Shown: positions 1 through 64,000, numbered from the stretch's first letter. The stretch: DNA of 64,000 nucleotides from Bacteroidota bacterium (GCA_013361065.1 JABWAK010000002.1:2273-66272), one strand, 5' to 3'. Program-made: numbers and translations. The notes: a model not told the origin generated them from the letters alone.

Positions 1-5
1 GATTT

Positions 6-230
6 TCAATAACTATATATACACATTTCTACAACATGTCGAAGTGTAAAAAATTGTCCCTTCTTTTTCTTCGCTTCAGTAGGCAAAAGATATTCAAATG
101 CATCATCCATGATTCTCAAATTTGAGCCAAATAAGCGAACTCCTTCAATTGGGCCAACACAAACTTGTAGATGATCTTGACCTGCCCCCATATGATATGC
201 CAGTGCTTCGTTTAGATTTTCTGCCTCAGG
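6..230 (-). pseudogene. Internal fragment of an N6-adenine DNA methyltransferase (type I HsdM-like / N6_Mtase family), truncated
   Basis: Minus-strand translation ends ...IMDDAFEYLLPTEAKKKKGQFFTLRHVVEM, matching the HsdM motifs (GDAYEYLL...GEFYTPR.VV.LMV) and then stops after about 15 more residues; AT-rich; N-terminal part replaced by IS3 remnant. Confidence 0.55.
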
Positions 231-531
231 CACCTGCCTGCCGGTCCCGAAGGGACACCTTTGGTGCAGGCAGGTTGGCAAGCCGAAGCTTATAAAATGA
301 TTCTGGTGCCGGTGGTCTGTAGCCTGATGTACTGTGTATCCTCTCCGTGTTGTACAACCTCCTCCATCTCTCGGTACCAACCCTCTCTTCGGTCAATGTA
401 TCAAAGATCTCTCCATTGAGCAACTCATCTCTTACTTTTCCATTGAACGATTCAATGTATCCGTTCTCCCAAGGACTTCCCGGTTCTATGAACAGTGTTC
501 CGACATCCAACCGGTGAAGCCATTCTCTCAA
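226..531 (-). mobile_element. IS3-family transposase (OrfB, rve integrase core) C-terminal ~100 aa remnant; no intact upstream orfA/orfB
   Basis: ORF translation ...EPGSPWENGYIESFNGKVRDELLNGEIFDTLTEERVGTERWRRLYNTERIHSTSGYRPPAPESF is the typical C-terminus of IS3 transposases; the upstream frames carry no transposase-like sequence. Confidence 0.7.
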
Positions 532-1122
532 AATATCTGCAACAAACTCCGGTCCGTTTTCCGATCACGCAGCCGTTAACGAGTAGTGCGGTAAAAGACA
601 GCGATACGACGACGATCGTTCGAACGAGCACGACACTCCTGTTTCTCATCGATTCACGGACCTACCCTTTCCCGCCGGCATGCGGTTCGCAATTATTTTT
701 GCAGAATGAGTTTTCTTGCTGCCGTAAAAGCTCCGCCCGCAGAACTTCCCTGCGGCACGTCGATTCTAGACGATACTGTTCCGGATAAGACCCGGAAGCA
801 CGATGGAAGACCTATCCATGTTATAGAACATTTGATTCCCCAGTAATACCGTATTCACGTAAGGAAGCAGCAGAGGAACACACAGCCGGATGACGCACCG
901 CGGGATGGCATACCGGACGAACCGCCGGAGGCAACAGGTCCCCGGTCCGGCAACGCCCATTCCATTGCATTTCTGCATGATTTGTGCTACTTTGAGGGGA
1001 TATTGATTTTTTCCCATTGCCGCTGTTCAGGGATCTTTGCGGTTGGAATGCAGCAGGGTGCCGCCACACACCGATAAATTACGTGGACACGATCCCGGAC
1101 AACGGCCCAAAGTACACGTGCC

Positions 1123-2451
1123 ATGGCAGAAGAAACACCCGAACAAGCTCCGGAGCAGCAGCAGCCGGAACAGCAGCAGAACGCCCCGAAACGGGATAAC
1201 CCGTTCCGCCGCAAGAACTTCCGGGGAAAATATCCCCGGCCGGAACGTAAACCGGATTCAGAGTTCTCATCGTTAGAGAATGTGGACGAACTTCCCGCCT
1301 CCATCTTCGGCGAGGAATCAGCCGCCGCCGAGAAGAAAGAACCGGAAGAACAGGGCGGTGTCTCCGCTCCGCAGTCTCAACCTCAATCGCAATCCCAGCC
1401 CCAACAGCGTCAGCAGCAGCGCCAGCAGAATCCGCGTCCCGAACGCCAGCAGCAGCCGCGCCAGCAGAACCCGCGTCCCGAACGCCAGCAGGAACAGCGT
1501 GCACCGCAGACCAATAACGGACGGGTCACCGTTTCCGTCGTCATCCCGCTGCTGAACGAGGATGAGTCGCTGCGCGAACTGCACGAACAGCTGAAGAATT
1601 CCCTGGCCCGCGTACCGGGCAACTACGAGCTGATCTTCGTGGATGACGGCTCCACCGACAACTCGTTCAAAGTGCTGAAGGAACTCAAGTCCCGCAACCC
1701 GCGCGTCAAGGCGATCCGTTTCCGCCGCAACTACGGCAAGAGCGCCGCACTGCAGGTCGGCTTCCAGAAAGCACAGGGAGAGTTCGTGATCACGATGGAT
1801 GCGGACCTGCAGGACGATCCGGCAGAGATCCCGAACCTGATCAAGGAACTGCGCGGCGGTCTCGACGTGGTCTCCGGATGGAAGAAACGCCGGAAGGACC
1901 CGCTCGGCAAGACCATCCCCTCCAAGTTCTTCAACTTCGTCACCGCGCTGGTCACCGGCATCAAGATCCACGACTTCAACTGCGGATTGAAGGGTTACAA
2001 ACTGGATGTGGTGAAGAGCGTGAATGTGTACGGCGAACTTCACCGGTACATCCCGGCGCTCGCTCATTGGGCCGGCTTCCGCGTCGGCGAAACGGTGGTG
2101 AACCACCGTCCCCGCCGCTACGGCAAGACCAAGTTCGGCATGGCGCGCTACTCGCGCGGCTTCCTGGACCTGCTGACGGTCGTCTTCACCACGCGCTACT
2201 TCTCCCGCCCGCTCCATCTGTTCGGCGGCTGGGGGATCCTCTCCGCGCTGGCAGGAATGATCATCAGCGGCTGGCTGGTGTACGAGAAGTACATGAACGG
2301 CATGCCGCTCAGCAACCGTCCCCTCTTCATCGTCGGTCTGATCATGGTGATCGTCGGCGTGCAGTTCGTCTCCATGGGACTGCTCGGCGAGCTCATCACC
2401 AAGAACCAGCATCTGGAAAAAGAGTACTCGGTCCGCGAAGAGATCAATTGA
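1123..2451 (+). CDS. GT2-family polyprenol-phosphate glycosyltransferase (DPM1/ArnC/GtrB-like) with a 75-125 aa low-complexity Q/P/E/R-rich N-terminal extension
   Basis: VSVVIPLLNEDESL...IFVDDGSTDNS...ITMDADLQDDP (DXD) GT-A fold core plus two C-terminal TM helices; N-terminus is low complexity and contains a 39-bp tandem DNA duplication. Confidence 0.85.
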   Translation: MAEETPEQAPEQQQPEQQQNAPKRDNPFRRKNFRGKYPRPERKPDSEFSSLENVDELPASIFGEESAAAEKKEPEEQGGVSAPQSQPQSQSQPQQRQQQRQQNPRPERQQQPRQQNPRPERQQEQRAPQTNNGRVTVSVVIPLLNEDESLRELHEQLKNSLARVPGNYELIFVDDGSTDNSFKVLKELKSRNPRVKAIRFRRNYGKSAALQVGFQKAQGEFVITMDADLQDDPAEIPNLIKELRGGLDVVSGWKKRRKDPLGKTIPSKFFNFVTALVTGIKIHDFNCGLKGYKLDVVKSVNVYGELHRYIPALAHWAGFRVGETVVNHRPRRYGKTKFGMARYSRGFLDLLTVVFTTRYFSRPLHLFGGWGILSALAGMIISGWLVYEKYMNGMPLSNRPLFIVGLIMVIVGVQFVSMGLLGELITKNQHLEKEYSVREEIN

Positions 2452-2521
2452 GCGTCCTCATTTTTCCATCATGATGTACGTTGAGACGCAGCGGTTTGCG
2501 TCTCAACCGTTTTAAACGACT

Positions 2522-3649
2522 ATGAAAATCCTCCTGTTCGGTCCGGCATACCCTCTCCGCGGCGGCATGGCGCACTTCATCGCGCTGCTGTACACGGAGC
2601 TGACGCGCCGCGGCCATCAGGTGAAGATCATCAACTTCACGCGACAGTATCCCAGGATCCTCTTCCCCGGCAAGACGCAGGAGGAGAGCGGCGAAGCCGG
2701 CATCCCGGTGCCGAGCACCGCGCTCATCGACTCCATCAATCCGTTCAACTGGCTCTATCACGGATACCGGCTGCGCCGCGAGAAGGCGGACCTCGTCATC
2801 TCCACGTTCTGGCTGCCGTTCCTCGCCCCCAGTTCCGGCACGCTGCATATGATGCTCCGCAGCAAGCGGACGAAGACACTCACCATCCTGCATAACCTGA
2901 TCCCGCACGAGAAGCGTCCGGGCGACATGCTCTTCACCCGCTGGCTGACGATGTTCACGGACTATTTCATCGCCCAGTCCGCCTCAGTGGAGAAGGACCT
3001 GCAGCAGTTCGTCCCGGGGGCCACATACCGGCGCGTGGCGCTGCCGATGTTCTCGCTGTTCAAAAACCGCATCCCGAAAGAGGAGGCGAAACGCGCGCTG
3101 AACATCACGGATGAACGCGTGATCCTCTTCTTCGGCTACATCCGTCCCTACAAAGGACTCCACGTACTTATCGATGCAATGAAGATCCTCAAGCAGCGGA
3201 TGAAGGTGCGGCTGCTCGTGTGCGGTGAGTTCTACGGGGACGAGGAGAAGTACCGGGCGCATATGACGGAGGCCGGCATCGACGACTGCACGACAGTGAT
3301 CTCGGACTACATCCCCAACGAGAAAGTCCACACATACTTCTCTGCTGCTGATGTGGTGGTGCAGCCGTACATCTCCGCCACACAGAGTGCCATCGCCCAG
3401 ATCGCGTACTTCTTCTCCTCCCCCATCATCGCCACGAATGTCGGTGCGCTGCCGGAGGTGGTGATCGACGGGCGCTCCGGACTGATCGTCCCGCCGAACG
3501 ACCCGCAGGCGATCGCCGATGCGGTCGTCCGCTTCTACGACGAGCGGCTGGAAGCGCCCCTGGCGGCGGGTGCCGCGGAGGAACGGAAGAAATATTCGTG
3601 GGAAGCAATGGCGGAAGCAATAGAAGAGCTCACACGAAATTCAAAATGA
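2522..3649 (+). CDS. GT4-family glycosyltransferase (Glycos_transf_1)
   Basis: C-terminal EX7E-type region ...FFGYIRPYKGLHVLIDA...VQPYISATQSAIAQIAYFFSSPIIATNVGALPEVV...GLIVPPNDP. Confidence 0.85.
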   Translation: MKILLFGPAYPLRGGMAHFIALLYTELTRRGHQVKIINFTRQYPRILFPGKTQEESGEAGIPVPSTALIDSINPFNWLYHGYRLRREKADLVISTFWLPFLAPSSGTLHMMLRSKRTKTLTILHNLIPHEKRPGDMLFTRWLTMFTDYFIAQSASVEKDLQQFVPGATYRRVALPMFSLFKNRIPKEEAKRALNITDERVILFFGYIRPYKGLHVLIDAMKILKQRMKVRLLVCGEFYGDEEKYRAHMTEAGIDDCTTVISDYIPNEKVHTYFSAADVVVQPYISATQSAIAQIAYFFSSPIIATNVGALPEVVIDGRSGLIVPPNDPQAIADAVVRFYDERLEAPLAAGAAEERKKYSWEAMAEAIEELTRNSK

Positions 3650-3748
3650 ATAATTGATAATGGATAATGGGGAACATTACCATATCAATTGTTCGTATTG
3701 GATCCACCATTCTTAATTATCAATTCATTCATTATCAATTGTTTTTGT

Positions 3749-4558
3749 ATGCAATACGATCCCATCAAGAATGTCATCGGTGATGTCGCCAAGAAGGCGC
3801 TCTTCCTCCGCAAGTTCTTCTACTGGCTGCTCGGGGTGCTCTTCCTCCGCACCTGGTATGTGAAACGTGCGCTCAACGAACTGCTCGCCGGGAAACAGGG
3901 AACGTTCCAGCTGTTCGATGCCGGGAGCGGGTTCGGTCAATACTCGTACTACATCGCCAAGCATTTCCCCGGCGCGCGTATCCACGCCATCGACGTCAAA
4001 GAGGACTACATCGCGGACTGTTCGCAGTTCTTCCCTGCCGCCGGCATCACCGCGGTGCACTTCGGCGTGGAGGACCTGACCATGCCGACGCATACGGACC
4101 GGTTCGACTTCATCCTGAGTGTGGATGTGATGGAGCATATCGCGGAGGATGAACTGGTGTTCCGTAACTTCCATGCGGCAATGAAGAAGGGCGGGCGGCT
4201 GCTCATCCACACCCCGTCCAACCTCGGCGGGTCGGACGTGCATCAGGAGGGGGACAAGAGTTTCGTGGAGGAACATGCGCGGGACGGCTATTCCGTGGAG
4301 GATATCACGGCGAAACTGCAGCGGGCCGGGTTCACGGTGCTCTATACGCGCTATTCGTACGGACCGGCCGGCACCCTGGCGTGGCGGCTGGTGGTGAAGT
4401 ATCCGCTGCTGATGGTGAATGCCAGCAAAGCGTTCTTCGTGGTGCTGCCGTTCTATTATCTGGCGACACTCTGGTTCAGTCTGACGCTGATGTGGATCGA
4501 CTTCCACTCCGCCAACAGCACCGGCACCGGACTGCTGGTGGCGGCGGAGAAGCGGTAA
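3749..4558 (+). CDS. Class I SAM-dependent methyltransferase, membrane-anchored
   Basis: LFDAGSGFGQYSYYIAKHFPGARIHAIDV (motif I) ...KKGGRLLIHTP; hydrophobic N- and C-termini; ORF 3689 start lies in AT-rich spacer, internal Met at 3749 preferred. Confidence 0.75.
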   Translation: MQYDPIKNVIGDVAKKALFLRKFFYWLLGVLFLRTWYVKRALNELLAGKQGTFQLFDAGSGFGQYSYYIAKHFPGARIHAIDVKEDYIADCSQFFPAAGITAVHFGVEDLTMPTHTDRFDFILSVDVMEHIAEDELVFRNFHAAMKKGGRLLIHTPSNLGGSDVHQEGDKSFVEEHARDGYSVEDITAKLQRAGFTVLYTRYSYGPAGTLAWRLVVKYPLLMVNASKAFFVVLPFYYLATLWFSLTLMWIDFHSANSTGTGLLVAAEKR

Positions 4559-4607
4559 CACATCGGAACAGTATCAACAGGTATAAAGCTTACGCAGACA
4601 GACGGTG

Positions 4608-4907
4608 TCACAGTTCAATCGAAAGATGCAGCTGGCCGCCTAAGCCGAACTCCACGATCCTCTGCAGCGTAGAAAGGCGGACCTCCTTGATGTCATTCTC
4701 TATCTTTGAGATGTAGGATTTCGTCGTGCCGACCTTCTCTGCCAGCGCTTCTTGGGTCAGCCCTTTTTCCCTTCTCGCTTCCTGCAGAAGCACACCGATC
4801 TTGAATCGTTCATACCCTTCCTCGAGGAGATCCCGTTTCTTCGTCCCCTTTTTTCCATACCGGCGTACTTTGAACTCTTCCAGTGTGAGCAGATTATGTT
4901 TTCCCAT
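4608..4907 (-). CDS. higA: HTH XRE-family antitoxin (HigA-like)
   Basis: ...GVLLQEARREKGLTQEALAEKVGTTKSYISKIEN... HTH_XRE; overlaps upstream toxin gene by 14 nt; AT-rich. Confidence 0.8.
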   Translation of the reverse strand: MGKHNLLTLEEFKVRRYGKKGTKKRDLLEEGYERFKIGVLLQEARREKGLTQEALAEKVGTTKSYISKIENDIKEVRLSTLQRIVEFGLGGQLHLSIEL

Positions 4908-5244
4908 CTTCGTACTCCTTTTTCAATAATAATGCGCGAGAGATCTCTTTTTTTGGAGTTTTTTGGGATGACTTGTGAAATCCGTGAAGAACGATCACCA
5001 GGTTGCCTTTGCTAAAAAAGCAGAATAACCGGACATGATCGCCTCCCTGCTGTATGCGGATCTCGTACAGACCATCGGTCCCAACGATATGCTTCAAATA
5101 CGATTCGGGAATCCGCGGCAGTTCCTCGATCAGCGTCAGCGTCCAAAGGATCTTCTGCTGCAGCTTTTCTCTTTGTCCGTTAAAAAATTCTAGAAAATAC
5201 TCCTTGTAAAAGAGAACAGCCCTGATGCGCTGTGATTTCTCCAT
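4894..5244 (-). CDS. higB: Type II toxin-antitoxin RelE/ParE-superfamily toxin, Gp49-like (HigB-like)
   Basis: YEIRIQQGGDHVRLFCFFSKGNLVIVLHGFHKSSQKTPKKEISRA matches PF05973 Gp49-like killer proteins; toxin-first order typical of HigBA. Confidence 0.8.
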   Translation of the reverse strand: MEKSQRIRAVLFYKEYFLEFFNGQREKLQQKILWTLTLIEELPRIPESYLKHIVGTDGLYEIRIQQGGDHVRLFCFFSKGNLVIVLHGFHKSSQKTPKKEISRALLLKKEYEDGKT

Positions 5245-5470
5245 GATGAAAGATACGAAAGGTTGCCCGATAGTGCAACTAACTGTTCATAGGAAAATAT
5301 TGTTCTTTTAGGACCTTAAGATGCGGCATCGTCCCGCGTGCTCCTTTCTTACATCTCACTGAAATTCTCCGTACCTTACGGGCGAGCAGGAGAATATTCC
5401 ATCCTCCTGCTGCATTCCTTCACTTCGTCAACGTCATCGTCGCAGCCCTGTCTGCCCTATCATTATCATC

Positions 5471-7126
5471 ATGGAATCCCTCATACACATCCTCGCGGAG
5501 AACAAGCTCATCCTGCTCTTCTCCATCATCGGCCTCGGCTTCCTCGTCGGACAGCTGCGGGTGCTCGGTTTCAGTCTGGGCGTAGCAGCCGTCCTCTTCA
5601 CCGGTATCGCATTCGGCGCGCTGGACAAGCGCCTGATACTGCCGGAAGAGATCTACATCGTCGGCCTCGTCCTGTTCGTCTACTCGATCGGTCTGCAGTC
5701 CGGACCGAGTTTCTTCGCCTCCTTCAACCGGAAGAGCCTCCGCGCGAACCTCTTCGTGGTGCTCATCCTCATCTCCGGTGCGGCGATCGCCGCCCTGTTC
5801 ACGCAGCTCTTCGGGTTCGATGCACCGAACGCTGCCGGGATCTTCTGCGGCGCACTGACCAACACGCCGGCGCTTGCCGCTTCTGTGGAAGCGGTGAAAT
5901 CGTACACCGCCCAATACCCGGCGGAACTGCGCGAACAGCTGCTGAACGCCCCGGTGATCACCTATGGTCTCACCTATCCCTTCGGCGTGCTGGGGGTGAT
6001 CCTCTGGTACTACATCTTCGCCAAATGGCAGAAGGTCGATTTCGCAAAGGAAGAGGCGGAGCGGAGCCGGGAGGCCGGCTCGGGCGCCATCCTCACCAAG
6101 ACGTTCCTCGTAACGAATCCCGCCGTCATCGGCAAGCAGGCGGAGGAGGTGCTGAACCTGATCGAACAGCGCCGGTTCGTCCTGAGCCGCTTCAAACGGG
6201 GGACGACCATCAACATCATCCTGCCGGACACGGTGTTCGAGAAGAACGACCTGATCGCCGCGGTCGGCACGGCCGATGCGCTGCAGCGTGCGCAGATCAT
6301 CCTCGGCGAGGCGGCGGACGACAAGCTGACACTGGACAATGCCGGCTTCGAGTACCGGCGGATGTTCGTCTCCAACGAGCATGTGGTCGGCAAAGAGATC
6401 CACGACCTGCATCTGGAGAAGGAGTACGGCGCGACCATCACACGCGTGCGCCGCGGCGATGTCGATTTCGTCCCCTCACCCGACACCATTCTGGAACTCG
6501 GCGACCGCGTCCGCGTGGTGACGCGCCACGAGAACATCCAGCGCATCACGAACTTCTTCGGTGATTCGATGAAGTCGATCTCCGAGACCGATTTCCTCTC
6601 CATCTCCCTCGGCATCGTGCTCGGGGTGTTCCTCGGTATGCTACCCATCCCGCTCCCCAACGGCTCCACGTTCAAACTGGGGTTCGCCGGCGGACCGCTC
6701 ATCGCCTCGCTCATCCTCGGACGGCTCCAGCGGACCGGTTCCATCACCTGGACGATGCCGTTCAACGCCAATCTGGTGCTGCGGCAGATCGGCCTGGTCT
6801 TCTTTTTGGCCGGGATCGGCGTGAAAGCCGGTCAGGGGTTCGGCGCAACGTTCCAGGCGGACGGTCTCGTGATGATCGCTGCGGGAGCCCTGCTGACAAC
6901 GGTTATTTCGTTCTTGACATTGACCATCGGTTATAAATATCTTCATCTCCCCATGTCCGCCGTCATGGGGGTCTCCAGTGCGCTCCAGACGCAGCCTGCG
7001 GCACTCGCCTACGCGAACCAGCAGGCACGGAACGACCAGCCGAACATGTACTATGCGATGGTCTATCCGGCATCGATGATCACCAAGATCATCCTGGCGC
7101 AGATGCTGATCACGGCGTTGTGGTAA
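5471..7126 (+). CDS. YidE/YbjL-family putative transporter (AAE family), duplicated permease halves with two central TrkA-C (RCK_C) domains
   Basis: N-terminal MESLIHILAENKLILLFSIIGLGFLVGQL..., two soluble RCK_C-like segments in the middle, second permease half at C-terminus. Confidence 0.85.
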   Translation: MESLIHILAENKLILLFSIIGLGFLVGQLRVLGFSLGVAAVLFTGIAFGALDKRLILPEEIYIVGLVLFVYSIGLQSGPSFFASFNRKSLRANLFVVLILISGAAIAALFTQLFGFDAPNAAGIFCGALTNTPALAASVEAVKSYTAQYPAELREQLLNAPVITYGLTYPFGVLGVILWYYIFAKWQKVDFAKEEAERSREAGSGAILTKTFLVTNPAVIGKQAEEVLNLIEQRRFVLSRFKRGTTINIILPDTVFEKNDLIAAVGTADALQRAQIILGEAADDKLTLDNAGFEYRRMFVSNEHVVGKEIHDLHLEKEYGATITRVRRGDVDFVPSPDTILELGDRVRVVTRHENIQRITNFFGDSMKSISETDFLSISLGIVLGVFLGMLPIPLPNGSTFKLGFAGGPLIASLILGRLQRTGSITWTMPFNANLVLRQIGLVFFLAGIGVKAGQGFGATFQADGLVMIAAGALLTTVISFLTLTIGYKYLHLPMSAVMGVSSALQTQPAALAYANQQARNDQPNMYYAMVYPASMITKIILAQMLITALW

Positions 7127-7149
7127 TTCCGTAAGGGGGAAGTGTCCGA

Positions 7150-8409
7150 ATGCGATCCGTCAGTCTCTTGTTCATCCTCATCAGCGTCCTGTCCGCACAG
7201 AACCCGTTCGAGGCGTACTACCTTTCCAAACAGCGTCTGCAGGAGAAGGATACCGCCGGCTACTTCTATCTGGCGGAGCAGGCGTACACGCTTGCGCCGT
7301 TCAACCTGGAGTTCACCGTCAATTATGCCCGCGCCTGCGTCACCGTGAACCGGCACATCCGCGCCACGAACCTGCTGCAGGCGGTGGCGGATATGGGATT
7401 CGATTACGACTTGGAGAACGATACCACCTTCCGTCCCCTCTGGAACCAGTCCAAATTCAAACAGCTCAACGCCAAAGCGGAACAATCGTCCAAACTCACG
7501 GCGAGCAACTACGCCTTCTCCGTGAAGGAGAAGGATCTCGTGCCGGAGGGGATCACCTACGATCCCCGTCAGCAGAAGTTCTACATCAGCAGCGTCTACA
7601 AACGGAAGGTGGTCGGCATCAATCTGGACGGGACGACGTTCGACCTGTTGGGCGAAGCGCAGGACGGTCTCTACAGCACGCTGGGGATGAAGGTGGATGC
7701 AGCACGGAACCATCTCTGGATCGCCGGTGTGCTGAACACACCGAAGGCGCGGACGATGGGAGCGGGAGATATGGGCAAGTCCGCCGTGTTCCAGTACGAC
7801 CTGGAGACCAAGCGGCTGCTGAAGAAGTACGTGCCGGACGATACGCTCACCCACCTGTTCAACGACATCGCCACGGTGAACGGATCGGTCTATGTGACGG
7901 ACAGCGAGAACGGCGCCGTGTACCGCATCGATAAAGAGACGCAGACGATGACCCCGTTCTTCCGGTGGGACGGCATGTTCTATCCCAACGGCATCACGTA
8001 CACGCCGGACCGAAAGTATCTCTTCGTGGCGCACTGGGCCGGCATCAGCCGCATCTCACTGGCCGACACGCAGATGGTGATGCTGCAGCACAAGCCGACC
8101 ACCACGCTCACCGGGGTGGACGGTCTCCTCTTCCATGAGAACGCGCTCATCGCCGTACAGAACGGCGCCGGACCGCAATCGCGGATCGTCCGCTTCGAAC
8201 TGAACAAGACGATGGATGCGGTTGCAAAAGCCACGGTGCTCGAGTCGCAGAACCCGCTCTACAATATCCCCACCACCGGCACCATCGTGGATGATGAGTT
8301 CTTCTTCATCGCCAACAGTCAGCTGCAGAACTTCGATGCGCAGGGGAACATCTTCCCCGCGGAACGGATGCAGCCGACCTACATCCTGAAACTGAAACTG
8401 AAGGAATGA
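7150..8409 (+). CDS. Secreted hypothetical protein, predicted six-bladed beta-propeller (SMP-30/gluconolactonase/strictosidine-synthase-like)
   Basis: Signal peptide MRSVSLLFILISVLSAQ; repeated VY..D...G..YR / LF...NGI motifs; family assignment tentative. Confidence 0.4.
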   Translation: MRSVSLLFILISVLSAQNPFEAYYLSKQRLQEKDTAGYFYLAEQAYTLAPFNLEFTVNYARACVTVNRHIRATNLLQAVADMGFDYDLENDTTFRPLWNQSKFKQLNAKAEQSSKLTASNYAFSVKEKDLVPEGITYDPRQQKFYISSVYKRKVVGINLDGTTFDLLGEAQDGLYSTLGMKVDAARNHLWIAGVLNTPKARTMGAGDMGKSAVFQYDLETKRLLKKYVPDDTLTHLFNDIATVNGSVYVTDSENGAVYRIDKETQTMTPFFRWDGMFYPNGITYTPDRKYLFVAHWAGISRISLADTQMVMLQHKPTTTLTGVDGLLFHENALIAVQNGAGPQSRIVRFELNKTMDAVAKATVLESQNPLYNIPTTGTIVDDEFFFIANSQLQNFDAQGNIFPAERMQPTYILKLKLKE

Positions 8410-8426
8410 CCGGCGCACCGCCGATC

Positions 8427-8462
8427 AAAAAAAATCCCGCTCATCGAGCGGGATTTTTTTTA
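8427..8462. terminator. Bidirectional intrinsic terminator between convergent genes
   Basis: A8-ATCCCGCTC-atcg-GAGCGGGAT-T8 perfect 9-bp stem flanked by A and T runs. Confidence 0.85.
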
Positions 8463-8488
8463 TCCTGTCATTCATCCGATCGTGCGGA

Positions 8489-10675
8489 TCACTGCGTGTC
8501 CACCGTGCTTTCAATGGCGGACTGGATCGTCGGCGAGACCTTGCCGAGGAAGTCATATCCGGTCGCTGATTCCACGGCATCCACGCTCACGCGGAACGTC
8601 TTCCAGTCCGCGGTGCGGCTGATGAGCGCATCGCTGTTCGGCATGATCACGGCGATCACGCGGGTGGAGGTGCTGACGCGGGAGAGGTCGTTCGTCCCTT
8701 CCGGGATGACAACGACCACTTTCCATGTGTGCGTCGGGATGTTGACGCGTCCTGCATCGACCGTTCCCTGCGAACCATAGCCGCCGGAGTAGATATAGAG
8801 TTCGTTCCCGGCGGTGACGAGCGTGCGCAGATAGTTCTCCATGTTCGCCCAGGGACCCTGGTTGTTGTTCGGTGCCTGCGGGACCATGTTCGTCATGAGG
8901 AAGGTCGAGGAATTATCCGCCACGGTCGCCGTGCGGTCCGCCGAGGGACACATATGGCCGCGGTCATAACCGCTGCCGCTGTAGCTGGTGGAGCCGACCT
9001 GATACCAGCCGGACGGAAGCGTCGCATCGGCGCGGAAGTCATCCTGCCGTGCGGTGCTGCCGATCCAGGAGGCGTTCAGATGCCAGGCGACCCAGTTGGC
9101 GGTCCCTTTATCGCGGTGGTACGACAGCACATACTGCGCTTTTTCCATCAGGTAATTGGTGGTCAGGTTCACATCGCTTGCGGCATTGCTCGGATTGCCG
9201 AGGATGGTATGGACGCTCGTGGAAGTGGTGGTATCCGTTCCGCCGCCTCCCCCGCCGCCGTACGTGGTCAGGTTCGCGGTCACCGTATAGGCGGTCGTGG
9301 TGCTGGAGCCGGACACGGAGACGACCTGGGCATAATAGGTCTCATTCGTAGTGGAATTATAGGAGATGCTCTCCGAAACACCCGCACCGTTCGCCGAGCT
9401 GGCCACGGTGACACCGGCAGCGTTGAGCAGCTGCAGGTCATAGTTCACACCGGCCGGCACGGTGAGACCGAGCGCGATGGTCTGTGTGGAGGTTGCCGAC
9501 AGCGAGAAGACATCGACATCGGTGGTGGCGCTGATCAATCCCGTGTGCGTTGCCGGCATGGTGCCGAAGGCATTGGCCGTTCCGGTCGTATTGTTCGGTT
9601 CGGTTTCAGAGACAGTGGGGGTCACGGCGAAATCCGAGACATTGATCTCGTCGAAGTTCAGCCGGACGGAATTCGAACCGGTCGTCTTGCGGATCTCCAG
9701 CCGCACGGTGCCGGCCACATTCGGAGTGAAGGTCGCCGTGCTCAATGTCGTGGAGGTCGTGGTGATGGTGGAACCGGTCTGCGTCCAGCTGGTGCCGCTG
9801 TTGGTGGAATACCAGAGCTGCCAGGAGCTGTTGGCATCCGTGCCGTATTTTGCATGCTGGATGGTCACGGTACCGATACCGTTCGTCCGGTTGAATTTCA
9901 TCGTCAGCTTGCCAGTGTTCTGGATGCGGGCGCTCTTGGTGCCGACCTTACGGTCGCTGGTGGAGGTGCCGATCATCGCATTCGTGAAGGTCCAGACCCC
10001 GGACTGCAGCGTGACATCACCGGTGGTGTACGACGTTTTCGTGCCGCTCTCGAACGATTCCCACGCGGTGCTTCCGCCGCCGCTGCCGGCGTAATCATTG
10101 ATGACGAAGTCATCGAAGTTCACGCGGTTCGTGGTGCCGTCCGTTTTGCGGATCTCGAAGCGGATCGTTCCGGTGATGTTCACGGTGAACGAAGCGGTCG
10201 CAAGGGTCGTGGAGGATGTTGTGATCGTTGCACCGGTCTGCGTCCACGTGCTGCCGCTGTTGGTGGAGTACCACAGCTGCCAGGTGGTGTTCGCATCGGT
10301 ACCGTATTTGGCATGCTTCACGGTGACCACACCGGCGCCGTCCGTCCGGTTGAACTTCATCGTCAGCTTCCCGCTGTTGCGGGTACGGATACTTTTCGTG
10401 CCGACCATCGGGTCGCTTGCAGAGGTGCCGACGAGTGCTTCATCCAGCGTCCACACACCGGATCCGAACGTCACATCACCGACCGCATACGATGTTTTCG
10501 TTCCCGCTTCGAATCCTTCGTTGACGGTCACAGCCTGCATCATCTGGCTGACGGATTCGGTGGGGGATTTTTGGACGGCGGAGGGTGGATCGACGGGGGT
10601 TTGCTGACATGCTGGAACGACGAGCAGGAGGAGGGCGGCGAGTACGACCGCCGTGGCGCGCTGGAGAAACTTCAT
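8489..10675 (-). CDS. Extracellular multidomain DNA/RNA non-specific endonuclease lipoprotein: two tandem ~150-aa beta-sandwich repeats, a PPC-like domain, a Gly-rich linker, and a NucA-family (DRGH) nuclease domain
   Basis: Lipobox VVPAC; two near-identical repeats (...GKLTMKFNRT.G.G.VT..HAKYGTDAN..WQLWYSTNSG..WTQTG...); C-terminal GYDRGHMCPSADR...FLMTNMVPQAPNNNQGPW is the Serratia-nuclease beta-beta-alpha-Me motif. Confidence 0.85.
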   Translation of the reverse strand: MKFLQRATAVVLAALLLLVVPACQQTPVDPPSAVQKSPTESVSQMMQAVTVNEGFEAGTKTSYAVGDVTFGSGVWTLDEALVGTSASDPMVGTKSIRTRNSGKLTMKFNRTDGAGVVTVKHAKYGTDANTTWQLWYSTNSGSTWTQTGATITTSSTTLATASFTVNITGTIRFEIRKTDGTTNRVNFDDFVINDYAGSGGGSTAWESFESGTKTSYTTGDVTLQSGVWTFTNAMIGTSTSDRKVGTKSARIQNTGKLTMKFNRTNGIGTVTIQHAKYGTDANSSWQLWYSTNSGTSWTQTGSTITTTSTTLSTATFTPNVAGTVRLEIRKTTGSNSVRLNFDEINVSDFAVTPTVSETEPNNTTGTANAFGTMPATHTGLISATTDVDVFSLSATSTQTIALGLTVPAGVNYDLQLLNAAGVTVASSANGAGVSESISYNSTTNETYYAQVVSVSGSSTTTAYTVTANLTTYGGGGGGGTDTTTSTSVHTILGNPSNAASDVNLTTNYLMEKAQYVLSYHRDKGTANWVAWHLNASWIGSTARQDDFRADATLPSGWYQVGSTSYSGSGYDRGHMCPSADRTATVADNSSTFLMTNMVPQAPNNNQGPWANMENYLRTLVTAGNELYIYSGGYGSQGTVDAGRVNIPTHTWKVVVVIPEGTNDLSRVSTSTRVIAVIMPNSDALISRTADWKTFRVSVDAVESATGYDFLGKVSPTIQSAIESTVDTQ

Positions 10676-10795
10676 GGGGTCCTCATAGTGGTTGATAGAG
10701 TGGTTGAAGTCGCACGCGCAAATATAGACAAATCAATGTCTTTTGTAAAGTGTGCCGGCGTTATTTCATCGTGAATTCTGAGATTGTGAGAAATG

Positions 10796-11611
10796 TCACT
10801 CCGCATCCGTTCTTCGTTCGATAGCGGTCTGAACAGAGTGCGGGAGCCGGGAGAAGAGATCGAACCCGGTGAGCGCTTCCACGGAATCGATGGTCACGCG
10901 GAAGCTCCGCCAGTCATCGTTCTTCCCGATGAGTGCATTGCTGTTCGGCATCACCACGGCGATGGTGCGGGCGGCATCGGTGACCCGACGGAGGTCATCC
11001 TCGCCGGCATCCAGGACCAGGACCGCCTTCCACGTCCGAAGCGGTATCTGCACCCGTCCTGAATCGAGGAATCCCTGTTCCCCGTTCCCGCCGCAATAGA
11101 TGTACAGCTCCTTCCCCTGCTGCACCAGTTCCCGGCAATAGATCTCCAGCTGCGCCCACGGTCCCTGGTTGTTGTTCGGCGCCTGCGGGATCATATTCGT
11201 CATCAGGAAGGTCATGGAATTGTCGTACTGTGTATTGGTCCTGTCCCCGGACGGGCACATATGTCCCCGGTCGTACCCGCTCCGCCGGTAGCTTGCCTCA
11301 TGCACGCGGTACCACTGCTCCGGCAGCGTACTGTCCGCCCGGAAATCGTTGCTCCTCCGCACTTCGCCGAGCCAGCTGCTGTCCGTATGCCACGCTACCC
11401 AGTTGGGGATGCCGGTCATGCGGTCATAGGAGAGCGCGAACTGCTCCTTCATCATCAGATATTTGCGCTGAGCAGCAGCCGACGGTTCCGCCCCGTCCGG
11501 ATTCCCCATCAGCAGATGAACGGCGGACCGGCTGCCGGTGTTCTGAGCAGAAAGAACGGCGGCAAGGCAGAGCGCGGCGAACAATCGGAGGATCATTTTC
11601 GTCTTATCCAT
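10796..11611 (-). CDS. Secreted DNA/RNA non-specific endonuclease (NucA family), paralog of the nuclease domain of the upstream gene
   Basis: Signal peptide MDKTKMILRLFAALCLAAVLSAQ; GYDRGHMCPSGDR...FLMTNMIPQAPNNNQGPWA nearly identical to the 8489-10675 C-terminus. Confidence 0.85.
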   Translation of the reverse strand: MDKTKMILRLFAALCLAAVLSAQNTGSRSAVHLLMGNPDGAEPSAAAQRKYLMMKEQFALSYDRMTGIPNWVAWHTDSSWLGEVRRSNDFRADSTLPEQWYRVHEASYRRSGYDRGHMCPSGDRTNTQYDNSMTFLMTNMIPQAPNNNQGPWAQLEIYCRELVQQGKELYIYCGGNGEQGFLDSGRVQIPLRTWKAVLVLDAGEDDLRRVTDAARTIAVVMPNSNALIGKNDDWRSFRVTIDSVEALTGFDLFSRLPHSVQTAIERRTDAE

Positions 11612-11728
11612 GACAGGATGATACGGAAAATTCCCCATGAATGGGAGCCTGCACGCCCTTCCGGCCGTATTGTAACTCCCTGCACATTTATTTATCTTGT
11701 CTCTATAATAGAAAGGAATCGAAGCAGT

Positions 11729-13453
11729 ATGAGGATGCGTTGGACGGCGGTCTGTGCCGCAGTGTTGATGGTATTCATTGCCGGATGCTCTTCCGGCGGC
11801 GGGACGGCAGCGGTGACCACCGAAGCACCGGCACCGAAACAGCGGGCGGTCACCGAACAGGACCGGTCGGCGGCGATGCAGCTGTTCATTGACGGCTCAC
11901 TGAAGGAAAGCAAAGGGGAGTTCGCCGAGGCGATCCTGGACTACCAGGATGCACTCCGGTACGACCATGACCCGGCGATCTTCTTCGCCCTGGCGAAATG
12001 TTATCACCAGCTCCGCCGGTATGCAGCGGCATCGGAATATGCGGCGCTGGCGGTACAGCATGAACCGAACAGAGTGGAGTACCGTGAGGTGCTCGCACAG
12101 ACCTATATCAATGCGGGGAAGCTGGACAAGGCCGCGGCGGAATTCCGCATGATCCTGATGCTGGACCCGAAGAATGTCAATGCCGCCTTCACCCTGGCCA
12201 AGATCATGGAACGGGCGCACCCGGCCGAAGCGCTGGAACTCTACAACGGCATCGTGGCGCGGCAGGGACCGTCGTGGGAGGTTCTGCTGCAGATCGCCCA
12301 GCTCAACAGCGCCCTGCAGCGGCACGACAAGGCAGCCGAAGCACTGGAACAGATGCTCCAGCTCGATCCCTCCAACCTTGCACTGAAGCAGAATTTGGCA
12401 GAGACCTATATCCGCCTGAAACGGTTCGAACAGGCGCGGACCATGCTTACGGAGGTACTGGAGCAGAATCCGGACAATGTGATGCTCCGTTCCACCCTGG
12501 CGGATGTCTACCTGCAGCAGAACGACTGGACCTCCGCGCGGAAGGAACTGACGACGATCCTCGCTTCCGATTCGCTCGATCCGGACACCCATCTGCGGAT
12601 CGGCATGGCATACTACGCGCAGACCATCAAGGACACGCTCCTCATCCCGGAGGCGATCGGGGTCTTCCGGCAGTACGAGAAGAACTATCCGACCGACACG
12701 CGTCCCTTCGTCTTCCTCGGCGTGCTGCACCGCGGCATCCGCAAGGATTCCATCGCGGAGACCTACTTCACGCGCGCCACGCAGGCGGCCAACTGGAACG
12801 GCGATGCCTGGTGGCAACTGGGATGGATGTACTTCGACAAACAGGATTACCGTGAGACCATCTCGATCATGACCAAGGCGAAGCAGTACGTGCCGGATGA
12901 CTTCCGCATCTTCCTGCTGCTCGGCATCGCACACAACCGCGCCGGTCAGCAACAGGATTCACGCGTGGCTCTGGAACGTGCAGCGGAACTGAACCCGACC
13001 GATCTGAACGTGCTCTCCTCGCTCGGGCTGACGTACGATGCGCTGAAGATGCATGCGGAGTCCGATTCCACCTACGAACGTGCGCTCCGTATCGATCCGG
13101 ACTATCCGCTCGTGCTGAACAACTATGCATACAGCCTCTCCGAACGTGGCATCCAGCTGTCGCGCGCCGCAACGATGTCCAAAGCATCCCTTGCCGCCGA
13201 CTCCACCAACAGTTCCTATCTGGATACCTACGGATGGATCCTCTATCAACAGGGGAAGTATGATGAAGCGCTCGTCTACATCCGCCGTGCGGTGGAGCTC
13301 GGTGATGCGAGCGCCGTGGTGCTGGAACATCTGGGCGATGTGTACTATCGGGTGGGCGACCGTACCAGAGCGGAGGAGTACTGGAAGAAGGCGCTGGAGA
13401 AGGATGCAAAGAACGCCGCATTGAAGGAGAAGATCGCGCGGGGCTCGCTGTGA
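11729..13453 (+). CDS. TPR-repeat lipoprotein
   Basis: Lipoprotein signal MRMRWTAVCAAVLMVFIAGC, then about 12 TPR-like repeats; the longer ORF start at 11261 lies antisense to the nuclease gene and is rejected. Confidence 0.8.
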   Translation: MRMRWTAVCAAVLMVFIAGCSSGGGTAAVTTEAPAPKQRAVTEQDRSAAMQLFIDGSLKESKGEFAEAILDYQDALRYDHDPAIFFALAKCYHQLRRYAAASEYAALAVQHEPNRVEYREVLAQTYINAGKLDKAAAEFRMILMLDPKNVNAAFTLAKIMERAHPAEALELYNGIVARQGPSWEVLLQIAQLNSALQRHDKAAEALEQMLQLDPSNLALKQNLAETYIRLKRFEQARTMLTEVLEQNPDNVMLRSTLADVYLQQNDWTSARKELTTILASDSLDPDTHLRIGMAYYAQTIKDTLLIPEAIGVFRQYEKNYPTDTRPFVFLGVLHRGIRKDSIAETYFTRATQAANWNGDAWWQLGWMYFDKQDYRETISIMTKAKQYVPDDFRIFLLLGIAHNRAGQQQDSRVALERAAELNPTDLNVLSSLGLTYDALKMHAESDSTYERALRIDPDYPLVLNNYAYSLSERGIQLSRAATMSKASLAADSTNSSYLDTYGWILYQQGKYDEALVYIRRAVELGDASAVVLEHLGDVYYRVGDRTRAEEYWKKALEKDAKNAALKEKIARGSL

Positions 13454-14223
13454 GCCGTCATGTCGTGCTGTCCCTGTTCCTCCTGGCGCTGACCGCTGCC
13501 GGCTGCTCCTCCGTGCCCGAAGCAACCGTTCCTGAAGCGGTCCCGGCCGATGCGGTGCTTGCCCGGCTGGAGACGATCCGTCTTCCGGATGCCTTCTCCG
13601 CCGAAGGCACCATCACCGTCACTGCGCCGACCATGGACCAATCCGCCGGTTTCGAGATGATCGCGCGCGGGGATGATTCAGTGAAGATGAGCATCTACGG
13701 TCCGTTCGGCATCACGGTCGGCACGGCTTTGTTCACACGGGATACCTTCGCCGCTTATAATGCACTGAACAACACCGTCTACCGCGGTTCACCGGAGCGC
13801 CAGCTCCGTTCCCTGCCGTTCATCAACACCATCCCGTTCGAGTTCTTCATGGGCACGCTCCAGGGGGTCCATCTTCCGTCCCGCATCCGGCCGTACGGCG
13901 CCGTACGGCCGGATGCGGACGGCCGCGTCTCCTTCGCAGCGGTCAATGCGGACAGCAGTGTCGATTCGCTCCGGTTCGACGGCTCGTTCGGCAGGATCAT
14001 CTCCTGCACCCGCTGGTCCGCCGGTTCGGTGCAGCAATGGAGCATCCAGTACCGGTACACACGGAACGATGCCGGCGCGGTCATACCGCAGCAGGTCGAG
14101 CTGTTCGTGCCGCTGCGGCAGACGACACTCACCATCGACTATGACGCCGTTGCGGACAATGCCGAGGCGGCGCAGTTCACCCTTCCTGTCCCGGATGATG
14201 CGGAGACCGTCACCGTCCAATGA
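13450..14223 (+). CDS. DUF4292-family lipoprotein
   Basis: Lipobox LTAAGCSS; conserved position between TPR and M23 peptidase genes as in Bacteroidota. Confidence 0.6.
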   Translation: MSRHVVLSLFLLALTAAGCSSVPEATVPEAVPADAVLARLETIRLPDAFSAEGTITVTAPTMDQSAGFEMIARGDDSVKMSIYGPFGITVGTALFTRDTFAAYNALNNTVYRGSPERQLRSLPFINTIPFEFFMGTLQGVHLPSRIRPYGAVRPDADGRVSFAAVNADSSVDSLRFDGSFGRIISCTRWSAGSVQQWSIQYRYTRNDAGAVIPQQVELFVPLRQTTLTIDYDAVADNAEAAQFTLPVPDDAETVTVQ

Positions 14224-15596
14224 GGACCTCCCTGCCATATCTCCTGGCCGCACTGCTGTTCGTTCTGCCGCTCACGGCGAACCAGACCGACATCAAGCGC
14301 AAGGACCAGCAGCTGAAACGGCTCCGGGCCGAGATCCAGCGCTATGAGCAGCAGATCGAGGAGAGCGAGAAGAAGGAGAAGGCAACACTCGGCCGTCTGG
14401 ATATCATTGAGAAGAAAGCGAACCTCGTCCGTTCCCTGCTGGACGGGCTTCGCGAGGAGGAGCAGATGCTCCGCACCTCCATCGACAATTCCCGCGAGAC
14501 GGTCACCCAGCTGGAGAAGCAGCTCGCCTTCCTGAAGAACCACTACGCCAATTACGTCTCCTCCGTCTACAAGTACGGCAAGGTGTACGACCTGGAGACC
14601 ATCCTCTCCTCCAACTCCATCAACCAGCTCTACATCCGCATCGAGTACCTGAAGCGGTTCTCCGAACAGCGGAAGAAGGACCTGGAGAAGATCGTCACGA
14701 AGAAGGGACAGATCGAGATCGAGCACAGTACGCTGCAGGAGAAACTCTCCATGGAGCAGCAGCTGATCTCCGAGAAGATCCGCGAGGAGAATGCGCTCAA
14801 CAAGACGAAGGAACGGCGGCGCAACGCGCTGAAGGAGATCCGCGAGGACAAGACCCAGCTGCAGGAGGTACTCACACGGAAGATCACCGCGGCGAAGCAG
14901 CTGGAGAACCTCGTGGCCGAGCTGATCGAACAGGAGCGCATCCGCAAGGAGAAGGCGGAACGGGAGGAGCGGGAACGGAAGGAGCGGATCGCGAAGGAAC
15001 GCGCCGCACAACGCGAACGGGAACGGCTCGCCCGCATCGAACGGGAGAAGGAACTGGCGGAACTGAAACGGAAGAACGACATGGCCAAAGCACGGGCAAA
15101 GGAACGCGAGATCGCCGAGGCGAACCAGCGCGCGCTGCTGCGCGAGAAGGAGTACGAGATCGAAGCGGCCCGCGTGGAACTGGTGATGCGTCCGCTGCAC
15201 GAACGGAAAGGGAAACTGCTCTGGCCGGTCTCCGGCGGACGGATCGTTGCGGAGTTCGGCAACCAGGTGCATCCGGTGATGAAGACCATCACCACCAACA
15301 CCGGCATCGATATCGCAACGAAAGAGAACACCCCGGTGAAGTGTGTGGCGGACGGCGAGGTGGCGCTCATCCACTGGCTCCCCTCCTACGGGAACCTGAT
15401 CATCGTCAATCACAGCCACGGGTACCGCACGGTCTATGCCCATCTCTCCGAGATCTCGGTCATCACCGGCCAGCAGATCAAGGAAGGGACCGTCATCGCA
15501 AAGAGCGGCGAATCGGTCTCCGGCAACCTGCTCCATTTCGAGGTCTGGAAAGAGAAGGACAAGCAGAATCCCCGCGAATGGCTCGCCCGGAGGTGA
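14220..15596 (+). CDS. M23-family metalloendopeptidase with long N-terminal coiled coil (EnvC-like)
   Basis: Signal peptide; heptad-rich E/K/R segment; C-terminal LytM domain ...GIDIA...GEVALIHWLPSYGNLIIVNHSHGYRTVYAHL...GNLLHFEVW. Confidence 0.85.
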   Translation: MRTSLPYLLAALLFVLPLTANQTDIKRKDQQLKRLRAEIQRYEQQIEESEKKEKATLGRLDIIEKKANLVRSLLDGLREEEQMLRTSIDNSRETVTQLEKQLAFLKNHYANYVSSVYKYGKVYDLETILSSNSINQLYIRIEYLKRFSEQRKKDLEKIVTKKGQIEIEHSTLQEKLSMEQQLISEKIREENALNKTKERRRNALKEIREDKTQLQEVLTRKITAAKQLENLVAELIEQERIRKEKAEREERERKERIAKERAAQRERERLARIEREKELAELKRKNDMAKARAKEREIAEANQRALLREKEYEIEAARVELVMRPLHERKGKLLWPVSGGRIVAEFGNQVHPVMKTITTNTGIDIATKENTPVKCVADGEVALIHWLPSYGNLIIVNHSHGYRTVYAHLSEISVITGQQIKEGTVIAKSGESVSGNLLHFEVWKEKDKQNPREWLARR

Positions 15597-15645
15597 CCCG
15601 CCCTCCGGCTGAATCCATGCGGGAATAAGGATTTTTTCAATTACA
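15597..15645 (+). terminator. Possible intrinsic terminator after the M23 peptidase gene
   Basis: CCCGC...GCGGG stem followed by AATAAGGATTTTTT. Confidence 0.35.
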
Positions 15646-15718
15646 TTACGGCAACAGCACGGTCCCAACAGCACACCGGACCACCATCGTACGCACAGCG
15701 TCAGCAAAGGAACCATCC

Positions 15719-16735
15719 GTGGCAAAACGAATCGAAAAGAGCGAGACCCCGAAGACTAAACGCAGTGATGTGGAGGCGGTCCGCGAACTGAACGAATCCT
15801 ATCAGGCGATGCGCGCCGAGATCGGCAAGGTGATCATCGGTCAGGATGTGATCATCGAACAGCTCTTCATCTCCCTCCTCTCCCGCGGACATTGCCTGCT
15901 GGTCGGGGTGCCGGGACTGGCCAAGACGCTGCTCATCAAAACGCTGGCCGATGTGCTGGACCTGAAGTTCAACCGGATCCAGTTCACGCCGGACCTGATG
16001 CCGAGCGACATCACCGGTACCGAGATCATCGAAGAGGACAAGAAGAGCGGCGGCAAGGTGTTCAAGTTCGTGGAAGGACCGGTCTTCTCCAACATCGTAC
16101 TGGCGGATGAGATCAACCGCACCCCGCCCAAGACGCAGGCAGCGCTGCTCGAGTCGATGCAGGAGCACAAAGTGACCGCCGCCGGCAAGACCTACACGCT
16201 CGCCGAACCGTTCTTCGTCCTGGCCACCCAGAACCCGATCGAACAGGAAGGGACCTATCCGCTGCCGGAAGCGCAGCTGGACCGGTTCATGTTCAACCTC
16301 TGGCTGGAGTATCCGTCGTTCGAGGAGGAGAAACAGATCGTGAAGGCGACGACCAGTCAGTACTCGCCGAAACTGAAGCATGTGCTGGATGCCGATGCTA
16401 TCATCGACTTCCAGGAACTCGTCCGCCGGGTGCCGGTGGCGGACAATGTGATCGAGTATGCCGTGAGTCTCGTGGCGAAGACCCGTCCGAAGGATGCGCG
16501 CTCGCCGCAGGCGGTGAAGGACTGGCTCACCTGGGGTGCCGGTCCGCGTGCCTCGCAGTACCTGATCCTCGGCGCGAAGTGCCGCTCCATCCTGCACGGC
16601 AAGTACACACCGGACATCGACGATGTGCGCGCCGTGGCCGTACCGGTGCTGCGCCACCGCATCATCCCCAATTTCAACGCGGAAGCGGACGGTATCACCG
16701 CGGTACAGGTGATCGAGTCAATAGTCAAAATATAA
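15719..16735 (+). CDS. moxR: MoxR-family AAA+ ATPase
   Basis: GHCLLVGVPGLAKT (Walker A) ...VLADEINRTPPKTQAALLESMQE... typical MoxR. Confidence 0.9.
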   Translation: MAKRIEKSETPKTKRSDVEAVRELNESYQAMRAEIGKVIIGQDVIIEQLFISLLSRGHCLLVGVPGLAKTLLIKTLADVLDLKFNRIQFTPDLMPSDITGTEIIEEDKKSGGKVFKFVEGPVFSNIVLADEINRTPPKTQAALLESMQEHKVTAAGKTYTLAEPFFVLATQNPIEQEGTYPLPEAQLDRFMFNLWLEYPSFEEEKQIVKATTSQYSPKLKHVLDADAIIDFQELVRRVPVADNVIEYAVSLVAKTRPKDARSPQAVKDWLTWGAGPRASQYLILGAKCRSILHGKYTPDIDDVRAVAVPVLRHRIIPNFNAEADGITAVQVIESIVKI

Positions 16736-16797
16736 TCGGTTTAGACTTTTTCATTATAACTTCGTTAATGTTTCTGCAATAACACTCTCGAATCAAT

Positions 16798-17715
16798 ATG
16801 ACCTTAACAGATAAAATAAAATACAAGACAACATTTAAGCAGGCGCTTGATAACCTTGCCAACACACTTGTGAGTCACGTTTCGACAAGTGAAGGTGATT
16901 GGTCTATTAAGGGTTTTATTGATGTATACAAAAATATATATACGATTTCCTCTGACACTAAAATCATCTCAAAAATATTGGAGATTCATCTTTTCCCTCA
17001 AATAATTGAATTCGCTAAGAGCATCGATTATAAAATTGTCCTCGCTGAAAAGCAAAACTGGTATCCAGATCTAACATTTATCAACAATCATGATAACACG
17101 GTAAAATTTGCGGTAGATATTAAAACAACTTTCAGGCGGAAGAACAAAATAGCCGGATTTACACTCGGAAGTCATGGAGCTTATTTCAAAGAACGCGATA
17201 AAGACAAAAACATTCAGTTTCCATATAACCAGTATTCTGGTCATTTTTGTTTAGCGGTAATTTACACAAGAACTGACATTCATGGAGATATTCCTGAAGC
17301 GGATATTCTTCAAGTTCATGATTTACAAGAATCTTACGAACCTAATAGAAATACTGTAGGGACAAGGAAAATAACAAACGTAAAAAATTTAAAATCCATT
17401 ACATCTGTGATAAAAGATTTTGATATTTTTGCGGCGGAAAAATGGAAAATCGCTAGCGACAAACAAGGGTCGGGAAATACCGCAAATATTGGCTCAATAA
17501 TAGAAATCAACGATTTAAAGAATGAAAATGGCATTTTTAGCAAATTAGGTGAAGAGTGGTTTGATGAGTATTGGATAAATCACGGTTCTGCTAGAATGAT
17601 AAAGAAAGGAAAGTCAGTAAAAATTACTAATCTTAGAGATTATTTAATTTTTAAAGGAAAAGAAGACCTTTGGGAAAAAGTGGTTGGTAAAAAAAAGAAA
17701 GAAAAAGATAAATGA
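16798..17715 (+). CDS. Type II restriction endonuclease, EcoRV family (predicted GATATC)
   Basis: NWYPDLTF...FAVDIKTTF (PD-(D/E)xK) ...FPYNQYSGHFCLAVIYTR...EKWKIASDKQGSGNTANIGSI...ENGIFSKLGEEWFDEYW parallels R.EcoRV (NHYPDFTL...IAIDIKTTY...DKWVIAGDLAGSGNTTNIGSI), from recall; AT-rich. Confidence 0.8.
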   Translation: MTLTDKIKYKTTFKQALDNLANTLVSHVSTSEGDWSIKGFIDVYKNIYTISSDTKIISKILEIHLFPQIIEFAKSIDYKIVLAEKQNWYPDLTFINNHDNTVKFAVDIKTTFRRKNKIAGFTLGSHGAYFKERDKDKNIQFPYNQYSGHFCLAVIYTRTDIHGDIPEADILQVHDLQESYEPNRNTVGTRKITNVKNLKSITSVIKDFDIFAAEKWKIASDKQGSGNTANIGSIIEINDLKNENGIFSKLGEEWFDEYWINHGSARMIKKGKSVKITNLRDYLIFKGKEDLWEKVVGKKKKEKDK

Positions 17716-18638
17716 AAGTTGTGGTGCCCCCTATAAAAAGCCAAGGTATTAAAACCAAATTAGTGCCGTGGATCAAAGAAATTGCTCCAAAGGTGACCGG
17801 GCGATGGATAGAACCATTCCTTGGCACTGGTGTGGTAGCATTCAACTCTGGATATAAATCAGCTATTCTTAATGATACCAACCCACATATTATTAATTTT
17901 TACAAAGGTGTGCAGGCCGGGGTTATTACGGCGCCTCTAATGAAAAAATATTTAGAGCGTGAGGGCGAATTATTGAGTAGGGCTGATAATAATGGATATG
18001 AACATTATCTATCGGTGAGGAAGAGATTTAATTCTGGAGAGTACTCTCCTTATGATTTCATTTTTCTTTCCCGTGCTGGTTTTAATGGAATGATGCGATT
18101 TGGTAGTAAGGGAAATTGGAATATTCCGTTTTGTAAAAAGCCTGATCGGTTCGCCCAAGCTTATATAACCAAAATTACCAACCAGTTGTCTTCTGTCGCT
18201 CAAATAATTCAACCCGAACCACTTTGGAGTTTTCACAATAAAAATTTCACAGAAATCATTCCATTGGCTAAAGAACAAGATATAATTTATTGTGACCCTC
18301 CCTATTTTGGGAGACATGTCGACTATTATAACGGTTGGTCAGAGAAAGACGAAGAAACATTGTATTCACTTTTACATGAAACCAAGGCCAAATTTATTCT
18401 TTCTACATGGCATCATAATGAGTGGCGAGAAAATGATATGATAGCTAGATATTGGAATAAGTTTAATATTATTACAAAGGATCATTTTTATCACAATGGT
18501 GGAAGTATTGAGAATCGCAGAACCGTTGTGGAGGCTTTGGTGTGTAATTTTGACGTGAATAAATTTGAGACACATAATCATGGAGTTCAAAGCAAAGTAA
18601 AAGTTGAACAACTTGCTATATTTACAGAGTCTGTATAG
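17712..18638 (+). CDS. Dam-family N6-adenine DNA methyltransferase, M.EcoRV-like
   Basis: MKVVVPPIKSQGIKTKLVPWIKEIAP...EPFLGTGVVAFN (motif I) ...IYCDPPYFG (motif IV DPPY) ...STWHHNEWREN; near-collinear with M.EcoRV; 4-nt overlap with R gene. Confidence 0.85.
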   Translation: MKVVVPPIKSQGIKTKLVPWIKEIAPKVTGRWIEPFLGTGVVAFNSGYKSAILNDTNPHIINFYKGVQAGVITAPLMKKYLEREGELLSRADNNGYEHYLSVRKRFNSGEYSPYDFIFLSRAGFNGMMRFGSKGNWNIPFCKKPDRFAQAYITKITNQLSSVAQIIQPEPLWSFHNKNFTEIIPLAKEQDIIYCDPPYFGRHVDYYNGWSEKDEETLYSLLHETKAKFILSTWHHNEWRENDMIARYWNKFNIITKDHFYHNGGSIENRRTVVEALVCNFDVNKFETHNHGVQSKVKVEQLAIFTESV

Positions 18639-18648
18639 CAAGATTACC

Positions 18649-19926
18649 GTGAAAATAGCTGAATCACTAATAGCGATAGTAATTTCTGCAAGTTTTGCGT
18701 TCTCTCAGCATAATCTGCAAAATAGGGAGGAAGTTGACAATTTTGTCTCAGCGCTCTACGCCGAAGGCAACTACTGGAAACTGATGGAACTCTCCCGTCA
18801 GTTCCCCGCCGACTCTCTCTCCCCCCGTTTCGATTTCCATCTCGGTATGAGCTATGCCGCGCTCGGCGAACCGCAGCGCGCCCAGGAGCATCTCACACGC
18901 GCCATTGCGCTTGAACCTGCCCGTCTCCAGTACCGGTACCAGTTCGCACGGGTCCTGTCGCAGTCCGGTCAGTACGCCGACGCGGCCGAACAGCTGCGGC
19001 GGTGTATCGCGATGGATTCCACATACCTTCCGGCACGGTTCCAGCTGGGACTCGCCATCGCCGCCCAGAGGAACGATCCGTTCGCGGAGATGGAGGTCTT
19101 CACCGGACTGGTCGAACGGAATCCGAACGATGTGCTGAGTCTCTACCATCTCTCCGAAGCGCTGAAGCGTGCGGGCCAGCCGGACAGCGCCGCCGTATTC
19201 CTCCGCCGTGCCCTTGCGGTCAATCCCCGCTACGTTCCGGCGCTCATCGCCCTCTCCAACCATCTGAACGGACAGAAGCGGTACGCCGAGGCGCTGCCGC
19301 TCTACCTGCGCGCCGATTCGGTGCGGGGCGGGAACAAGGACCTGCTCTTCCAGATCGGGGAATGTTACCGGCGGCTCGGCGAACTCCCGTCCGCGCGGTC
19401 GTACTTCCGCAGAGCGATCGCACTCGATTCCATGAACGGTCTGTATCACGCGCAGCTCGCCTATGCGTACTTCAGCGACGCTCTGTACGATTCGTCGATC
19501 GCTTCCTACCGCACTGCGCTCCTGTTCGACGAAGAGAATGCACAGTACCATCTGAATCTTGCGCTGGTCTATGCGAAACTGGACGATAGGCCGAATGTGC
19601 TCCGCTCGTACGCGGAGGCGGTCCGCGTGATGCATCCGGAACTCGCCGCAGCGGTCTTCTACGATCAGGGGACGTACTGCTTCCAGAAGAAACTCTGGAA
19701 GGAGGCGGTGACCGCCTACGGCAGGGCGATCGATATCGATCCGGCCCTTTCCCTCGCCTACTATTTCAAAGGCTCCTGCCTCATGCAGCTGAACGAGCAT
19801 GCGGCGGCACTTCCGCTCTTCACCGAATTCCTCTCCCGGACGAAGGAGAGCACGGAATTCAAGGGAGAACGCTATTCTGCCCAGAAAATGTCCGACTATA
19901 TCAAAGAGTTGCGGAAGAAGAAGTGA
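18649..19926 (+). CDS. TPR-repeat protein, secreted; N-terminal signal peptide encoded inside the AT-rich RM island
   Basis: GTG start gives MKIAESLIAIVISASFAFSQ signal peptide, then TPR repeats in GC-rich DNA; alternative internal start MELSRQ (18787) would lack a signal peptide. Confidence 0.65.
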   Translation: MKIAESLIAIVISASFAFSQHNLQNREEVDNFVSALYAEGNYWKLMELSRQFPADSLSPRFDFHLGMSYAALGEPQRAQEHLTRAIALEPARLQYRYQFARVLSQSGQYADAAEQLRRCIAMDSTYLPARFQLGLAIAAQRNDPFAEMEVFTGLVERNPNDVLSLYHLSEALKRAGQPDSAAVFLRRALAVNPRYVPALIALSNHLNGQKRYAEALPLYLRADSVRGGNKDLLFQIGECYRRLGELPSARSYFRRAIALDSMNGLYHAQLAYAYFSDALYDSSIASYRTALLFDEENAQYHLNLALVYAKLDDRPNVLRSYAEAVRVMHPELAAAVFYDQGTYCFQKKLWKEAVTAYGRAIDIDPALSLAYYFKGSCLMQLNEHAAALPLFTEFLSRTKESTEFKGERYSAQKMSDYIKELRKKK

Positions 19927-19983
19927 TCCCTCCGGGGGCATAATTTCCCTGAACATTCCGCACATTTTCCCGTATCTTTCCGC

Positions 19984-21123
19984 ATGTCCTCCGCAGCTCC
20001 CGAGCCCCGTGATACCGTCTGGTCCCGTCTGAAACAGGACTGGGAATCCTTCACCGCCACCGTTCGTTCCGAATGGAAGGAACTCACCGACCGATTGAAT
20101 TCGTCCGGACGCTGGAACAGCGCGCTCGTGCGGGAATCGAACGAGGTGACCGATTTCTATCTGACCGCGGCACAGCACGAACGGCTGAAGACGATGCGGC
20201 AGTTCGAGCAGGTGCTGTACAAGACCGGCTGGGTCTTCCGCGCGATGTTCGAACGGCTCCGTCCGGAACGCCGTCTGCTTGCGCTCGCCGGTATCTTCCT
20301 GCAGTTCTTCAACGACCAGAACAACAATAATTCGCTCATCGGCTCCCTCTTCCTGGTACTGGTGATCATGCTGGAGCTGAAGGACAAGCTGATGGCGCAC
20401 GATGAACTTGCCGCCGGTCGGAAGATCCAGCAATCACTGATGCCGCCGCGGATGCCCTCCGTGCCGGGATGGGAACTGTGGCTCTTCACCCGCTCGGCGA
20501 ATGAAGTGTGCGGTGACCTGATCGACTTCATCCCCGGAACGGAAGGACGCTCTGCCGTCGTCATGGCGGACGTCTCAGGCAAAGGACTCCACGCTGCTCT
20601 CATCACCACAAAATTACAGGCGACCATCCGCGCACTGGCCGGAGAGATCGGATCGCTGCCGGTCCTGATCGCCCGCATCAACACCATCGTTCACCGGGAC
20701 AGTCCCTCACACATCTTCGCTTCGCTGGTCTATGCGGAGATCACCGAACAGCATGGGACCGTCCGCTACGTGAATGCCGGTCATTATCCTGCGCTTATCA
20801 TCCGCGGCACCGGTCATGAGGAATGCCCGAAGGGTGAACCGGCGCTCGGTCTCGCACGGAGCGTTCCGTACACGGAACAGAGCATCGGCCTGCAGCCGGG
20901 CGATGCGTTCGTCCTCTATTCGGACGGACTGACCGAGGCGAAGAATGCGCAGGGGGATTTCTTCGGCAAGGAACGGTTGGTGTCCCTCTTGACCGCCTCT
21001 GCCGGGAATGCGGAACAGACCGGCAATGGCGTCCTGCGGGAGGTGGAGCGGTTCTGCGGCATGGCAGCAGCAACGGATGACCTTTCTCTGATCATCCTCC
21101 GGCGCACAGGAGCTTCCGTATGA
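19984..21123 (+). CDS. PP2C-family serine/threonine phosphatase (SpoIIE/RsbU-like)
   Basis: GDLIDF...MADVSGKGLHAAL...YVNAGHYPAL...GDAFVLYSDGLTEA...DDLSLIIL. Confidence 0.85.
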   Translation: MSSAAPEPRDTVWSRLKQDWESFTATVRSEWKELTDRLNSSGRWNSALVRESNEVTDFYLTAAQHERLKTMRQFEQVLYKTGWVFRAMFERLRPERRLLALAGIFLQFFNDQNNNNSLIGSLFLVLVIMLELKDKLMAHDELAAGRKIQQSLMPPRMPSVPGWELWLFTRSANEVCGDLIDFIPGTEGRSAVVMADVSGKGLHAALITTKLQATIRALAGEIGSLPVLIARINTIVHRDSPSHIFASLVYAEITEQHGTVRYVNAGHYPALIIRGTGHEECPKGEPALGLARSVPYTEQSIGLQPGDAFVLYSDGLTEAKNAQGDFFGKERLVSLLTASAGNAEQTGNGVLREVERFCGMAAATDDLSLIILRRTGASV

Positions 21124-22025
21124 CCGGTGTGCCGGAAGAACGGTCCGCCGGCTCGGCGGCTTCGAAGGGGATCCGCTCCGCCCTTGCCGGCATCGTGGTG
21201 AACGGTGCGCTGGCGCTGGTGAAAGGGATCGCGGGTTTCCTCGGCAACTCCTATGCCCTCATCGCCGATGCGATCGAATCGGCGTCCGATGTGGTGAGCT
21301 CACTCATCGTGGTGAGCGGACTGCGCATCGCGGCGAAGCCGCGCGACGAGAACCATCCGTACGGACACGGGAAAGCCGAACCGATCGCCGCCCTGGTGGT
21401 GGCGCTCTCCCTGTTTGGCGCGGCGGTCACTATCATCCTACAAAGCTATCACGAGATCATCACCCCGCATCATGCCCCGGAACCGTTCACGCTGATCGTC
21501 CTCATCATTGTCGTCGTCGTCAAGGAAGCGCTCTTCCGTTCGGTCTTCCGCGTAGCGGAGGAGGTGCAGAGCACCGCTGTGCGGACCGATGCCTGGCATC
21601 ATCGGAGTGACGCCATCACCTCCGCCGCCGCGTTCATCGGCATCTCCGCAGCGCTCATCGGCGGTGACGGATACGAAAGTGCGGATGACTGGGCGGCACT
21701 CTTCGCATCGGTCATCATCATCTACAACGCATACGGTCTCTTCCGTCCCGCCCTGGACGAGATCATGGACGCCGCCCCGCCGGCGGATGTGGCGGAGCGG
21801 GTGCGTGCCGCTGCGGCCACGGTCCCCGGAGTGCTGGGACTGGAGAAATGTTTCGTGCGGAAGATGGGACTCGACTATTTCGTCGACCTTCATGTGATCG
21901 TGGACGGTGCCGCGACCGTCCGCGAAGGACACCGGATCGGCCACGATGTGAAGGATGCGGTCTGTCATGCACTGCCACGCATCGCCGATGTGATGGTGCA
22001 TATCGAGCCGGATACCTTCGGCTGA
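21120..22025 (+). CDS. Cation diffusion facilitator (CDF) family transporter
   Basis: ALIADAIESASDVVSSL...HPYGHGKAEPIAAL... six TM helices plus C-terminal cytoplasmic domain. Confidence 0.85.
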   Translation: MTGVPEERSAGSAASKGIRSALAGIVVNGALALVKGIAGFLGNSYALIADAIESASDVVSSLIVVSGLRIAAKPRDENHPYGHGKAEPIAALVVALSLFGAAVTIILQSYHEIITPHHAPEPFTLIVLIIVVVVKEALFRSVFRVAEEVQSTAVRTDAWHHRSDAITSAAAFIGISAALIGGDGYESADDWAALFASVIIIYNAYGLFRPALDEIMDAAPPADVAERVRAAAATVPGVLGLEKCFVRKMGLDYFVDLHVIVDGAATVREGHRIGHDVKDAVCHALPRIADVMVHIEPDTFG

Positions 22026-22126
22026 CCCTGTCCCGGTTGTTTCTCACTGCGTAAAACATTACTTTCTCTTGTGCGGGGGGGGCACCCCGTCCGCATTTCC
22101 CCCATCTGACGGCGGTAAGGATCCCT

Positions 22127-23401
22127 GTGAACTGGCACCCATCCATCATCGGCAACTTCTTCCTTGTCACGACGCTCTTTGCCGTGATCGTTGCATACCG
22201 TGCCTCACGCCGCATCTTCCCGGGGAAGGATTTCCTCGTCCTGTTCATCGGTTCCGCCGCGGTCTGGACCCTTACCAGTGCGCTGGAATGGTACTCCGTG
22301 GAAGCGGAGACCAAGGCCTTCTGGTCCCAGCTGAGCTATATCGGCATCGTCAACGTCTCCCCCGCCTGGCTCTGCTATTCCCTCGTCTATTGCGGATACC
22401 CGCAGCTGCTCACGCAGAGGAACCTGCTGCTGCTCTGGATCATCCCGGCGGTGACCCTGGCGTTGGCGCTCACCAACAGCTGGCACGGACTCAACTGGCC
22501 CGCCTACTATATGGTGGAGCATCCGCTCGGCAACTACATGTTCTACGAACATGGTCCTTCGTTCTGGGTGCTCACCGTCTATTGTTACATTGTGAACATC
22601 ACGTACAGCGTCCTGATGGTGCGCCAATCCCGGAGGCTGTACGCTTCCTTCCGGATGCAGTCCCTCATCCTCTTCTTCACCGTCTCGCTGCCGTGGATCG
22701 GCAACATCCTCTATAATGCACGCATCGTCACGGTGATCGACCTGACACCGGCAGCGTTCACCGTCACCGGCGCGCTGCTGCTCTGGAACATGCAGCAGTT
22801 CCGCCTCTTCGACATCACGCCGATCGCCCGCGAGCAGCTCTTCGCCGAGTTCCGTCAGATCGCCATCGTCCTCGATGCACAGCAGCGGGTTGTGGATATG
22901 AATCCGTTCGCGCTGAACAGTTTCAGCTTCGCCCGGTCCCCCATCGGCAAACCGGTCGGGGAGGTCTTCCCGTTCTGGCCGCAGCTGCTCTCGTTCCTGC
23001 GGGCGGACAATATCGCCGAACTGGAACTGAAGCTCGAGCATCAGGGGGAGCCGGAATGGTACCTGGTCTCTCGGACACCGCTCACCAAACAACGCGGGTC
23101 CGCTTCAGGGACACTGCTCATCTGCCGCAACATCACCATGCAGAAACAGCGGGACGATGAGCGGGAGATGCTCATCGCAGAGCTGCAGGAAGCGCTCGCC
23201 AGCGTGAAGACGCTCGGCGGACTGCTCCCGATCTGTGCCAGCTGCAAGAAGATCCGCGATGATGAGGGGTACTGGAGCCAGGTGGAGCAGTACATCGCCA
23301 AGCACACCGACGCGAAATTCACGCACGGCATCTGTCCGGACTGCGGGAAGAAAGCACTGGAGGAGTACTATCGGGCGAAGCAGCAGAAGGTGACGTCGTG
23401 A
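22127..23401 (+). CDS. Membrane sensor: histidine-kinase-type N-terminal 7TM domain + PAS-like domain + C-terminal 4-Cys/His tail; no kinase, GGDEF or HTH output
   Basis: Seven predicted TM helices (HisKA_7TM-like), PAS-like middle, C-terminus GGLLPICASCKKIRDDEGYWSQVEQYIAKHTDAKFTHGICPDCGKK. Confidence 0.6.
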   Translation: MNWHPSIIGNFFLVTTLFAVIVAYRASRRIFPGKDFLVLFIGSAAVWTLTSALEWYSVEAETKAFWSQLSYIGIVNVSPAWLCYSLVYCGYPQLLTQRNLLLLWIIPAVTLALALTNSWHGLNWPAYYMVEHPLGNYMFYEHGPSFWVLTVYCYIVNITYSVLMVRQSRRLYASFRMQSLILFFTVSLPWIGNILYNARIVTVIDLTPAAFTVTGALLLWNMQQFRLFDITPIAREQLFAEFRQIAIVLDAQQRVVDMNPFALNSFSFARSPIGKPVGEVFPFWPQLLSFLRADNIAELELKLEHQGEPEWYLVSRTPLTKQRGSASGTLLICRNITMQKQRDDEREMLIAELQEALASVKTLGGLLPICASCKKIRDDEGYWSQVEQYIAKHTDAKFTHGICPDCGKKALEEYYRAKQQKVTS

Positions 23402-23781
23402 GATTCGCACGGAATGTCTTCTCCTTCGCCGGCAGTTACGGCATCGTCGTCACCCTGCCGCTCTATTTCAGCGAAGCACGCATCGGCATCGACCAGCCGC
23501 CGGCCATCACCCATCCCGAGTACTTCTACGGATTCATCGGTGTCACGCTCGCCTGGCAGGTGCTGTTCCTGATGGTGGCGCGCGACGTCCAGCGGTACCG
23601 CATGATGATGCTTCCGGCCATCCTGGAAAAGTTCTCGTACGCCGCTGCCGGCGGTGCACTCTTCGCAATGGGAAGGATCGGTCAGACCGTGGCGGCATTC
23701 GCGGCGGTCGATCTCCTCTTCGGCATCCTGTTCATCCGGGCTTTCCTCCTGACCAGGGAGCCGGTCCCGTTCCGCCCATGA
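23398..23781 (+). CDS. Small hypothetical membrane protein (3-4 TM)
   Basis: Hydrophobic segments; GTG start overlapping stop of sensor gene (GTGA). Confidence 0.4.
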   Translation: MRFARNVFSFAGSYGIVVTLPLYFSEARIGIDQPPAITHPEYFYGFIGVTLAWQVLFLMVARDVQRYRMMMLPAILEKFSYAAAGGALFAMGRIGQTVAAFAAVDLLFGILFIRAFLLTREPVPFRP

Positions 23782-23799
23782 CCTTCCGGTGACCGCTGC

Positions 23800-24369
23800 A
23801 TGGAAGACCTTACCGCATTCCTGAGACTGTTCGGAACCCTTTCCGATGAAGATGCCGCTCTGATCTGCGATGCCTGCCGCCCCCGTCACTATGCCAAAGG
23901 AGAGGTCATCACTGCCGCGGGAGCACTCCAGCGCGACCTGCTGTTCGTCCATGACGGTATCCAGATGTCATATCATGAGCATGATGGTAAACTGCATGTG
24001 ATCGCGTTCACCTATCCGCCTTCCTTCAGCGGTGTACCGGAATCGTTCCTGCATCAGACACCCTCCCCGTATACACTGCAGGCGCTCACCGCCTCGCACT
24101 GTTCTGCCATCGCCCGGGAGCAGCTGGACGGGCTCTTCGACCGCTCGCAGGCGATCGAGCGGATCTTCCGCCGCACCGCCGAGACGATGCTTACCGGACT
24201 GCTCGTGCGGCACCGGGAACTGCAGGCGCTCTCCATGGAGGAACGGTTCACCGCATTCGCACAGCGAAGCCCCCACCTGCTCCGCATGGTCCCGCACAAG
24301 TACCTCGCATCATATCTGAACATCGACCCGACCAACTTCAGCAAGCTCTTCAACAGCGTCCGCATCTGA
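23800..24369 (+). CDS. Crp/Fnr-family transcriptional regulator
   Basis: cNMP-binding-like N-terminus and C-terminal HTH ...YLASYLNIDPTNFSKLF. Confidence 0.8.
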   Translation: MEDLTAFLRLFGTLSDEDAALICDACRPRHYAKGEVITAAGALQRDLLFVHDGIQMSYHEHDGKLHVIAFTYPPSFSGVPESFLHQTPSPYTLQALTASHCSAIAREQLDGLFDRSQAIERIFRRTAETMLTGLLVRHRELQALSMEERFTAFAQRSPHLLRMVPHKYLASYLNIDPTNFSKLFNSVRI

Positions 24370-24439
24370 CCTTGGTGTGGACCAACATTCCGACGCTGTG
24401 CAATGCGTATCTTGCCATGACCACGAATCGGGAGACCGC

Positions 24440-24757
24440 ATGACCACACGAGTTCGCGCCCTGCTGCTGGGGACCGCATTGTTCGGCTTCACTGTGCCGA
24501 ACGGGATGTTCTTCTATTTTCTCTTCGTTGAGTTCACATCGATCACCGATATCCTGACCAATTGGCTGGCGCTCGGCTTCATCATCGACGCATTCATGGC
24601 GACAGGACTGCTGGCGGTCTGGTTCGCTCATCGGCCGCCGGGGAGATATTCCTGGAAGGCGTTCGTGGTGTTGAGTCTTGCGGGGGGATTGGGGTTCTCG
24701 CTGCCGTTCTTCTACTATCTGAACAAGCGGAATGATGATAGTGTCGGCCCGGACTGA
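24440..24757 (+). CDS. Small hypothetical membrane protein
   Basis: MTTRVRALLLGTALFGFTV... three TM helices; GGAGA upstream of ATG 24440. Confidence 0.5.
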   Translation: MTTRVRALLLGTALFGFTVPNGMFFYFLFVEFTSITDILTNWLALGFIIDAFMATGLLAVWFAHRPPGRYSWKAFVVLSLAGGLGFSLPFFYYLNKRNDDSVGPD

Positions 24758-24767
24758 GGTCCGGGCC
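24746..24767. terminator. Hairpin between convergent genes (GGCCCGGAC-tgag-GTCCGGGCC)
   Basis: Perfect 9-bp GC stem; stop codon of 24440-24757 lies in the loop. Confidence 0.5.
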
Positions 24768-24807
24768 TGTGAGCTTTTACATGAAGGTGAGTCTCAGCGC
24801 TGACTTG

Positions 24808-26817
24808 TCAGTTGTCCCACGTATCGGTGCGGAAGGAGGAGGCCGGAAGTCCGGCAGCATTGAAGAGGGTCCCGCGCACCACATTCTGCCATCCGTACCG
24901 CACGGCAGCGGGCTGCGGTACCGCGGCGGAGCGGACGATGACCGTTGTCCCTTTCACCGTTGCCGTGCCGGGATGGAAGACGCCGTCCGCACCCGCGACC
25001 TGGAAGAGCGGTTTCCCGGTCTCCGGCCGGAGCGTCAGTCCTTTCGCATGATCGAAGGTGAGGATGACCACATCCTTCTTCACGGTAAATGAACGATAGA
25101 CCGGTCCGCTGTACTCCACCTTCTTCCCGTACTCTTTCGCCAGCGCCCAGCGAGACAACCGATCCCCCACATCCTTCTTGTTCGCGGGATGGATGGAGAC
25201 GGAATCGCCGATATCGAGCGTTACCGCCATCCCGGTCTTCGGAACGGAGAGTGTGCGGAGCTGCGCTTCACGCAGCAGCTCGGAATGAGCGACGGGACCG
25301 TACTCGAACGGTGCGATCTGCACGAAATAGAAGGAGAAATCGCGCTTCCAGTCCGACCGCCAGTTGCGGATCATCAGCGGGAACAATCCTTCATATCCTG
25401 CCGGGTCAGAGACGTTCGCCTCTCCCTGATACCATACCGCTCCTTTCACTGCGTACGGTACGAGCGGGGCGATCATGCCGTTGTAGAGAACGGCCGGATG
25501 GTCCGAATTGAACTGACGGGTGACGGCAGGACGGCTGGTGTTGTTGCGGGGATCGAGCAGGTACGCCGTATTGCCGCGGATCTCAGCGACTGCACGATAG
25601 CGCCACGGACCGGCCAGCGACATCCGTTCGGTGCTGTTCTTCAGCGAGAGCGACAGCTTGTCCGGCGTGCTCCAGAGTCCGCCGCCGCCGCCGAAGTCGA
25701 TCACGCGGATCGCGATGGTCAGCAGGGAATCTGCGGTGAGCGATGCGGGGATGGTGTAGCGCCGTTCGATGTTCCAGGGACTTCCCGTGAGCATGGAGCC
25801 GATCATGGTCCCGTTCACGAACGTTGCATCCATATCATCGATGGTGCCGAGTTCCAGCAGCAGTTCCTTCCCGCGCCAGGCGGAAGGGATCTCCACTTTT
25901 TTGCGGAACCATACCACTCCGTCGAACGCCCCGACCTCGGTCCATTCCCACCCGCGCGGAAGGTCCATGCTCCTCCAGCTGCTGTCCGGATGAGCGGGCT
26001 GCATCAGCTCTGCATCATTGAACTGTACCGTGCTCCAGTCCTGGGAAGCGCGGTTCGGACCCACATCCACCGACGGGAGCGATGCAAGCCACGCGGTCAG
26101 GTCAGCATGTTCCTTCCTGGTCTGCTCCAGCATCGGTCCCGCATCCATATAGAGTGGATGTTGCCTGATGAATGCTTCACTCGTCCACGCCTGCACCGGC
26201 GTGCCACCCCAGGAGGCATGGATGAGTCCGACCGGCACCTTCAGCGCCCGGTGCAGCGCTGCACCGAAATAGTATCCTGTTGCACTGAACTCCGGCACGT
26301 TGGCCGGCGTCGCCGGGAGCCATGCACCGTTGGTCACCGTGCGTTCCTCCAGCGAAAGCATCTTCTCCACGGTGAACATCCGGAGCTGCGGCGCGTTCGC
26401 TGCGGCGATCTCCTCCTGAGCGCCGGCGATCAGTTCGTTCGGCGGGAAACCGCGCATCGGCATCTCCATGTTGGACTGACCGGAGCAGATCCAGACCTCT
26501 CCGATCAGCACATCGGTCAGCGTCCGCGTTTCGGTCCCGTGCGTCACGGTCAGCGAGAACGGACCGCCCGCTTTCGGCGTGCGGAGCGTTGTGCGCCAAC
26601 GTCCGTCCGCACCGACGGTACAGTGAGCGGTGATGCCCCAGGAGGCGGAAAGGCGGACGGCGGTTCCCGGCGTGCCGGTCCCCCAGACGGGGGCATCGGT
26701 CCGCTGCTGCAGCACCATACCGTCCGAGAAGAGCGCCGGAAGCGTGAGCGGCTGAGCAGAAAGGAGGATCGAACAGAGGAGAACAACGACAAAGATCGAA
26801 AGGAAATGGGTCTGCAT
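24808..26817 (-). CDS. Sialate O-acetylesterase (SASA/DUF303 family, SGNH hydrolase), secreted
   Basis: Signal peptide; two SASA halves, GEVWICSGQSNME and ...WYQGEAN... motifs. Confidence 0.8.
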   Translation of the reverse strand: MQTHFLSIFVVVLLCSILLSAQPLTLPALFSDGMVLQQRTDAPVWGTGTPGTAVRLSASWGITAHCTVGADGRWRTTLRTPKAGGPFSLTVTHGTETRTLTDVLIGEVWICSGQSNMEMPMRGFPPNELIAGAQEEIAAANAPQLRMFTVEKMLSLEERTVTNGAWLPATPANVPEFSATGYYFGAALHRALKVPVGLIHASWGGTPVQAWTSEAFIRQHPLYMDAGPMLEQTRKEHADLTAWLASLPSVDVGPNRASQDWSTVQFNDAELMQPAHPDSSWRSMDLPRGWEWTEVGAFDGVVWFRKKVEIPSAWRGKELLLELGTIDDMDATFVNGTMIGSMLTGSPWNIERRYTIPASLTADSLLTIAIRVIDFGGGGGLWSTPDKLSLSLKNSTERMSLAGPWRYRAVAEIRGNTAYLLDPRNNTSRPAVTRQFNSDHPAVLYNGMIAPLVPYAVKGAVWYQGEANVSDPAGYEGLFPLMIRNWRSDWKRDFSFYFVQIAPFEYGPVAHSELLREAQLRTLSVPKTGMAVTLDIGDSVSIHPANKKDVGDRLSRWALAKEYGKKVEYSGPVYRSFTVKKDVVILTFDHAKGLTLRPETGKPLFQVAGADGVFHPGTATVKGTTVIVRSAAVPQPAAVRYGWQNVVRGTLFNAAGLPASSFRTDTWDN

Positions 26818-26989
26818 GTTCGTGTCAGGGCTTGAAGAATGAATAAACGGTGATTCGTCGTTCGTACGTTAGAGAAATAATGCTGAAAGGTCAATGCGGG
26901 AAACAGCGTCCCGTGCAACCGGTTGAATCATCCGGACCGGGATGCTATATTCCATCCAGTCATCTTTCACCATCAGAACGGAGCGCCCC

Positions 26990-27391
26990 ATGAAAGCGAT
27001 CGCCGCGACCATCCCTGCCTATCACCGCACACAATCCCCCGGTGACCGGGCGATCTGCGACCTCTTGCAGCAAGAGATCACCACAGCGATGCCGAAGGCC
27101 GAGAGCAGCATCTGGCACGGCAGTCCGGTCTGGTTCATTGACGGAAATCCGGTGGTGGGCTATCACAAGCTGAAGGATGGCATCCGTCTGCTCTTTTGGA
27201 GCGGACAATCGTTCGATGAACCGGGACTGTCCCCGGAAGGGACGTTCAAAGCAGCCGAAGTGCGATACACGTCGGCCGATGAGATCAAGGTGACGCCGCT
27301 CCGCCGCTGGCTCCGCAAAGCGAAGAAGATCCAATGGGATTACAAGAACATCGTCAAACGGAAAGGGAAACTGGTCCGGATCGAGACTTGA
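26990..27391 (+). CDS. DUF1801 (YdhG-like) domain protein
   Basis: ...IWHGSPVWFIDGNPVVGYHKLKDGIRLLFWSG... typical DUF1801. Confidence 0.6.
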   Translation: MKAIAATIPAYHRTQSPGDRAICDLLQQEITTAMPKAESSIWHGSPVWFIDGNPVVGYHKLKDGIRLLFWSGQSFDEPGLSPEGTFKAAEVRYTSADEIKVTPLRRWLRKAKKIQWDYKNIVKRKGKLVRIET

Positions 27392-27522
27392 GGATGAAGA
27401 GATTTGTGAGATCGTATCATTGAATCATTGACCGATCGATTCATTACCGATACGCGTACATCCGATCGTCAATGGACCTGCCGCGCATGAGCGATTTGAG
27501 TGTTGTGGTGTTCATTTCATTA

Positions 27523-27790
27523 CCGGGATGAATCCCGGGGTTTTGGGTTACTGTGTTCCGTTGGTGTGTTCGTGCCTTGGTGGTTCTGTAATTTTGTTCT
27601 GCGTTATTCTGCGGAATCTGCGGGACAGCTCTTTGCATTTCTTGCGCATCGACCTTGGTGAATTATTCTTGCCGGGTGGTTTCTCGATTCCCCGGGATGA
27701 ATCCCGGGGCTTTGGGTTACTGTGTTCCGTTGGTGTGTTCGTGCCTTGGTGGTTCTGTAATTTTGTTCTGCGTTATTCTGCGGAATCTGC
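27523..27790. repeat. Two direct copies of a 104-bp repeat (1 mismatch) at 160-bp period; member of a modular intergenic repeat family (locus A)
   Basis: 27523-27626 and 27683-27786 CCGGGATGAATCCCGGGG(T/C)TTTGGGTTACTGTGTTCCGTTGGTGTGTTCGTGCCTTGGTGGTTCTGTAATTTTGTTCTGCGTTATTCTGCGGAATCTGCGGGA. Confidence 0.9.
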
Positions 27791-27852
27791 GGGATCGACC
27801 TGCTCTGCTTTTGTCATTTCCATTTCACCTCCGGTTTTCGTAGCTTTGTTCC

Positions 27853-29322
27853 ATGACACTTGATGAGATCTTCCTTCCGATCCGGCAGCAGATCGTCGGC
27901 ATCGATGCCCGTTTCACCTCGCAGTACGGGGACCAACCGCTCGTCTATGCGGATTGGACCGCCAGCGGGCGCCTGTACGCCCCGATCGAGCAGAAGATGC
28001 TCCATGCCTTCGGTCCGTTCGTCGGCAACACCCACTCCGAATCGTCCGTGACCGGCGGACTGATGACGCATGCGTACCATCATGCGCATGAGATCATCAA
28101 GAAGCATGTGCATGCGGACGGCGATGATGTGCTCTTGTTCATCGGTTCCGGCATGACCGCCGCCATCAACAAGTTCCAGCGGATCCTCGGCGTGAAGGTG
28201 CCGGAGCGGTACCGGGAACGGATCGAGATCCCGGAGCATGAACGTCCGGTCGTCTTTGTCACGCATATGGAGCATCATTCGAATCAGACCACGTGGTACG
28301 AGACGATCGCCGATGTGGTGGTGCTGGAGCCGGATGCGGACGGATTGACGGATGTGGGGAGTCTGCGTGAAGCGCTCCTGAAGTATGCGGACCGCACGAT
28401 GAAGATCGGTTCCTTCTCCGCCTGCTCCAATGTGACCGGCATTGCCACGCCGTACCATGCACTGGCAGCGGTGATGCACGAGGCCGGCGGCATCGCCATC
28501 GTCGATTTCGCCGCAAGCGCGCCGTACGTGGAGATCGACATGCATCCGGCCGATGCGAACCAGCGTCTGGATGCCGTCATTTTCTCACCGCACAAGTTCC
28601 TCGGCGGCCCCGGCACACCCGGCGTGCTGCTGTTCAACCGGAGTCTGTACACGCTCAAATCCCCGGACCAGCCGGGCGGCGGAACGGTGCTCTGGACGAA
28701 TCCCTGGGGCGAGCATATGTTCTCGCCCGATATCGAGGTCCGGGAGGACGGCGGAACGCCGGCATTCCTGCAGGCGATCCGCGCATCGCTGGCGGTGCAG
28801 CTGAAGGAGCAGATGGGCACGGACCGGATCGCCGCGCGCGAGCATGCACTCGGAACGATGATGTTCGGTCTGATGGAACAGGTGCCGCACCTGCATCTGC
28901 TGGCGGAGCACGTGCGGGAGCGGCTCTGCATGTTCTCCTTCTACTTCGACCATATCCATTACAACCTCGCCGTGAAGCTGCTCAACGACCGCTTCGGCAT
29001 CCAGGCGCGGGGCGGCTGTTCCTGCGCCGGCACCTACGGACACTTCCTGCTGCATGTGGACAAGCAGCACAGCAAATCGATCACCGACAAGATCAATGCC
29101 GGTGACCTCTCGGACAAACCGGGCTGGGTCCGCATCTCGCTCCACCCCACCACCACCGAAGAGGAAGTGCGGTACATCGGTGATGCGCTGCAGCAGATCT
29201 CGCGGAATATCGACGCGTGGAAGGACGATTACGCGTACGACCCGCACACCAATGAGTATCACCACCGGCAGGAACACGGGTTGCTCGCCGCTATGACCGC
29301 CTCCTGGTTCAAGGTGACATGA
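27853..29322 (+). CDS. Class V aminotransferase-fold PLP-dependent enzyme (cysteine desulfurase/selenocysteine lyase-like)
   Basis: ...VFVTHMEHHSNQ...SAPYVEIDMH..DAVIFSPHKFLGGPGTPGVLL... Confidence 0.8.
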   Translation: MTLDEIFLPIRQQIVGIDARFTSQYGDQPLVYADWTASGRLYAPIEQKMLHAFGPFVGNTHSESSVTGGLMTHAYHHAHEIIKKHVHADGDDVLLFIGSGMTAAINKFQRILGVKVPERYRERIEIPEHERPVVFVTHMEHHSNQTTWYETIADVVVLEPDADGLTDVGSLREALLKYADRTMKIGSFSACSNVTGIATPYHALAAVMHEAGGIAIVDFAASAPYVEIDMHPADANQRLDAVIFSPHKFLGGPGTPGVLLFNRSLYTLKSPDQPGGGTVLWTNPWGEHMFSPDIEVREDGGTPAFLQAIRASLAVQLKEQMGTDRIAAREHALGTMMFGLMEQVPHLHLLAEHVRERLCMFSFYFDHIHYNLAVKLLNDRFGIQARGGCSCAGTYGHFLLHVDKQHSKSITDKINAGDLSDKPGWVRISLHPTTTEEEVRYIGDALQQISRNIDAWKDDYAYDPHTNEYHHRQEHGLLAAMTASWFKVT

Positions 29323-29600
29323 GCGGATCCGGCTTCCTCCACAGCGCGAACACACTCATCCTGCGCCACATCGCCGCGATCGAAATGACCGGCGTGCTGA
29401 TGCGGATCTTCAGCTTCACCCTCGTCAGCTGGCTGGGCCCGGAGAGTCCGTTCCTGTTCGTCTGGCTCTTCAACACGGCGGATGCGGTGATGCTTTCCTG
29501 GTGTGCGATCCTGAAGAAGGACAAGGCATACACCGTCCTGAACATCTTTTGGATCCTCGTCGGCATCGTCGGAATCGGCCGTGCCGCCGGTTATCTGTAA
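29319..29600 (+). CDS. Small hypothetical membrane protein
   Basis: Three hydrophobic helices; start overlaps upstream stop. Confidence 0.35.
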   Translation: MSGSGFLHSANTLILRHIAAIEMTGVLMRIFSFTLVSWLGPESPFLFVWLFNTADAVMLSWCAILKKDKAYTVLNIFWILVGIVGIGRAAGYL

Positions 29601-29615
29601 TCAACGGAGTCCCCT

Positions 29616-30029
29616 ATGAAACTGACCCTCATGTCGATCGTCGGAGGGATGTTCGGCGCCGGCATCCTCTCCGCCCTCACCAACATTGCGAACCGCGCGT
29701 TCTTTCCGCTGCCGCCGGAGGTGTCGCCGCAGAACCTCGCCGCCCTGCAGGAGTACCTTGCCGGGATGCCGACCGGACCGTACTTGATGTCGCTGGCCGG
29801 GATGGTGCTGGCCGGACTGGCAGGCGGATTCACGGCGGGCGTCATCCAGCCCGAGAAGGGATACCGCAACGGACTGATCGTCGGCGCATTCTACACGATG
29901 TTCGCGGTGACCGGCATGATGATGGTCCCGCATCCGCTCAAACTCTGGATCTCCGCGCTCGCATCGTACATCCCCTGCGCACTGGCGGGGGCTTACTTCG
30001 CATCCATCGCCAAACAGGAGCAACGATGA
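29616..30029 (+). CDS. Hypothetical membrane protein (4 TM)
   Basis: MKLTLMSIVGGMFGAGILSAL... hydrophobic profile. Confidence 0.45.
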   Translation: MKLTLMSIVGGMFGAGILSALTNIANRAFFPLPPEVSPQNLAALQEYLAGMPTGPYLMSLAGMVLAGLAGGFTAGVIQPEKGYRNGLIVGAFYTMFAVTGMMMVPHPLKLWISALASYIPCALAGAYFASIAKQEQR

Positions 30030-30550
30030 AACTGATCATGAAGCCCCGCCCGGACGAATACGCGCCGTACTATGACCGGTACATCTCCCTGGTGCCGGAG
30101 GACGGGATGATCCTTCAGCATCTCTATACGAACCGCAAGATGATCGATGCGTTCCTGACCGCCATTCCTGCGGACCGGTGGGAATACCGCTACGCCGAGG
30201 GGAAGTGGACCATCAAAGAGGCGCTGCTGCATGTGATCGATACCGAACGGATCTTCACTTATCGCGCGCTCACGATCGCGCGCGGAGATACCACGCCTCT
30301 TCCGGGATATGAACAGGACGATTATGTGCCGACCTCCGCCGCGAACACGCGGAGCAGCAGCAGTCTGCTGGAAGAATACGCCGCCGTCCGTCAGGCAACA
30401 CTGACGCTGCTGGGGAATCTTCCGGAGGAAGCATGGGGACGCATCGGTACGGCGAATGAGAATCCGGTGTCGGTCCGCGCCATCGCGTACATGCTGGCAG
30501 GACACGAGTTGCATCATCTGTCGATCATCAAGGAACGGTATCTCGCATAA
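30026..30550 (+). CDS. DinB/YfiT-like family protein (DinB_2)
   Basis: ...WTIKEALLHVIDTERIFTYRAL... and C-terminal GHELHHLSII motif. Confidence 0.7.
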   Translation: MKLIMKPRPDEYAPYYDRYISLVPEDGMILQHLYTNRKMIDAFLTAIPADRWEYRYAEGKWTIKEALLHVIDTERIFTYRALTIARGDTTPLPGYEQDDYVPTSAANTRSSSSLLEEYAAVRQATLTLLGNLPEEAWGRIGTANENPVSVRAIAYMLAGHELHHLSIIKERYLA

Positions 30551-30703
30551 CCCTTTCCTCCGCTCCTCCCTTCCTGCAGCGCGTGCGCACGATACGGTGG
30601 AATGCACCGAACCTGCTGTCCAGGCATAATATCTGGGTTGATAGCGACACACTCCGTCCGATCGACGCGGCGTTCCGTGCGGCGGCCCTCACGATCGCGC
30701 TGA

Positions 30704-31477
30704 TCAACGCACCTGCATGCCGTTCTTGCAGTAAACGAGCATGGCGCGACTGAGGAATTGCGCCAGTCCCGGTGCATACGCATCATAGGTGGCGGTGAAC
30801 CGCGGGTCCTCCACATACATCGCCGCCAATCCCCGGTAGATCTCCTCCGTGACATCATAGAAGAATTCGATAGAGTTGCGATGCTCCTCCACGGCGCGCT
30901 GCACCTCGGCATCGGCCGGGTCCTTCGTCATCAGCAGCGCCAGCCGGCGGTGCAGGGCATCCGACCGCTCCTTGTATGCGCGCCACTGTTCCTTCGTCAG
31001 CGCCCGTACGCGCCGTTCGGATTCCGCAACACGCTCCTTCCCCCAGCGCATCTCTGCTTCCCCCTTGTATGCCGAGGCCTGCTCCGGTGTGAAGCCGTCG
31101 TACAATTCCTTGTCCGTGACCATGGTCGTTCCTTTCTCGATATCGTTCAACGTTCGTTCGATGGTGTGCAGCAGCACCGACAGCCGTCCCTGTTCCTTCT
31201 CGAGCTGCTCCCGATGGGACCGTAATGAAGCGGCAAGGTCGAACTCCGGATCATCCAGCACGCGGACGATCTCGCGCAGCGGGTATCCGAGCGCACTGTA
31301 GAACAGGATCTGCTGCAGACGGAGCAGGTCGTTCCGGTCATAGAGCCGGTACCGCTTCTCGCTCCGCTGCGACGGGACGAGGAGTCCCATGGCATCGTAA
31401 TGATGGAGCGTGCGGATGCTGACGCCGGAGAGCGCGGCAAGCCGGCGGACGGTATACAGGGTCGGTGCTGTTCCCAT
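30704..31477 (-). CDS. MerR-family transcriptional regulator with TipAS-like C-terminal domain
   Basis: YTVRRLAALSGVSIRTLHHYDAMGLL (MerR HTH) + C-terminal TipAS-like helical domain. Confidence 0.8.
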   Translation of the reverse strand: MGTAPTLYTVRRLAALSGVSIRTLHHYDAMGLLVPSQRSEKRYRLYDRNDLLRLQQILFYSALGYPLREIVRVLDDPEFDLAASLRSHREQLEKEQGRLSVLLHTIERTLNDIEKGTTMVTDKELYDGFTPEQASAYKGEAEMRWGKERVAESERRVRALTKEQWRAYKERSDALHRRLALLMTKDPADAEVQRAVEEHRNSIEFFYDVTEEIYRGLAAMYVEDPRFTATYDAYAPGLAQFLSRAMLVYCKNGMQVR

Positions 31478-31824
31478 GGAGGATGCTGATGAATGTGAAG
31501 GGTGTCTGTTCAGGGATTGCTGCATCACCCTACAAATATACGCACTGACGTTGCGTGAGGGTCAAGGGCGAATGGTCAAAAATTTACATTTTTTTCGGTT
31601 AGAATGTGCTCTGCGGGGATGCCGTTACCGCCGGAGATGCAGTAGTTGGCGATAGCGGTATATTTTTATTCTACACTGTTGCTTATCCGTGTCAAAAAGA
31701 TCAATTTACGGTATGAGATTGTGATGGGGGGGGCATTCCGTATAATTCACATTTAAATAAATAATCATTGATAAATTCTATCTAATCTTATGTTGGGCCG
31801 TTTTTCAACCAGAGAGTTGTTACC

Positions 31825-32694
31825 ATGAGATTGAAGTTCTTTTTAGTTCTGGTATTGGCCTTTTTTTGTCTTTCCAGTGAATTTGCACTTTCACAGGACT
31901 CAATTGAGGAGATCCCAATTGCTGGAGTGTGGACGTGTGACCGCCCACCCTACGGCATCGATACACTCATAATTTCCGGTGACAGAATAGTTCTCTCCTT
32001 TGTGGTGGAAGTCGGCGGTCAATCTCGTCATATTTACGGCCGAGTCATTAAAAGTGTGGCAGAGAAGAGCCAACTTGCTTACGAAATCTACAAGGTGATA
32101 GAAGGTAACGTAGTTGTCCCGTCAGCACCCGAACATCGGTTTATGGTATATGAAGTGGCAGAGACTGAGCTTTGGACATATACTGATTCTGGCGCATTTC
32201 CGGATCGCGCCTTCCTCAAAGCAAATGCCTACCGAAGTGCATGGCGAACGAAAGATATTCAGCCGTATTTGGTCCGATTCTATGAAAGCTCAAGTTCGGC
32301 ATGTATAGACTCCGTCCTCTATTCAATCTACGACCATCGAGGAGTAACGCGGGGATCGTCCTACGTGACCATTCCACCCAAGTTTATAGGAGGAGTACAG
32401 GCATATGACGCCTACTTCCAACAGGGATTCAACAGGCAAGAATCTCTTGATGGCATTTTCGGCATTGTGAGTGTCTCTTGTACAATAACCTGCAATGGAT
32501 CGGTATCCAATGTTGAAGTGGCAGAAGGTAGGATGAGCGTCCTCCTTCCTAAGACACTTGAATTACTCATGAAGTTAGTATCGGGAATGCCGAATTGGAT
32601 CCCCGCACTTAGTGACTACCGGAAAGTGCCCTGCAGAATAGAAATCCCTTTTGTTATCTCAGATGGCAGGCTGCGTGCGGGCCGTCCGCGATGA
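31825..32694 (+). CDS. Secreted hypothetical protein with C-terminal TonB_C-like domain; AT-rich island
   Basis: Signal peptide MRLKFFLVLVLAFFCLSSEFALSQ; C-terminus GIFGIVSVSCTITCNGSVSNVEVAEG...IPALSDYRKVPCRIEIPFVI resembles TonB C-terminal fold. Confidence 0.5.
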   Translation: MRLKFFLVLVLAFFCLSSEFALSQDSIEEIPIAGVWTCDRPPYGIDTLIISGDRIVLSFVVEVGGQSRHIYGRVIKSVAEKSQLAYEIYKVIEGNVVVPSAPEHRFMVYEVAETELWTYTDSGAFPDRAFLKANAYRSAWRTKDIQPYLVRFYESSSSACIDSVLYSIYDHRGVTRGSSYVTIPPKFIGGVQAYDAYFQQGFNRQESLDGIFGIVSVSCTITCNGSVSNVEVAEGRMSVLLPKTLELLMKLVSGMPNWIPALSDYRKVPCRIEIPFVISDGRLRAGRPR

Positions 32695-32907
32695 AACGGC
32701 CTAACAAGCGGCTCATGACTGACCCCGCAACCGCATTCCTGCCTGTCGGCAGGCATGCGCTCTGAAACTCAAGTGTTGAGTCGTCAGCATACAACTTAGG
32801 ATACGAAAGCTCATTTTATATACATGAGCACTGACCTCTGACCCTGAATGGTTACGGGATAGCTTATCCGCCATCCGATACATGATTGCTATTCTTAATA
32901 ATCCCCT

Positions 32908-33471
32908 ATGAAATATCAATCAACGCTAATCCTGCTGTTTATAGTGCTCCTTTCGCTTTTACATAATGGTTGTTATTCTCCTCAAACGAAGAGATCGGTA
33001 TTTATTTATAAAGGAATGGACTACACTGCATTTTGTGCAGATTCAGTCCGTGTATATTTATCAAATTGGTTTGATTCTACAATTCTTCATTCGGGGACCG
33101 ATAGTTGTAACGGATATTCAGGTGTTTCCTTCACTGATCCTGAACTTACTAATTTGTTAACCAGCGGTGAATTAACAGGAGAGATGTTTTGTAAAGCTAT
33201 TGAGAAACAAACGGGTGAGTACCCACGGCCTCAATTTGATTCATATTTAGGTGATTCCTATCATGATTCGCTAAACTCAGATTTAAATTGGCATGGTGGA
33301 TTGATTGTCGTGGTTCAATGGTTGAATAGATGTACCATTAACGGAGATCGACAAACCACGTTGTGTGTATCAATGAATAGGTTTGAGGTTGGAGGAGATT
33401 GTATGCTATTTTCTTTCACTATTAAGGATGATAAAATTAGAGACTTCAAGTATAAAGGATATATTCTTTAA
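32908..33471 (+). CDS. Hypothetical lipoprotein; AT-rich island
   Basis: Lipobox LLHNGC; no recognisable domain. Confidence 0.45.
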   Translation: MKYQSTLILLFIVLLSLLHNGCYSPQTKRSVFIYKGMDYTAFCADSVRVYLSNWFDSTILHSGTDSCNGYSGVSFTDPELTNLLTSGELTGEMFCKAIEKQTGEYPRPQFDSYLGDSYHDSLNSDLNWHGGLIVVVQWLNRCTINGDRQTTLCVSMNRFEVGGDCMLFSFTIKDDKIRDFKYKGYIL

Positions 33472-33701
33472 TTATTCTATTCTTTGCAATCGCTCTGCCA
33501 TATTAACAATGAACCCCGCATAGAAGCATTGCGGAACAGACAGTTGCAACTGTGGCCTCGAAAAAGTCCCAAGTGTCATGAAATCTAAACTCAACATACG
33601 ATTCGTCAGTATTCAGCATATTAAAAATAAAGCGCGTGGTCGCAGTAAAACGTCTTCACGTAGTTTAGTCGCCATCCGTTAGGCGGTTTCCGAGTATATC
33701 A

Positions 33702-34529
33702 ATGATAGACGAAAGAGTGATTAATATATATACTGACGGTTCGTCAAGGTCAACTCCTCGGCGCGGCGGTGTTGGAATAAGGTATATTTATGTAAACGAA
33801 AGTGGTGCGGAAATTTCGACCGATCTTAATTTACCTGGTTACCCTAATGCCACCAGTCAAGAAATGGAGTTACAAGCTTGCGTATTGGCATTGAATCATT
33901 TAGACGACTATCCTGACTTAGCAAGATTCACAAAAGTAGTGATTTACAGCGACTCCAAATACGTTGTTGACAATTTCCACAATGCTCTGTTTCGTTGGTC
34001 AAAGAATGGATGGACTCGAAAAGAAGGAGCTCCCGTGTTGAATGCCACTATTTGGAAGGAGCTATTAAAAGCTATTCGCAAATGCCGACGTAGGGTAGAA
34101 TTCACTAAAGTAAAGGGTCACTCGACAGACCCTCACAATAAAGCAGTGGACAAACTCGCTAAGATATCCTCTTCAATACCATTTAATCAGGCACTTTCAC
34201 CAACAATTGTTCGACGCAAGATGTCTGATCGAAAAACTAAAATTGGCAGTGTGCTTGCAATCGGCCAAAGAATTACAATTCGAATTGTCCAAAGTCAATA
34301 CTTGCGAGAACAAAAGTTGTATCGATATCGATATGAAGTGATGTCTAAATCTAGTCCATTCTACAAGAATGTGGATTTTGCTGTCACTGAACATATCTTG
34401 CGAGAAGCGCATACATATTCTGTTCGAATAAATTCTGAACAAGCTAATCCAAGGATTGTCAAAGTATTCAGAGAGACGATCCCAAACGCGGTTAACAAGG
34501 CAAAGAGAAATGATAATAAAACTGCTTAA
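33702..34529 (+). CDS. RNase HI domain fused to an uncharacterised ~125-aa C-terminal domain; AT-rich island
   Basis: INIYTDGSS...SQEMELQA...VVIYSDSKYVV...VKGHSTDPHNKAVDKLAK gives all five RNase HI catalytic positions (D,E,D,H,D); C-terminal 125 aa unassigned. Confidence 0.7.
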   Translation: MIDERVINIYTDGSSRSTPRRGGVGIRYIYVNESGAEISTDLNLPGYPNATSQEMELQACVLALNHLDDYPDLARFTKVVIYSDSKYVVDNFHNALFRWSKNGWTRKEGAPVLNATIWKELLKAIRKCRRRVEFTKVKGHSTDPHNKAVDKLAKISSSIPFNQALSPTIVRRKMSDRKTKIGSVLAIGQRITIRIVQSQYLREQKLYRYRYEVMSKSSPFYKNVDFAVTEHILREAHTYSVRINSEQANPRIVKVFRETIPNAVNKAKRNDNKTA

Positions 34530-34844
34530 CCATATCATAATAGAACCCCGAATAGAACCATTGCGGGGCAAACCCCGCCCAACAACGGCAGGACGGGCTC
34601 GTCAAAAAAAATTAATCCCCGTTCGCATCATGCAGCACAATGATGCGTTCAATATCCCTTGAAGCTGCACAATTTCCATCCTGCCGCCCGGCCAACGTTT
34701 GTCCTCATGACGGTATCTGACTGCGGCGGCGATCCCCGGGGCGGCCGGTACCGCCGTACAGCGGAAATCGCGAAAATTCCGTATATTATGGTAGTTTCTT
34801 TCCGTCCGGTACCGGACAGTATCGTCCAATAACTTAGGGTTCCC

Positions 34845-35345
34845 ATGATCAAACGTCTCCTCGTTCACGCACTCGCTGCGGTCCTCATCCTTGCCGCTGC
34901 CAAACAGTTCGACCGGCCCGTGAAGAACGATTCGAATGACCAGACCCGTCATTTTTCGACGCAATTCCCCATTCCGGACAGCGTGGAAGCGATCCTCACC
35001 GTGGCGTGCTACGACTGCCACAGCAACAATACCCGGTACCCCTGGTATGCCGAGATCCAGCCGATCGGCGGGATGATCAATGACCATGTGGTGCACGGCA
35101 AGAAGGAGCTGAACTTCTCCGAGTTCGCATCGTACCGTCCCCGCAAACAGTTCCACAAGATGGAAGAGGTGGCGGAACTGGTGCGCGACAGCCTGATGCC
35201 GATCGCCGATTACCTGAAGATGCACGAGGATGCCGTGCTGACCGACGCACAGCGGCAGACCATCTATGCCTGGGTAAGCGCCACGCACGACTCCATGCGC
35301 GCACTCTATCCGCCGGACAGCCTGAAAGCGCGCCGCCGCCCATAA
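34845..35345 (+). CDS. Haem-binding-domain protein (Haem_bd, CxxCH)
   Basis: Signal peptide; VACYDCHSN motif. Confidence 0.7.
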   Translation: MIKRLLVHALAAVLILAAAKQFDRPVKNDSNDQTRHFSTQFPIPDSVEAILTVACYDCHSNNTRYPWYAEIQPIGGMINDHVVHGKKELNFSEFASYRPRKQFHKMEEVAELVRDSLMPIADYLKMHEDAVLTDAQRQTIYAWVSATHDSMRALYPPDSLKARRRP

Positions 35346-35356
35346 CCCGCACCCCC

Positions 35357-35737
35357 ATGGACTATTCCATCTCCATCACCCGCAGCGGCTCCGCACTGCA
35401 TGCCGTTGTCACCGGAACGAACTCCATCCGCAACGTGGACCGGTACCTCACCGAGATCCGCGCAGCATCGGAGGAGCACGGCGTGAAGGATATCCTGATC
35501 GAGGAACAGCTGCAGGGCGACGGACTCGATACGTTCGACGTCTTCGAGGTGATCCGCACCCACGCACGGTACGCACGGGACCGGAAGCTGCGCATCGCGT
35601 ACGTGGACCTGAACCGGGACCACCACCGCACCACGGTGGCCTTCGGAGAGAATCTGGCGAACATCCTCGGCGTGAATGTGCGTGTGTTCGCGTCGGCGGA
35701 TGAAGCAGCGCACTGGCTCGGCAGCGGCAGCCGCTGA
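35357..35737 (+). CDS. STAS-like (anti-sigma-antagonist-fold) hypothetical protein
   Basis: Pattern ...AVVTGT...DTFDVFEVI...LRIAYVDLN...VRVFASADEAAHWL; paralogous to 53606-54031. Confidence 0.45.
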   Translation: MDYSISITRSGSALHAVVTGTNSIRNVDRYLTEIRAASEEHGVKDILIEEQLQGDGLDTFDVFEVIRTHARYARDRKLRIAYVDLNRDHHRTTVAFGENLANILGVNVRVFASADEAAHWLGSGSR

Positions 35738-35760
35738 CAACGCGGACCGGCGTACCTCCC

Positions 35761-36327
35761 ATGAAGATCGGCACAACATTCTATACCCCTCACCGCTCCG
35801 TCTGGCGTGCCTGGCTCGCCAAGCACCATGCGACCGCCTCCGAGATCTGGCTCATCTATTACAAACAGGGTGCTTCCAAGAAGCGGATACCGTACCACGC
35901 TGCGGTGGAAGAAGCGCTCTGCTACGGCTGGATCGACAGCACAACGAAAGCGATCGACGCGGAACGGTATGCACAGCGGTTCTCACCGCGCCGTCCCGGC
36001 TCGGTCCTGTCCGGCCTGAACAAGGAACGGATCCTGCGGCTGATCGCCTCCAAAAAGATGCGCAAGGCCGGGATGACGGCGCTGGCGCACCATCTGGATG
36101 CGAACGGACGCCTGCCGGAAGCGTACACCTTCCCGAAGGATATCCTCGCCGCCATCCGGAAGAACCGTGCGGCCTGGCAGCATTATCAGAAGTTCCCGCT
36201 CCCCTACCGCCGCATCCGCGTTGCGTGGATCGACGGAGCGCGGGACCGGCCCTCCGTGTTCCGGACGCGGCTCCGCTATTTCATCACCAAATGCGAACGG
36301 AACGAACGGTTCGGGATGGAACGGTGA
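35761..36327 (+). CDS. YdeI/OmpD-associated family protein
   Basis: ...EIWLIYYKQGASKKRIPYHAAVEEALCYGWIDSTTKAIDAERYAQRFSPRRPGS... matches this family. Confidence 0.7.
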   Translation: MKIGTTFYTPHRSVWRAWLAKHHATASEIWLIYYKQGASKKRIPYHAAVEEALCYGWIDSTTKAIDAERYAQRFSPRRPGSVLSGLNKERILRLIASKKMRKAGMTALAHHLDANGRLPEAYTFPKDILAAIRKNRAAWQHYQKFPLPYRRIRVAWIDGARDRPSVFRTRLRYFITKCERNERFGMER

Positions 36328-36414
36328 TACCGCCCTCCCGCCACTCCTTCTCCGTCCGCTGACCGTACTGAACCGGTACCGGTCCTCTGTCCATCACCTC
36401 CAACGAACGCATCC

Positions 36415-38781
36415 ATGCTGAAACGATCATTCTTACTCCTTCTCATTGTCATTCTCATTCCGCCCGGACTTCTCCGCGCTCAATCGGACGACAGCTGGAA
36501 GATCTATTCCGATACCTCCGTTGCCCGCATCGATATCACCATCGATCCAACAGCCCTGCAATGGATCTATGCCAATGAACAGAGCGACAGTGAACATGTC
36601 GCCTCGGTCCGCTTCCGCAACCGATGGCTGGACGAGTCGGTGGATTCCATCGGCTTCCGGCTGCGGGGCAACACCAGCAGGGCCGCGAAGAAGAAATCGT
36701 TCAAAGTGTCGTTCAATTCCTTCCTCAAAGGACGGAAGTTCCACGGCGTGGAGAAACTGAATCTGAACGGCGAGCACAACGATCCTTCCATCATCCGCAG
36801 CAAACTGTCGTTCGACATGTTCCGGGACCTCGGCATCACCGCCACGCGCGCCAATCATGCGCGGGTGTTCATCAACGGCGGATACTACGGTCTGTACGTG
36901 AACGTGGAGCATGTGGACGAGAATTTTCTGGCGCGGCGGTTCGCGGACGACGGCGGAACGCTCTGGAAATGCCTCTATCCGGCCGACCTGAAGTACCTCG
37001 GCACGGATCCCGACCTCTATAAGAAGGTGATGAACAACGCCACGACGCGTGCGTACGAACTCTCGCAGGGCACCGGGGATGATTATACGCCGCTGGCGCG
37101 CCTCATCGCCATCGTGAACAATACGACCGCCGGAGCGCTGCCCGATTCGCTGGAGAGGGTGATGGATATTCAGCGCCTGCTGCAGTACTTCGCCGTGAAC
37201 ACGCTCGTCGGCTCGTGGGATGATTACCGCTCGCTGATGAACAATTACTACCTGTACCTGGACCCGCAGACACGGAAGTTCATCGTGATCCCGTACGATT
37301 ACGACAATACCTTCGGCGTGGACTGGTTCTCGGTGAACTGGTCCGCCGCGAACCCGTACTCCTACCCGAAAGCAGCCGCCGGTTCCCGTCCGCTCTGGGA
37401 CCGGATCATCACCATCCCGCAGTACCGCGATCTGTACACGCACTTCCTCCGGTTCTCGCTCGATACGGCATACGCGCTCCGCCATTGGGAGTCCCGGCTG
37501 GACCGGCTGAAGGATTCGATCCTCTCCGCGGCACTGGAGGATACCTACCGCACGATGGACTACGGATTCACGATCGCCGATTTCATGAACTCCTTCGGGA
37601 CCGGTCCGTACTCCAAACAGCATGTGAAGATGGGACTGAAACAGTTCGTGAATGCCCGGAGCAGTTCACTTCCGGCGCAGCTCACCTCCGTCACCGCGCC
37701 GCCGATGGTGTACCGCATCGGCGTCATCCCGTCCGTCCCCTCCCCAACCGATTCATTGACGGTGCAAGCCTCCGCCTACGCTGCCATCGGTCTCCGTGCG
37801 CTCTGGGTGCAGTACACACCGGCGGGAGGAACCGCTCAGCTCCATCCCATGCAGCGCACACCGGTACCGGGCACACGGTTGGTGGAAGAGGCGGACCGCT
37901 GGACCGCAGTGCTCCCGCCGCTCGGTCCGGGCGGGAACGGCACCTTCCGCATCGTCGCGGAGGATTCTCTTTCGCAGTCCTCGGTCTTCCCGCGCAGCGG
38001 TTCCGTCCGTGTCTCCGCACCGGACCTCCCCGGCACATCGGTGGTGATCAACGAATTCATGGCGGACAACACGACCATCCCCGACCCGTCCGGACAGTAT
38101 GATGACTGGGTGGAACTGTACAATCCAACAGCGGCGGCGGTGACCATCACAGGGAAGTATCTGACGGACAAAGCGACCTCGCTCACCAAATACCGGTTCA
38201 CCCAGCCGGGCTTGAGCATCCCTCCCGGCGGTTATCTGATGGTCTGGTGCGATGAGGAGCTGACGCAGCCCGGCGTGCACGCTAACATCAAACTGAGCGC
38301 CGGCGGCGAGTTCCTTGCACTGACCGACAGCGACGGGGTGACGGTACTCGATTCCATCTCCTTCGGACCGCAGACGGCGAACATCTCGATGGGCCGGCTG
38401 CCGAACGGGAGCGGACCGTGGACCAGTATGGCTCCCACACCGCTGGCATCGAACGGCTCGGTTGCCGCAGTGGAAGGAGAGGAGATGATCCCGCGGACGC
38501 TCACACTGAGCGCCTATCCGAATCCGTTCAACCCCGTCACCACGTTCCGCTTCACGGTGCCGGCCGATGCTGTGCAGGGCGGGAGCGGCGGAACGGCACC
38601 GGTGGTGCTTGAATTGTATACCATGCTGGGAGAACGGGCTGCAACCGTGCTACAGGACCATCGTCCCGCCGGCACCTATGCCGTGGAATGGAATGCTGCC
38701 CGGTTCGCCAGCGGTGTGTACATTGCAGTGATGCGGGCCGGACCGGCTGTGCGGCAGATGAAGGTCGTCCTGCTGAAATAG
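36415..38781 (+). CDS. CotH kinase-family protein + lamin-tail domain (LTD) + T9SS C-terminal sorting domain
   Basis: Signal peptide; CotH region; LTD (INEFMADNTTIPDPSGQYDDWVELYNPT...ANIKLSAGGEFLALTD); C-terminus LSAYPNPFNPVTTFRF...VYIAVM... (T9SS CTD). Confidence 0.8.
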   Translation: MLKRSFLLLLIVILIPPGLLRAQSDDSWKIYSDTSVARIDITIDPTALQWIYANEQSDSEHVASVRFRNRWLDESVDSIGFRLRGNTSRAAKKKSFKVSFNSFLKGRKFHGVEKLNLNGEHNDPSIIRSKLSFDMFRDLGITATRANHARVFINGGYYGLYVNVEHVDENFLARRFADDGGTLWKCLYPADLKYLGTDPDLYKKVMNNATTRAYELSQGTGDDYTPLARLIAIVNNTTAGALPDSLERVMDIQRLLQYFAVNTLVGSWDDYRSLMNNYYLYLDPQTRKFIVIPYDYDNTFGVDWFSVNWSAANPYSYPKAAAGSRPLWDRIITIPQYRDLYTHFLRFSLDTAYALRHWESRLDRLKDSILSAALEDTYRTMDYGFTIADFMNSFGTGPYSKQHVKMGLKQFVNARSSSLPAQLTSVTAPPMVYRIGVIPSVPSPTDSLTVQASAYAAIGLRALWVQYTPAGGTAQLHPMQRTPVPGTRLVEEADRWTAVLPPLGPGGNGTFRIVAEDSLSQSSVFPRSGSVRVSAPDLPGTSVVINEFMADNTTIPDPSGQYDDWVELYNPTAAAVTITGKYLTDKATSLTKYRFTQPGLSIPPGGYLMVWCDEELTQPGVHANIKLSAGGEFLALTDSDGVTVLDSISFGPQTANISMGRLPNGSGPWTSMAPTPLASNGSVAAVEGEEMIPRTLTLSAYPNPFNPVTTFRFTVPADAVQGGSGGTAPVVLELYTMLGERAATVLQDHRPAGTYAVEWNAARFASGVYIAVMRAGPAVRQMKVVLLK

Positions 38782-38815
38782 ATCCTCTTCTTTTCCACTA
38801 TTGAACGGAGGCGTT

Positions 38816-39325
38816 ATGAGTCGATGGTTGTGCACCGTTGCAGCGTTTCTTCTGTTCTCCTGCGGCACGGCGGAGCCCGAGGTTCCGGCGGATCTGGAAC
38901 AGGCGGCCGCCGTGATCGAACGTTTCGCATCGCCGATGCGGCTCGGCAATTCCATGTTCGCGGCAGCATACCCGGAATGCAAAGCTACGCAGTTCGTCCA
39001 TTATCTCTTCTCGGACCTGGCCGCCGCAGAACTGCCGATCGGAGAGAGCATGGGGGATGAGATGGACCGGGCGCAGGCGCAGGCGAGCGGGATGCCGCTC
39101 TGGCCGGACAGTGTGGCGATGTCCGAACAGGTGCCGGATCCGACCGCCGGGCGGCAGATCGTCCTGACGGGCGATGATACGAAGAATACGGTCTCGATTG
39201 CACTGTACACCGACCCGAAGAGTCCGCCGGTGGCCGTCCGTGAAGTGACGGTGCCGCACGTGACCGCCAGCGAGATGGCGCAGGCGTTCTTCCGTTCCAA
39301 TGTGGAGATGGGGGCGCGGTACTGA
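38816..39325 (+). CDS. Hypothetical lipoprotein
   Basis: MSRWLCTVAAFLLFSCG lipobox. Confidence 0.45.
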   Translation: MSRWLCTVAAFLLFSCGTAEPEVPADLEQAAAVIERFASPMRLGNSMFAAAYPECKATQFVHYLFSDLAAAELPIGESMGDEMDRAQAQASGMPLWPDSVAMSEQVPDPTAGRQIVLTGDDTKNTVSIALYTDPKSPPVAVREVTVPHVTASEMAQAFFRSNVEMGARY

Positions 39326-39409
39326 CACCGATCCGGCGGGGAACACAAAGACGCGGCAGAGCGGACCGTCCGCTGCCGCTGGATGAATATTGAAAGGAAC
39401 CGTTCGGAT

Positions 39410-40678
39410 ATGAACGAACAACCGCAGCAGACCGCTTTCACCCGGTACCAGATCTTCATCATCGCCGTGCTGGCATTCATCCAGTTCACGGTGATCCTTG
39501 ATTTCATCATCGTGGCGCCGCTCGGCGCCCTGCTGATGAGCATCATGCACATCACCCCGGGGGAGTTCGGCACCATCGTCTCCGCGTACGCCTTCAGCGC
39601 CGGTCTCTCCGGATTCCTGGCGGCGGGGTTCGCGGACCGGTACGACCGGAAGCATTTCCTGCTCTTCTTCTATGCCGGCTTCATCCTCGGCACCTTCCTC
39701 TGCGGCATTGCGACCGACTACACCTTCCTGCTCGTTGCGCGCATCATCACCGGAATCTTCGGCGGCGTGATCGCCTCCGTTTCGCTCGCCATCGTGGCGG
39801 ACCTCTTCCCGCTGAACGCGCGGAGCCGGGTGATGGGATTCGTGCAGATGTCCTTCGCGGTGGCACAGGTGGCCGGCATCCCGCTCGGCGTCTATCTGGC
39901 GAACGAGTTCGGATGGCATGCGCCGTTCATGCTCATCGTCGCGATCGGCGTCCCGGCCGGCATCGCCATGATGAAGCTGGTGCGTCCCATCGACGACCAT
40001 CTCGCCGCCGGCGGAGCCTCGCATAATGCGTTCCAGCATCTCTGGCGCACCATCTCCGAGAAGCGGTACACCGCCTCGTTCTCCACGACCACCACGCTCA
40101 CCCTCGGTGGATTCCTGCTGATGCCCTTCTCCAGCGCATTCCTTGTCTATAATGTCGGCATCGCGCAGGAGCAGCTGCCGTTCGTCTTCATGGCGACCGG
40201 CATCACGACCATCATCGTGCTGCCGATCGTCGGGCGTCTCAGCGACCGCATCGGCGCGCTCCGGATGTTCACCATCGGCACGGCGATCGCCGCTGTGATG
40301 GTGGTGGTCTACACCAACATGGGCATCACACCGCTGTGGGAGGTGGTGCTCATCAACATCATCTTCTTCACCGGCATGGTCTCGCGGATGATCCCCGCTA
40401 CCACCACGATGACGGCGGTGCCGGAACTGACGGACCGCGGGGCATTCATGAGCATCAGTTCATCGCTGCAGCAGGTGTCGGGCGGGATCGCATCGGTGAT
40501 CGCCGGGATGTTCATCGGCAAAACGGCGGAGGGTGCGCTGGTGAACTACAATTATCTCGGCTATGTGACGGTGGGAATGATGATCGTCGGAGCGGTGCTG
40601 ATGGGCGTGGTGCACCGGCAGGTGCAGGCGAAAGGTGCGGCGGCAGCGGCGAATATCAGCGGAGAGGTTCACCACTAA
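39410..40678 (+). CDS. MFS transporter
   Basis: 12 TM helices; ...FADRYDRKHFLL... MFS loop motif. Confidence 0.85.
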   Translation: MNEQPQQTAFTRYQIFIIAVLAFIQFTVILDFIIVAPLGALLMSIMHITPGEFGTIVSAYAFSAGLSGFLAAGFADRYDRKHFLLFFYAGFILGTFLCGIATDYTFLLVARIITGIFGGVIASVSLAIVADLFPLNARSRVMGFVQMSFAVAQVAGIPLGVYLANEFGWHAPFMLIVAIGVPAGIAMMKLVRPIDDHLAAGGASHNAFQHLWRTISEKRYTASFSTTTTLTLGGFLLMPFSSAFLVYNVGIAQEQLPFVFMATGITTIIVLPIVGRLSDRIGALRMFTIGTAIAAVMVVVYTNMGITPLWEVVLINIIFFTGMVSRMIPATTTMTAVPELTDRGAFMSISSSLQQVSGGIASVIAGMFIGKTAEGALVNYNYLGYVTVGMMIVGAVLMGVVHRQVQAKGAAAAANISGEVHH

Positions 40679-40794
40679 GACCGTTGACGATGAGCGTGTT
40701 GAGCATGATGCCTTCCCACGCTAAGCCTAAGGATAGCATTATTCTATACGGAAAGACCCTGAAATCGCGCTGACCGGAAGAATATCGTGGCGCT

Positions 40795-40900
40795 CTTCAG
40801 GGTGACGTGCAGTGAGGTGACGCTCACCGTTTCTACGGGATACCATCCTTTGTTACAGTTCTTTCTTCTCTGTGTTCTCTGGGTCTCTGTGGTGATCGTT
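40795..40900. repeat. Intergenic repeat, locus B of the modular family
   Basis: GGTGACGCTCACC hairpin, TACGGGATACCATCC module, TTCTTCTCTGTGTTCTCTGGGTCTCTGTGGTGA module shared with 42628-42990. Confidence 0.7.
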
Positions 40901-40901
40901 C

Positions 40902-41672
40902 TTACACCAATCCCAGACTGACCGCATACCGTACCGCTTCTGCGGTGTTCTCGGTATTGGTCTTTTCCAGGATGTTGCGGCGATGATTGTTCACGGTGTT
41001 CACGCTCAGGAAGAGTTCGTCCGCCACCTGCTTGCTTCCCATTCCTTTCGACAGCATTCCGAGGATCTCGATCTCCCTTTTGGAAAGCACCGTCCGTCCG
41101 GACTCCTCATCGGAAAAGACACATTGTTTCCCCGTCCGCATGTTCACAACGCTCCGCTGCGGCGGCATCTCCTCTCCCCGCTCCGGGACGATATCGTTGA
41201 GCATCAGCATCAGCCAGATATTCCCCCGCGCATCCAGCTCCAGCGGAAGCAGCTGCTGGATGAACCGCGCATACGTTCCTTTCGCTGACCGGAGCCGGAA
41301 ATCGTAGATGATCTTATGCTCCTTCTTCTCCGCCGCCGGAAGACCGATCAGATATCCGTTCCCCCGTTGTAATGTTTCCAGAACGACAGGGATATCCTGC
41401 GGATGCATGATGCTGAAGAGTGCGCGGGGTCCCTGCTGCATGACCGTCTCCAGTTCCAGTCCGATCACCGGAAGGAACTTTGACTGGAGGAATGCATACC
41501 GCTGACGGTAGAGGTCCATCACCGCCACGGAACTGTTCTCCACCAGCGCCAGCTGACGGAGGAAGCCGAGATGCTTCTCCAGGTGGGAATAATCGATATC
41601 CCGCTCATCGAACTGCTGCAGGGAAAGGATGGAAAGATAGCGGGAAAAGAGGCGTTCGAACTCGGGGGTCAT
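40902..41672 (-). CDS. LuxR-family transcriptional regulator with N-terminal PAS-like sensor domain
   Basis: C-terminal EIEILGMLSKGMGSKQVADELFLSVNTVNNHRRNILEK (LuxR HTH). Confidence 0.8.
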   Translation of the reverse strand: MTPEFERLFSRYLSILSLQQFDERDIDYSHLEKHLGFLRQLALVENSSVAVMDLYRQRYAFLQSKFLPVIGLELETVMQQGPRALFSIMHPQDIPVVLETLQRGNGYLIGLPAAEKKEHKIIYDFRLRSAKGTYARFIQQLLPLELDARGNIWLMLMLNDIVPERGEEMPPQRSVVNMRTGKQCVFSDEESGRTVLSKREIEILGMLSKGMGSKQVADELFLSVNTVNNHRRNILEKTNTENTAEAVRYAVSLGLV

Positions 41673-41769
41673 GGCAAAATAGCGAATAATGACTATCAAC
41701 TACGCCGTTCAAGATACGTAAATTTGATACAAAAACATCCGGCTCCCCCTGAACGATGAAAGGAACACC

Positions 41770-42603
41770 ATGAAACCGACCACCCTTCTCCCGATCATCG
41801 CCGCAGCGTTGCTGGCTGCCGGCTGCACCACGGTCCAGACCCGTTACGAACAGCTCACCGCCGACGCATTGCAGCACCAAACGAATGCACCGGAACATAT
41901 CCTGACCGAACACGATCTGGCGGGATTGCCTCTCCCGGTGCAGAACTATCTTCGCTACACCGGCGCTGTCGGCCGGCCGGTACCGCAGAATATGTCAATG
42001 ACATTCGATGCGCAGATGGTCCGCAAGCGCGGGGACGAGCCGATGGAAGCAACATCGCAGCAGGTGAACATCCTCACCGACCGTACGCGCATCTTCACGA
42101 TGAAGGCGGGAATGTTCCTCGTCCCGTTCCAGGCGCTGCACGTCTACCGCGACACACAGGCCACGTTCATCGTCCGTGTGGCGAACATGTTCAACGTGGT
42201 CGACATCGCCGGTGATACGCTGACCACGGCGGAAACGGTGACGATGCTGAACGATATCTGCGTCTTCGCACCGGCATATCTCACCGCGCCGTGCTTCGCC
42301 TGGAAGGAGATCGATGCCCGTTCCGCCGGGGTGACCTTCACGAACGGACCCTACCGCGTCCGTGCAACGCTGCTGTTCAATGAGGAAGGTGCGCTGGTCG
42401 ATTTCATCTCGGACGACCGCTATGCGCTGGAAGGGGACGGAACGATGCGGAATGTGCGGTGGACGACCCCGCTCTCCGACTATCGTGAGTTCGACGGAAG
42501 GAAGATCGCCACGTATGGAGAGGCGGTGTATCACTATCCGGACGGACCGTTCGTCTACGGAACGTTCAGACTTACCGGCATCCGGTACAATGTCCGGCAG
42601 TAA
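41770..42603 (+). CDS. Hypothetical lipoprotein (DUF6544-like)
   Basis: Lipobox LLAAGC; conserved C-terminal ...PLSDYREFDG.K....EAVY.....PFVYGTF.L..I.YN. Confidence 0.5.
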   Translation: MKPTTLLPIIAAALLAAGCTTVQTRYEQLTADALQHQTNAPEHILTEHDLAGLPLPVQNYLRYTGAVGRPVPQNMSMTFDAQMVRKRGDEPMEATSQQVNILTDRTRIFTMKAGMFLVPFQALHVYRDTQATFIVRVANMFNVVDIAGDTLTTAETVTMLNDICVFAPAYLTAPCFAWKEIDARSAGVTFTNGPYRVRATLLFNEEGALVDFISDDRYALEGDGTMRNVRWTTPLSDYREFDGRKIATYGEAVYHYPDGPFVYGTFRLTGIRYNVRQ

Positions 42604-42627
42604 TGCCGCGCCGGTTGTCTTCCCTTG

Positions 42628-42990
42628 GTGAGCGTCACCAGTGACAATTGAGTTTTACGGGACGGGATACCATCCCGTCCTACAACTGGGTCGAAGCACC
42701 GCTTCGAACTACAATTTCTTCTGTGGCTCTGTGTTTTTGTGGTAACGTATATATTTGATTGCCGGCGTAAACGCCGTCCTACCGGACTTGGGTCGCAGTT
42801 TGATGCCAAGTCTCCTCCTCTTCTCTGTGCTCTCCGTGTCCTCTGTGGTGAAGTTTTCTGGACGGGATAACATCCCGTCCTACCTCTGGGTCGAAGCGGC
42901 GCATCGACGCGCATTTCTTCTTTGCGTGCTTTGCGTTCCTTGCGGTGAAGATTTTGTATGCTCGGCAACATTGCGTATCTTTCTCCTGAA
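42628..42990. repeat. Two tandem ~150-bp hairpin-rich repeat units, locus C of the modular family
   Basis: Two copies of GGACGGGATA(C/A)CATCCCGTCCTAC..CTGGGTCGAAGC.. plus GCCGGCGTAAACGCC hairpin and TCTGTG..TCTGTGGTGA module. Confidence 0.85.
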
Positions 42991-43028
42991 CACATGCCGT
43001 GACACGGCAAACACCATGGAGTGAGCGC

Positions 43029-43661
43029 ATGAAAGTCGAGATCTGGTCGGACGTGATGTGTCCGTTCTGTTACATCGGGAAACGTCATTTTGAAGCAGCA
43101 TTGCAGGAGTTCCCCGGCAGGGGTTCCGTCACGGTGGAATGGAAGAGTTTCCAGCTGAATCCCGGCATGGTCACCGATCCCTCCCGGAATATCAATCAAT
43201 ACCTGGCAGAGATCAAAGGGATCTCTCTGGAGCAGGCGCAGGCAATGAATGCGCGGGTGACCGAGATGGCGAAGGATGCGGGACTGACGTACGATTTCGA
43301 CAAAGCGATCGTCGCCAATTCGTTCGATGCGCACCGTCTCTCCCACTTCGCGAAGCGGTTCGGTACACAGGATGAGGTGGAAGAACGTCTCTTCCGCGCT
43401 TACTTCACCGAGGGGAAGAATACCGCGGACCACGACACTCTCGTGCAGCTGGCTGCGGACGCCGGACTCGATGCTGACGCAGTGCGGACGATGCTCGCCG
43501 GGAAGGACTTTGCCGAAGATGTGGAGCGGGACATCTATGAGGCGCAGCAGGTCGGTGCGCGCGGGGTGCCGTTCTTCGTGTTCGATGAGAAATACGCCGT
43601 CTCCGGCGCCCAGCCGGTGCGGTTATTCGTCCAGGTGCTGAACAAAGTGGCAGAGGGATGA
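43029..43661 (+). CDS. DsbA-family thiol:disulfide oxidoreductase (FrnE-like)
   Basis: MKVEIWSDVMCPFCYIGK (CPFC active site). Confidence 0.85.
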   Translation: MKVEIWSDVMCPFCYIGKRHFEAALQEFPGRGSVTVEWKSFQLNPGMVTDPSRNINQYLAEIKGISLEQAQAMNARVTEMAKDAGLTYDFDKAIVANSFDAHRLSHFAKRFGTQDEVEERLFRAYFTEGKNTADHDTLVQLAADAGLDADAVRTMLAGKDFAEDVERDIYEAQQVGARGVPFFVFDEKYAVSGAQPVRLFVQVLNKVAEG

Positions 43662-43755
43662 TCGGCAGCATCATCCAACGACCGAAACTGCCGGTTGATT
43701 CTTTTCCTTTTTCGTTCCATCTTTCCCCGTTTGCATGAACTTGACCGGAGGACCA

Positions 43756-44355
43756 ATGGACCAACGCATCCCCCTCACTCCCCGACGCTGGATCACCGCT
43801 TGCTTCCTTGGCTGGCTGGCCGGCATCTTCCTGGTGATCCTTACCTCCGGCACTTTCGATGCCATCGGACTGGAGGGATACCAGTTCTATCTGGGGCTCA
43901 GCATGGGGCTGAGCGTCGGCGTGCTGCAATGGCGGCTGCTGCACAGAACGCACGGCATCGGCAGTGGATGGCTGATCGCTTCCATCGTCGGTGTCGCCGT
44001 GCCGTTCCTCCTGTTCGATCTTCTGAAGAAGTACGGCGGCATGACCACCGGTCCTGAGGCATTGCAGTACAGCACCGCTCTCGGCGGCGCCGCTGCTGCA
44101 TTGTGGCAGACGCTGATACTGAGGCGGGAAGGGTTTTCCGCATCACGCTGGCTCTTCGCCGGCTGGTCCGGATGGGTGCTCGGCACGGCAACGGTGCTCG
44201 CCATCGACTATACGAAGTATCTCAGCAGCAACAATCTCGTCCTGTTCGCCCTGAACCTTCTGCTGATGATCGCCGGCGGCGCGGTCTATGGCGCCGTGAC
44301 AGCTGTTCCGTTGATCAAGATCCTTTCCTCGAAGCGGGGCGCGGCGGAGGAATAA
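43756..44355 (+). CDS. Hypothetical membrane protein (about 6 TM)
   Basis: Hydrophobic profile only. Confidence 0.4.
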   Translation: MDQRIPLTPRRWITACFLGWLAGIFLVILTSGTFDAIGLEGYQFYLGLSMGLSVGVLQWRLLHRTHGIGSGWLIASIVGVAVPFLLFDLLKKYGGMTTGPEALQYSTALGGAAAALWQTLILRREGFSASRWLFAGWSGWVLGTATVLAIDYTKYLSSNNLVLFALNLLLMIAGGAVYGAVTAVPLIKILSSKRGAAEE

Positions 44356-44364
44356 CCCGTCCGG

Positions 44365-44793
44365 TCATTCTTCCGCAAGGGCTTTCATCGTGTCCAAAAT
44401 GGAACCCCAGTTCTCCAATGAGTGCCGGTACGCTGCCTCATCGGCAAAGCCGCGCTGTTCCAGCTGCAGCAGAGAGCCGGATGGCTGCCGTACGATGGTG
44501 AACGCGATCGCGGCATAGTTCTCCGGCAGGTCCGGCAACGGCGAGAACGAGCTGTAGTAGCTGTAGGCGAAGTACTCGTTCGGCGTGTATCCGGTCACCG
44601 TCCCCTTGTCCACATACTCCGTTCCTTCCCAGACGCCGGTGAAGCGGATCGATCCTCCGGCATACGGTTCCGCGGTCATCGTCGTGCCATACAGGTAACG
44701 TTTCACCAGAATCGGGTCCGTCAGCACCAGCCAGACCTTCTCTGCCGGCGCATTGATGCGGACCTCCCGCTGCAGCACCATATCCTTGAGCAT
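44365..44793 (-). CDS. SRPBCC-superfamily protein (AHSA1/Activator of Hsp90 ATPase-like)
   Basis: ...REVRINAPAEKVWLVLTDP... fold signature. Confidence 0.7.
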   Translation of the reverse strand: MLKDMVLQREVRINAPAEKVWLVLTDPILVKRYLYGTTMTAEPYAGGSIRFTGVWEGTEYVDKGTVTGYTPNEYFAYSYYSSFSPLPDLPENYAAIAFTIVRQPSGSLLQLEQRGFADEAAYRHSLENWGSILDTMKALAEE

Positions 44794-44919
44794 TGCTTCC
44801 TCCGAACATTGATCGATGTGATGGACAAAGATACGGCATCGCGGCCGCCCTCGATTGCAAAAACGCGACAGGCTCCCTCGTGTGCTCCCATTTACAGGAA
44901 ATTTTTCCTATCCTGCCTC

Positions 44920-45720
44920 ATGATCACACGGAAACAAACACGTCCGGTCGGCATCCTCCACCGCACCCCCGTCCCGGCGGGAGCGCACTTCGAACGCTAT
45001 GAGCCTTCAACGGAGCACGTACGCGCCTTTGTGGAACATTATTGGGGCATCCGGTGGAACCTCGCCGTACCGGTCCGCCGGATGAACCTCTCCCATCCGT
45101 CCTTCCATGTTGTGATCGAACCGGGTCGATCGTTCGTGTACGGCGTCCCGTCCCGCACCTTCGAACGGGTGCTGGAGGGGAACAGCTGGGTCTTCGGCAT
45201 CAAGTTCCATCCCGGCGCTTTCCGTCCGCTGCTGAAGGGACCGGCGGCCGGCTATACGGACAGGACTGTGCGGCTCAGCAGTATCTTCGGAGCGGCCGGG
45301 ACCGGATTTCAGCGCAGCATGCTGTGGATGGAGGATGAGGAGAGCAAGATCGTTGCAGCAGAGTCCTTCCTGCGGGAAGTGCTGCCGGAACCGGATGAGC
45401 GTACCGCACTCGTCCGGAGGATCACCGGAACAGTACAGCAGGAGCGGGAGATCGTCACCGTTGAACAGATCGGCGCCCGGTTCGGATTCGGGATCCGTTC
45501 ACTGCAGCGGCTGTTCCACGATGCGGTCGGTATCACACCGAAGTGGCTCATCAAGCGGTACCGGCTGCACGATGCCGTGGAGACGATCAAGGACGGAGGC
45601 AGCATCGACTGGGCACAGCTGGCGCTCCGGCTGGGGTACTTCGATCAGGCACATTTCATCCGTGAATTCCGCACCTTCACCGGCCGTTCCCCGGCCGAGT
45701 TCGGCCGATCGGCACGATGA
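44920..45720 (+). CDS. AraC-family transcriptional regulator
   Basis: C-terminal HTH_AraC ...SLQRLFHDAVGITPKWLIKRYRLHDAVETI...AQLALRLGYFDQAHFIREFRTFTGRSPAEF; the longer ORF start at 44422 is antisense to 44365-44793 and rejected. Confidence 0.8.
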   Translation: MITRKQTRPVGILHRTPVPAGAHFERYEPSTEHVRAFVEHYWGIRWNLAVPVRRMNLSHPSFHVVIEPGRSFVYGVPSRTFERVLEGNSWVFGIKFHPGAFRPLLKGPAAGYTDRTVRLSSIFGAAGTGFQRSMLWMEDEESKIVAAESFLREVLPEPDERTALVRRITGTVQQEREIVTVEQIGARFGFGIRSLQRLFHDAVGITPKWLIKRYRLHDAVETIKDGGSIDWAQLALRLGYFDQAHFIREFRTFTGRSPAEFGRSAR

Positions 45721-45815
45721 ACCTGCCGGTCCATGCTGGACAGGCGTTGTGCGATTCTCTATATTGAGTCGTTCTTACAGATCAACCACTCTTCACTCCC
45801 AACGGGCACAGACAT

Positions 45816-46193
45816 ATGAAACGCAGCCTCCTTCCCATCCTTGCCGCAGCAGCATGGATCGGTATCTCGGAATTCGTCCGCAACCAGTTCCTGCTCCGAT
45901 CGTATTGGACGGACCATTACAGCAGAATGGGACTCACCTTCCCCGCCGATCCGGTCAACGGAGCTGTGTGGGGGATCTGGTCGCTGCTGTTCGCCGGTGT
46001 TATCTTCGTCCTGCGCTCGCGGTTCGATCTGCGCGAGACATTCGTCCTCTCCTGGTTCATCGGTTTCGTGATGATGTGGGTGGTGATCGGCAATCTCGGC
46101 GTGCTTCCGTTCGGCATTCTGCCGTATGCACTGCCGTTGAGCATGGTGGAAGCGTTCGGGGCGGTGTGGATCGTTGGGAAACTCAAAGAATGA
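45816..46193 (+). CDS. Small hypothetical membrane protein
   Basis: Signal/TM segments. Confidence 0.4.
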   Translation: MKRSLLPILAAAAWIGISEFVRNQFLLRSYWTDHYSRMGLTFPADPVNGAVWGIWSLLFAGVIFVLRSRFDLRETFVLSWFIGFVMMWVVIGNLGVLPFGILPYALPLSMVEAFGAVWIVGKLKE

Positions 46194-46620
46194 TAATTAT
46201 CAAGATTGAAAGATTATCAAGATTACAAGATTCAAAAAAACGGAAACACATAGAAACAGAGGAAGCATAGAAGAACAGTAAAGCAATTGAAAGATTATCA
46301 AGATTACAAGATTATCAAGATGGCAAGATTCAAATAGCGGAAACACATCGGAACATAGGAAACATAGAAGAGCGGAAATGCGATTGAAAGATTATCAAAA
46401 TTGCAAGATTCAAAAACGGAAACACATAGGAACATAGGAAACATAGAAGAACGGTAAAGCAATTGAAAGATTATCAAGATTACAAGATTCAAAAAACGGA
46501 AACACATAGAAACATAGGAAACATAGAAGAGCGGAAAAGCAATTGAAAGATTATCAAGATTACAAGATTCAAAAAACGGAAACACATAGAAACATAGGAA
46601 ACATAGAAGAGCGGAAAAGC
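46194..46620. repeat. AT-rich tandem repeat: 5 copies of a ~80-bp unit directly upstream of the MDR dehydrogenase gene
   Basis: Unit GCAATTGAAAGATTATCAAGATTACAAGATTCAAAAAACGGAAACACATAGAAACATAGGAAACATAGAAGAGCGGAAAA; copies 4 and 5 identical; internal CAAGATT and GAAACATA sub-repeats. Confidence 0.95.
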
Positions 46621-46648
46621 GAAAACATTGAATGAAGGATGGACCACG

Positions 46649-47623
46649 ATGAAAGAGATGATGAAAGCGGCGCTCTATTATGAATACGGCGGGCCGGAGG
46701 TGGTGAAGATCGGTACCGCACCGAAACCGATGCCGAAAGAGGATGAGGTGCTCATCCGCGTCCACGCAAGCACGGTCAACAGGACCGACTGCGGATTCCG
46801 TTCGGCGGAGTATACGATCGTCCGTCTCTTCGGCGGACTGTTCCGTCCCAAACTCAACATCCTCGGCTGTGATTTCGCCGGAGAGATCGCTGCGGTCGGG
46901 AGCGCGGTGAGCAGCTATGCACCGGGCGACCGAGTGGTGGGATTCGAGGAGTGGAAATTCGGCGCACATGCGGAGTACATCATCCAGAAAGCGAACCAGC
47001 CGTTCACGCGCATTCCGGACGGGATGACGTACGAACAGGCAGCGCCGATCCTGGAGGGGGCGCACTATGCGCTGAACAATCTCCGCGCTGCCGGCATCGC
47101 TCCCGGACAGCGCTGGCTCATCAACGGCGGCACCGGTGCGATCGGTTCCGCCGCGGTCCAGCTGGCAAAGTATTTCGGCGCGCATGTAACGGCGGTCTGC
47201 GCCGGCAGCCACAGGGAGCTGGTCCGTTCCCTCGGTGCCGATGATGTGATCGATTATCAGAGCGAGGATTTCACCCGACGGCCGCAGCGGTTCGATGTGG
47301 TGTTCGATGCCGTCGGTGCGCGGACCTTCGGCGAATGCAAACCGGTCCTGACCCCGAAAGGGATCTACATGTCCACCGAACTCGGTCCCGGTTCACAGAA
47401 CCCGTTCCTCGCCCTGATCACCCCCTTCACCGGCGGCAGGAAGGTCCTTTTCCCCATCCCCACCCTCACAGTGGAGGATGTGGAGTTCATTGTCCGCCTT
47501 GTGACCGAAGGGAAATTCCGTCCGCTTGTCGACAGGACCTATCCTTTGGACCGGATCGTGGAAGCCTATGCGTATGTGGAAACGAGGATGAAGATCGGGA
47601 ATGTGGTGCTGACGATCCCGTAG
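46649..47623 (+). CDS. Zinc-type/MDR-superfamily NAD(P)-dependent oxidoreductase (quinone oxidoreductase-like)
   Basis: ...GGTGAIGSAAVQLAKYFGAHVTAV... Rossmann GxGxxG; AAGGA SD-like before ATG 46649. Confidence 0.8.
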   Translation: MKEMMKAALYYEYGGPEVVKIGTAPKPMPKEDEVLIRVHASTVNRTDCGFRSAEYTIVRLFGGLFRPKLNILGCDFAGEIAAVGSAVSSYAPGDRVVGFEEWKFGAHAEYIIQKANQPFTRIPDGMTYEQAAPILEGAHYALNNLRAAGIAPGQRWLINGGTGAIGSAAVQLAKYFGAHVTAVCAGSHRELVRSLGADDVIDYQSEDFTRRPQRFDVVFDAVGARTFGECKPVLTPKGIYMSTELGPGSQNPFLALITPFTGGRKVLFPIPTLTVEDVEFIVRLVTEGKFRPLVDRTYPLDRIVEAYAYVETRMKIGNVVLTIP

Positions 47624-47741
47624 CGATGCGGCGGGGACCTTCCCGGACTTCGGACCGGGCATGGTGACGGAAAATTATTGAACTTCGTCCTGCGGCGCGG
47701 TGTTATCCAGAACATCCATTGAATCTCAGCCGCGAACGACC

Positions 47742-48218
47742 ATGACGATCTACACCCTTGAACAACAGCAATTCCTTCCTATCTCCCTGGACCAGGCCTG
47801 GGAGTTCTTCTCCAATCCCCACAATCTGAAGGATATCACCCCGCCGTCGATGGACTTCCGGGTGATCTCGGAGACCGGCTATGAAACGTATGCCGGGCTC
47901 ATCATCCAGTACACCGTGAAGCCGATGTTCGGCATCCCGGTCCGCTGGGTCACCGAGATCACGCATGTCCGGGCGCCGCACTTCTTCGTGGACGAGCAGC
48001 GGTTCGGTCCGTACACCTTCTGGCACCATCAGCATCTCTTCCGCGCGGTGCCGGGCGGCGTGGAGATGAAGGATATCGTCAGCTACGCCCTGCCGTTCGG
48101 TCCCCTCGGCAGACTGGTGCGGGAACTGATCGTGAAACGGCAGCTGGAGCGGATCTTCGGATACCGGCGGAGCGTGCTGGAGAAACGGTTCCCGGGGGAC
48201 GCTGCCGGTTTATATTGA
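47742..48218 (+). CDS. SRPBCC-family protein (polyketide cyclase/START-like)
   Basis: Fold signature. Confidence 0.65.
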   Translation: MTIYTLEQQQFLPISLDQAWEFFSNPHNLKDITPPSMDFRVISETGYETYAGLIIQYTVKPMFGIPVRWVTEITHVRAPHFFVDEQRFGPYTFWHHQHLFRAVPGGVEMKDIVSYALPFGPLGRLVRELIVKRQLERIFGYRRSVLEKRFPGDAAGLY

Positions 48219-48275
48219 GGCAGGAAAACAGTATCTTTCTGCATGACAATCTCCGGATCATGCATGGACAGAACG

Positions 48276-48956
48276 ATGCAGCGCTGCGGCCTCCTTCTCA
48301 CATTCGCATTCCTCCTTCTCTCGTCCGCCGCCGCACAGCCTGCGGTGAAACTGAGCGGCATCCTGTTCGACCTCGGTCCGATCTTCCACGGTGACGTGAA
48401 ACAGGTGCCGCTGGTGATCACCAATACCGGCGACCAGCCGCTGCGCATCCTCGGCGTGGAGACCTCGTGCGGCTGCACCTCGGCCAAACAGCCGGCCGAG
48501 TTCATCGCTCCCGGCGCCTCCGATTCGGTGATCATCAGTTTCAACTCGCTCGGATTCTCCGGCCGCATCACCAAGATCGTCACCATCCGGACCAACGACC
48601 CGCGTCAGCCGTACTCGGAAGCACGCATCACCGGCACCGTCACCTCCGTGCTGGAAACGGTCCCGCCGATGCAGGTGGTGAACTTCGGAGGTTCCCCGGT
48701 CGGCACGACGACGACAGTGGACATCACTTTCCGCAACACACTCGATGAACCGGTGACCATCACCCGGATCGCCGTACCGGACACCGCTGTGCGCACCGCA
48801 TTCACCGCCGCTGAGGTCGCACCCGGCGCGGTGGTCTCCATCCCGTTCACCTTCACTCCCGCGAACCGTACATTCACGGAGAATTATCTGTACATCCACA
48901 CGTCCGACCCGCGGCAGCCGAAACTGCCGGTGCGGTACATGTACCTCGGACGATGA
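48276..48956 (+). CDS. DUF1573 domain protein (two repeats), secreted
   Basis: Signal peptide; ETSCGCTSAKQP hallmark of DUF1573. Confidence 0.7.
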   Translation: MQRCGLLLTFAFLLLSSAAAQPAVKLSGILFDLGPIFHGDVKQVPLVITNTGDQPLRILGVETSCGCTSAKQPAEFIAPGASDSVIISFNSLGFSGRITKIVTIRTNDPRQPYSEARITGTVTSVLETVPPMQVVNFGGSPVGTTTTVDITFRNTLDEPVTITRIAVPDTAVRTAFTAAEVAPGAVVSIPFTFTPANRTFTENYLYIHTSDPRQPKLPVRYMYLGR

Positions 48957-49963
48957 CCAATCCTGCACCGATCATGTCCTACACCGCCTCATCCACCCGT
49001 TACCAGTCCATGCAGTACCGCCGCTGCGGCAAGAGCGGCATCAAACTCCCGGTCATCTCGCTCGGTCTCTGGCACAACTTCGGTCATGTGGACGACCTGG
49101 AGAATGCGCGGACCATCCTCCGGCTGGCATTCGACATCGGCATCACGCATTTCGATCTGGCGAACAACTATGGTCCGCCGCCCGGCTCGGCGGAGGAGAA
49201 CTTCGGCACGATCATGAAACAGGACCTCCATCCGTACCGCGACGAGATGATCATCTCCACGAAGGCGGGATACTACATGTGGGAAGGACCGTACGGCGAA
49301 TGGGGATCGAAGAAGTATCTTGTCTCCAGCCTCGACCAGAGTCTGAAACGGATGGGACTGGAGTACGTGGATATCTTCTATCATCATCGTCCGGACCCGG
49401 GAACGCCGCTGGAAGAGACGATGTCCGCGCTCGACCTGATCGTCCGCCAGGGCAAAGCGCTCTACGCCGGCATCTCCAACTACAAAGCGGAGGATGCGGC
49501 GAAAGCGATCGCGATGCTGCGGGAACTCGGCACACCCTGCCTCATCCATCAGCCGAAGTATTCGATGTTCGAACGGTGGGTGGAAGGGGGACTGCTGGAT
49601 GTGCTGGGCACGGAAGGGGTCGGCTGCATCCCGTTCTCGCCGCTGGCGCAGGGACTGCTCACCGACCGCTACCTGCACGGCATCCCGGCCGATTCGCGTG
49701 CCGGCCGCTCCGGCATCTTCCTGAAACCGGCACAGATCACCGAAGAGAAGCTGGCGAAAGTGCGGGCACTCAATGATATCGCGCAGCAGCGCGGACAGAC
49801 ACTGGCGCAGATGGCGCTCGCCTGGGTGCTGAAGGATGAGCGGGTCACCTCCGTGCTGATCGGCGCCAGCAAACCGTCCCAGGTGACCGATGCTGCCGGG
49901 GCGCTCAGCCGCGGTCCGTTCACTGCGGGTGAACTGGCCGCCATCGAAGCGATCCTGGCATGA
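48953..49963 (+). CDS. Aldo/keto reductase, YghZ/Tas-like
   Basis: MQYRRCGKSGIKLPVISLGLWHNFG... AKR signature. Confidence 0.85.
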   Translation: MTNPAPIMSYTASSTRYQSMQYRRCGKSGIKLPVISLGLWHNFGHVDDLENARTILRLAFDIGITHFDLANNYGPPPGSAEENFGTIMKQDLHPYRDEMIISTKAGYYMWEGPYGEWGSKKYLVSSLDQSLKRMGLEYVDIFYHHRPDPGTPLEETMSALDLIVRQGKALYAGISNYKAEDAAKAIAMLRELGTPCLIHQPKYSMFERWVEGGLLDVLGTEGVGCIPFSPLAQGLLTDRYLHGIPADSRAGRSGIFLKPAQITEEKLAKVRALNDIAQQRGQTLAQMALAWVLKDERVTSVLIGASKPSQVTDAAGALSRGPFTAGELAAIEAILA

Positions 49964-50092
49964 CCGGCGCCGCAGATCGTCCGGGGTCGTTACAGCATTC
50001 TCATAGCGTTACCGTTGCACTCCTGTTCCTTTGTCGCTACATTCATCAGCACGACCGATCATTGACCGTTCCATCACACCGATCCCGCACCG

Positions 50093-51289
50093 ATGCAGCC
50101 TGAACCGGCCGACCTGCAGACACTCTACGAACGCCTCCGCGAAAGCGAGGAGAAGTACCGCCGTCTGGTGGAGAATGCGGCGGATGTCATCTACCGGACA
50201 GACGGCGAGGGACGGTTCATCTACGTCAATCCGGTCAGTCTGAAGATCTTCGGATACTCCGAAGAGGAGTTCATGGGCCGGCACTATCTGGAATTGATCC
50301 ATCCCTCCTTCCGCAACAAAGCGCGGCAGTACTACGCTACACAGTTCTTCAACGGTCAGTTCACGTCGTACCTGGAATTCCCGGCGGTGACGAAGGACGG
50401 ACGGGAGTTCTGGTTGGGTCAGAACGTCCAGCCGCTGATGGAGGAAGGGCAGATCATCGGATTCCAGGCGGTGGCGCGCGACATCACGGACCGGGTGCAT
50501 GCCGAGGAGGCGATGCGGCGTTCGGAGGAGGAGGTGCGGAAACTCAATGCCGAACTCGAACAGCGGGTGCGGGAGCGGACGGCGCAGCTGGAGAACGCCA
50601 ACCATGAACTGGAGGCGTTCAGTTACTCCGTCTCCCACGACCTGCGCGCACCGCTGCTCACCATCAACGGTTTCACGCAGTTCCTGGCGATGCATCTTGG
50701 TGACAAGCTGGATGATGAGGCGAAGCGCCTCCTCTCCATCATCCGCAGCAACACGCAGACCATGCAGCACCTCATCTCCGCCCTGCTGATGCTCTCCAAG
50801 ACCAACAAGAAGGAGCTGGAGATGACCGTCATCGACATGCAGGCGCTGGCGAAGGAGACCTACGAGGATATCGCGTCCGCAGAAGCGAAGGAACGCATCG
50901 TCATCGACATCCCGCCGATGCCCGAAGCGACCGGGGACCGGCTGCTGCTGCGGCAGGTCTGGACGAACTTGCTTTCCAATGCGATTAAATTTACTTTAGC
51001 GCAGGATGAACGGAGGATCACCCTCGGCGGACGGAGCGAGGAGCACCGGAACATCTATTTTGTGAAGGATTCAGGGGCCGGATTCGATATGAAGGATGCC
51101 GGGAAGCTGTTCGGCGTCTTCTCCCGGCTCCATACGGACGAACAGTTCGAGGGGACCGGGATCGGTCTCTCCATCGTCCGGCGCGCCATCCACCGCCATC
51201 ACGGGGAGGTCTGGGCCGAAGGGGAATTGGGTAAAGGAGCGACCTTCTCGTTCGCTCTGCCGCTGTCACCGCAGCCATTGCAGACGTAA
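50093..51289 (+). CDS. PAS-domain sensor histidine kinase
   Basis: PAS, HisKA (SYSVSHDLRAPL), HATPase_c (N, G1, G2 boxes). Confidence 0.9.
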   Translation: MQPEPADLQTLYERLRESEEKYRRLVENAADVIYRTDGEGRFIYVNPVSLKIFGYSEEEFMGRHYLELIHPSFRNKARQYYATQFFNGQFTSYLEFPAVTKDGREFWLGQNVQPLMEEGQIIGFQAVARDITDRVHAEEAMRRSEEEVRKLNAELEQRVRERTAQLENANHELEAFSYSVSHDLRAPLLTINGFTQFLAMHLGDKLDDEAKRLLSIIRSNTQTMQHLISALLMLSKTNKKELEMTVIDMQALAKETYEDIASAEAKERIVIDIPPMPEATGDRLLLRQVWTNLLSNAIKFTLAQDERRITLGGRSEEHRNIYFVKDSGAGFDMKDAGKLFGVFSRLHTDEQFEGTGIGLSIVRRAIHRHHGEVWAEGELGKGATFSFALPLSPQPLQT

Positions 51290-51319
51290 GAACATTCCAT
51301 CATCGAAAGGACCATCATC

Positions 51320-51766
51320 ATGTCTGACCAACCGGTCAACATCCTCCTTGTGGAGGACAATCCTCATCACGCTGAACTTGCCATGAAGGCACTGAAGATG
51401 CACAACCTGGCCGAGAACTTCGTCTGGGTGAAGACCGGCGAGGATGCCGTCGATTTCATCCTTTGCCGGGGCGAGTTCGCATCGCGTACCATCGCCAATG
51501 CACCGAAGGTGGTGCTGCTGGACCTGAAGCTGCCCAAGAAGAGCGGTCTGGACGTCCTGCGGGAGATCCGCGCGGACGAACGGACCAAGGATATCCCGGT
51601 GGTGATGCTCACCACCTCCCGCGAGCAGAAGGATATCGTCGAAGGGCATAATCTGGGACTGAACGGCTATGTGGTGAAGCCGGACGATTTCGAGAAGTTC
51701 GCCGAAGCGATCCGCAACGTGGGATACTACTGGCTGGTGCTCAACCAGCAGCCGAAGAAGGCCTGA
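51320..51766 (+). CDS. Single-domain response regulator (CheY-like receiver)
   Basis: NILLVEDNPHH...VVLLDLKLPKKSG... receiver motifs. Confidence 0.9.
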   Translation: MSDQPVNILLVEDNPHHAELAMKALKMHNLAENFVWVKTGEDAVDFILCRGEFASRTIANAPKVVLLDLKLPKKSGLDVLREIRADERTKDIPVVMLTTSREQKDIVEGHNLGLNGYVVKPDDFEKFAEAIRNVGYYWLVLNQQPKKA

Positions 51767-51794
51767 CCGTACCGCATCACGGTCACCGCAACGA

Positions 51795-51832
51795 ACGTCA
51801 GCCCGCCCCTGTGTGCGGGCTGTTCGTTTTCC
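51795..51832 (+). terminator. Intrinsic terminator after the response-regulator gene
   Basis: CAGCCCGC-ccctgtgt-GCGGGCTG followed by TTCGTTTTCC. Confidence 0.6.
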
Positions 51833-51857
51833 TCCCGCACCGATCATCCGTCACCGC

Positions 51858-53417
51858 ATGAAGAATACACGACGCAGCCGACTGCGACACCTCATCGTCA
51901 CCGCCATCCTCCTGTGCGCATCCGCCGCTCCGGCGAACGCTCAGGAGCATACCTCCAGGAACTCGCTCGACTGGTCCGGCACCTACACCGGCACCGTGCC
52001 GTGCGCGGACTGTGAAGGGATCGGTACGACCGTGCTGCTCCGCAGCAACGGCACGTTCCGGCTGGAGCAGGAATACCGCGGCCGGTCCGCTGCGGTCTTC
52101 ACGGACAGCGGACGCTTCCTCTGGAAGTCTGACGGCCGGACGATCGAACTGCGTCCGATGAACGGCGAGCGCCGTCTGTTCAGCGTCGGCGAGGAGAAGC
52201 TGACCATGCTGGACAAGAACGGACGACCGGTGCGCGGTCCGCTGGCACAGCATTATATCCTGACAAAGGAACGTCCGCTGCTGCCGCTCATCGACGAGGT
52301 GCTCCGTGCATCCGTCCGGCAGAGTCTTGCGATGGCTCGATCGCTGGAGGAGCGGCCCGGAATGCTCCCCCGGTCGACGGACAAGAACGGTGCGCTGGTC
52401 ACCTGCACGTCGCAATGGTGGACGAGCGGATTCTTCCCGGGAACGCTCTGGTATCTGTACGAGTCGTCCGGCAATGATACACTCCGGCGGTACGCGGAGA
52501 TGTTCACCCGCCGGGTGGAACGGGAACAGTACACCACGGACAATCACGATGTCGGGTTCATGATCAACAACAGTTACGGCAACGCGTACCGCATCACCGG
52601 GGATACGCTCTACCGCCGTGCATTGCTGAATGCATCGCGTTCCCTGCTCACCCGCTTCCATCCCGTCATCGGCGCCACGCGCTCCTGGGATACGCACACG
52701 CATAACCGTCACTGGCAGTTCGCGGTGATCATCGACAACATGATGAATATGGAACTGCTTCTGCGGAGCGCGGCTGAGTTCTCCGAGCCCTCCTTCACCG
52801 CTGCGGCCCGTTCGCATGCCGGCGTCACGATGCGGCACCACTTCCGTCCAAACGGAAGCAGCTACCATGTGGTCAGCTATGATACGGTCACCGGACAACC
52901 GCACCGGAAGCAGACCGCACAGGGCTACAGTGATTCGTCCGCTTGGGCGCGCGGTCAGGCGTGGGGATTGTACGGGTTCACCATGATGTACCGTTTCACC
53001 CGCGACACCGCCTATGTGCGGCAGGCGGAACGGATCGCCGACTTCATTCTGCATCATCCCCGCCTCCCTGCGGATAAGGTGCCGTACTGGGACTTCGATG
53101 CTCCCTCCATACCGGATGCACCGCGCGATGCATCGGCGGCCGCCATCATCGCCTCCGCTCTCATCGAACTGAGCCGGTACACTGCACCGGAGCGGCGCAG
53201 GGAGTATCTCCGTATCGCGGAACTGCAGCTCCGCTCCCTCAGTTCACCGGAGTACCGGAATGCACCGGGCACACATGCGAACTTCCTTCTGCGGCACAGC
53301 GTCGGCAGCATTCCGCACAAGAGTGAGATCGATGTACCGGTCTCCTACGCTGACTATTATTTTGTCGAAGCACTTCTTCGGATGAAGAACATACTGGCAG
53401 AAGAACAGCATCGGTAA
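51858..53417 (+). CDS. Fusion of NlpE N-terminal (copper-resistance lipoprotein-like) domain with a glycoside hydrolase family 88 unsaturated glucuronyl hydrolase
   Basis: Signal peptide; DWSGTYTGTVPCADCEGIGTTVLLRSNGTF (NlpE_N); GH88 core ...SWDTHTHNRHWQFAVIIDNMMNMELL...AQGYSDSSAWARGQAWGLYGF. Confidence 0.75.
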   Translation: MKNTRRSRLRHLIVTAILLCASAAPANAQEHTSRNSLDWSGTYTGTVPCADCEGIGTTVLLRSNGTFRLEQEYRGRSAAVFTDSGRFLWKSDGRTIELRPMNGERRLFSVGEEKLTMLDKNGRPVRGPLAQHYILTKERPLLPLIDEVLRASVRQSLAMARSLEERPGMLPRSTDKNGALVTCTSQWWTSGFFPGTLWYLYESSGNDTLRRYAEMFTRRVEREQYTTDNHDVGFMINNSYGNAYRITGDTLYRRALLNASRSLLTRFHPVIGATRSWDTHTHNRHWQFAVIIDNMMNMELLLRSAAEFSEPSFTAAARSHAGVTMRHHFRPNGSSYHVVSYDTVTGQPHRKQTAQGYSDSSAWARGQAWGLYGFTMMYRFTRDTAYVRQAERIADFILHHPRLPADKVPYWDFDAPSIPDAPRDASAAAIIASALIELSRYTAPERRREYLRIAELQLRSLSSPEYRNAPGTHANFLLRHSVGSIPHKSEIDVPVSYADYYFVEALLRMKNILAEEQHR

Positions 53418-53605
53418 TTTTCTTGCTCTGAAAGGCATCATCGGGAGGATGAAGGTAGCTCGGATAAGGAAAAATTTGCGAATTTGGACAAAAATGTCGG
53501 TTTTTAAGTTGCACGTGTTTACGTAGTTGTTTTTGATCATTCCGGTTGTTTATTTTGGCTTTGGACAGGTATCATTCCAATGTCTCATACCGGGGGGATC
53601 AGCAC

Positions 53606-54031
53606 ATGCCGCACCAGACATCCTTCGATACATCTGCTGGGATCATCATCAACACCTTGACCGGAACCGTCGACACCGGATTGCTGCGGACCGTGTTGAA
53701 AGGATCAGCGGAAGCCTGGCGCACGACACAGTACACGCGCTGGCTGAACGATCTGAGCAATGCCGAGGACCGGTTGACGACGCTGGACATCTACGACCTG
53801 CCGAAGTATATGGAGGAACTCCGCAAGACGACCGGCGTACCGATCCACAATATCCGGATCGCCGTGGTGGTGCAGTCGCGGACATCGGAGCATCTGTTCG
53901 CAGAAATGGTCAGTGCGAACCGCGGACAGAATATCCGGGTCTTTCTCGACCAGCCTTCCGCTCGGGAATGGCTGGTGAATACGCTCGGCAGAACGGTTCC
54001 GGCTCCCCCCTCCCCGCTCAGCAGGATGTGA
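53606..54031 (+). CDS. STAS-like hypothetical protein, paralog of 35357-35737
   Basis: ...IRIAVVVQSRTSEHLFAEMVSANRGQNIRVFLDQPSAREWL aligns with the C-terminus of the 35357 protein; overlapping 53527 frame rejected. Confidence 0.45.
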   Translation: MPHQTSFDTSAGIIINTLTGTVDTGLLRTVLKGSAEAWRTTQYTRWLNDLSNAEDRLTTLDIYDLPKYMEELRKTTGVPIHNIRIAVVVQSRTSEHLFAEMVSANRGQNIRVFLDQPSAREWLVNTLGRTVPAPPSPLSRM

Positions 54032-54102
54032 CCGCCGCCCGCACGGTTAAACGTCCCCATCCTGCTGATTGTCCAATCCGCACTGAACAATACAAGGCTT
54101 TC

Positions 54103-55443
54103 ATGACGTTCCGTCCGCTCCTTCTCGCACTCATCCTCATCATTCATACCGCTGCAGCGCAGCAGCTCTATTTCCCGCCGCTCACCGGAGCACAGTGGGA
54201 CACGCTCTCCCCTGCATCGCTCGGATGGAACACCGCCGCGATACCGGAACTCTATTCGTTCCTGGAGAGCAGCAACTCCAAAGCATTCATCGTTTTGAAG
54301 GACGGGAGGATCGTGCTGGAGAAATACTTCGGGACCTTCACACGGGACAGCAACTGGTACTGGGCCTCGGCGGGGAAATCGATGACCTCGTTCCTGATCG
54401 GCATCGCGCAGCGCGAGGGCTCACTGTCGATCAACGATACAAGCTCGCGATGGCTCGGCACCGGATGGACCTCTCTTCCTTTGGACAAGGAGCGGAAGAT
54501 CACCGTGCGGCACCAGCTGACGATGACGAGCGGACTGGACGACGGGGTGGCGGACGATGACTGCACCCTTCCCGGCTGTCTGGTGTACAAAGCGGATGCC
54601 GGAACGCGGTGGGCGTATCACAACGCGCCGTACACTCTGCTCGACTCCGTGATCCACTATGCCGCCGGAACGACGCTGAACCTTTTCTTCATCAACCGGG
54701 TCCGTTCCAAGACCGGCATGAACGGCGGATATCTGCGGAACGGATACAACAACGTACTCTACTCCACCCCGCGCAGTATGGCCCGGTTCGGTCTACTGAT
54801 GCTGAACAAGGGATACTGGGGCACGACCGCCATCCTGGATGATACAGCATACATCAATGCGATGACCCGGTCCTCCCAATCCCTCAACCCTTCGTACGGG
54901 TACCTCTGGTGGCTGAACGGTAAGAATTCCTACATGGTGCCGGGACTCCAGACCGTCATCCCCGGTCCGCTCGCCCCGGCGGCTCCGTCCGGTATGTACG
55001 CAGCGATGGGAAAGAACGGTCAGTTCATCAATATCGTGCCGGAGATGGGATTGGTGATGGTGCGGATGGGGGATGCGCCGGACAACTCGCTGGTGCCGTT
55101 CCTGCTGAACAATGATATCTGGGTGCGGCTGAATGCTGTGATCAGCGGACCGTCCGGCGCTGATCGGCCGGCTGCAGTACCATCATTCACCTTGTCGCAG
55201 AATTTCCCGAATCCATTCAATCCTTCGACCTCGATGCAGGTCACGCTGCCGCAGGAGGCACCGGCGGAGCTGCGGATCTTCAATGCGCTCGGACAGGAGG
55301 CTGCGCTGCTCCATTCAGGGGTCCTTGCTGCCGGCACACACACGTTCCGGTGGGATGCGTCGTCATTTGCCGGAGGGGTCTATCTGTGTCGGTTACAGTC
55401 AGAAGGCGTTGTACGGACGATAAAACTCGTCGTAGTGAAATGA
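54103..55443 (+). CDS. Serine hydrolase (beta-lactamase/transpeptidase fold) with T9SS C-terminal sorting domain
   Basis: Signal peptide MTFRPLLLALILIIHTAAAQ; SAGKSMTS (SxxK); C-terminus LSQNFPNPFNPSTSMQV...GVYLCRL... (T9SS CTD). Confidence 0.8.
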   Translation: MTFRPLLLALILIIHTAAAQQLYFPPLTGAQWDTLSPASLGWNTAAIPELYSFLESSNSKAFIVLKDGRIVLEKYFGTFTRDSNWYWASAGKSMTSFLIGIAQREGSLSINDTSSRWLGTGWTSLPLDKERKITVRHQLTMTSGLDDGVADDDCTLPGCLVYKADAGTRWAYHNAPYTLLDSVIHYAAGTTLNLFFINRVRSKTGMNGGYLRNGYNNVLYSTPRSMARFGLLMLNKGYWGTTAILDDTAYINAMTRSSQSLNPSYGYLWWLNGKNSYMVPGLQTVIPGPLAPAAPSGMYAAMGKNGQFINIVPEMGLVMVRMGDAPDNSLVPFLLNNDIWVRLNAVISGPSGADRPAAVPSFTLSQNFPNPFNPSTSMQVTLPQEAPAELRIFNALGQEAALLHSGVLAAGTHTFRWDASSFAGGVYLCRLQSEGVVRTIKLVVVK

Positions 55444-55485
55444 AAATGTGTAGTGAAAGATGTCGTGCGAGAAGAACAATACAGC

Positions 55486-55660
55486 CATTCCAATATTATC
55501 AGAATTATCAAGATTGCATGATTGAGTCGTGGAGTAAAGTTGGGGGAAAAGCGATTGGAAGTTTATCAGAATTAGCTGAAGAATAAAGTGAAAACACAAA
55601 GAAATATGTCTGATTACTGATTACTGATAGCTGATCACTGACAGCTGAAAGCTTTTTCCG
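55486..55660. repeat. Degenerate single copy of the 46194-46620 repeat unit followed by a CTGA(T/C)(T/A)A simple repeat, in a convergent-gene spacer
   Basis: ATTATCAAGATTGCATGATTGAG...GCGATTGGAAGTTTATCAGAATTA...GAAAACACAAAGAAATA versus the unit GCGATTGAAAGATTATCAAAATTGCAAGATTC...GGAAACACATAG; then CTGATTACTGATTACTGATAGCTGATCACTGACAGCTGA. Confidence 0.6.
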
Positions 55661-55679
55661 CGCCTATCTGTTTTGCTGT

Positions 55680-56774
55680 TCATTGGTCTTGGGCCTGCAG
55701 CGCTTTCCGGATGACGGGAGCGACCTGTGTTCCGAACAATTCGATGCATTTCATCATCTTGTCGTGCGGCATCGTGCCGACACTGAACTGGATGAGGAAC
55801 CGGTCATGCCGGAACAGTTCATACTCGTACAGGATCTTATCGATGATCTGCTGCGGACTGCCGACGAAGAGTGCGCCGTGCGGGGAACATTCGGCGTCGT
55901 ACCGTGCGCGTGACGGCGGCGGCCAGTTCCTCTCCCTGCCGATCCTTCCCATCACCTCCGCATACGGAGGGTAATAGAGGTCCCGCGCTGCCTGCGCGTC
56001 CTCCGCAATGAAGCCGTGTGAGTTGATGCTCAGTTTGAGTCCCTTCGGATCGCGGTTGATGTTCTTCCAGGTGCTGCGGTACAGTTCCGCGAACGGTTCG
56101 AACCGGTCCGGCGTGCCGCCGATGATGGCGATCGCCATCGGCAGACCGAGCACCGCTGCGCGCACCACCGACTCCGGCGTCCCACCTACCGCCACCCAGA
56201 TCGGCATCTCCGGCTGCACGGAACGGGGATAGATCCCCAGATCGTCGATGGCCGGACGGTGCCGTCCACTCCATGTCAGCTGTTCCGTCTTCTGGATCTT
56301 CATCAGCATCTCCAGCTTCTCCTGGAAGAGCGAATCATACTTCTGCAGGTCGTAGCCGAACAGCGGGAACGATTCGATGAACGAACCCCGCCCCGCCATG
56401 ATCTCCGCCCGTCCGTTGGAGAGCAGGTCGACCGTTGCGAAGTCCTGATAGACGCGGACCGGGTCGTCGCTGCTGATCACCGTCACCGCGCTGCTCAAAC
56501 GGATGTTCTTCGTGACCGCCGCCGCAGCTGCCAGCACGACCGCCGGGGAGGAGACGAGGTATTCCGGACGGTGATGCTCGCCGAGGGCGAAGACATCCAG
56601 TCCGAGCTGGTCCGCCAGCGTGATCTCCTCCATCAGGTTCCTCATCCGCTCGGCGGGCGGCATGAGCGGTTTGTTGTTCGCATCGACGGGGATCTCCACA
56701 AAGGAGTAGATTCCTAGTTCCACGGTACTGTTCCTTCTTTGAATGAGATGCAAGATACAAAAAAAAGTCCGCAC
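55680..56774 (-). CDS. LLM-class flavin-dependent oxidoreductase (luciferase-like monooxygenase)
   Basis: ...DVFALGEHHRPEY...AVTVISSDDPVRVYQDFATVDLLSNGRAEIMAGRGSF... ; true start may be internal GTG near 56723. Confidence 0.8.
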   Translation of the reverse strand: MRTFFCILHLIQRRNSTVELGIYSFVEIPVDANNKPLMPPAERMRNLMEEITLADQLGLDVFALGEHHRPEYLVSSPAVVLAAAAAVTKNIRLSSAVTVISSDDPVRVYQDFATVDLLSNGRAEIMAGRGSFIESFPLFGYDLQKYDSLFQEKLEMLMKIQKTEQLTWSGRHRPAIDDLGIYPRSVQPEMPIWVAVGGTPESVVRAAVLGLPMAIAIIGGTPDRFEPFAELYRSTWKNINRDPKGLKLSINSHGFIAEDAQAARDLYYPPYAEVMGRIGRERNWPPPSRARYDAECSPHGALFVGSPQQIIDKILYEYELFRHDRFLIQFSVGTMPHDKMMKCIELFGTQVAPVIRKALQAQDQ

Positions 56775-56815
56775 CCGTAACGGCTGCGGACCGGAGGATG
56801 TTCATCACGCTCTTG

Positions 56816-58243
56816 TCAGACCTTCACGGTCTTCCACTTCCCTCTTGTGAAGAGCCACAGGGTGAAGATGCCGACCGATGTTTCGGAGGCGAAGATCGCC
56901 CAGAAGACCCCGTGATATCCCAGTCCCAGCACCTTCGCCATCACATAGGAGAGCGGGATCTGGATGAGCCAGAAGAAGACGAGATTGATCTTGGTCGGCG
57001 TCACGGTATCGCCCGAACCGTTGAACGCCTGCGTGGCGACCATCCACCAGCCGTAGACGAAGTACGAGTACGAGACGATCGTCAGCCAGAGTGAACCGAC
57101 CGCGATCACCTCCGCATCCTCCGTGAAGAAACCGACCAGCACACCGGCGTACATGTTGTAGAGGATGGAGACCACGATCAGGAACGCCATGTTCCAGACG
57201 CCGGTCACCCAGACCGACCGTTCCGCGCGGTCCGGCTTCCCTGCACCGAGATTCTGTCCGACGAGCGTCGCCACGGCGTTGGACATGCCCCAAGCCGGCA
57301 TGAGCGTGAACATCATGATGCGCATGGCGATGGTGGCGCCGGCGACCACGGTGCTGCCGAACTCCGCCAGGATGCGCATCACGAAGATCCACGAGAGCAT
57401 CGCCACGATCATCTGTCCGATGCCACCGAGCGACGTGCGGACGATGGTCACGAGCGTCTCCCACTGCACCTGCATCTGTTCGCGGAGCACGCGGATATGG
57501 TTGCTCCCGCGGAACAGCATCCAGAACTGGAGGATGACGCCGATTCCGCGCCCCGTGAGCGTGGCGATGGCGGCCCCTTCGATGCCCATGGCCGGGACCG
57601 GTCCCCAGCCGAAGATGAGGAGCGGATCGAGGAGCATGTTGAGTCCGTTGGCGATCCAGAGCACCCGCATGGCGATGGCGGCATCGCCGGCACCGCGGAA
57701 GATGGCGTTGTTGATGAAGAGCAGCAGCACCACCACATTGGCGCCGAGCGTCCACTGCATATAGCGGTAGCCGTGCTCCAGCGTCCACTCGTCCGCACCC
57801 ATCAGCGCGAGCAGTTCGCGGGAATAGAAGATGCCGGCAACCGCGAACGGCACGGAGACCGCCAGAGCGAGCAGTACCGCCTGCACCGCGGCGACCCCCG
57901 CCTTCTCCCGTTCCTTCTCCCCGATCCTCCTCGCGATGACGGCGGTGACCGCCGTGGCGAGTCCCATACCGATGGAATAGAGCAGGAACAGATAGGTCTC
58001 GGTCAATCCGACCGTGGCGACGGCGGATGGACCGAGCGCGCCGACGAAATAGATATCGACCACGGCGAAGGTCGACTCCATCATCAGCTCCAGGATCATC
58101 GGGATGGCGAGCAGGAAGACCGCCCGGCCCATGCTGATCTGTGTATAGTCCGCCTCCGTGCCGCGGATGGCGTCCTTCAGGTCACCCCAGAGTGAGCGGC
58201 GAAGTGCCGGTGTGTTTGCTGCTGTCGTTGTTCCTTCTTCCAT
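56816..58243 (-). CDS. MATE-family efflux transporter
   Basis: 12 TM helices, two MatE repeats. Confidence 0.85.
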   Translation of the reverse strand: MEEGTTTAANTPALRRSLWGDLKDAIRGTEADYTQISMGRAVFLLAIPMILELMMESTFAVVDIYFVGALGPSAVATVGLTETYLFLLYSIGMGLATAVTAVIARRIGEKEREKAGVAAVQAVLLALAVSVPFAVAGIFYSRELLALMGADEWTLEHGYRYMQWTLGANVVVLLLFINNAIFRGAGDAAIAMRVLWIANGLNMLLDPLLIFGWGPVPAMGIEGAAIATLTGRGIGVILQFWMLFRGSNHIRVLREQMQVQWETLVTIVRTSLGGIGQMIVAMLSWIFVMRILAEFGSTVVAGATIAMRIMMFTLMPAWGMSNAVATLVGQNLGAGKPDRAERSVWVTGVWNMAFLIVVSILYNMYAGVLVGFFTEDAEVIAVGSLWLTIVSYSYFVYGWWMVATQAFNGSGDTVTPTKINLVFFWLIQIPLSYVMAKVLGLGYHGVFWAIFASETSVGIFTLWLFTRGKWKTVKV

Positions 58244-58299
58244 TCGATCCTTCTTCTCTTCTGTTCGTATACTTCCTGGTGAGCGTTGTATAAAACCTT

Positions 58300-58780
58300 G
58301 TCATGTGATGTTGTAACAATATGCCGGCGTAAACGCCGGCTTACCCAACCTGTAGCCGGGATGGTTCATCCCGGTCAAATAAAAACTTGCGAAGTTTGTT
58401 CTGCATACCTCGTTCAACCTTTCGCAAGGTTTTCTTCGGGCGGTGTTGTTATTCCTTCTGCGTTATTCAGCGGATTCAGCGGGATATTCTTTCGTTCTTT
58501 GCTTCGCCGGAAAAGGACCGACTCTGGAGAGTCGGTCAACGTACATTCAGCCATCCCCGATCGGCTTTCGATGTTGTAACAATGTGCCGGCGTGAACGCC
58601 GGTCTGCCGAATACTGATCGTTGCTGGTGTTTCCATTTCTTTCTGCGTTGTTCTGCGGATTCAGCGGGATATTCTTTCGTTATTTGCTTCACTGAAACAG
58701 GACCGACTCTGGAGAGTCGGTCAACATATGTTCACCCATCCCTTATCGGCTTTCGATGTTGTAACAATGTGCCGATCGTG
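58300..58780. repeat. Tandem ~185-bp hairpin-rich repeat (2 full copies + partial), locus D of the modular family, filling the 565-bp spacer upstream of the MATE gene
   Basis: Repeated TTCTGCGTT.TTC.GCGGATTCAGCGGGATATTCTTTCGTT...GGACCGACTCTGGAGAGTCGGTC...TCGGCTTTCGATGTTGTAACAATGTGCCGGCGTGAACGCCGG; plus CCGGGATGGTTCATCCCGG and GCCGGCGTAAACGCCGGC hairpins. Confidence 0.9.
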
Positions 58781-58808
58781 GTCCACAAGTCGCAGACCCT
58801 TCTTACAA

Positions 58809-59243
58809 CTACAGCGATGTAAGCATGGCCTCCAGCCGGTCCAGATTCTCGCTGTTCGCACGGATGATGAACTCCTTCATCCGTTCGTACTCATCCGCTT
58901 CCTCGAACACCATGCTCCAGCGAAGCAGCGTCTGTTCGCCGCGCGGCAGGAATTCGAACGAGGCGCGGAAGCGGTGTCCGGAGAGATGGTCGAAGACGAT
59001 CCGCTCGTCCGGGACGACCTCTGCAAAGCGGCTCTCATTGCGGTAATCGGTACCGTCCGGTCCGCTCATGATGAACCTCCAGTACCCTCCGGGACGCAGA
59101 TCGAACTCGCTGAACAGGTTCCGGAATCCGGCCGGTCCCCACCAGCGGGCAAGCTGGTCCGGATCGCTCCACGCCGTATAGAGGCGGTGGACCGGGACGG
59201 GGAACGTGCGTTCGGTGAGGATCTCCCGTTCCTGCATCATCAA
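58809..59243 (-). CDS. SRPBCC-family protein (AHSA1-like)
   Basis: ...VHRLYTAWSDPDQLARWWGP... signature. Confidence 0.7.
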   Translation of the reverse strand: MMMQEREILTERTFPVPVHRLYTAWSDPDQLARWWGPAGFRNLFSEFDLRPGGYWRFIMSGPDGTDYRNESRFAEVVPDERIVFDHLSGHRFRASFEFLPRGEQTLLRWSMVFEEADEYERMKEFIIRANSENLDRLEAMLTSL

Positions 59244-59644
59244 CCGTTCTGAGCCGTGCGGAACGGCAGCAGTGCCCGGAGACGCGGTTCACGCAGATAG
59301 AGCGCTCCCCACATGAGCAGTGCGATGTAGACGGAGAAGAGCACGTGGGAGAAGAGCGGGTTCTCCAAACGGACATGCGTGGCAACGGCGCCGCCCAGAT
59401 AGCCGGTCATCAGGACCATCCCGAGAACCGATGTGCGGGGGATGAGATAGAGGACCAGACAGACCGCTTCGATCACGCCGAGCAGCTGCACGGTGCTGTC
59501 CGGATACCCGAGCTGCGTCGTTCCTTCCACCGCGTGCGATTCGCGGACGAGTTTGATGCCGGTATCGAACAGCATGAAGAGAACGGCAATGGCCCACATG
59601 ATACGTGAGGCCCAGAGAGCGCGGGCGGAGATCGGTTCGGTCAT
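59240..59644 (-). CDS. DoxX-family membrane protein
   Basis: Four TM helices, DoxX-like. Confidence 0.65.
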   Translation of the reverse strand: MTEPISARALWASRIMWAIAVLFMLFDTGIKLVRESHAVEGTTQLGYPDSTVQLLGVIEAVCLVLYLIPRTSVLGMVLMTGYLGGAVATHVRLENPLFSHVLFSVYIALLMWGALYLREPRLRALLPFRTAQNG

Positions 59645-59665
59645 AGGTCTGTTCCTGTGGATCGT

Positions 59666-60451
59666 TCAGTGAGTGAAGAATTCCTTCAGTACTCCCGCCA
59701 ATACAGCGGGATCGACATTGTGCGTCTGTCCCTCCAGCCAGCGCAGTTCGGCATTCGGACCGGCTGCCGCAACGCCGCGGACGGCATTCTTGAGCGGTTC
59801 GGGACTCTTCCCGCCCCCGGCGATGAGGATCGTGTTGGTGATCCGTGCGAGGCGTTCCGTCGGGACGGTGAAGTTCCCCATCACTTCGGAATCGTACGGC
59901 AAGGTGTGCGCAATGGCTTTCAGTTTTTTGAACATCGGCATCATCTGCATGATGAATGCTACGATGGCAGGGACGCCGACCATCTGCACCATGAAATATT
60001 TCACGGCGGCGCCGCGCTTTTCCGATGATAACAGTCTGTTCAGGGCACCGGTGTGGTCGATGCGGGTCTTGTCACTGCCCGGTTCATACACGAACGGCGG
60101 TTCATACAAGGCGATCTTCGGCAGGTTCAGTCCTGCCTCCGCCGCGCGGAGCGCCAGGGCGGCGCCGGACGAGAGCCCGGCGATGAAAGCGGTGCCGCCG
60201 GCTGCGCGGACCAATGCGGCGATGTCCTGCACTTCCTTCTCCGGCGCATACGGCGGAACATCCGTACTGTCTCCGCGTCCCCGGCGGTCGTAATAATAGA
60301 CAGTGAAAGTCTCCGCCAGCAGCGGAGCGAGCTTCGGCATGGGACCGAAGGAACGGTAACAGAGGGCGCCGTCGACCAGGATCAGTGCCGGTCCGCTGCC
60401 GGTCTGTTCGTAGGCGATCACCGTGCCGTCGTGTGATGTAACAGTCTTCAT
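59666..60451 (-). CDS. Alpha/beta-fold hydrolase
   Basis: ...FIAGLSSGAALAL... nucleophile elbow GxSxG. Confidence 0.8.
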   Translation of the reverse strand: MKTVTSHDGTVIAYEQTGSGPALILVDGALCYRSFGPMPKLAPLLAETFTVYYYDRRGRGDSTDVPPYAPEKEVQDIAALVRAAGGTAFIAGLSSGAALALRAAEAGLNLPKIALYEPPFVYEPGSDKTRIDHTGALNRLLSSEKRGAAVKYFMVQMVGVPAIVAFIMQMMPMFKKLKAIAHTLPYDSEVMGNFTVPTERLARITNTILIAGGGKSPEPLKNAVRGVAAAGPNAELRWLEGQTHNVDPAVLAGVLKEFFTH

Positions 60452-60553
60452 GAGGAATGATCCTGTTGGTATTCGCGGCCATCCATCGGCTCCCCCATCA
60501 GACAGAACAGGGTCCGCTCGGGATGACGTGTGATTATTGAATCGATCAAAGTA

Positions 60554-60982
60554 CTATCGCAACGACTCGGCATAGGCCTTGAAATTGTTCAGGATGGTCT
60601 GCCATCCTTCCCGCTGCAGTTCCGGCGTATTCTCCGTTTCGCATTCGAAGGTCTGTGTGACGAGCGTGGTGTTGCCGTTGCCGGCGAACGTTGCTGTGGC
60701 GCGGCGGCCGTCCTCCATCGTATAGGCGATCATATGGTGGTGCAGCACGGCATCGTAGGTGCCGGTGAAATCGAAGCTGACGCTGCCGTCCTTCGCCGCC
60801 ATGCGGGAGAGGAATTTCCCGCCGGTACGGAGGTCGTTCTCCGCATACGGTGTGTGCCAATCCGGCGAACCGACGGCCCAGTGTGTGATGTGCTCCGGTC
60901 CGCTCCAGACGGTCCACGCTTTCTCCAGCGGGACGTTGACGGTGGTGTGGATCGTGACTGCTATTCTTTCAGATGCTGACAT
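60554..60982 (-). CDS. SRPBCC-family protein (AHSA1-like)
   Basis: ...VNVPLEKAWTVWSGPEHITHW... Confidence 0.7.
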   Translation of the reverse strand: MSASERIAVTIHTTVNVPLEKAWTVWSGPEHITHWAVGSPDWHTPYAENDLRTGGKFLSRMAAKDGSVSFDFTGTYDAVLHHHMIAYTMEDGRRATATFAGNGNTTLVTQTFECETENTPELQREGWQTILNNFKAYAESLR

Positions 60983-61034
60983 TGGATCGCTCCTGTTGAT
61001 GAGTGGATCGGGATGAATGGTGTTTCCCTGCCGG

Positions 61035-61487
61035 TCAATTCTCCGCAAGGGATTTGAGTTTGTTCAATGCTTCCGGCCACATGCCGTCGAACATCGTCAC
61101 GAATTCATCCGGGATATTCCCCTTCAGTTCGATGAGCAATTCCGTCATTCCCGCCTTCTCCCGGAAGGTATAATTCTCCAGCGCACCGGCCCATGCTTTT
61201 GCCTCTTCGCTGGTCGTGTCCTCTATTCCATTCCCTACGATACCGAGATGCTCGATGGAGATGAATTCATGATGTTTGTTTTCTTTAATGCGGCTGACCA
61301 TCCCGGAATCCCCGTGCTCTCCGGGCGCCAGGAAGAGGATCTTGCTTCCCTGCTTCCAGTCGCCGCTGTAATAACAGCCGGGTGCAAAGCCCTCTGTCCA
61401 CTGACGGTATGTCGCATCCTCGAGCATCGTTGACCACACCGTGGCAACCGGTGCATTGATGACGACCGAATAACGCATGTGATTCAT
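61035..61487 (-). CDS. SRPBCC-family protein
   Basis: ...VINAPVATVWSTMLEDATYRQW... Confidence 0.65.
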   Translation of the reverse strand: MNHMRYSVVINAPVATVWSTMLEDATYRQWTEGFAPGCYYSGDWKQGSKILFLAPGEHGDSGMVSRIKENKHHEFISIEHLGIVGNGIEDTTSEEAKAWAGALENYTFREKAGMTELLIELKGNIPDEFVTMFDGMWPEALNKLKSLAEN

Positions 61488-61548
61488 CCGTTCCTCCGTT
61501 CTGGTGTCGTGAATATTCAGTTGATCACATCGGATCCGGCCAAACCGG

Positions 61549-62130
61549 TCACATGACCGGCTGATACCGGAGAATGATACCGCCGGTCTTCAGCGGACGG
61601 GCTTCGAGCAGCTTCATCGTCAGCTGTTCCTGCCGTGGTTTGAACAGCGGTGTTCCGGCGCCGAGCACAACAGGTGCGAGACAGATCCGGTATTCGTCGA
61701 TCAGACCGTGCTGCATCAGCGTTGCAGAGAGATCGGCGCTGCCGAAGACGAACAGGTCCTTCTCTGACCGCCGTTTGATGGAAGCGATCTCCTGTTCGAT
61801 ATCCCCGCTGACGATCGTCGTATTGGCCCAATCGACCTGCTTCAGCGTCCTGGAACAGACGATCTTCGGCAGCGAGTTCATGAAATCGGCGATCTCGCCG
61901 GTCTCCTTCTTCCAATACGCCGCCATCCCCTCGTAGGTCACCCGTCCGAACACGAGGGCGCTGCACGACTGCAATTGCTCCGTGGAGAACCGTTCGAGTT
62001 CCTCACCCCAGACACTGTTGTGAAAGTCGATCTCCCACTTGTTCTTCGCTTCAAAGAAGCCGTCCAGTGTCATCACATTCCAAAAAATAAGCCTGCCGCC
62101 CGCGGAGGGCGTGCGCTGTTCATTTTTCAT
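61549..62130 (-). CDS. Dihydrofolate reductase-like protein (RibD_C family)
   Basis: ...LIFWNVMTLDGFF...LFVFGSADL... Confidence 0.75.
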   Translation of the reverse strand: MKNEQRTPSAGGRLIFWNVMTLDGFFEAKNKWEIDFHNSVWGEELERFSTEQLQSCSALVFGRVTYEGMAAYWKKETGEIADFMNSLPKIVCSRTLKQVDWANTTIVSGDIEQEIASIKRRSEKDLFVFGSADLSATLMQHGLIDEYRICLAPVVLGAGTPLFKPRQEQLTMKLLEARPLKTGGIILRYQPVM

Positions 62131-62204
62131 TCTCCGATCTCCTGTCTATTGTCTCATTCGAACACCGTGTTGTGCAACGGCTCCCGAATTGACCGCTTAT
62201 GCCG

Positions 62205-62609
62205 TCACCGTTTGTTCTGTGAGGACATTGAATACTTCTCCTCCTGGAACAAGGCGTTCACCTGCTCATTCGCCGGACGGATCTCCCATGTGCTCCCCAT
62301 ATGCGAGGAGGGGTGTCTGGACATGAGCTGGATGGCGTGGTTCAGATCGCGCGCTTCCAGGATCATGATGCCGCCGAGCTGTTCCTTCGTCTCGGCATAC
62401 GGTCCGTCGGTGACGATCGGTCCGCCGGCGGACGGACGAATGGTCGCCGCGGTCCGCGGTCCCTGCAATGCTTCGCCGCCGGTGAAGTGACCGTTCTTCC
62501 TCAGTTCCGCATCGTACGCGAAACAGTCCTCCATGAACTGCTTCTGTTGTTCGGCGCTCTTGCCGGTCCATGCATCATCATTATGATAGCCAAGGCATAT
62601 ATATCTCAT
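62205..62609 (-). CDS. YciI-like protein
   Basis: MRYICLGY...[19 protein letters not shown] (DGPF). Confidence 0.7.
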
Positions 62610-62634
62610 CGTTTTGTCTCTTTCTATGATCGGT

Positions 62635-63069
62635 TCATTGATGTTTGCGGACCGCATCTTCCACGATGCGGTTCTTTGCTGCGTTTGCCGCTTCCTCCGG
62701 CCAGTCGGTCATCTCGAACACCTGCCGGATCTCCACGGTATCCCCTTCCGCTGCCGGGATGCGCTTGGCCCATTCGATCGCCTCTTCCTTCGAGGGGAAC
62801 TGCACCATCCAATATCCGCCAAGCACCTCTTTGGATTCGATGAACGGTCCGTCCGTCACGGTTGGCGTTCCGCCGGAGTACGAAACGCGCGCCCCTTTCT
62901 CGATGGGATGCAGTCCGTCCAACGAAATGAGATGTCCCGCTTTTGCAAGCGCCTCATTGTACTTCATCATCTGTTCCACGGCATCGGCAGGCGGTGTGAA
63001 ATCACCTGCGACCCGTTTCTCTTTCCCTCCCTGGTAGACACCGGGGATCATGATCATCATGAATCTCAT
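62635..63069 (-). CDS. YciI-like protein
   Basis: ...[20 protein letters not shown]... Confidence 0.7.
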
Positions 63070-63126
63070 GGACTTCCTTTTGTCTGTTGTTCGATGGGTT
63101 CTGATATACTGCGGACGCGCTCTCGG

Positions 63127-63549
63127 TTACTTCTTCTCCATCTGCTGACGCATCTTCTCTTCTTTTTCCCGCAGTTCCGGTGTGAATGCGTCGCCGAAAT
63201 CCTCCGCTTCGAACACCTGGCGGATCTCCAGTTCGGATTCGGTTCCCATCGGGTTCGGACACTTCTTCGCCCATGCGACCGCTTCGTCCATATCCTTACA
63301 CTTCCAGATCCAGAATCCTGCGATCAGTTCCTTCGTTTCGGAGAACGGACCGTCGGTGACGGTGCGTGCGGCACCGGAGAACTTCACGCGCTTCCCGCGG
63401 ATGCTGGGATGCAGCCCCTCGCCCGCCTGCATGATACCTGCCGCGACCAGCTCTTCATTGTACCGGGTCATCTCAATGAGCAATTGTTCACCCGGCATCA
63501 CCCCTGCTTCGGAATCCTTATCCGCTTTGACGATCACCATGAATTTCAT
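63127..63549 (-). CDS. YciI-like protein
   Basis: ...TVTDGPFSETKELIAGFWIW... Confidence 0.7.
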   Translation of the reverse strand: MKFMVIVKADKDSEAGVMPGEQLLIEMTRYNEELVAAGIMQAGEGLHPSIRGKRVKFSGAARTVTDGPFSETKELIAGFWIWKCKDMDEAVAWAKKCPNPMGTESELEIRQVFEAEDFGDAFTPELREKEEKMRQQMEKK

Positions 63550-63701
63550 TGTTGTTCCTCCGTATTGTGAGTAAAGAATTTCCCCTTCACTCTATAGTCG
63601 AACGGCCGTACGGAAAATCGACATCGTTGTCCGAATTTTATTCAGAATTTATTCTGCAAATATCGCCAAAAAACGCTGTTTTTCGTTGAAACGAAACACT
63701 G

Positions 63702-64000
63702 TTACCGTAATTTTTCGATCTGACCTTCCAGGAATCGCCGTTCCGGTTCCTGTTGGGCCAGCGAAAGGGCCCGGGTAAAGGAAGTCCGCGCATCGTCCTT
63801 CCGGCCGAGCCGCCGGCAGAGTTCACCGCGGGCGGAATGCGCGAACAGATAGTTAGTCAGTTCGCCCCGCTGCAGGATCGCATCGATGAGCGTCACGCCG
63901 GCTTCGGCACCATCCCGCATGGCAACGGCAACGGCGCGGTTCAATTCCACGACCGGCGATGCATCCATCCGCAGGAGGATGTCATAGAGACCGACGATCT
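63702..64000 (-). CDS. ECF-type RNA polymerase sigma-70 factor, C-terminal (DUF6596-like) part; gene continues past the window end
   Basis: ...VELNRAVAVAMRDGAEAGVTLIDAILQRGELTNYLFAHSARGELCRRLGR...; the ORF-track Met at 63968 is internal to the gene; adjacent to YciI genes as commonly seen. Confidence 0.55.
   Translation of the reverse strand, partial: IVGLYDILLRMDASPVVELNRAVAVAMRDGAEAGVTLIDAILQRGELTNYLFAHSARGELCRRLGRKDDARTSFTRALSLAQQEPERRFLEGQIEKLR

What the first reader, a model, noticed from the sequence alone, without database searches (positions are those of the whole stretch)
31540..34610. AT-rich 3-gene island encoding a TonB_C-like secreted protein, a lipoprotein and an RNase HI fusion, each followed by a related hairpin motif
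Region 31540-34610 is strongly AT-rich relative to its flanks (MerR gene upstream, Haem_bd gene downstream). Gene 3 (33702-34529) encodes a catalytically intact RNase HI domain (D, E, D, H, D all present) fused to an uncharacterised ~125-aa C-terminal domain (...KIGSVLAIGQRITIRIVQSQYLREQKLYRYRYEV...). I do not recognise this architecture. The RNase H gene is flanked by imperfect ~25-bp direct repeats: GAACCCCGCATAGAAGCATTGCGG at about 33510 and GAACCCCGAATAGAACCATTGCGGGG at about 34545. A weaker relative, GACCCCGCAACCGCATTCC, sits next to a GCCTG-tcgg-CAGGC hairpin after gene 1 (about 32720-32760). Gene-by-gene, cassette-like organisation with a shared downstream element is reminiscent of mobile cassettes or a small defence/competition island. 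A G8 homopolymer (31726-31733) lies in the promoter region of gene 1.
Basis: partly seen in the sequence, partly recalled or inferred. Interest (0 to 1): 0.7.

Follow-up and report, generated by a model that had tools for sequence, protein, structure and literature searches.

The report
Decayed integron cassette array with RNase H–OB
The AT-rich island is a short, integrase-less and partly decayed array of three integron-type gene cassettes, one of which carries a widespread but undescribed RNase HI fused to a basic OB-fold domain; the "hairpin repeats" are remnants of the cassettes' recombination sites.

Summary
In detail: a low-GC (0.38-0.48 versus ~0.60) three-gene island, an intact RNase HI with an extra C-terminal domain, and a 44-nt direct repeat flanking it. 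The island is best read as three integron-type gene cassettes without an integrase (CALIN-like). Each gene's nearest homolog lies in a different cassette array (L171, L172, L001/L092), and the homology blocks start and stop at GTTRRRY/RYYYAAC cores. A profile and a covariance model built only from attC sites outside the window hit the window once, at 33526-33684, ending at GTTAGGC 17 nt before the RNase H start codon. The window's sites are long (159-185 nt) and degenerate (GTT>GAT in one), so probably no longer recombine. The D1 repeat is neither a generic terminator nor a canonical attC. A related array has g2 plus a single chimeric D1 and no RNase H gene, so D1 marks the boundaries of an insertion or deletion. 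The C-terminal domain is a strongly basic OB fold found almost only in this fusion (>1,100 proteins, at least 10 phyla; at least 12% recognisable cassettes). It matches no Pfam, PADLOC or PDB entry, and I found no paper on it. A defence role is untested.

The parts
31529..31791 (.). AT-rich junction between the MerR/TipAS gene and cassette 1. It holds predicted divergent sigma-70-like promoters (+ strand 31719-31746, - strand 31695-31668) and the G8 run (31726-31733) inside the + promoter's spacer. Its origin (host or island) is unresolved.
   Evidence: no homology to any fetched locus
31792..31798 (+). R'-type core GTTGGGC, the 5' boundary of cassette 1 (G|TTGGGC). Homology to the L171 cassette begins exactly here.
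31825..32694 (+). g1: 289-aa secreted protein (signal peptide) with a sub-threshold TonB_C-like C-terminus. Near-orphan: only 2 other homologs in 5.8 billion proteins. The 68% homolog is a cassette in an array with at least 8 attC sites (L171).
32699..32883 (+). attC1 (type A, 185 nt, degenerate): R'' GCCTAAC (32699-32705), then AAGCG, then GCTCATGAC; the 3' end is TAGCTTATCCGCC-ATCC-GATACAT, where R' is mutated from GTT to GAT (32877-32883).
   Evidence: Full-length covariance-model match, 5.6 bits, E 0.28, second best in the island. 5' end homologous to L171 and 3' end to L172. Own R-box with 31792-31804: 11 Watson-Crick + 2 G.T of 13.
32908..33471 (+). g2: 187-aa probable lipoprotein, near-orphan (3 other homologs). 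The 83% homolog in L172 is preceded by a bona fide type-A attC.
33498..33541 (+). Its last ~16 nt overlap the start of attC2.
33526..33684 (+). attC2 (type A, 159 nt): degenerate R'' and canonical R' GTTAGGC (33678-33684). Cassette 3 starts after G33678.
   Evidence: Only window hit of the attC profile built from sites outside the window (nhmmer E 6.6e-5; 3'-end profile E 3.6e-4) and of covariance model R1 (16.1 bits, E 0.004 over 128 kb). 84% identical to the attC upstream of the L001 homolog.
33702..34529 (+). g3: 275-aa RNase HI (residues 7-154) fused to a C-terminal basic OB-fold domain (residues ~165-262, nt ~34194-34487).
34524..34530 (+). R''-type core GCTTAAC overlapping the g3 stop codon. 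It pairs with the cassette's own 5' end: GTTAGGCGGTTTC / AAAACTGCTTAAC, 10 Watson-Crick + 2 G.T of 13. It sits at the same position as GCCTAAC in L091 and L092.
34530..34573 (+).
34520..34653 (+). Complete 'type-B' element after g3, homologous to the element after the g2 homolog in L172. It ends at GTTCAAT (34647-34653), where homology stops: the probable right edge of the island. It folds as several local hairpins, not as a canonical attC.

Best explanation
WHAT IT IS. The island (about 31792-34650) is a remnant array of three integron-type gene cassettes with no integron integrase nearby (a CALIN-like cluster). It sits between the MerR/TipAS and Haem_bd genes of a GC-rich Bacteroidota-type genome. 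Each unit is one ORF plus a downstream recombination-site element. The units were assembled independently: g1, g2 and g3 each have their closest relatives in different arrays.

THE REPEATS. The spacers are long (159-185 nt), diverged copies of an attC family whose intact members form an R-box, an unpaired spacer and an L-box with an extrahelical base. In the window these sites are decayed (GTT>GAT in attC1, degenerate R'' in attC2), so the array is probably frozen. The D1 repeats flanking the RNase H gene are the similar 5' parts of two successive cassette-3' elements. Comparison with an array that has g2 but no RNase H gene shows that the RNase H unit (type-A attC plus g3) was gained or lost by recombination at these repeats.

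THE CARGO. g3 is a catalytically intact type-1 RNase H. Its C-terminal, strongly basic OB-fold domain most likely binds single-stranded nucleic acid next to an RNA:DNA hybrid (the displaced strand of an R-loop, or a primer or Okazaki junction), tethering the nuclease to its substrate.

SHOWN VERSUS INFERRED. Shown: the cassette architecture, the homology to attC arrays, the RNase H active site, the OB fold, its basic charge, and its exclusivity to this fusion. Inferred: nucleic-acid binding by the OB domain, loss of recombination competence, and any cellular role.
For: ISLAND AND CASSETTE BOUNDARIES. (1) Low GC. (2) Homology blocks coincide with cassette units: 31792-32715 matches L171 and starts at the G of GTTGGGC; 32860-33534 matches L172; 33561-34474 matches L001. 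(3) L171, L092 and L172 are true arrays. L092 has 7 near-identical ~152-nt attC sites and L171 at least 8. Each cassette's 5' end is complementary to its own R''.

ATTC HOMOLOGY AND STRUCTURE. (4) Seeds from outside the window fold as R-box / spacer / L-box with an extrahelical base, with compensatory changes at 4 pairs. (5) The nhmmer profile and covariance model built from those seeds hit the window only at 33526-33684 (E 6.6e-5; 16.1 bits, E 0.004). The predicted attC1 is the next best hit in the island. The model gives no false positives in 1.55 Mb of loci. (6) Own R-box pairing is 13/13 and 12/13 (including G.T) for cassettes 1 and 3, positioned at the ORF boundaries; the background rate is 0.2% per pair.

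FAMILY CONTEXT. (7) Family members sit between textbook attC sites in L048 and L039. 15 of 105 loci show cassette brackets against 2.6 expected. (8) g1 and g2 are near-orphans. (9) L172's single D1 is a chimera of the window's two copies.

Against: No IntI-like integrase was found in the 64-kb window or on any fetched array contig. Only one of the three window sites is statistically significant; attC1 scores 5.6 bits (E 0.28), and the element after g3 is not recognised by the model and does not fold as a single bulged hairpin. The arm-duplex energies of the window sites are weak (-6 to -7 kcal/mol, against about -16 for genuine sites). Site lengths exceed the classical 57-141 nt (that range is from my own knowledge). 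The D1 indel is not what canonical G|TT exchange would produce. No empty-site genome of the same species was found. The OB assignment is at fold level only (Foldseek best E 5.6e-3), and NTR/TIMP-like non-nucleic-acid OB folds score similarly.
Confidence: 0.8

Rival explanations
1. The island is a three-gene anti-phage or competition system (secreted TonB_C-like protein + lipoprotein + RNase H fusion) whose genes work together, and the shared hairpins are regulatory or terminator elements.
For: The genes are on the same strand, tightly arranged and low in GC. A distant family member lies next to DUF5343 and HEPN_Swt1 genes on an integrative element. Integron cassettes are known to carry phage-defence genes (titles and abstracts listed).
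Against: None of the three proteins matches PADLOC. The three genes never co-occur elsewhere: the g1 homolog (L171), the g2 homologs (L172, L173) and more than 120 g3 homologs all have different neighbours. g1 and g2 have only 2-3 homologs each, while g3 has more than 1,100.
Confidence: 0.05
2. The RNase H gene was inserted by a transposition-like event that duplicated about 45 nt of target (the D1 repeats are a target-site duplication), independent of integron biology.
For: Direct repeats flank the gene. L172 looks like an 'empty site' with one chimeric D1 copy. IS3-like fragments lie near the closest homolog in L001.
Against: The two copies are only 77% identical, and each is about as far from the L172 copy as from the other. 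No transposase or terminal inverted repeats lie within the unit. The inserted segment begins with a complete type-A attC ending in GTTAGGC, and the ORF is bracketed by GTTAGGCGG / GCTTAAC as in the array cassettes L091 and L092. A 45-nt duplication is atypical for known transposases (my own knowledge).
Confidence: 0.07
3. g3 is simply this organism's housekeeping RNase HI with a lineage-specific accessory domain, and the flanking repeats are generic genome-wide terminators or REP-like elements.
For: The RNase H domain is a standard type-1 enzyme. Some homologs sit between ordinary genes with ameliorated GC (L005, L015, L023).
Against: Gene GC is 0.40 against 0.60 for the host. The closest homolog (86%) is in a different context. 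The distribution across at least 10 phyla is patchy, with gene GC often far below flank GC. The repeat motif occurs only twice in 64 kb and not in the GC-rich remainder. There is no T-tract, and the terminator scan found nothing at these sites.
Confidence: 0.05

Closest known systems
Clusters of attC sites lacking an integron integrase (CALIN) / sedentary chromosomal integron cassette arrays (e.g. Vibrio VCR arrays)
   Same: Same-strand single-ORF units separated by imperfect palindromic sites bounded by RYYYAAC...GTTRRRY. Sites within one array are highly similar (L092, L171). Each cassette's 5' end pairs with its own R''. The cargo is mostly orphan genes, and the composition is foreign. CALINs are regarded as degraded integrons (PMC9024848). 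High attC homogeneity within an integron and integration outside integrons are described in PMC12614218.
   Different: No integrase was found. The window's sites are longer (159-185 nt) than classical attC sites and are decayed. There are only three cassettes. The host is a Bacteroidota-type MAG, a group in which integrons are reported as rare. The D1 / 'type-B' element is not a canonical attC.
Bacterial RNase HI (E. coli RnhA, PDB 1RCH/2RN2; best solved match 3H08)
   Same: The whole catalytic domain, including the DEDD+H residues and the Trp/Lys-rich region corresponding to the basic protrusion, aligns over residues 4-160.
   Different: About 115 extra C-terminal residues form a basic OB barrel, which is absent from all solved RNase H chains.
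RNase H1 with an N-terminal hybrid-binding domain (eukaryotic RNase H1; some bacterial RNase HI)
   Same: Concept: an RNase H catalytic core plus an accessory nucleic-acid-binding domain joined by a basic linker, which increases substrate affinity (my own knowledge of RNase H1).
   Different: The accessory domain here is C-terminal, has an OB fold (not the HBD alpha/beta fold), and has no sequence similarity to any Pfam family. Full-length human RNase H1 (6VRD) matches only the catalytic part.
Phage-resistance integron cassettes (preprint 10.1101/2024.07.02.601719)
   Same: Single-gene cassettes of unknown function carried by integrons; nucleic-acid-targeting enzymes are plausible defence effectors.
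   Different: No experimental or PADLOC link exists for RNase H-OB. Two cassette-survey papers searched for 'RNase H' and 'ribonuclease' gave no mention.

Membership tests
Integron gene cassette / attC site | RYYYAAC (R'') after the ORF and GTTRRRY (R') before the next ORF, in alternating order | tested here: met
   In the intergenic parts of the island: R' at 31792, (32877 mutated to GAT), 33678; R'' at 32699, 34524, 34577. Only 3 strict R''-R' pairs 50-230 nt apart exist in 64 kb, and 2 of them lie in the island spacers. Caveat: attC1's R' and attC2's R'' are degenerate.
Integron gene cassette / attC site | The cassette's own 5' end (after G|TT) is complementary to its own R'' region | tested here: met
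   Cassette 1: 11 Watson-Crick + 2 G.T of 13. Cassette 3: 10 + 2 of 13. Cassette 2: only 7 of 13. Background: 0.2% of pairs reach 12 or more. The same rule is perfect in L039, L091, L092, L110 and L171.
Integron gene cassette / attC site | Single bulged hairpin: R-box, unpaired central spacer, L-box with extrahelical base(s) | tested here: inconclusive
   Met, with covariation, in the 13 seeds from outside the window and in L048 and L039. In the window, attC2 keeps 13 of 17 model pairs and attC1 12 of 17; arm-duplex energies are weak; the element after g3 does not fold this way.
Integron gene cassette / attC site | Sequence and structure homology to attC sites of bona fide arrays | tested here: met
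   nhmmer E 6.6e-5 and covariance model 16.1 bits (E 0.004) for 33526-33684, the only window hits. attC1 is only suggestive (E 0.28). blastn blocks match L171, L172 and L001.
Integron gene cassette / attC site | Classical attC length of about 57-141 nt (range from my own knowledge) | tested here: not met
   The window sites are 159 and 185 nt. The related bona fide family is 126-204 nt.
Complete integron | intI integrase adjacent to the array, with attI and Pc | tested here: not met
attI and Pc are not testable. The window is 64 kb of a 98.6-kb contig.
CALIN (cluster of attC sites lacking an integrase) | At least 2 attC sites with no integrase nearby (IntegronFinder 2 definition, PMC9024848) | tested here: inconclusive
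   One significant site, one weak full-length site and one atypical element. IntegronFinder itself could not be run.
Type-1 RNase H (PF00075) | Domain match above the gathering score, and the Asp-Glu-Asp-(His)-Asp active site | tested here: met
   110.6 bits against a cut-off of 25.8. D12, E56, D84 and H140 are invariant and D150 is at least 90% conserved. Aligned to 3H08 and E. coli RNase HI.
RNase H1 with hybrid-binding domain | N-terminal HBD (dsRHbd) | tested here: not met
   The RNase H domain starts at residue 7. The extra domain is C-terminal, has an OB fold, and has no Pfam match.
OB-fold nucleic-acid-binding domains | Five-stranded closed beta-barrel; binding of single-stranded nucleic acid | tested here: inconclusive
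Known anti-phage defence systems (PADLOC-DB 2.0) | Match to a defence-system protein model | tested here: not met
   0 families for g1, g2 and g3 at E <= 0.1.
TonB C-terminal domain (g1) | PF03544 above the gathering score | tested here: inconclusive
   20.9 bits against a cut-off of 24.6, E 5e-4; TIGR01352 13.7 bits against 27.1.

The most novel reading that the evidence does not exclude
RNase HI-OB is a previously unrecognised single-gene mobile effector, spread by integrons across at least 10 phyla. It would act in genetic conflict, for example by using its OB domain to find R-loops, primer junctions or reverse-transcription intermediates of phages and plasmids and then destroying the RNA strand (defence), or conversely by dismantling host RNA-guided or retron-type defences (anti-defence). 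A secondary novelty is an undescribed family of long (150-200 nt) attC sites in Bacteroidota-type arrays whose integrase is unknown.
Probability: 0.2. Interest if true: 0.7.

Novelty: new variant of a known kind. Interest (0 to 1): 0.45.

Why it matters
The result explains the island as an ordinary kind of element (integron cassettes stranded without an integrase), so the 'defence island' reading should be dropped. It also brings out two things of moderate value. First, it defines an RNase HI fused to a family-specific basic OB domain: more than 1,100 sequences, with no Pfam model for the extra domain, no solved structure and no paper found. This family is recurrent integron cargo in very different phyla, which implies a portable, self-sufficient and selectable function for an RNA:DNA-hybrid nuclease. 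Second, it documents long attC-type sites and cassette arrays in Bacteroidota-type genomes, where integrons are reported to be rare, together with a natural with/without pair for the RNase H unit (window versus L172). If the enzyme proves to act on phage or plasmid replication intermediates, it would add a very simple new class to cassette-borne defence.

Tried and rejected
SEARCHES WITH NO USEFUL RESULT
- Rfam at permissive E-value over 30.5-36 kb: no hit.
- tRNA scan as a possible integration target: none in the window.
- PADLOC: nothing. PHROGs: only the RNase H half matches.
- Terminator scan: nothing at the repeats.
- Exact-protein look-ups of the flanking genes, to find an empty site: Haem_bd gave only a 1-kb contig that ends at window position 34776; the MerR protein, with my chosen start codon, is not on record.
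The viral structure set matched only the RNase H half.
- Literature searches for RNase H cassettes and for RNase HI-OB fusions found nothing relevant.

INTERPRETATIONS TRIED AND DROPPED
- My first reading of the spacers as short classical attC sites (32699-32781 and 33589-33684, from the strict core scan). They do not fold as attC, and homologs show the true units are the full 159-185-nt spacers.
- GCCCAAC (34577) as R'' of cassette 3. GCTTAAC at the stop codon matches the position in L091 and L092 and pairs better.
- A 5'-end attC profile found nothing in the window.
- Target-site duplication by a transposase, judged unlikely (see rival explanations).
- Reading D1 as a stable hairpin or terminator: z-scores are only -0.85 and -2.07.
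Full report
1. OBSERVATION

The island is real. GC falls to 0.375-0.50 between about 31600 and 34600, against 0.58-0.65 on both sides. Three + strand ORFs lie between a MerR/TipAS regulator (30704-31528, - strand) and a Haem_bd protein (34845-35345):
- g1, 31825-32694, 289 aa;
- g2, 32908-33471, 187 aa;
- g3, 33702-34529, 275 aa.

g3 residues 7-154 are a type-1 RNase H (PF00075, E 9e-32). The remaining ~120 residues match nothing in Pfam, NCBIfam, PHROGs, PADLOC or PDB sequences.

The direct repeat flanking g3 is 44 nt long (33498-33541 and 34530-34573, 77% identical). The 24-nt core has two matches in the window and none in 100 shuffles. The G8 run (31726-31733) lies inside the spacer of a predicted TTGTGA-16-TATAAT promoter.

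The TonB_C match of g1 is below threshold. NCBI names the source a 'MAG: Bacteroidetes bacterium'.

2. THE RNASE H FUSION IS A WIDESPREAD, UNDESCRIBED FAMILY

A search of 5.8 billion proteins returns more than 1,100 hits. The best 120 are 258-309 aa long and cover 91-100% of g3. One genome per species gives about 50 full-length members in Nitrospirota, Actinomycetota, Chloroflexota, Planctomycetota, Bacteroidota, Ignavibacteria, Beta- and Gammaproteobacteria (including the isolate Ramlibacter montanisoli B156), Myxococcota, Desulfobacterota, Spirochaetota and CPR lineages. Gene GC is often far below flank GC, for example 0.38 versus 0.61 in L048.

D12, E56, D84 and H140 are invariant and D150 nearly so. 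The closest solved structures (3H08, then E. coli RNase HI) align only to residues 4-160.

AlphaFold models are confident: pLDDT 92 and pTM 0.86 for the full length, and pLDDT 85 for the C-terminal part alone. The C-terminal domain is a five-stranded barrel plus a helix.
- Foldseek agrees on the fold class but finds no close relative (best E 5.6e-3).
- The domain is strongly basic (median pI 10.2, net charge +12).
- It has conserved VRRK, GQ, R194, Y211-E-V, D225, H237, Y239, N244 and N249-P250 positions.

A profile of the domain, searched against 1.84 billion representative proteins, finds only 327 clusters. Almost all are C-terminal domains of ~260-290-aa RNase H proteins; one is an RNase H-OB-GNAT fusion. 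No viral protein in BFVD has both domains.

3. WHAT THE REPEATS ARE

The lead came from the 86% homolog (L001). There the ~140 nt upstream of the gene are homologous to the window's spacer, and '...CAGTTTA.TTCCAGTCC-GTTAGG' recurs before two consecutive genes. GTTAGGC fits GTTRRRY (the attC R' core), and RYYYAAC cores follow the stops of g1 and g3.

Family members lie between textbook attC sites in L048 (Sulfuricaulis) and L039 (a betaproteobacterium), with extrahelical bases and single-hairpin folds.

In L092 (57% homolog) the gene is one cassette of an array with seven near-identical ~152-nt sites: GCCTAAC-CAGTC-GCTCAAGCTGACGG...CCGCAGCTTAGCTCC-GGTCC-GTTAGGC.

Across the family, 15 of 105 distinct loci have a 13-nt 5' end that pairs at 11 or more positions with the region ending in their own R''. 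About 2.6 are expected from permuted flanks.

4. THE WINDOW'S THREE GENES ARE THREE INDEPENDENT CASSETTES

g1 has only two other homologs and g2 only three. These lie in arrays.
- L171 has at least 8 sites of the same attC family. Its g1 homolog is bracketed by GTTAGGCCGTTTT... and ...AAAACGGCCTAAC-AAGTC-GCTCAAGCC, matching the window's GTTGGGCCGTTTT... and ...AACGGCCTAAC-AAGCG-GCTCATGAC.
- In L172 the g2 homolog is preceded by ...GTAGCTTAGCCGCC-ATCC-GTTAAATGATTGCTATTC, matching the window's ...ATAGCTTATCCGCC-ATCC-GATACATGATTGCTATTC. The window's R' therefore carries a GTT>GAT change.

blastn blocks coincide with cassette units:
- 31792-32715 matches L171 and starts at the G of GTTGGGC;
- 32860-33534 matches L172;
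- 33561-34474 matches L001.

5. INDEPENDENT TESTS OF ATTC MEMBERSHIP

Thirteen sites from outside the window (L171, L172, L092, L001) give an RNAalifold consensus of R-box, unpaired spacer and L-box with an unpaired base. Four pairs show compensatory changes, for example GC:8/CG:3/GU:2.

An nhmmer profile built from sites outside the window hits the window once, at 33625-33684 (E 6.6e-5). The 3'-end profile hits 33658-33684 (E 3.6e-4).

Covariance model R1 hits the whole window once: 33526-33684, 16.1 bits, E about 0.004. With filters off, the next best hit in the island is a full-length match at 32699-32883 (5.6 bits, E 0.28), exactly the predicted attC1. In 1.55 Mb of other loci, R1 hits only the seed arrays plus two independent L091 sites.

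The window sites keep only 12-13 of 17 model pairs, and their arms pair weakly (-6 to -7 kcal/mol, against about -16 for genuine sites). They are decayed.

No IntI-like gene is present in the window or on any fetched contig. The best label is therefore a CALIN-like remnant, a category regarded as degraded integrons. Integrons are reported as rare in Bacteroidetes (PMC9024848).

6. THE D1 REPEAT

D1 occurs only in the window (twice) and in L172 (once) within 1.6 Mb. In L172 it follows the g2 homolog.

The DNA after the window's g3 (34520-34570 and 34596-34644) is homologous to the DNA after L172's g2 homolog. In a three-way alignment, L172's single copy matches the window's copy 1 to the left of 'CATAGAA' at 26 of 31 informative sites, and matches copy 2 to the right of 'GCGGGG' at nearly all sites.

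L172 therefore equals the window minus about 33535-34519, which is the type-A attC plus g3. The D1 repeats mark an insertion or deletion of the RNase H unit by recombination between similar cassette-3' elements.

This 'type-B' element begins at the R'' position (GCTTAAC in g3; degenerate in g2 and L172) and ends at a GTT (34647-34653), where homology stops. However, it folds as several local hairpins and is not a canonical attC. Its nature is the least certain part of the analysis.

7. MECHANISM

Shown:
- the cassette architecture and the homology to attC arrays;
- an intact RNase H active site;
- an OB-fold domain that is basic and specific to this fusion.

Inferred:
- the OB domain binds single-stranded nucleic acid next to RNA:DNA hybrids and tethers the nuclease, analogous in concept to the hybrid-binding domain of RNase H1 (my own knowledge);
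- the cassettes are now immobile;
- expression probably comes from the promoter-like region at 31719-31746.

A defence role is possible but has no direct support: PADLOC is negative, and only one distant homolog sits next to HEPN/DUF5343 genes.

8. VERDICT

The 'mobile cassettes' reading is right; the 'three-gene defence island' reading is not supported. The island is an ordinary kind of element (an integron cassette remnant) in an unusual host group, with unusually long sites. The RNase HI-OB protein is an undescribed but widespread variant of RNase HI. Interest is moderate.

Noticed in passing
window 16798-18638: A second low-GC island (GC 0.35-0.42) encodes an EcoRV-family restriction endonuclease (PF09233, E 1e-99) overlapping a D12-class N6-adenine DNA methyltransferase (PF02086, E 1e-41). 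This is a type II restriction-modification pair, evidently acquired horizontally.
   Followed up: partly
window 46196-46620: An AT-rich tandem array: an 80-nt unit x 3.9 copies (93% matches) at 46308-46620, preceded by related 97-nt-period copies from 46196, in the intergenic region before the ORF at 46628. Function unknown.
   Followed up: partly
window 31726-31733: The G8 homopolymer lies in the 16-nt spacer of the predicted + strand promoter (TTGTGA 31719-24 / TATAAT 31741-46) upstream of cassette 1. Slippage would change the spacer length, so phase-variable expression of the array is conceivable. A strong divergent promoter (TTGACA/TAGAAT, 31695-31668) faces the MerR gene.
   Followed up: no
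L009 5812-8067 and L010 8001-10256: A 51% homolog of the RNase H-OB gene sits directly upstream of a DUF5343 + HEPN_Swt1 gene pair, on an element with a large serine recombinase and a REP_ORF2-G2P replication initiator. This is a non-integron mobile context.
   Followed up: no
protein P0224 (400 aa): An RNase H-OB protein with an additional C-terminal GNAT acetyltransferase domain. It may be a read-through fusion of two adjacent cassettes.
   Followed up: no
L171 1430-1898: Two type-A attC sites only ~340 nt apart start to start (126 nt each). This implies a very short, probably ORF-less cassette of ~220 nt in that array.
   Followed up: no
L004 (1032-nt contig), window 34776-35000: An independent assembly carrying the identical Haem_bd gene ends 69 nt upstream of it, ~125 nt from the island's right edge. 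This is consistent with an assembly break at a strain-variable or repeated region.
   Followed up: no
window 32512-32524 and 33495-33507: GTTGAAGTGGCAG (inside g1) and CTGCCATATTAAC (at the start of D1 copy 1) pair at 12 of 13 positions. This is probably chance (17 such pairs occur in the window) but it involves the D1 region.
   Followed up: no
L035 8879-8995; L119 3524-4198: Generic tyrosine-recombinase-like ORFs lie close to RNase H-OB genes in a Burkholderiales MAG and in a metagenome contig (weak similarity to IntI1: 36% over 39 aa in L035, 26% over 273 aa in L119). They are not integron integrases by this screen.
   Followed up: no

Follow-up and report, generated by a model that had tools for sequence, protein, structure and literature searches.

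A recently expanded minisatellite of a dispersed short-word repeat family upstream of a dehydrogenase gene in an uncultured Bacteroidota bacterium

The locus and its flanking genes

The DNA analyzed here, referred to as the window, is a stretch of 64,000 nucleotides from a Bacteroidota metagenome-assembled genome (MAG; GCA_013361065.1, JABWAK010000002.1:2273-66272). Two plus-strand genes frame the locus. The upstream gene (45816-46193) encodes a 125-aa hydrophobic protein that belongs to no Pfam family, and it ends in the double stop TGATAA, where the first words of a tandem array begin. The downstream gene (46649-47623) encodes an MDR protein of the zinc-type alcohol dehydrogenase family, with ADH_N and ADH_zinc_N domains. 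An AAGGA Shine-Dalgarno-like site (46635-46639, plus strand) lies 10 nt before ATG 46649, and a sister species keeps it as AAGGATGATG. The NCBI protein of the source MAG, to which the MDR protein is 100% identical, begins four codons later than this ATG.

The spacer between the two genes (46194-46648) is 455 bp long and has a GC content of 33%. The array fills it, as an earlier note on this DNA had claimed, although that note gave the spacer as 430 bp, and the array stops 26 nt before the ATG. The array itself is 32% GC against 57.5% for the whole window, with 51% A on the plus strand; the AT-richness claimed earlier thus stands, but not the genome figure of 65% GC that went with it.

Anatomy of the array

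The tandem array reported in the earlier note is real. It consists of five head-to-tail units of 81, 97, 79, 80 and 80 nt at 46206-46622, with unit boundaries anchored on TTGAAAGATTATCAA; this copy number is read from a short-read MAG assembly, which could have mis-assembled it. Tandem Repeats Finder (TRF) reports 46308-46620 as a repeat of period 80 with 3.9 copies, 93% matches and a score of 528, and a second row of period 97 starts at 46196. Further rows of period 8, 9 and 17 inside the array reveal an 8-9-nt periodicity in every unit.

Each unit is built of two modules. In the A module, 8-9-nt AAGATTnn words follow one another, with AAGATT occurring three times, and the B module consists of CGGAAAC followed by three (A)ACATAG words in 8-9-nt steps of the form ACATAGrA. 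Unit 4 (46463-46542, 80 nt) illustrates the layout, with AAGATT at unit positions 5, 14 and 22, ACATAG at 42, 50 and 59, and GGA at 36, 55 and 71. The words occur far above chance, with 10 matches to the A word pattern where 0.8 are expected and five to the B word pattern where 0.0 are expected.

The units differ in divergence and in length. Unit 1 (46206-46286, 81 nt) is the most diverged, being identical to units 3-5 at 73-75 of 81 positions. Unit 2 (46287-46383, 97 nt) carries 17 nt extra, which correspond to two A words (9+8). Unit 3 (46384-46462, 79 nt) holds a 35-nt string, CGGAAACACATAGGAACATAGGAAACATAGAAGAA, that starts at 46417 and recurs exactly in the sister species. Unit 5 (46543-46622, 80 nt) matches unit 4 at 79 of 80 positions, one short of the full identity claimed before, and the pair is the most recent duplication. 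All units lie on the plus strand.

Promoter and terminator signals

The sole good promoter-like match is located 5' of the 125-aa gene (45737-45765, plus strand) and reads TGGACA-17-TATATT. It coincides with ATTCTCTATATT, which is common to the window and the sister species; the sister version reads TATATTTG, a canonical Bacteroidota-type -7 box. Boxes of this type (TAnnTTTG) are found 5-45 nt upstream of several window genes, indicating that the organism uses them, and none is present on the plus strand of the 455-bp spacer. A sigma-70-type scan of the spacer stayed at background level, with one weak match (9/12). The TATGTTTC near-boxes in the array are found on the minus strand; they are directed opposite to the MDR gene, and the last G is missing from them.

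The 125-aa gene probably has its own promoter upstream. No terminator was found after this gene, the terminator scan being at background level, and transcription is therefore likely to continue through the array into the MDR gene. Given that the conserved promoter-like site is found 5' of the 125-aa gene, the array probably lies within a transcript and does not itself act as a promoter.

Known element classes

The array does not match the following element classes. A structured RNA or riboswitch was rejected, since both strands fold worse than their dinucleotide shuffles (z +1.4 and +1.5) and Rfam gave no match at the gathering threshold (best E in the region 1.1 at E<=10); no tRNA or tmRNA was found. 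A coding repeat was rejected because the unit lengths of 79, 80, 81 and 97 are not all multiples of 3 and each plus-strand frame contains 6-11 stops. The minus-strand open reading frame at 46304-47212 (302 aa), dismissed as spurious in the earlier note, is indeed so: it runs antisense to the MDR gene and the repeat periods are not multiples of 3. The units abut and leave no unique spacers between them, which excludes a CRISPR array.

A MITE was rejected because the array has no terminal inverted repeats; around 45900-46900, inverted matches of 10-18 nt occur by chance and none flanks the array. The presence and absence of the element were also compared: it is found in both of two 82%-identical species, and the array is missing from orthologues of 72-77% identity, whose neighbouring genes differ. 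The possibility that the array is a satellite of an insertion sequence did not hold up either, as there are no flanking inverted repeats and blastn of the spacer against plasmid and phage collections, like the search of viral contigs, found nothing similar. A plasmid iteron array or origin was rejected, the neighbours being AraC, AHSA1, the membrane protein and MDR genes, with no strand-skew switch here, and a Pfam scan of the neighbouring proteins found no replication, partition or transposase family. REP/RAYT palindromes were rejected because the array contains no palindrome. GTAG-tagged hairpins are present elsewhere in the window.

Several resemblances noted by eye were unsupported: a DnaA box, an IHF site, Fur hexamers, parS half-sites, omega-type heptads, a sigma-54 site, H-DNA and target-site-duplication footprints. 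Read directly from the sequence, TTATCAAGA agrees with the DnaA box at 7 of 9 positions.

Age and length variation at the locus

Relatives whose MDR proteins are 85-86% identical are syntenic with the window and share the gene order DSBA, 200-aa, AHSA1, AraC/DUF6597, 125-aa, MDR, DUF1573, aldo-keto reductase, and so on. The A-B element sits in the same spacer of five independent sister-species contigs (from JGI, the NCBI GS21 MAG and Logan) with 2-2.5 units; one of them, L054, is a contig of Bacteroidota MAG GS21 (GCA_030824295.1). The MDR genes of the sister contigs agree with one another at 97-98% of nucleotides and at 0.90-0.93 of 4-fold sites, and the contigs represent one species. Between the window and this species, nucleotide identity of the MDR and 125-aa genes is 82%, with about 0.60 at 4-fold sites, and the AraC gene has 0.50 at 4-fold sites. 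On these identities the window organism is a species distinct from that of the sister contigs.

Since the sister species has the same element at the same locus, the element is older than the divergence of the two species, and its growth to five units took place in the window lineage. The recent expansion proposed in the earlier note is borne out by the near-identity of units 4 and 5, the newest of the array, and by the five units against 2-2.5 in the sister species.

The length polymorphism predicted earlier is also present among relatives. The orthologous spacers measure 196 bp in L001, 224 bp in L054-L056, 236 bp in L053, where the upstream gene differs, and 156 bp in one further relative contig, against 455 bp in the window. 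Within the sister species, where the flanking genes are 97-98% identical, the spacer indels comprise two of 8 nt (CAAGATTG and ATGATTGT), the length of a word, one of 21 nt and one of 5 nt. The contig L057 starts inside the element, as is commonly seen where a repeat has broken an assembly. In the sister contig L001 the second unit reads GGAAGTAGATAAGAATATAGAAGAG and is visibly decayed. Given such decaying units, sequence constraint does not extend to every copy.

The orthologues of 72-77% identity keep the MDR gene in different gene surroundings, and no array was found there. One of them carries a single GAAAGCGGAATCACAT, and this may represent the seed of module B.

Constraint on the word sequence

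The 35-nt string of unit 3 is the longest exact string shared by the array spacer of the window and the sister spacers. In the 975-nt MDR gene the longest exact shared string is 38 nt, compared with 12 nt in the AraC-to-125-aa spacer, 9 nt in the MDR-to-next-gene spacer and 8 nt in the AHSA1/AraC spacer. The AraC-to-125-aa spacer of the window aligns with that of the sister species no better than shuffles do, except at ATTCTCTATATT. Because an exact match of 35 nt stands against 8-12 nt in ordinary spacers, the element is an old one whose copy number varies strongly and whose words are under constraint, with the qualification that alignments of repeated low-complexity DNA somewhat overstate similarity. 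Judged from such strings, the words are conserved in sequence far beyond neutral sites, and copy number varies freely.

A related site at 55.5 kb

A second site in the window lies in the spacer at 55444-55679, between two convergent genes, one for a beta-lactamase-fold protein that carries a T9SS tail, the other for a luciferase-like monooxygenase. The earlier note described a diverged copy of the unit here. The sequence is related, but it falls short of a complete unit: some 55 nt at 55469-55524 (plus strand), comprising the leader GAGAAGAACAATACAGCC and A words, match the junction between the end of B and A in the array (nhmmer E 3e-4). The full-unit profile gave weak matches at this site, at 55555-55607 with E 0.013 and at 55503-55524 with E 0.17.

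Directly after the stop codon of the beta-lactamase gene, the block at 55444-55530 (plus strand) is about 92% identical to the sister species (79/86 columns). Beyond these first 86 nt, the word runs differ between the species, and L001 carries five copies of GAGTCGTG and a second A run. The spacer ends in CTGAnnn heptamers in both the window and L001. The window has six of them at 55610-55653 on the plus strand (CTGATTA, CTGATTA, CTGATAG, CTGATCA, CTGACAG and CTGAAAG), which are of the TAACTGA direct repeat class. In all, the 64-kb window holds a single large array plus two or three small runs of words, or 3-4 sites.

A dispersed family of short words

Members of the family elsewhere were gathered by pattern matching, and the resulting census is biased rather than a measure of genome-wide frequency. 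A strict 24-nt pattern matched nothing in the genome contigs; a looser, degenerate 20-mer, ATTATCARRATTRCAAGATT, identified 29 loci in species-representative genomes. The dispersal of the building blocks suggested by the earlier note was confirmed by nine matches on eight contigs of the GS21 MAG and by others in further MAGs. All nine are intergenic and lie inside runs of 7-9-nt tandem words, among them AAGATTAT(C), AGATTAGC, AATCTTGC, CTGATAG and GAGTCGYTGAG, with several types mixed in one spacer. In Ignavibacteriae IGN16, two matches adjoin about 20-30 copies of GGTTGAAT-type words. Other matches within word runs come from Ignavibacteriae HGW-1, Saprospiraceae, Chitinophagaceae, Bacteroidota MAG283 and a Poribacteria MAG. 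The remaining matches are single, are not accompanied by comparable word runs and serve as a control. The MAGs that carry the words span 30-58% GC and belong to different orders. The core common to the aligned instances is a purine-rich GAAGAAC-type leader followed by ATTATCAAGATT(G/A)CAAGATT. No description of these particular words was found in the literature that was searched.

In viral contigs, the A pattern matched 13 times, always singly and in sequence that is coding-like by eye (for example LSELQD-like); none of the 13 matches lies in a comparable word run, and the B pattern had no match there. Module B (GGAAACACATAGRAACATAG) is present in GS21 contig L012, with its reverse complement just before it, and in low-GC Bacteroidota-like metagenome contigs, where it often forms an inverted pair 100-150 nt apart. 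Module-B matches in L038, L040, L042, L045 and L047 were set aside as an unrelated repeat, by eye possibly eukaryotic. The GS21 contig L008 has a higher-order repeat of its own, with composite units at 239-nt spacing.

The words keep to no single orientation. Runs of A words are sense to the flanking genes in the window, L012, L029, L013 and L019, antisense in L008, L031 and L011, in convergent spacers at 55.5 kb of the window and L001 and in L018, and in a divergent spacer in L004. In several of the sense-oriented cases the words start directly at the upstream stop codon.

Proposed origin and role

The array is a recently expanded minisatellite of a short-word repeat family, and a functional role for it is unproven. 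We would give about an even chance to the following reading: the array has arisen by local amplification of a member of a lineage-wide modular short-word family, its copy number is driven by slippage, and its words are recognized by a factor. An ancestral two-part A-B element was located upstream of the MDR gene before the window and sister species split. Slipped-strand mispairing adds and removes single words, in steps of 8, 9 and 17 nt that include the 8-nt indels between strains and the 17-nt insertion in unit 2, and slippage or unequal recombination between whole units shifts the unit number in 80-nt steps, to 2-2.5 in the sister species and five in the window. The double-stranded words would be recognized by a putative sequence-specific factor, either a binding protein or a repeat-spreading machinery. 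Transcribed from the promoter upstream of the 125-aa gene, the array would form a long intercistronic leader that is rich in purines and lacks structure, with a variable number of sites between the 125-aa and MDR genes. Any influence on MDR expression would depend on how many sites are bound or on how long the spacer is, and not on a promoter internal to the array.

Three properties of the words favor this reading. Their occurrence without regard to strand argues against a motif in single-stranded RNA. Their indifference to gene context and dispersal over unrelated loci speak against a dedicated regulator of the MDR gene. The conservation of their sequence speaks against pure neutrality. Taken together with the free copy number, these properties would be best accommodated by double-stranded recognition by a trans-acting factor.

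A broader version of this proposal is rather unlikely, in our estimate. It holds that the AAGATT, ACATAG and CTGA-type words may be a shared code read by one or a few sequence-specific nucleic-acid-binding proteins that are conserved across Ignavibacteria-like and other Bacteroidota, with the arrays as tunable platforms and slippage-driven copy number as a rheostat. The roles proposed for such platforms are local transcription insulation or chromosome organization, and the five-unit array would then be a strongly expanded allele.

Alternative explanations

The array could instead be a neutral or selfish minisatellite of functionless, slippage-prone, AT-rich DNA that spacers tolerate, in which the likeness of the words is due to descent, concerted evolution or occasional spread. 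The free variation of copy and word numbers between near-identical strains fits such an origin, as do the decaying units of the sister species, the lack of a rule for position or orientation and the lack of a matching structure, promoter or known family. However, two stretches, one of 35 nt that matches exactly and one of 86 nt that is 92% identical, have survived in the face of about 60% identity at 4-fold sites, where ordinary spacers retain 8-12 nt, and concerted evolution within a genome cannot hold two species identical. The same words also recur in MAGs of widely different GC content and in different orders. We consider neutrality unlikely on this evidence, and the recognition of the words by a factor remains the preferred reading.

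The earlier note had suggested a locus-specific regulatory array, in which iteron-like operators for a regulator such as the adjacent AraC/DUF6597 protein, or promoter spacing, would let copy number tune the MDR gene. This idea did not survive well and is improbable. The element does stay 5' of the MDR gene even in L053, which has a different upstream gene, its copy number is polymorphic, and a word-like string, GATTGCA, occurs in a conserved block of the AHSA1/AraC divergent spacer. Against these points, the plus strand of the spacer has no TAnnTTTG box and one weak sigma-70-like match, and the 72-77% orthologues retain the gene and not the array. A dedicated regulator of the MDR gene is unlikely because the words recur at many unrelated loci, in both orientations and even in convergent spacers with no promoter to regulate.

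An element acting at the RNA level is quite improbable. An unstructured A/G-rich leader would, on this account, recruit or titrate an S1-, Csp- or CsrA-like protein, or set the stability or translation of the MDR transcript. In its favor, the sense RNA is predicted to lack structure, the 455-nt spacer contains 17 GGA motifs, words begin at the upstream stop codon in several sense-oriented cases, and a post-transcriptional role was proposed by MacGregor for TAACTGA repeats (PMC4679880). But some family members are antisense to both neighbours (L008, L031 and L011) or form inverted pairs, for which a motif read in single-stranded RNA does not account, no terminator or promoter of its own marks the array as an sRNA, and Rfam has no match.

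The remnant of a mobile element, be it a MITE or foldback element with internal tandem repeats like BrickBuilt, a Bacteroidetes MITE with a 23-nt minisatellite (PMC4596501), or an array of target-site-duplication footprints, is very improbable: inverted pairs of word runs 60-150 nt apart do occur (L018, L019, L024, L030, L006 and L041), but the array has neither terminal inverted repeats beside it nor an adjacent transposase, nothing similar was found in the plasmid, phage or viral collections, and its shared position in two species indicates that it has been immobile since they split.

Relation to known repeat systems

TAACTGA direct repeats have been described in Beggiatoaceae, Cyanobacteria and five Bacteroidetes (MacGregor 2015, PMC4679880). 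In these repeats, heptamers are mixed within a spacer, indels between Cyanothece strains occur in 7-nt steps, the predicted RNA is unstructured, orientation is variable in Microcystis, contigs end inside the repeats, and no function is established (PMC4679880). The array family resembles the cyanobacterial STRR heptamers and these TAACTGA repeats in being intergenic and dispersed, in mixing 7-9-nt words, in its word-sized indels between strains, in its unstructured RNA, in its variable orientation and in the breakage of contigs inside it. The CTGAnnn heptamers at 55610-55653 and in L001, L008 and L013 literally belong to this class. In contrast, the words of the main array are imperfect and of 8-9 nt instead of exact heptamers, they are nested in a two-part 80-nt unit that is itself tandemly amplified, and the host is an uncultured Bacteroidota lineage of about 58% GC that lies outside those covered by PMC4679880. 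The array is closest to the short-word intergenic direct repeats of the STRR/TAACTGA kind, to which the higher-order 80-nt unit adds a new aspect.

The BrickBuilt element of Porphyromonas gingivalis has a 23-nt unit, leader and tail subunits with inverted-repeat ends, and promoter activity, and an influence on transcription has been proposed for it (PMC4596501). Like BrickBuilt, the array is an intergenic, spacerless tandem repeat of a Bacteroidetes host that exists in multiple copies and variable lengths. Unlike it, the array has no terminal inverted repeats, its 80-nt unit is composed of 8-9-nt words, and no promoter was found in it.

The array is likewise modular, dispersed and copy-variable between strains in the manner of the BOX elements of Streptococcus pneumoniae (boxA-boxB(n)-boxC) and the enterobacterial BIMEs. 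These are dispersed intergenic mosaics in which one module varies in tandem number; their modules of 35-60 nt are able to form hairpins and may have modest effects on neighbouring genes, and BIMEs are bound by host proteins. The array differs from both in being unstructured on both strands and shares no sequence similarity with them.

Contingency loci are on/off switches formed by perfect 1-9-nt units in the promoter, UTR or ORF of surface or restriction genes. As in these loci, a slippage-prone repeat lies upstream of a gene, and its copy number varies between strains. Haemophilus heptanucleotide repeats are an example of promoter/5'-UTR simple-sequence contingency loci (PMC12721329). In contrast to contingency loci, the unit here is 80 nt long, the gene encodes a housekeeping-type oxidoreductase and the family is also found in convergent spacers. 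Plasmid iterons and the arrays of short sites for ribbon-helix-helix proteins, such as omega heptads, finally, consist of contiguous short subsites, direct or inverted, and a cooperative DNA-binding protein binds them with an affinity that depends on how many there are. The array is like them in layout only, and a mechanism of this kind may apply to it; unlike them, it has no rep or par gene nearby and occupies a chromosomal, dispersed setting.

Significance

Short-word spacer repeats of bacteria such as STRR and TAACTGA have been known for decades with no function assigned. The present analysis adds an uncultured Bacteroidota lineage of roughly 55-58% GC in which AT-rich words contrast sharply with the background, a higher-order unit of 80 nt, and a clean comparison of two species and multiple strains in which the words are conserved beyond neutral sites and the copy number is free. 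The combination of word conservation with free copy number argues that something reads the words, and pull-down with defined arrays makes this question testable. There is also a practical side: short-read assemblies break at arrays of this type, and the arrays are potential strain markers. If the neutral explanation is true, the array would just be a minisatellite that makes no difference to the dehydrogenase gene. If instead the words are a binding code, the finding would give a function to the STRR/TAACTGA class.

Gene order and conserved sequence around the MDR locus

The neighbourhood of the MDR gene has been rearranged among close relatives, as indicated by differences in gene content. 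In the sister-species contig L001, a gene for a T9SS-tailed M1 peptidase of 907 aa occupies positions 1050-3773, between the DSBA and 200-aa genes, and the counterpart of this region in the window (43661-43735) is without it. The AHSA1, AraC and 125-aa genes are absent from L053, another sister-species contig that is syntenic with the window around the locus. On contig L072, which carries a 77%-identical MDR orthologue, the string TTTCTATATTGTTCAGTCG is present upstream of the MDR gene (250-300). In the window, the string TTCTCTATATTGAGTCG precedes the 125-aa gene (45755-45775). The two strings may represent the same putative promoter, with the 125-aa gene and the word array now lying between it and the MDR gene in the window.

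An 86-nt block at the start of the 55.5-kb convergent spacer (55444-55530), immediately 3' of the stop codon, is 92% identical to L001 15150-15235, compared with an identity of ~60% at 4-fold sites between those species. The RNA fold of this block was not significant (z -0.27). The block looks like a conserved element.

Low-GC islands

Genes for an EcoRV-family restriction endonuclease and then a D12-class N6-adenine DNA methyltransferase lie in an island of 35% GC at 16798-18638, against ~58% GC in the window. The two genes probably constitute a restriction-modification system acquired by horizontal transfer. A second island (32769-34655, 40% GC) encodes a 275-aa RNase H-domain protein and a 187-aa ORF, for which no Pfam family was found. 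The first 1000 nt of the window are also below the rest in GC content (48%, with patches of 34-42%).

Palindromes and duplicated segments

GC-rich hairpins occur at 42655-42685, 42855-42885, 58324-58377 and 58586-58604. One strand of these hairpins reads GTAG followed by a palindrome (GGGACGGGATACCATCCCGTCCTAC, GTAGCCGGGATGGTTCATCCCGG), and GCCGGCGTAAACGCCGGC is also found. These hairpins look like classical REP-type extragenic palindromes, and they appear to constitute a repeat family distinct from the word arrays.

Upstream of an aminotransferase gene lies a 103-nt direct duplicate (27523-27625 and 27692-27794, 99% identity), both copies of which contain the hairpin CCGGGATGAATCCCGGGG, the -7 box TAATTTTG and pyrimidine-rich 9-nt words, TTCTGCGTTATTCTGCGGAATCTGCGGGA. 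This type of word occurs twice more, at 58459-58490 and 58644-58675, within a 138-nt duplicate whose copies are 90% identical. Between a GT4 glycosyltransferase gene and a methyltransferase gene (~3640-3760), TGATAATGGATAATGG is followed about 50 nt on by CCATTCTTAATTATCAATTCATTCATTATCAATTG. This inverted short-word pair is similar to the hairpin-type members of the word-repeat family, and by eye it is also similar to Fur-box hexamers.

Short words in distant genomes

Tandem words of CTTTGCGTG (2.8 copies) are present at 42920-42944. The CTTTGCGT words of this run also come after module B, the ACATAG words of the 80-nt unit, in four metagenome contigs of low GC content (L034, L039, L050 and L052), and the word is therefore common to distant genomes. 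The Ignavibacteriae IGN16 contig L011 carries two copies, 4 kb apart (3130-3640 and 7190-7530), of a composite element made up of GGTTGNAA words, the hairpin CCTACCGGAGGTAGG, AAGATT words, GGTTGAAT words and GATTATTC words. One copy has about 6 of the GGTTGAAT words, the other 20-30. These composite elements are a striking case of the same word-array architecture in a genome of 34% GC.
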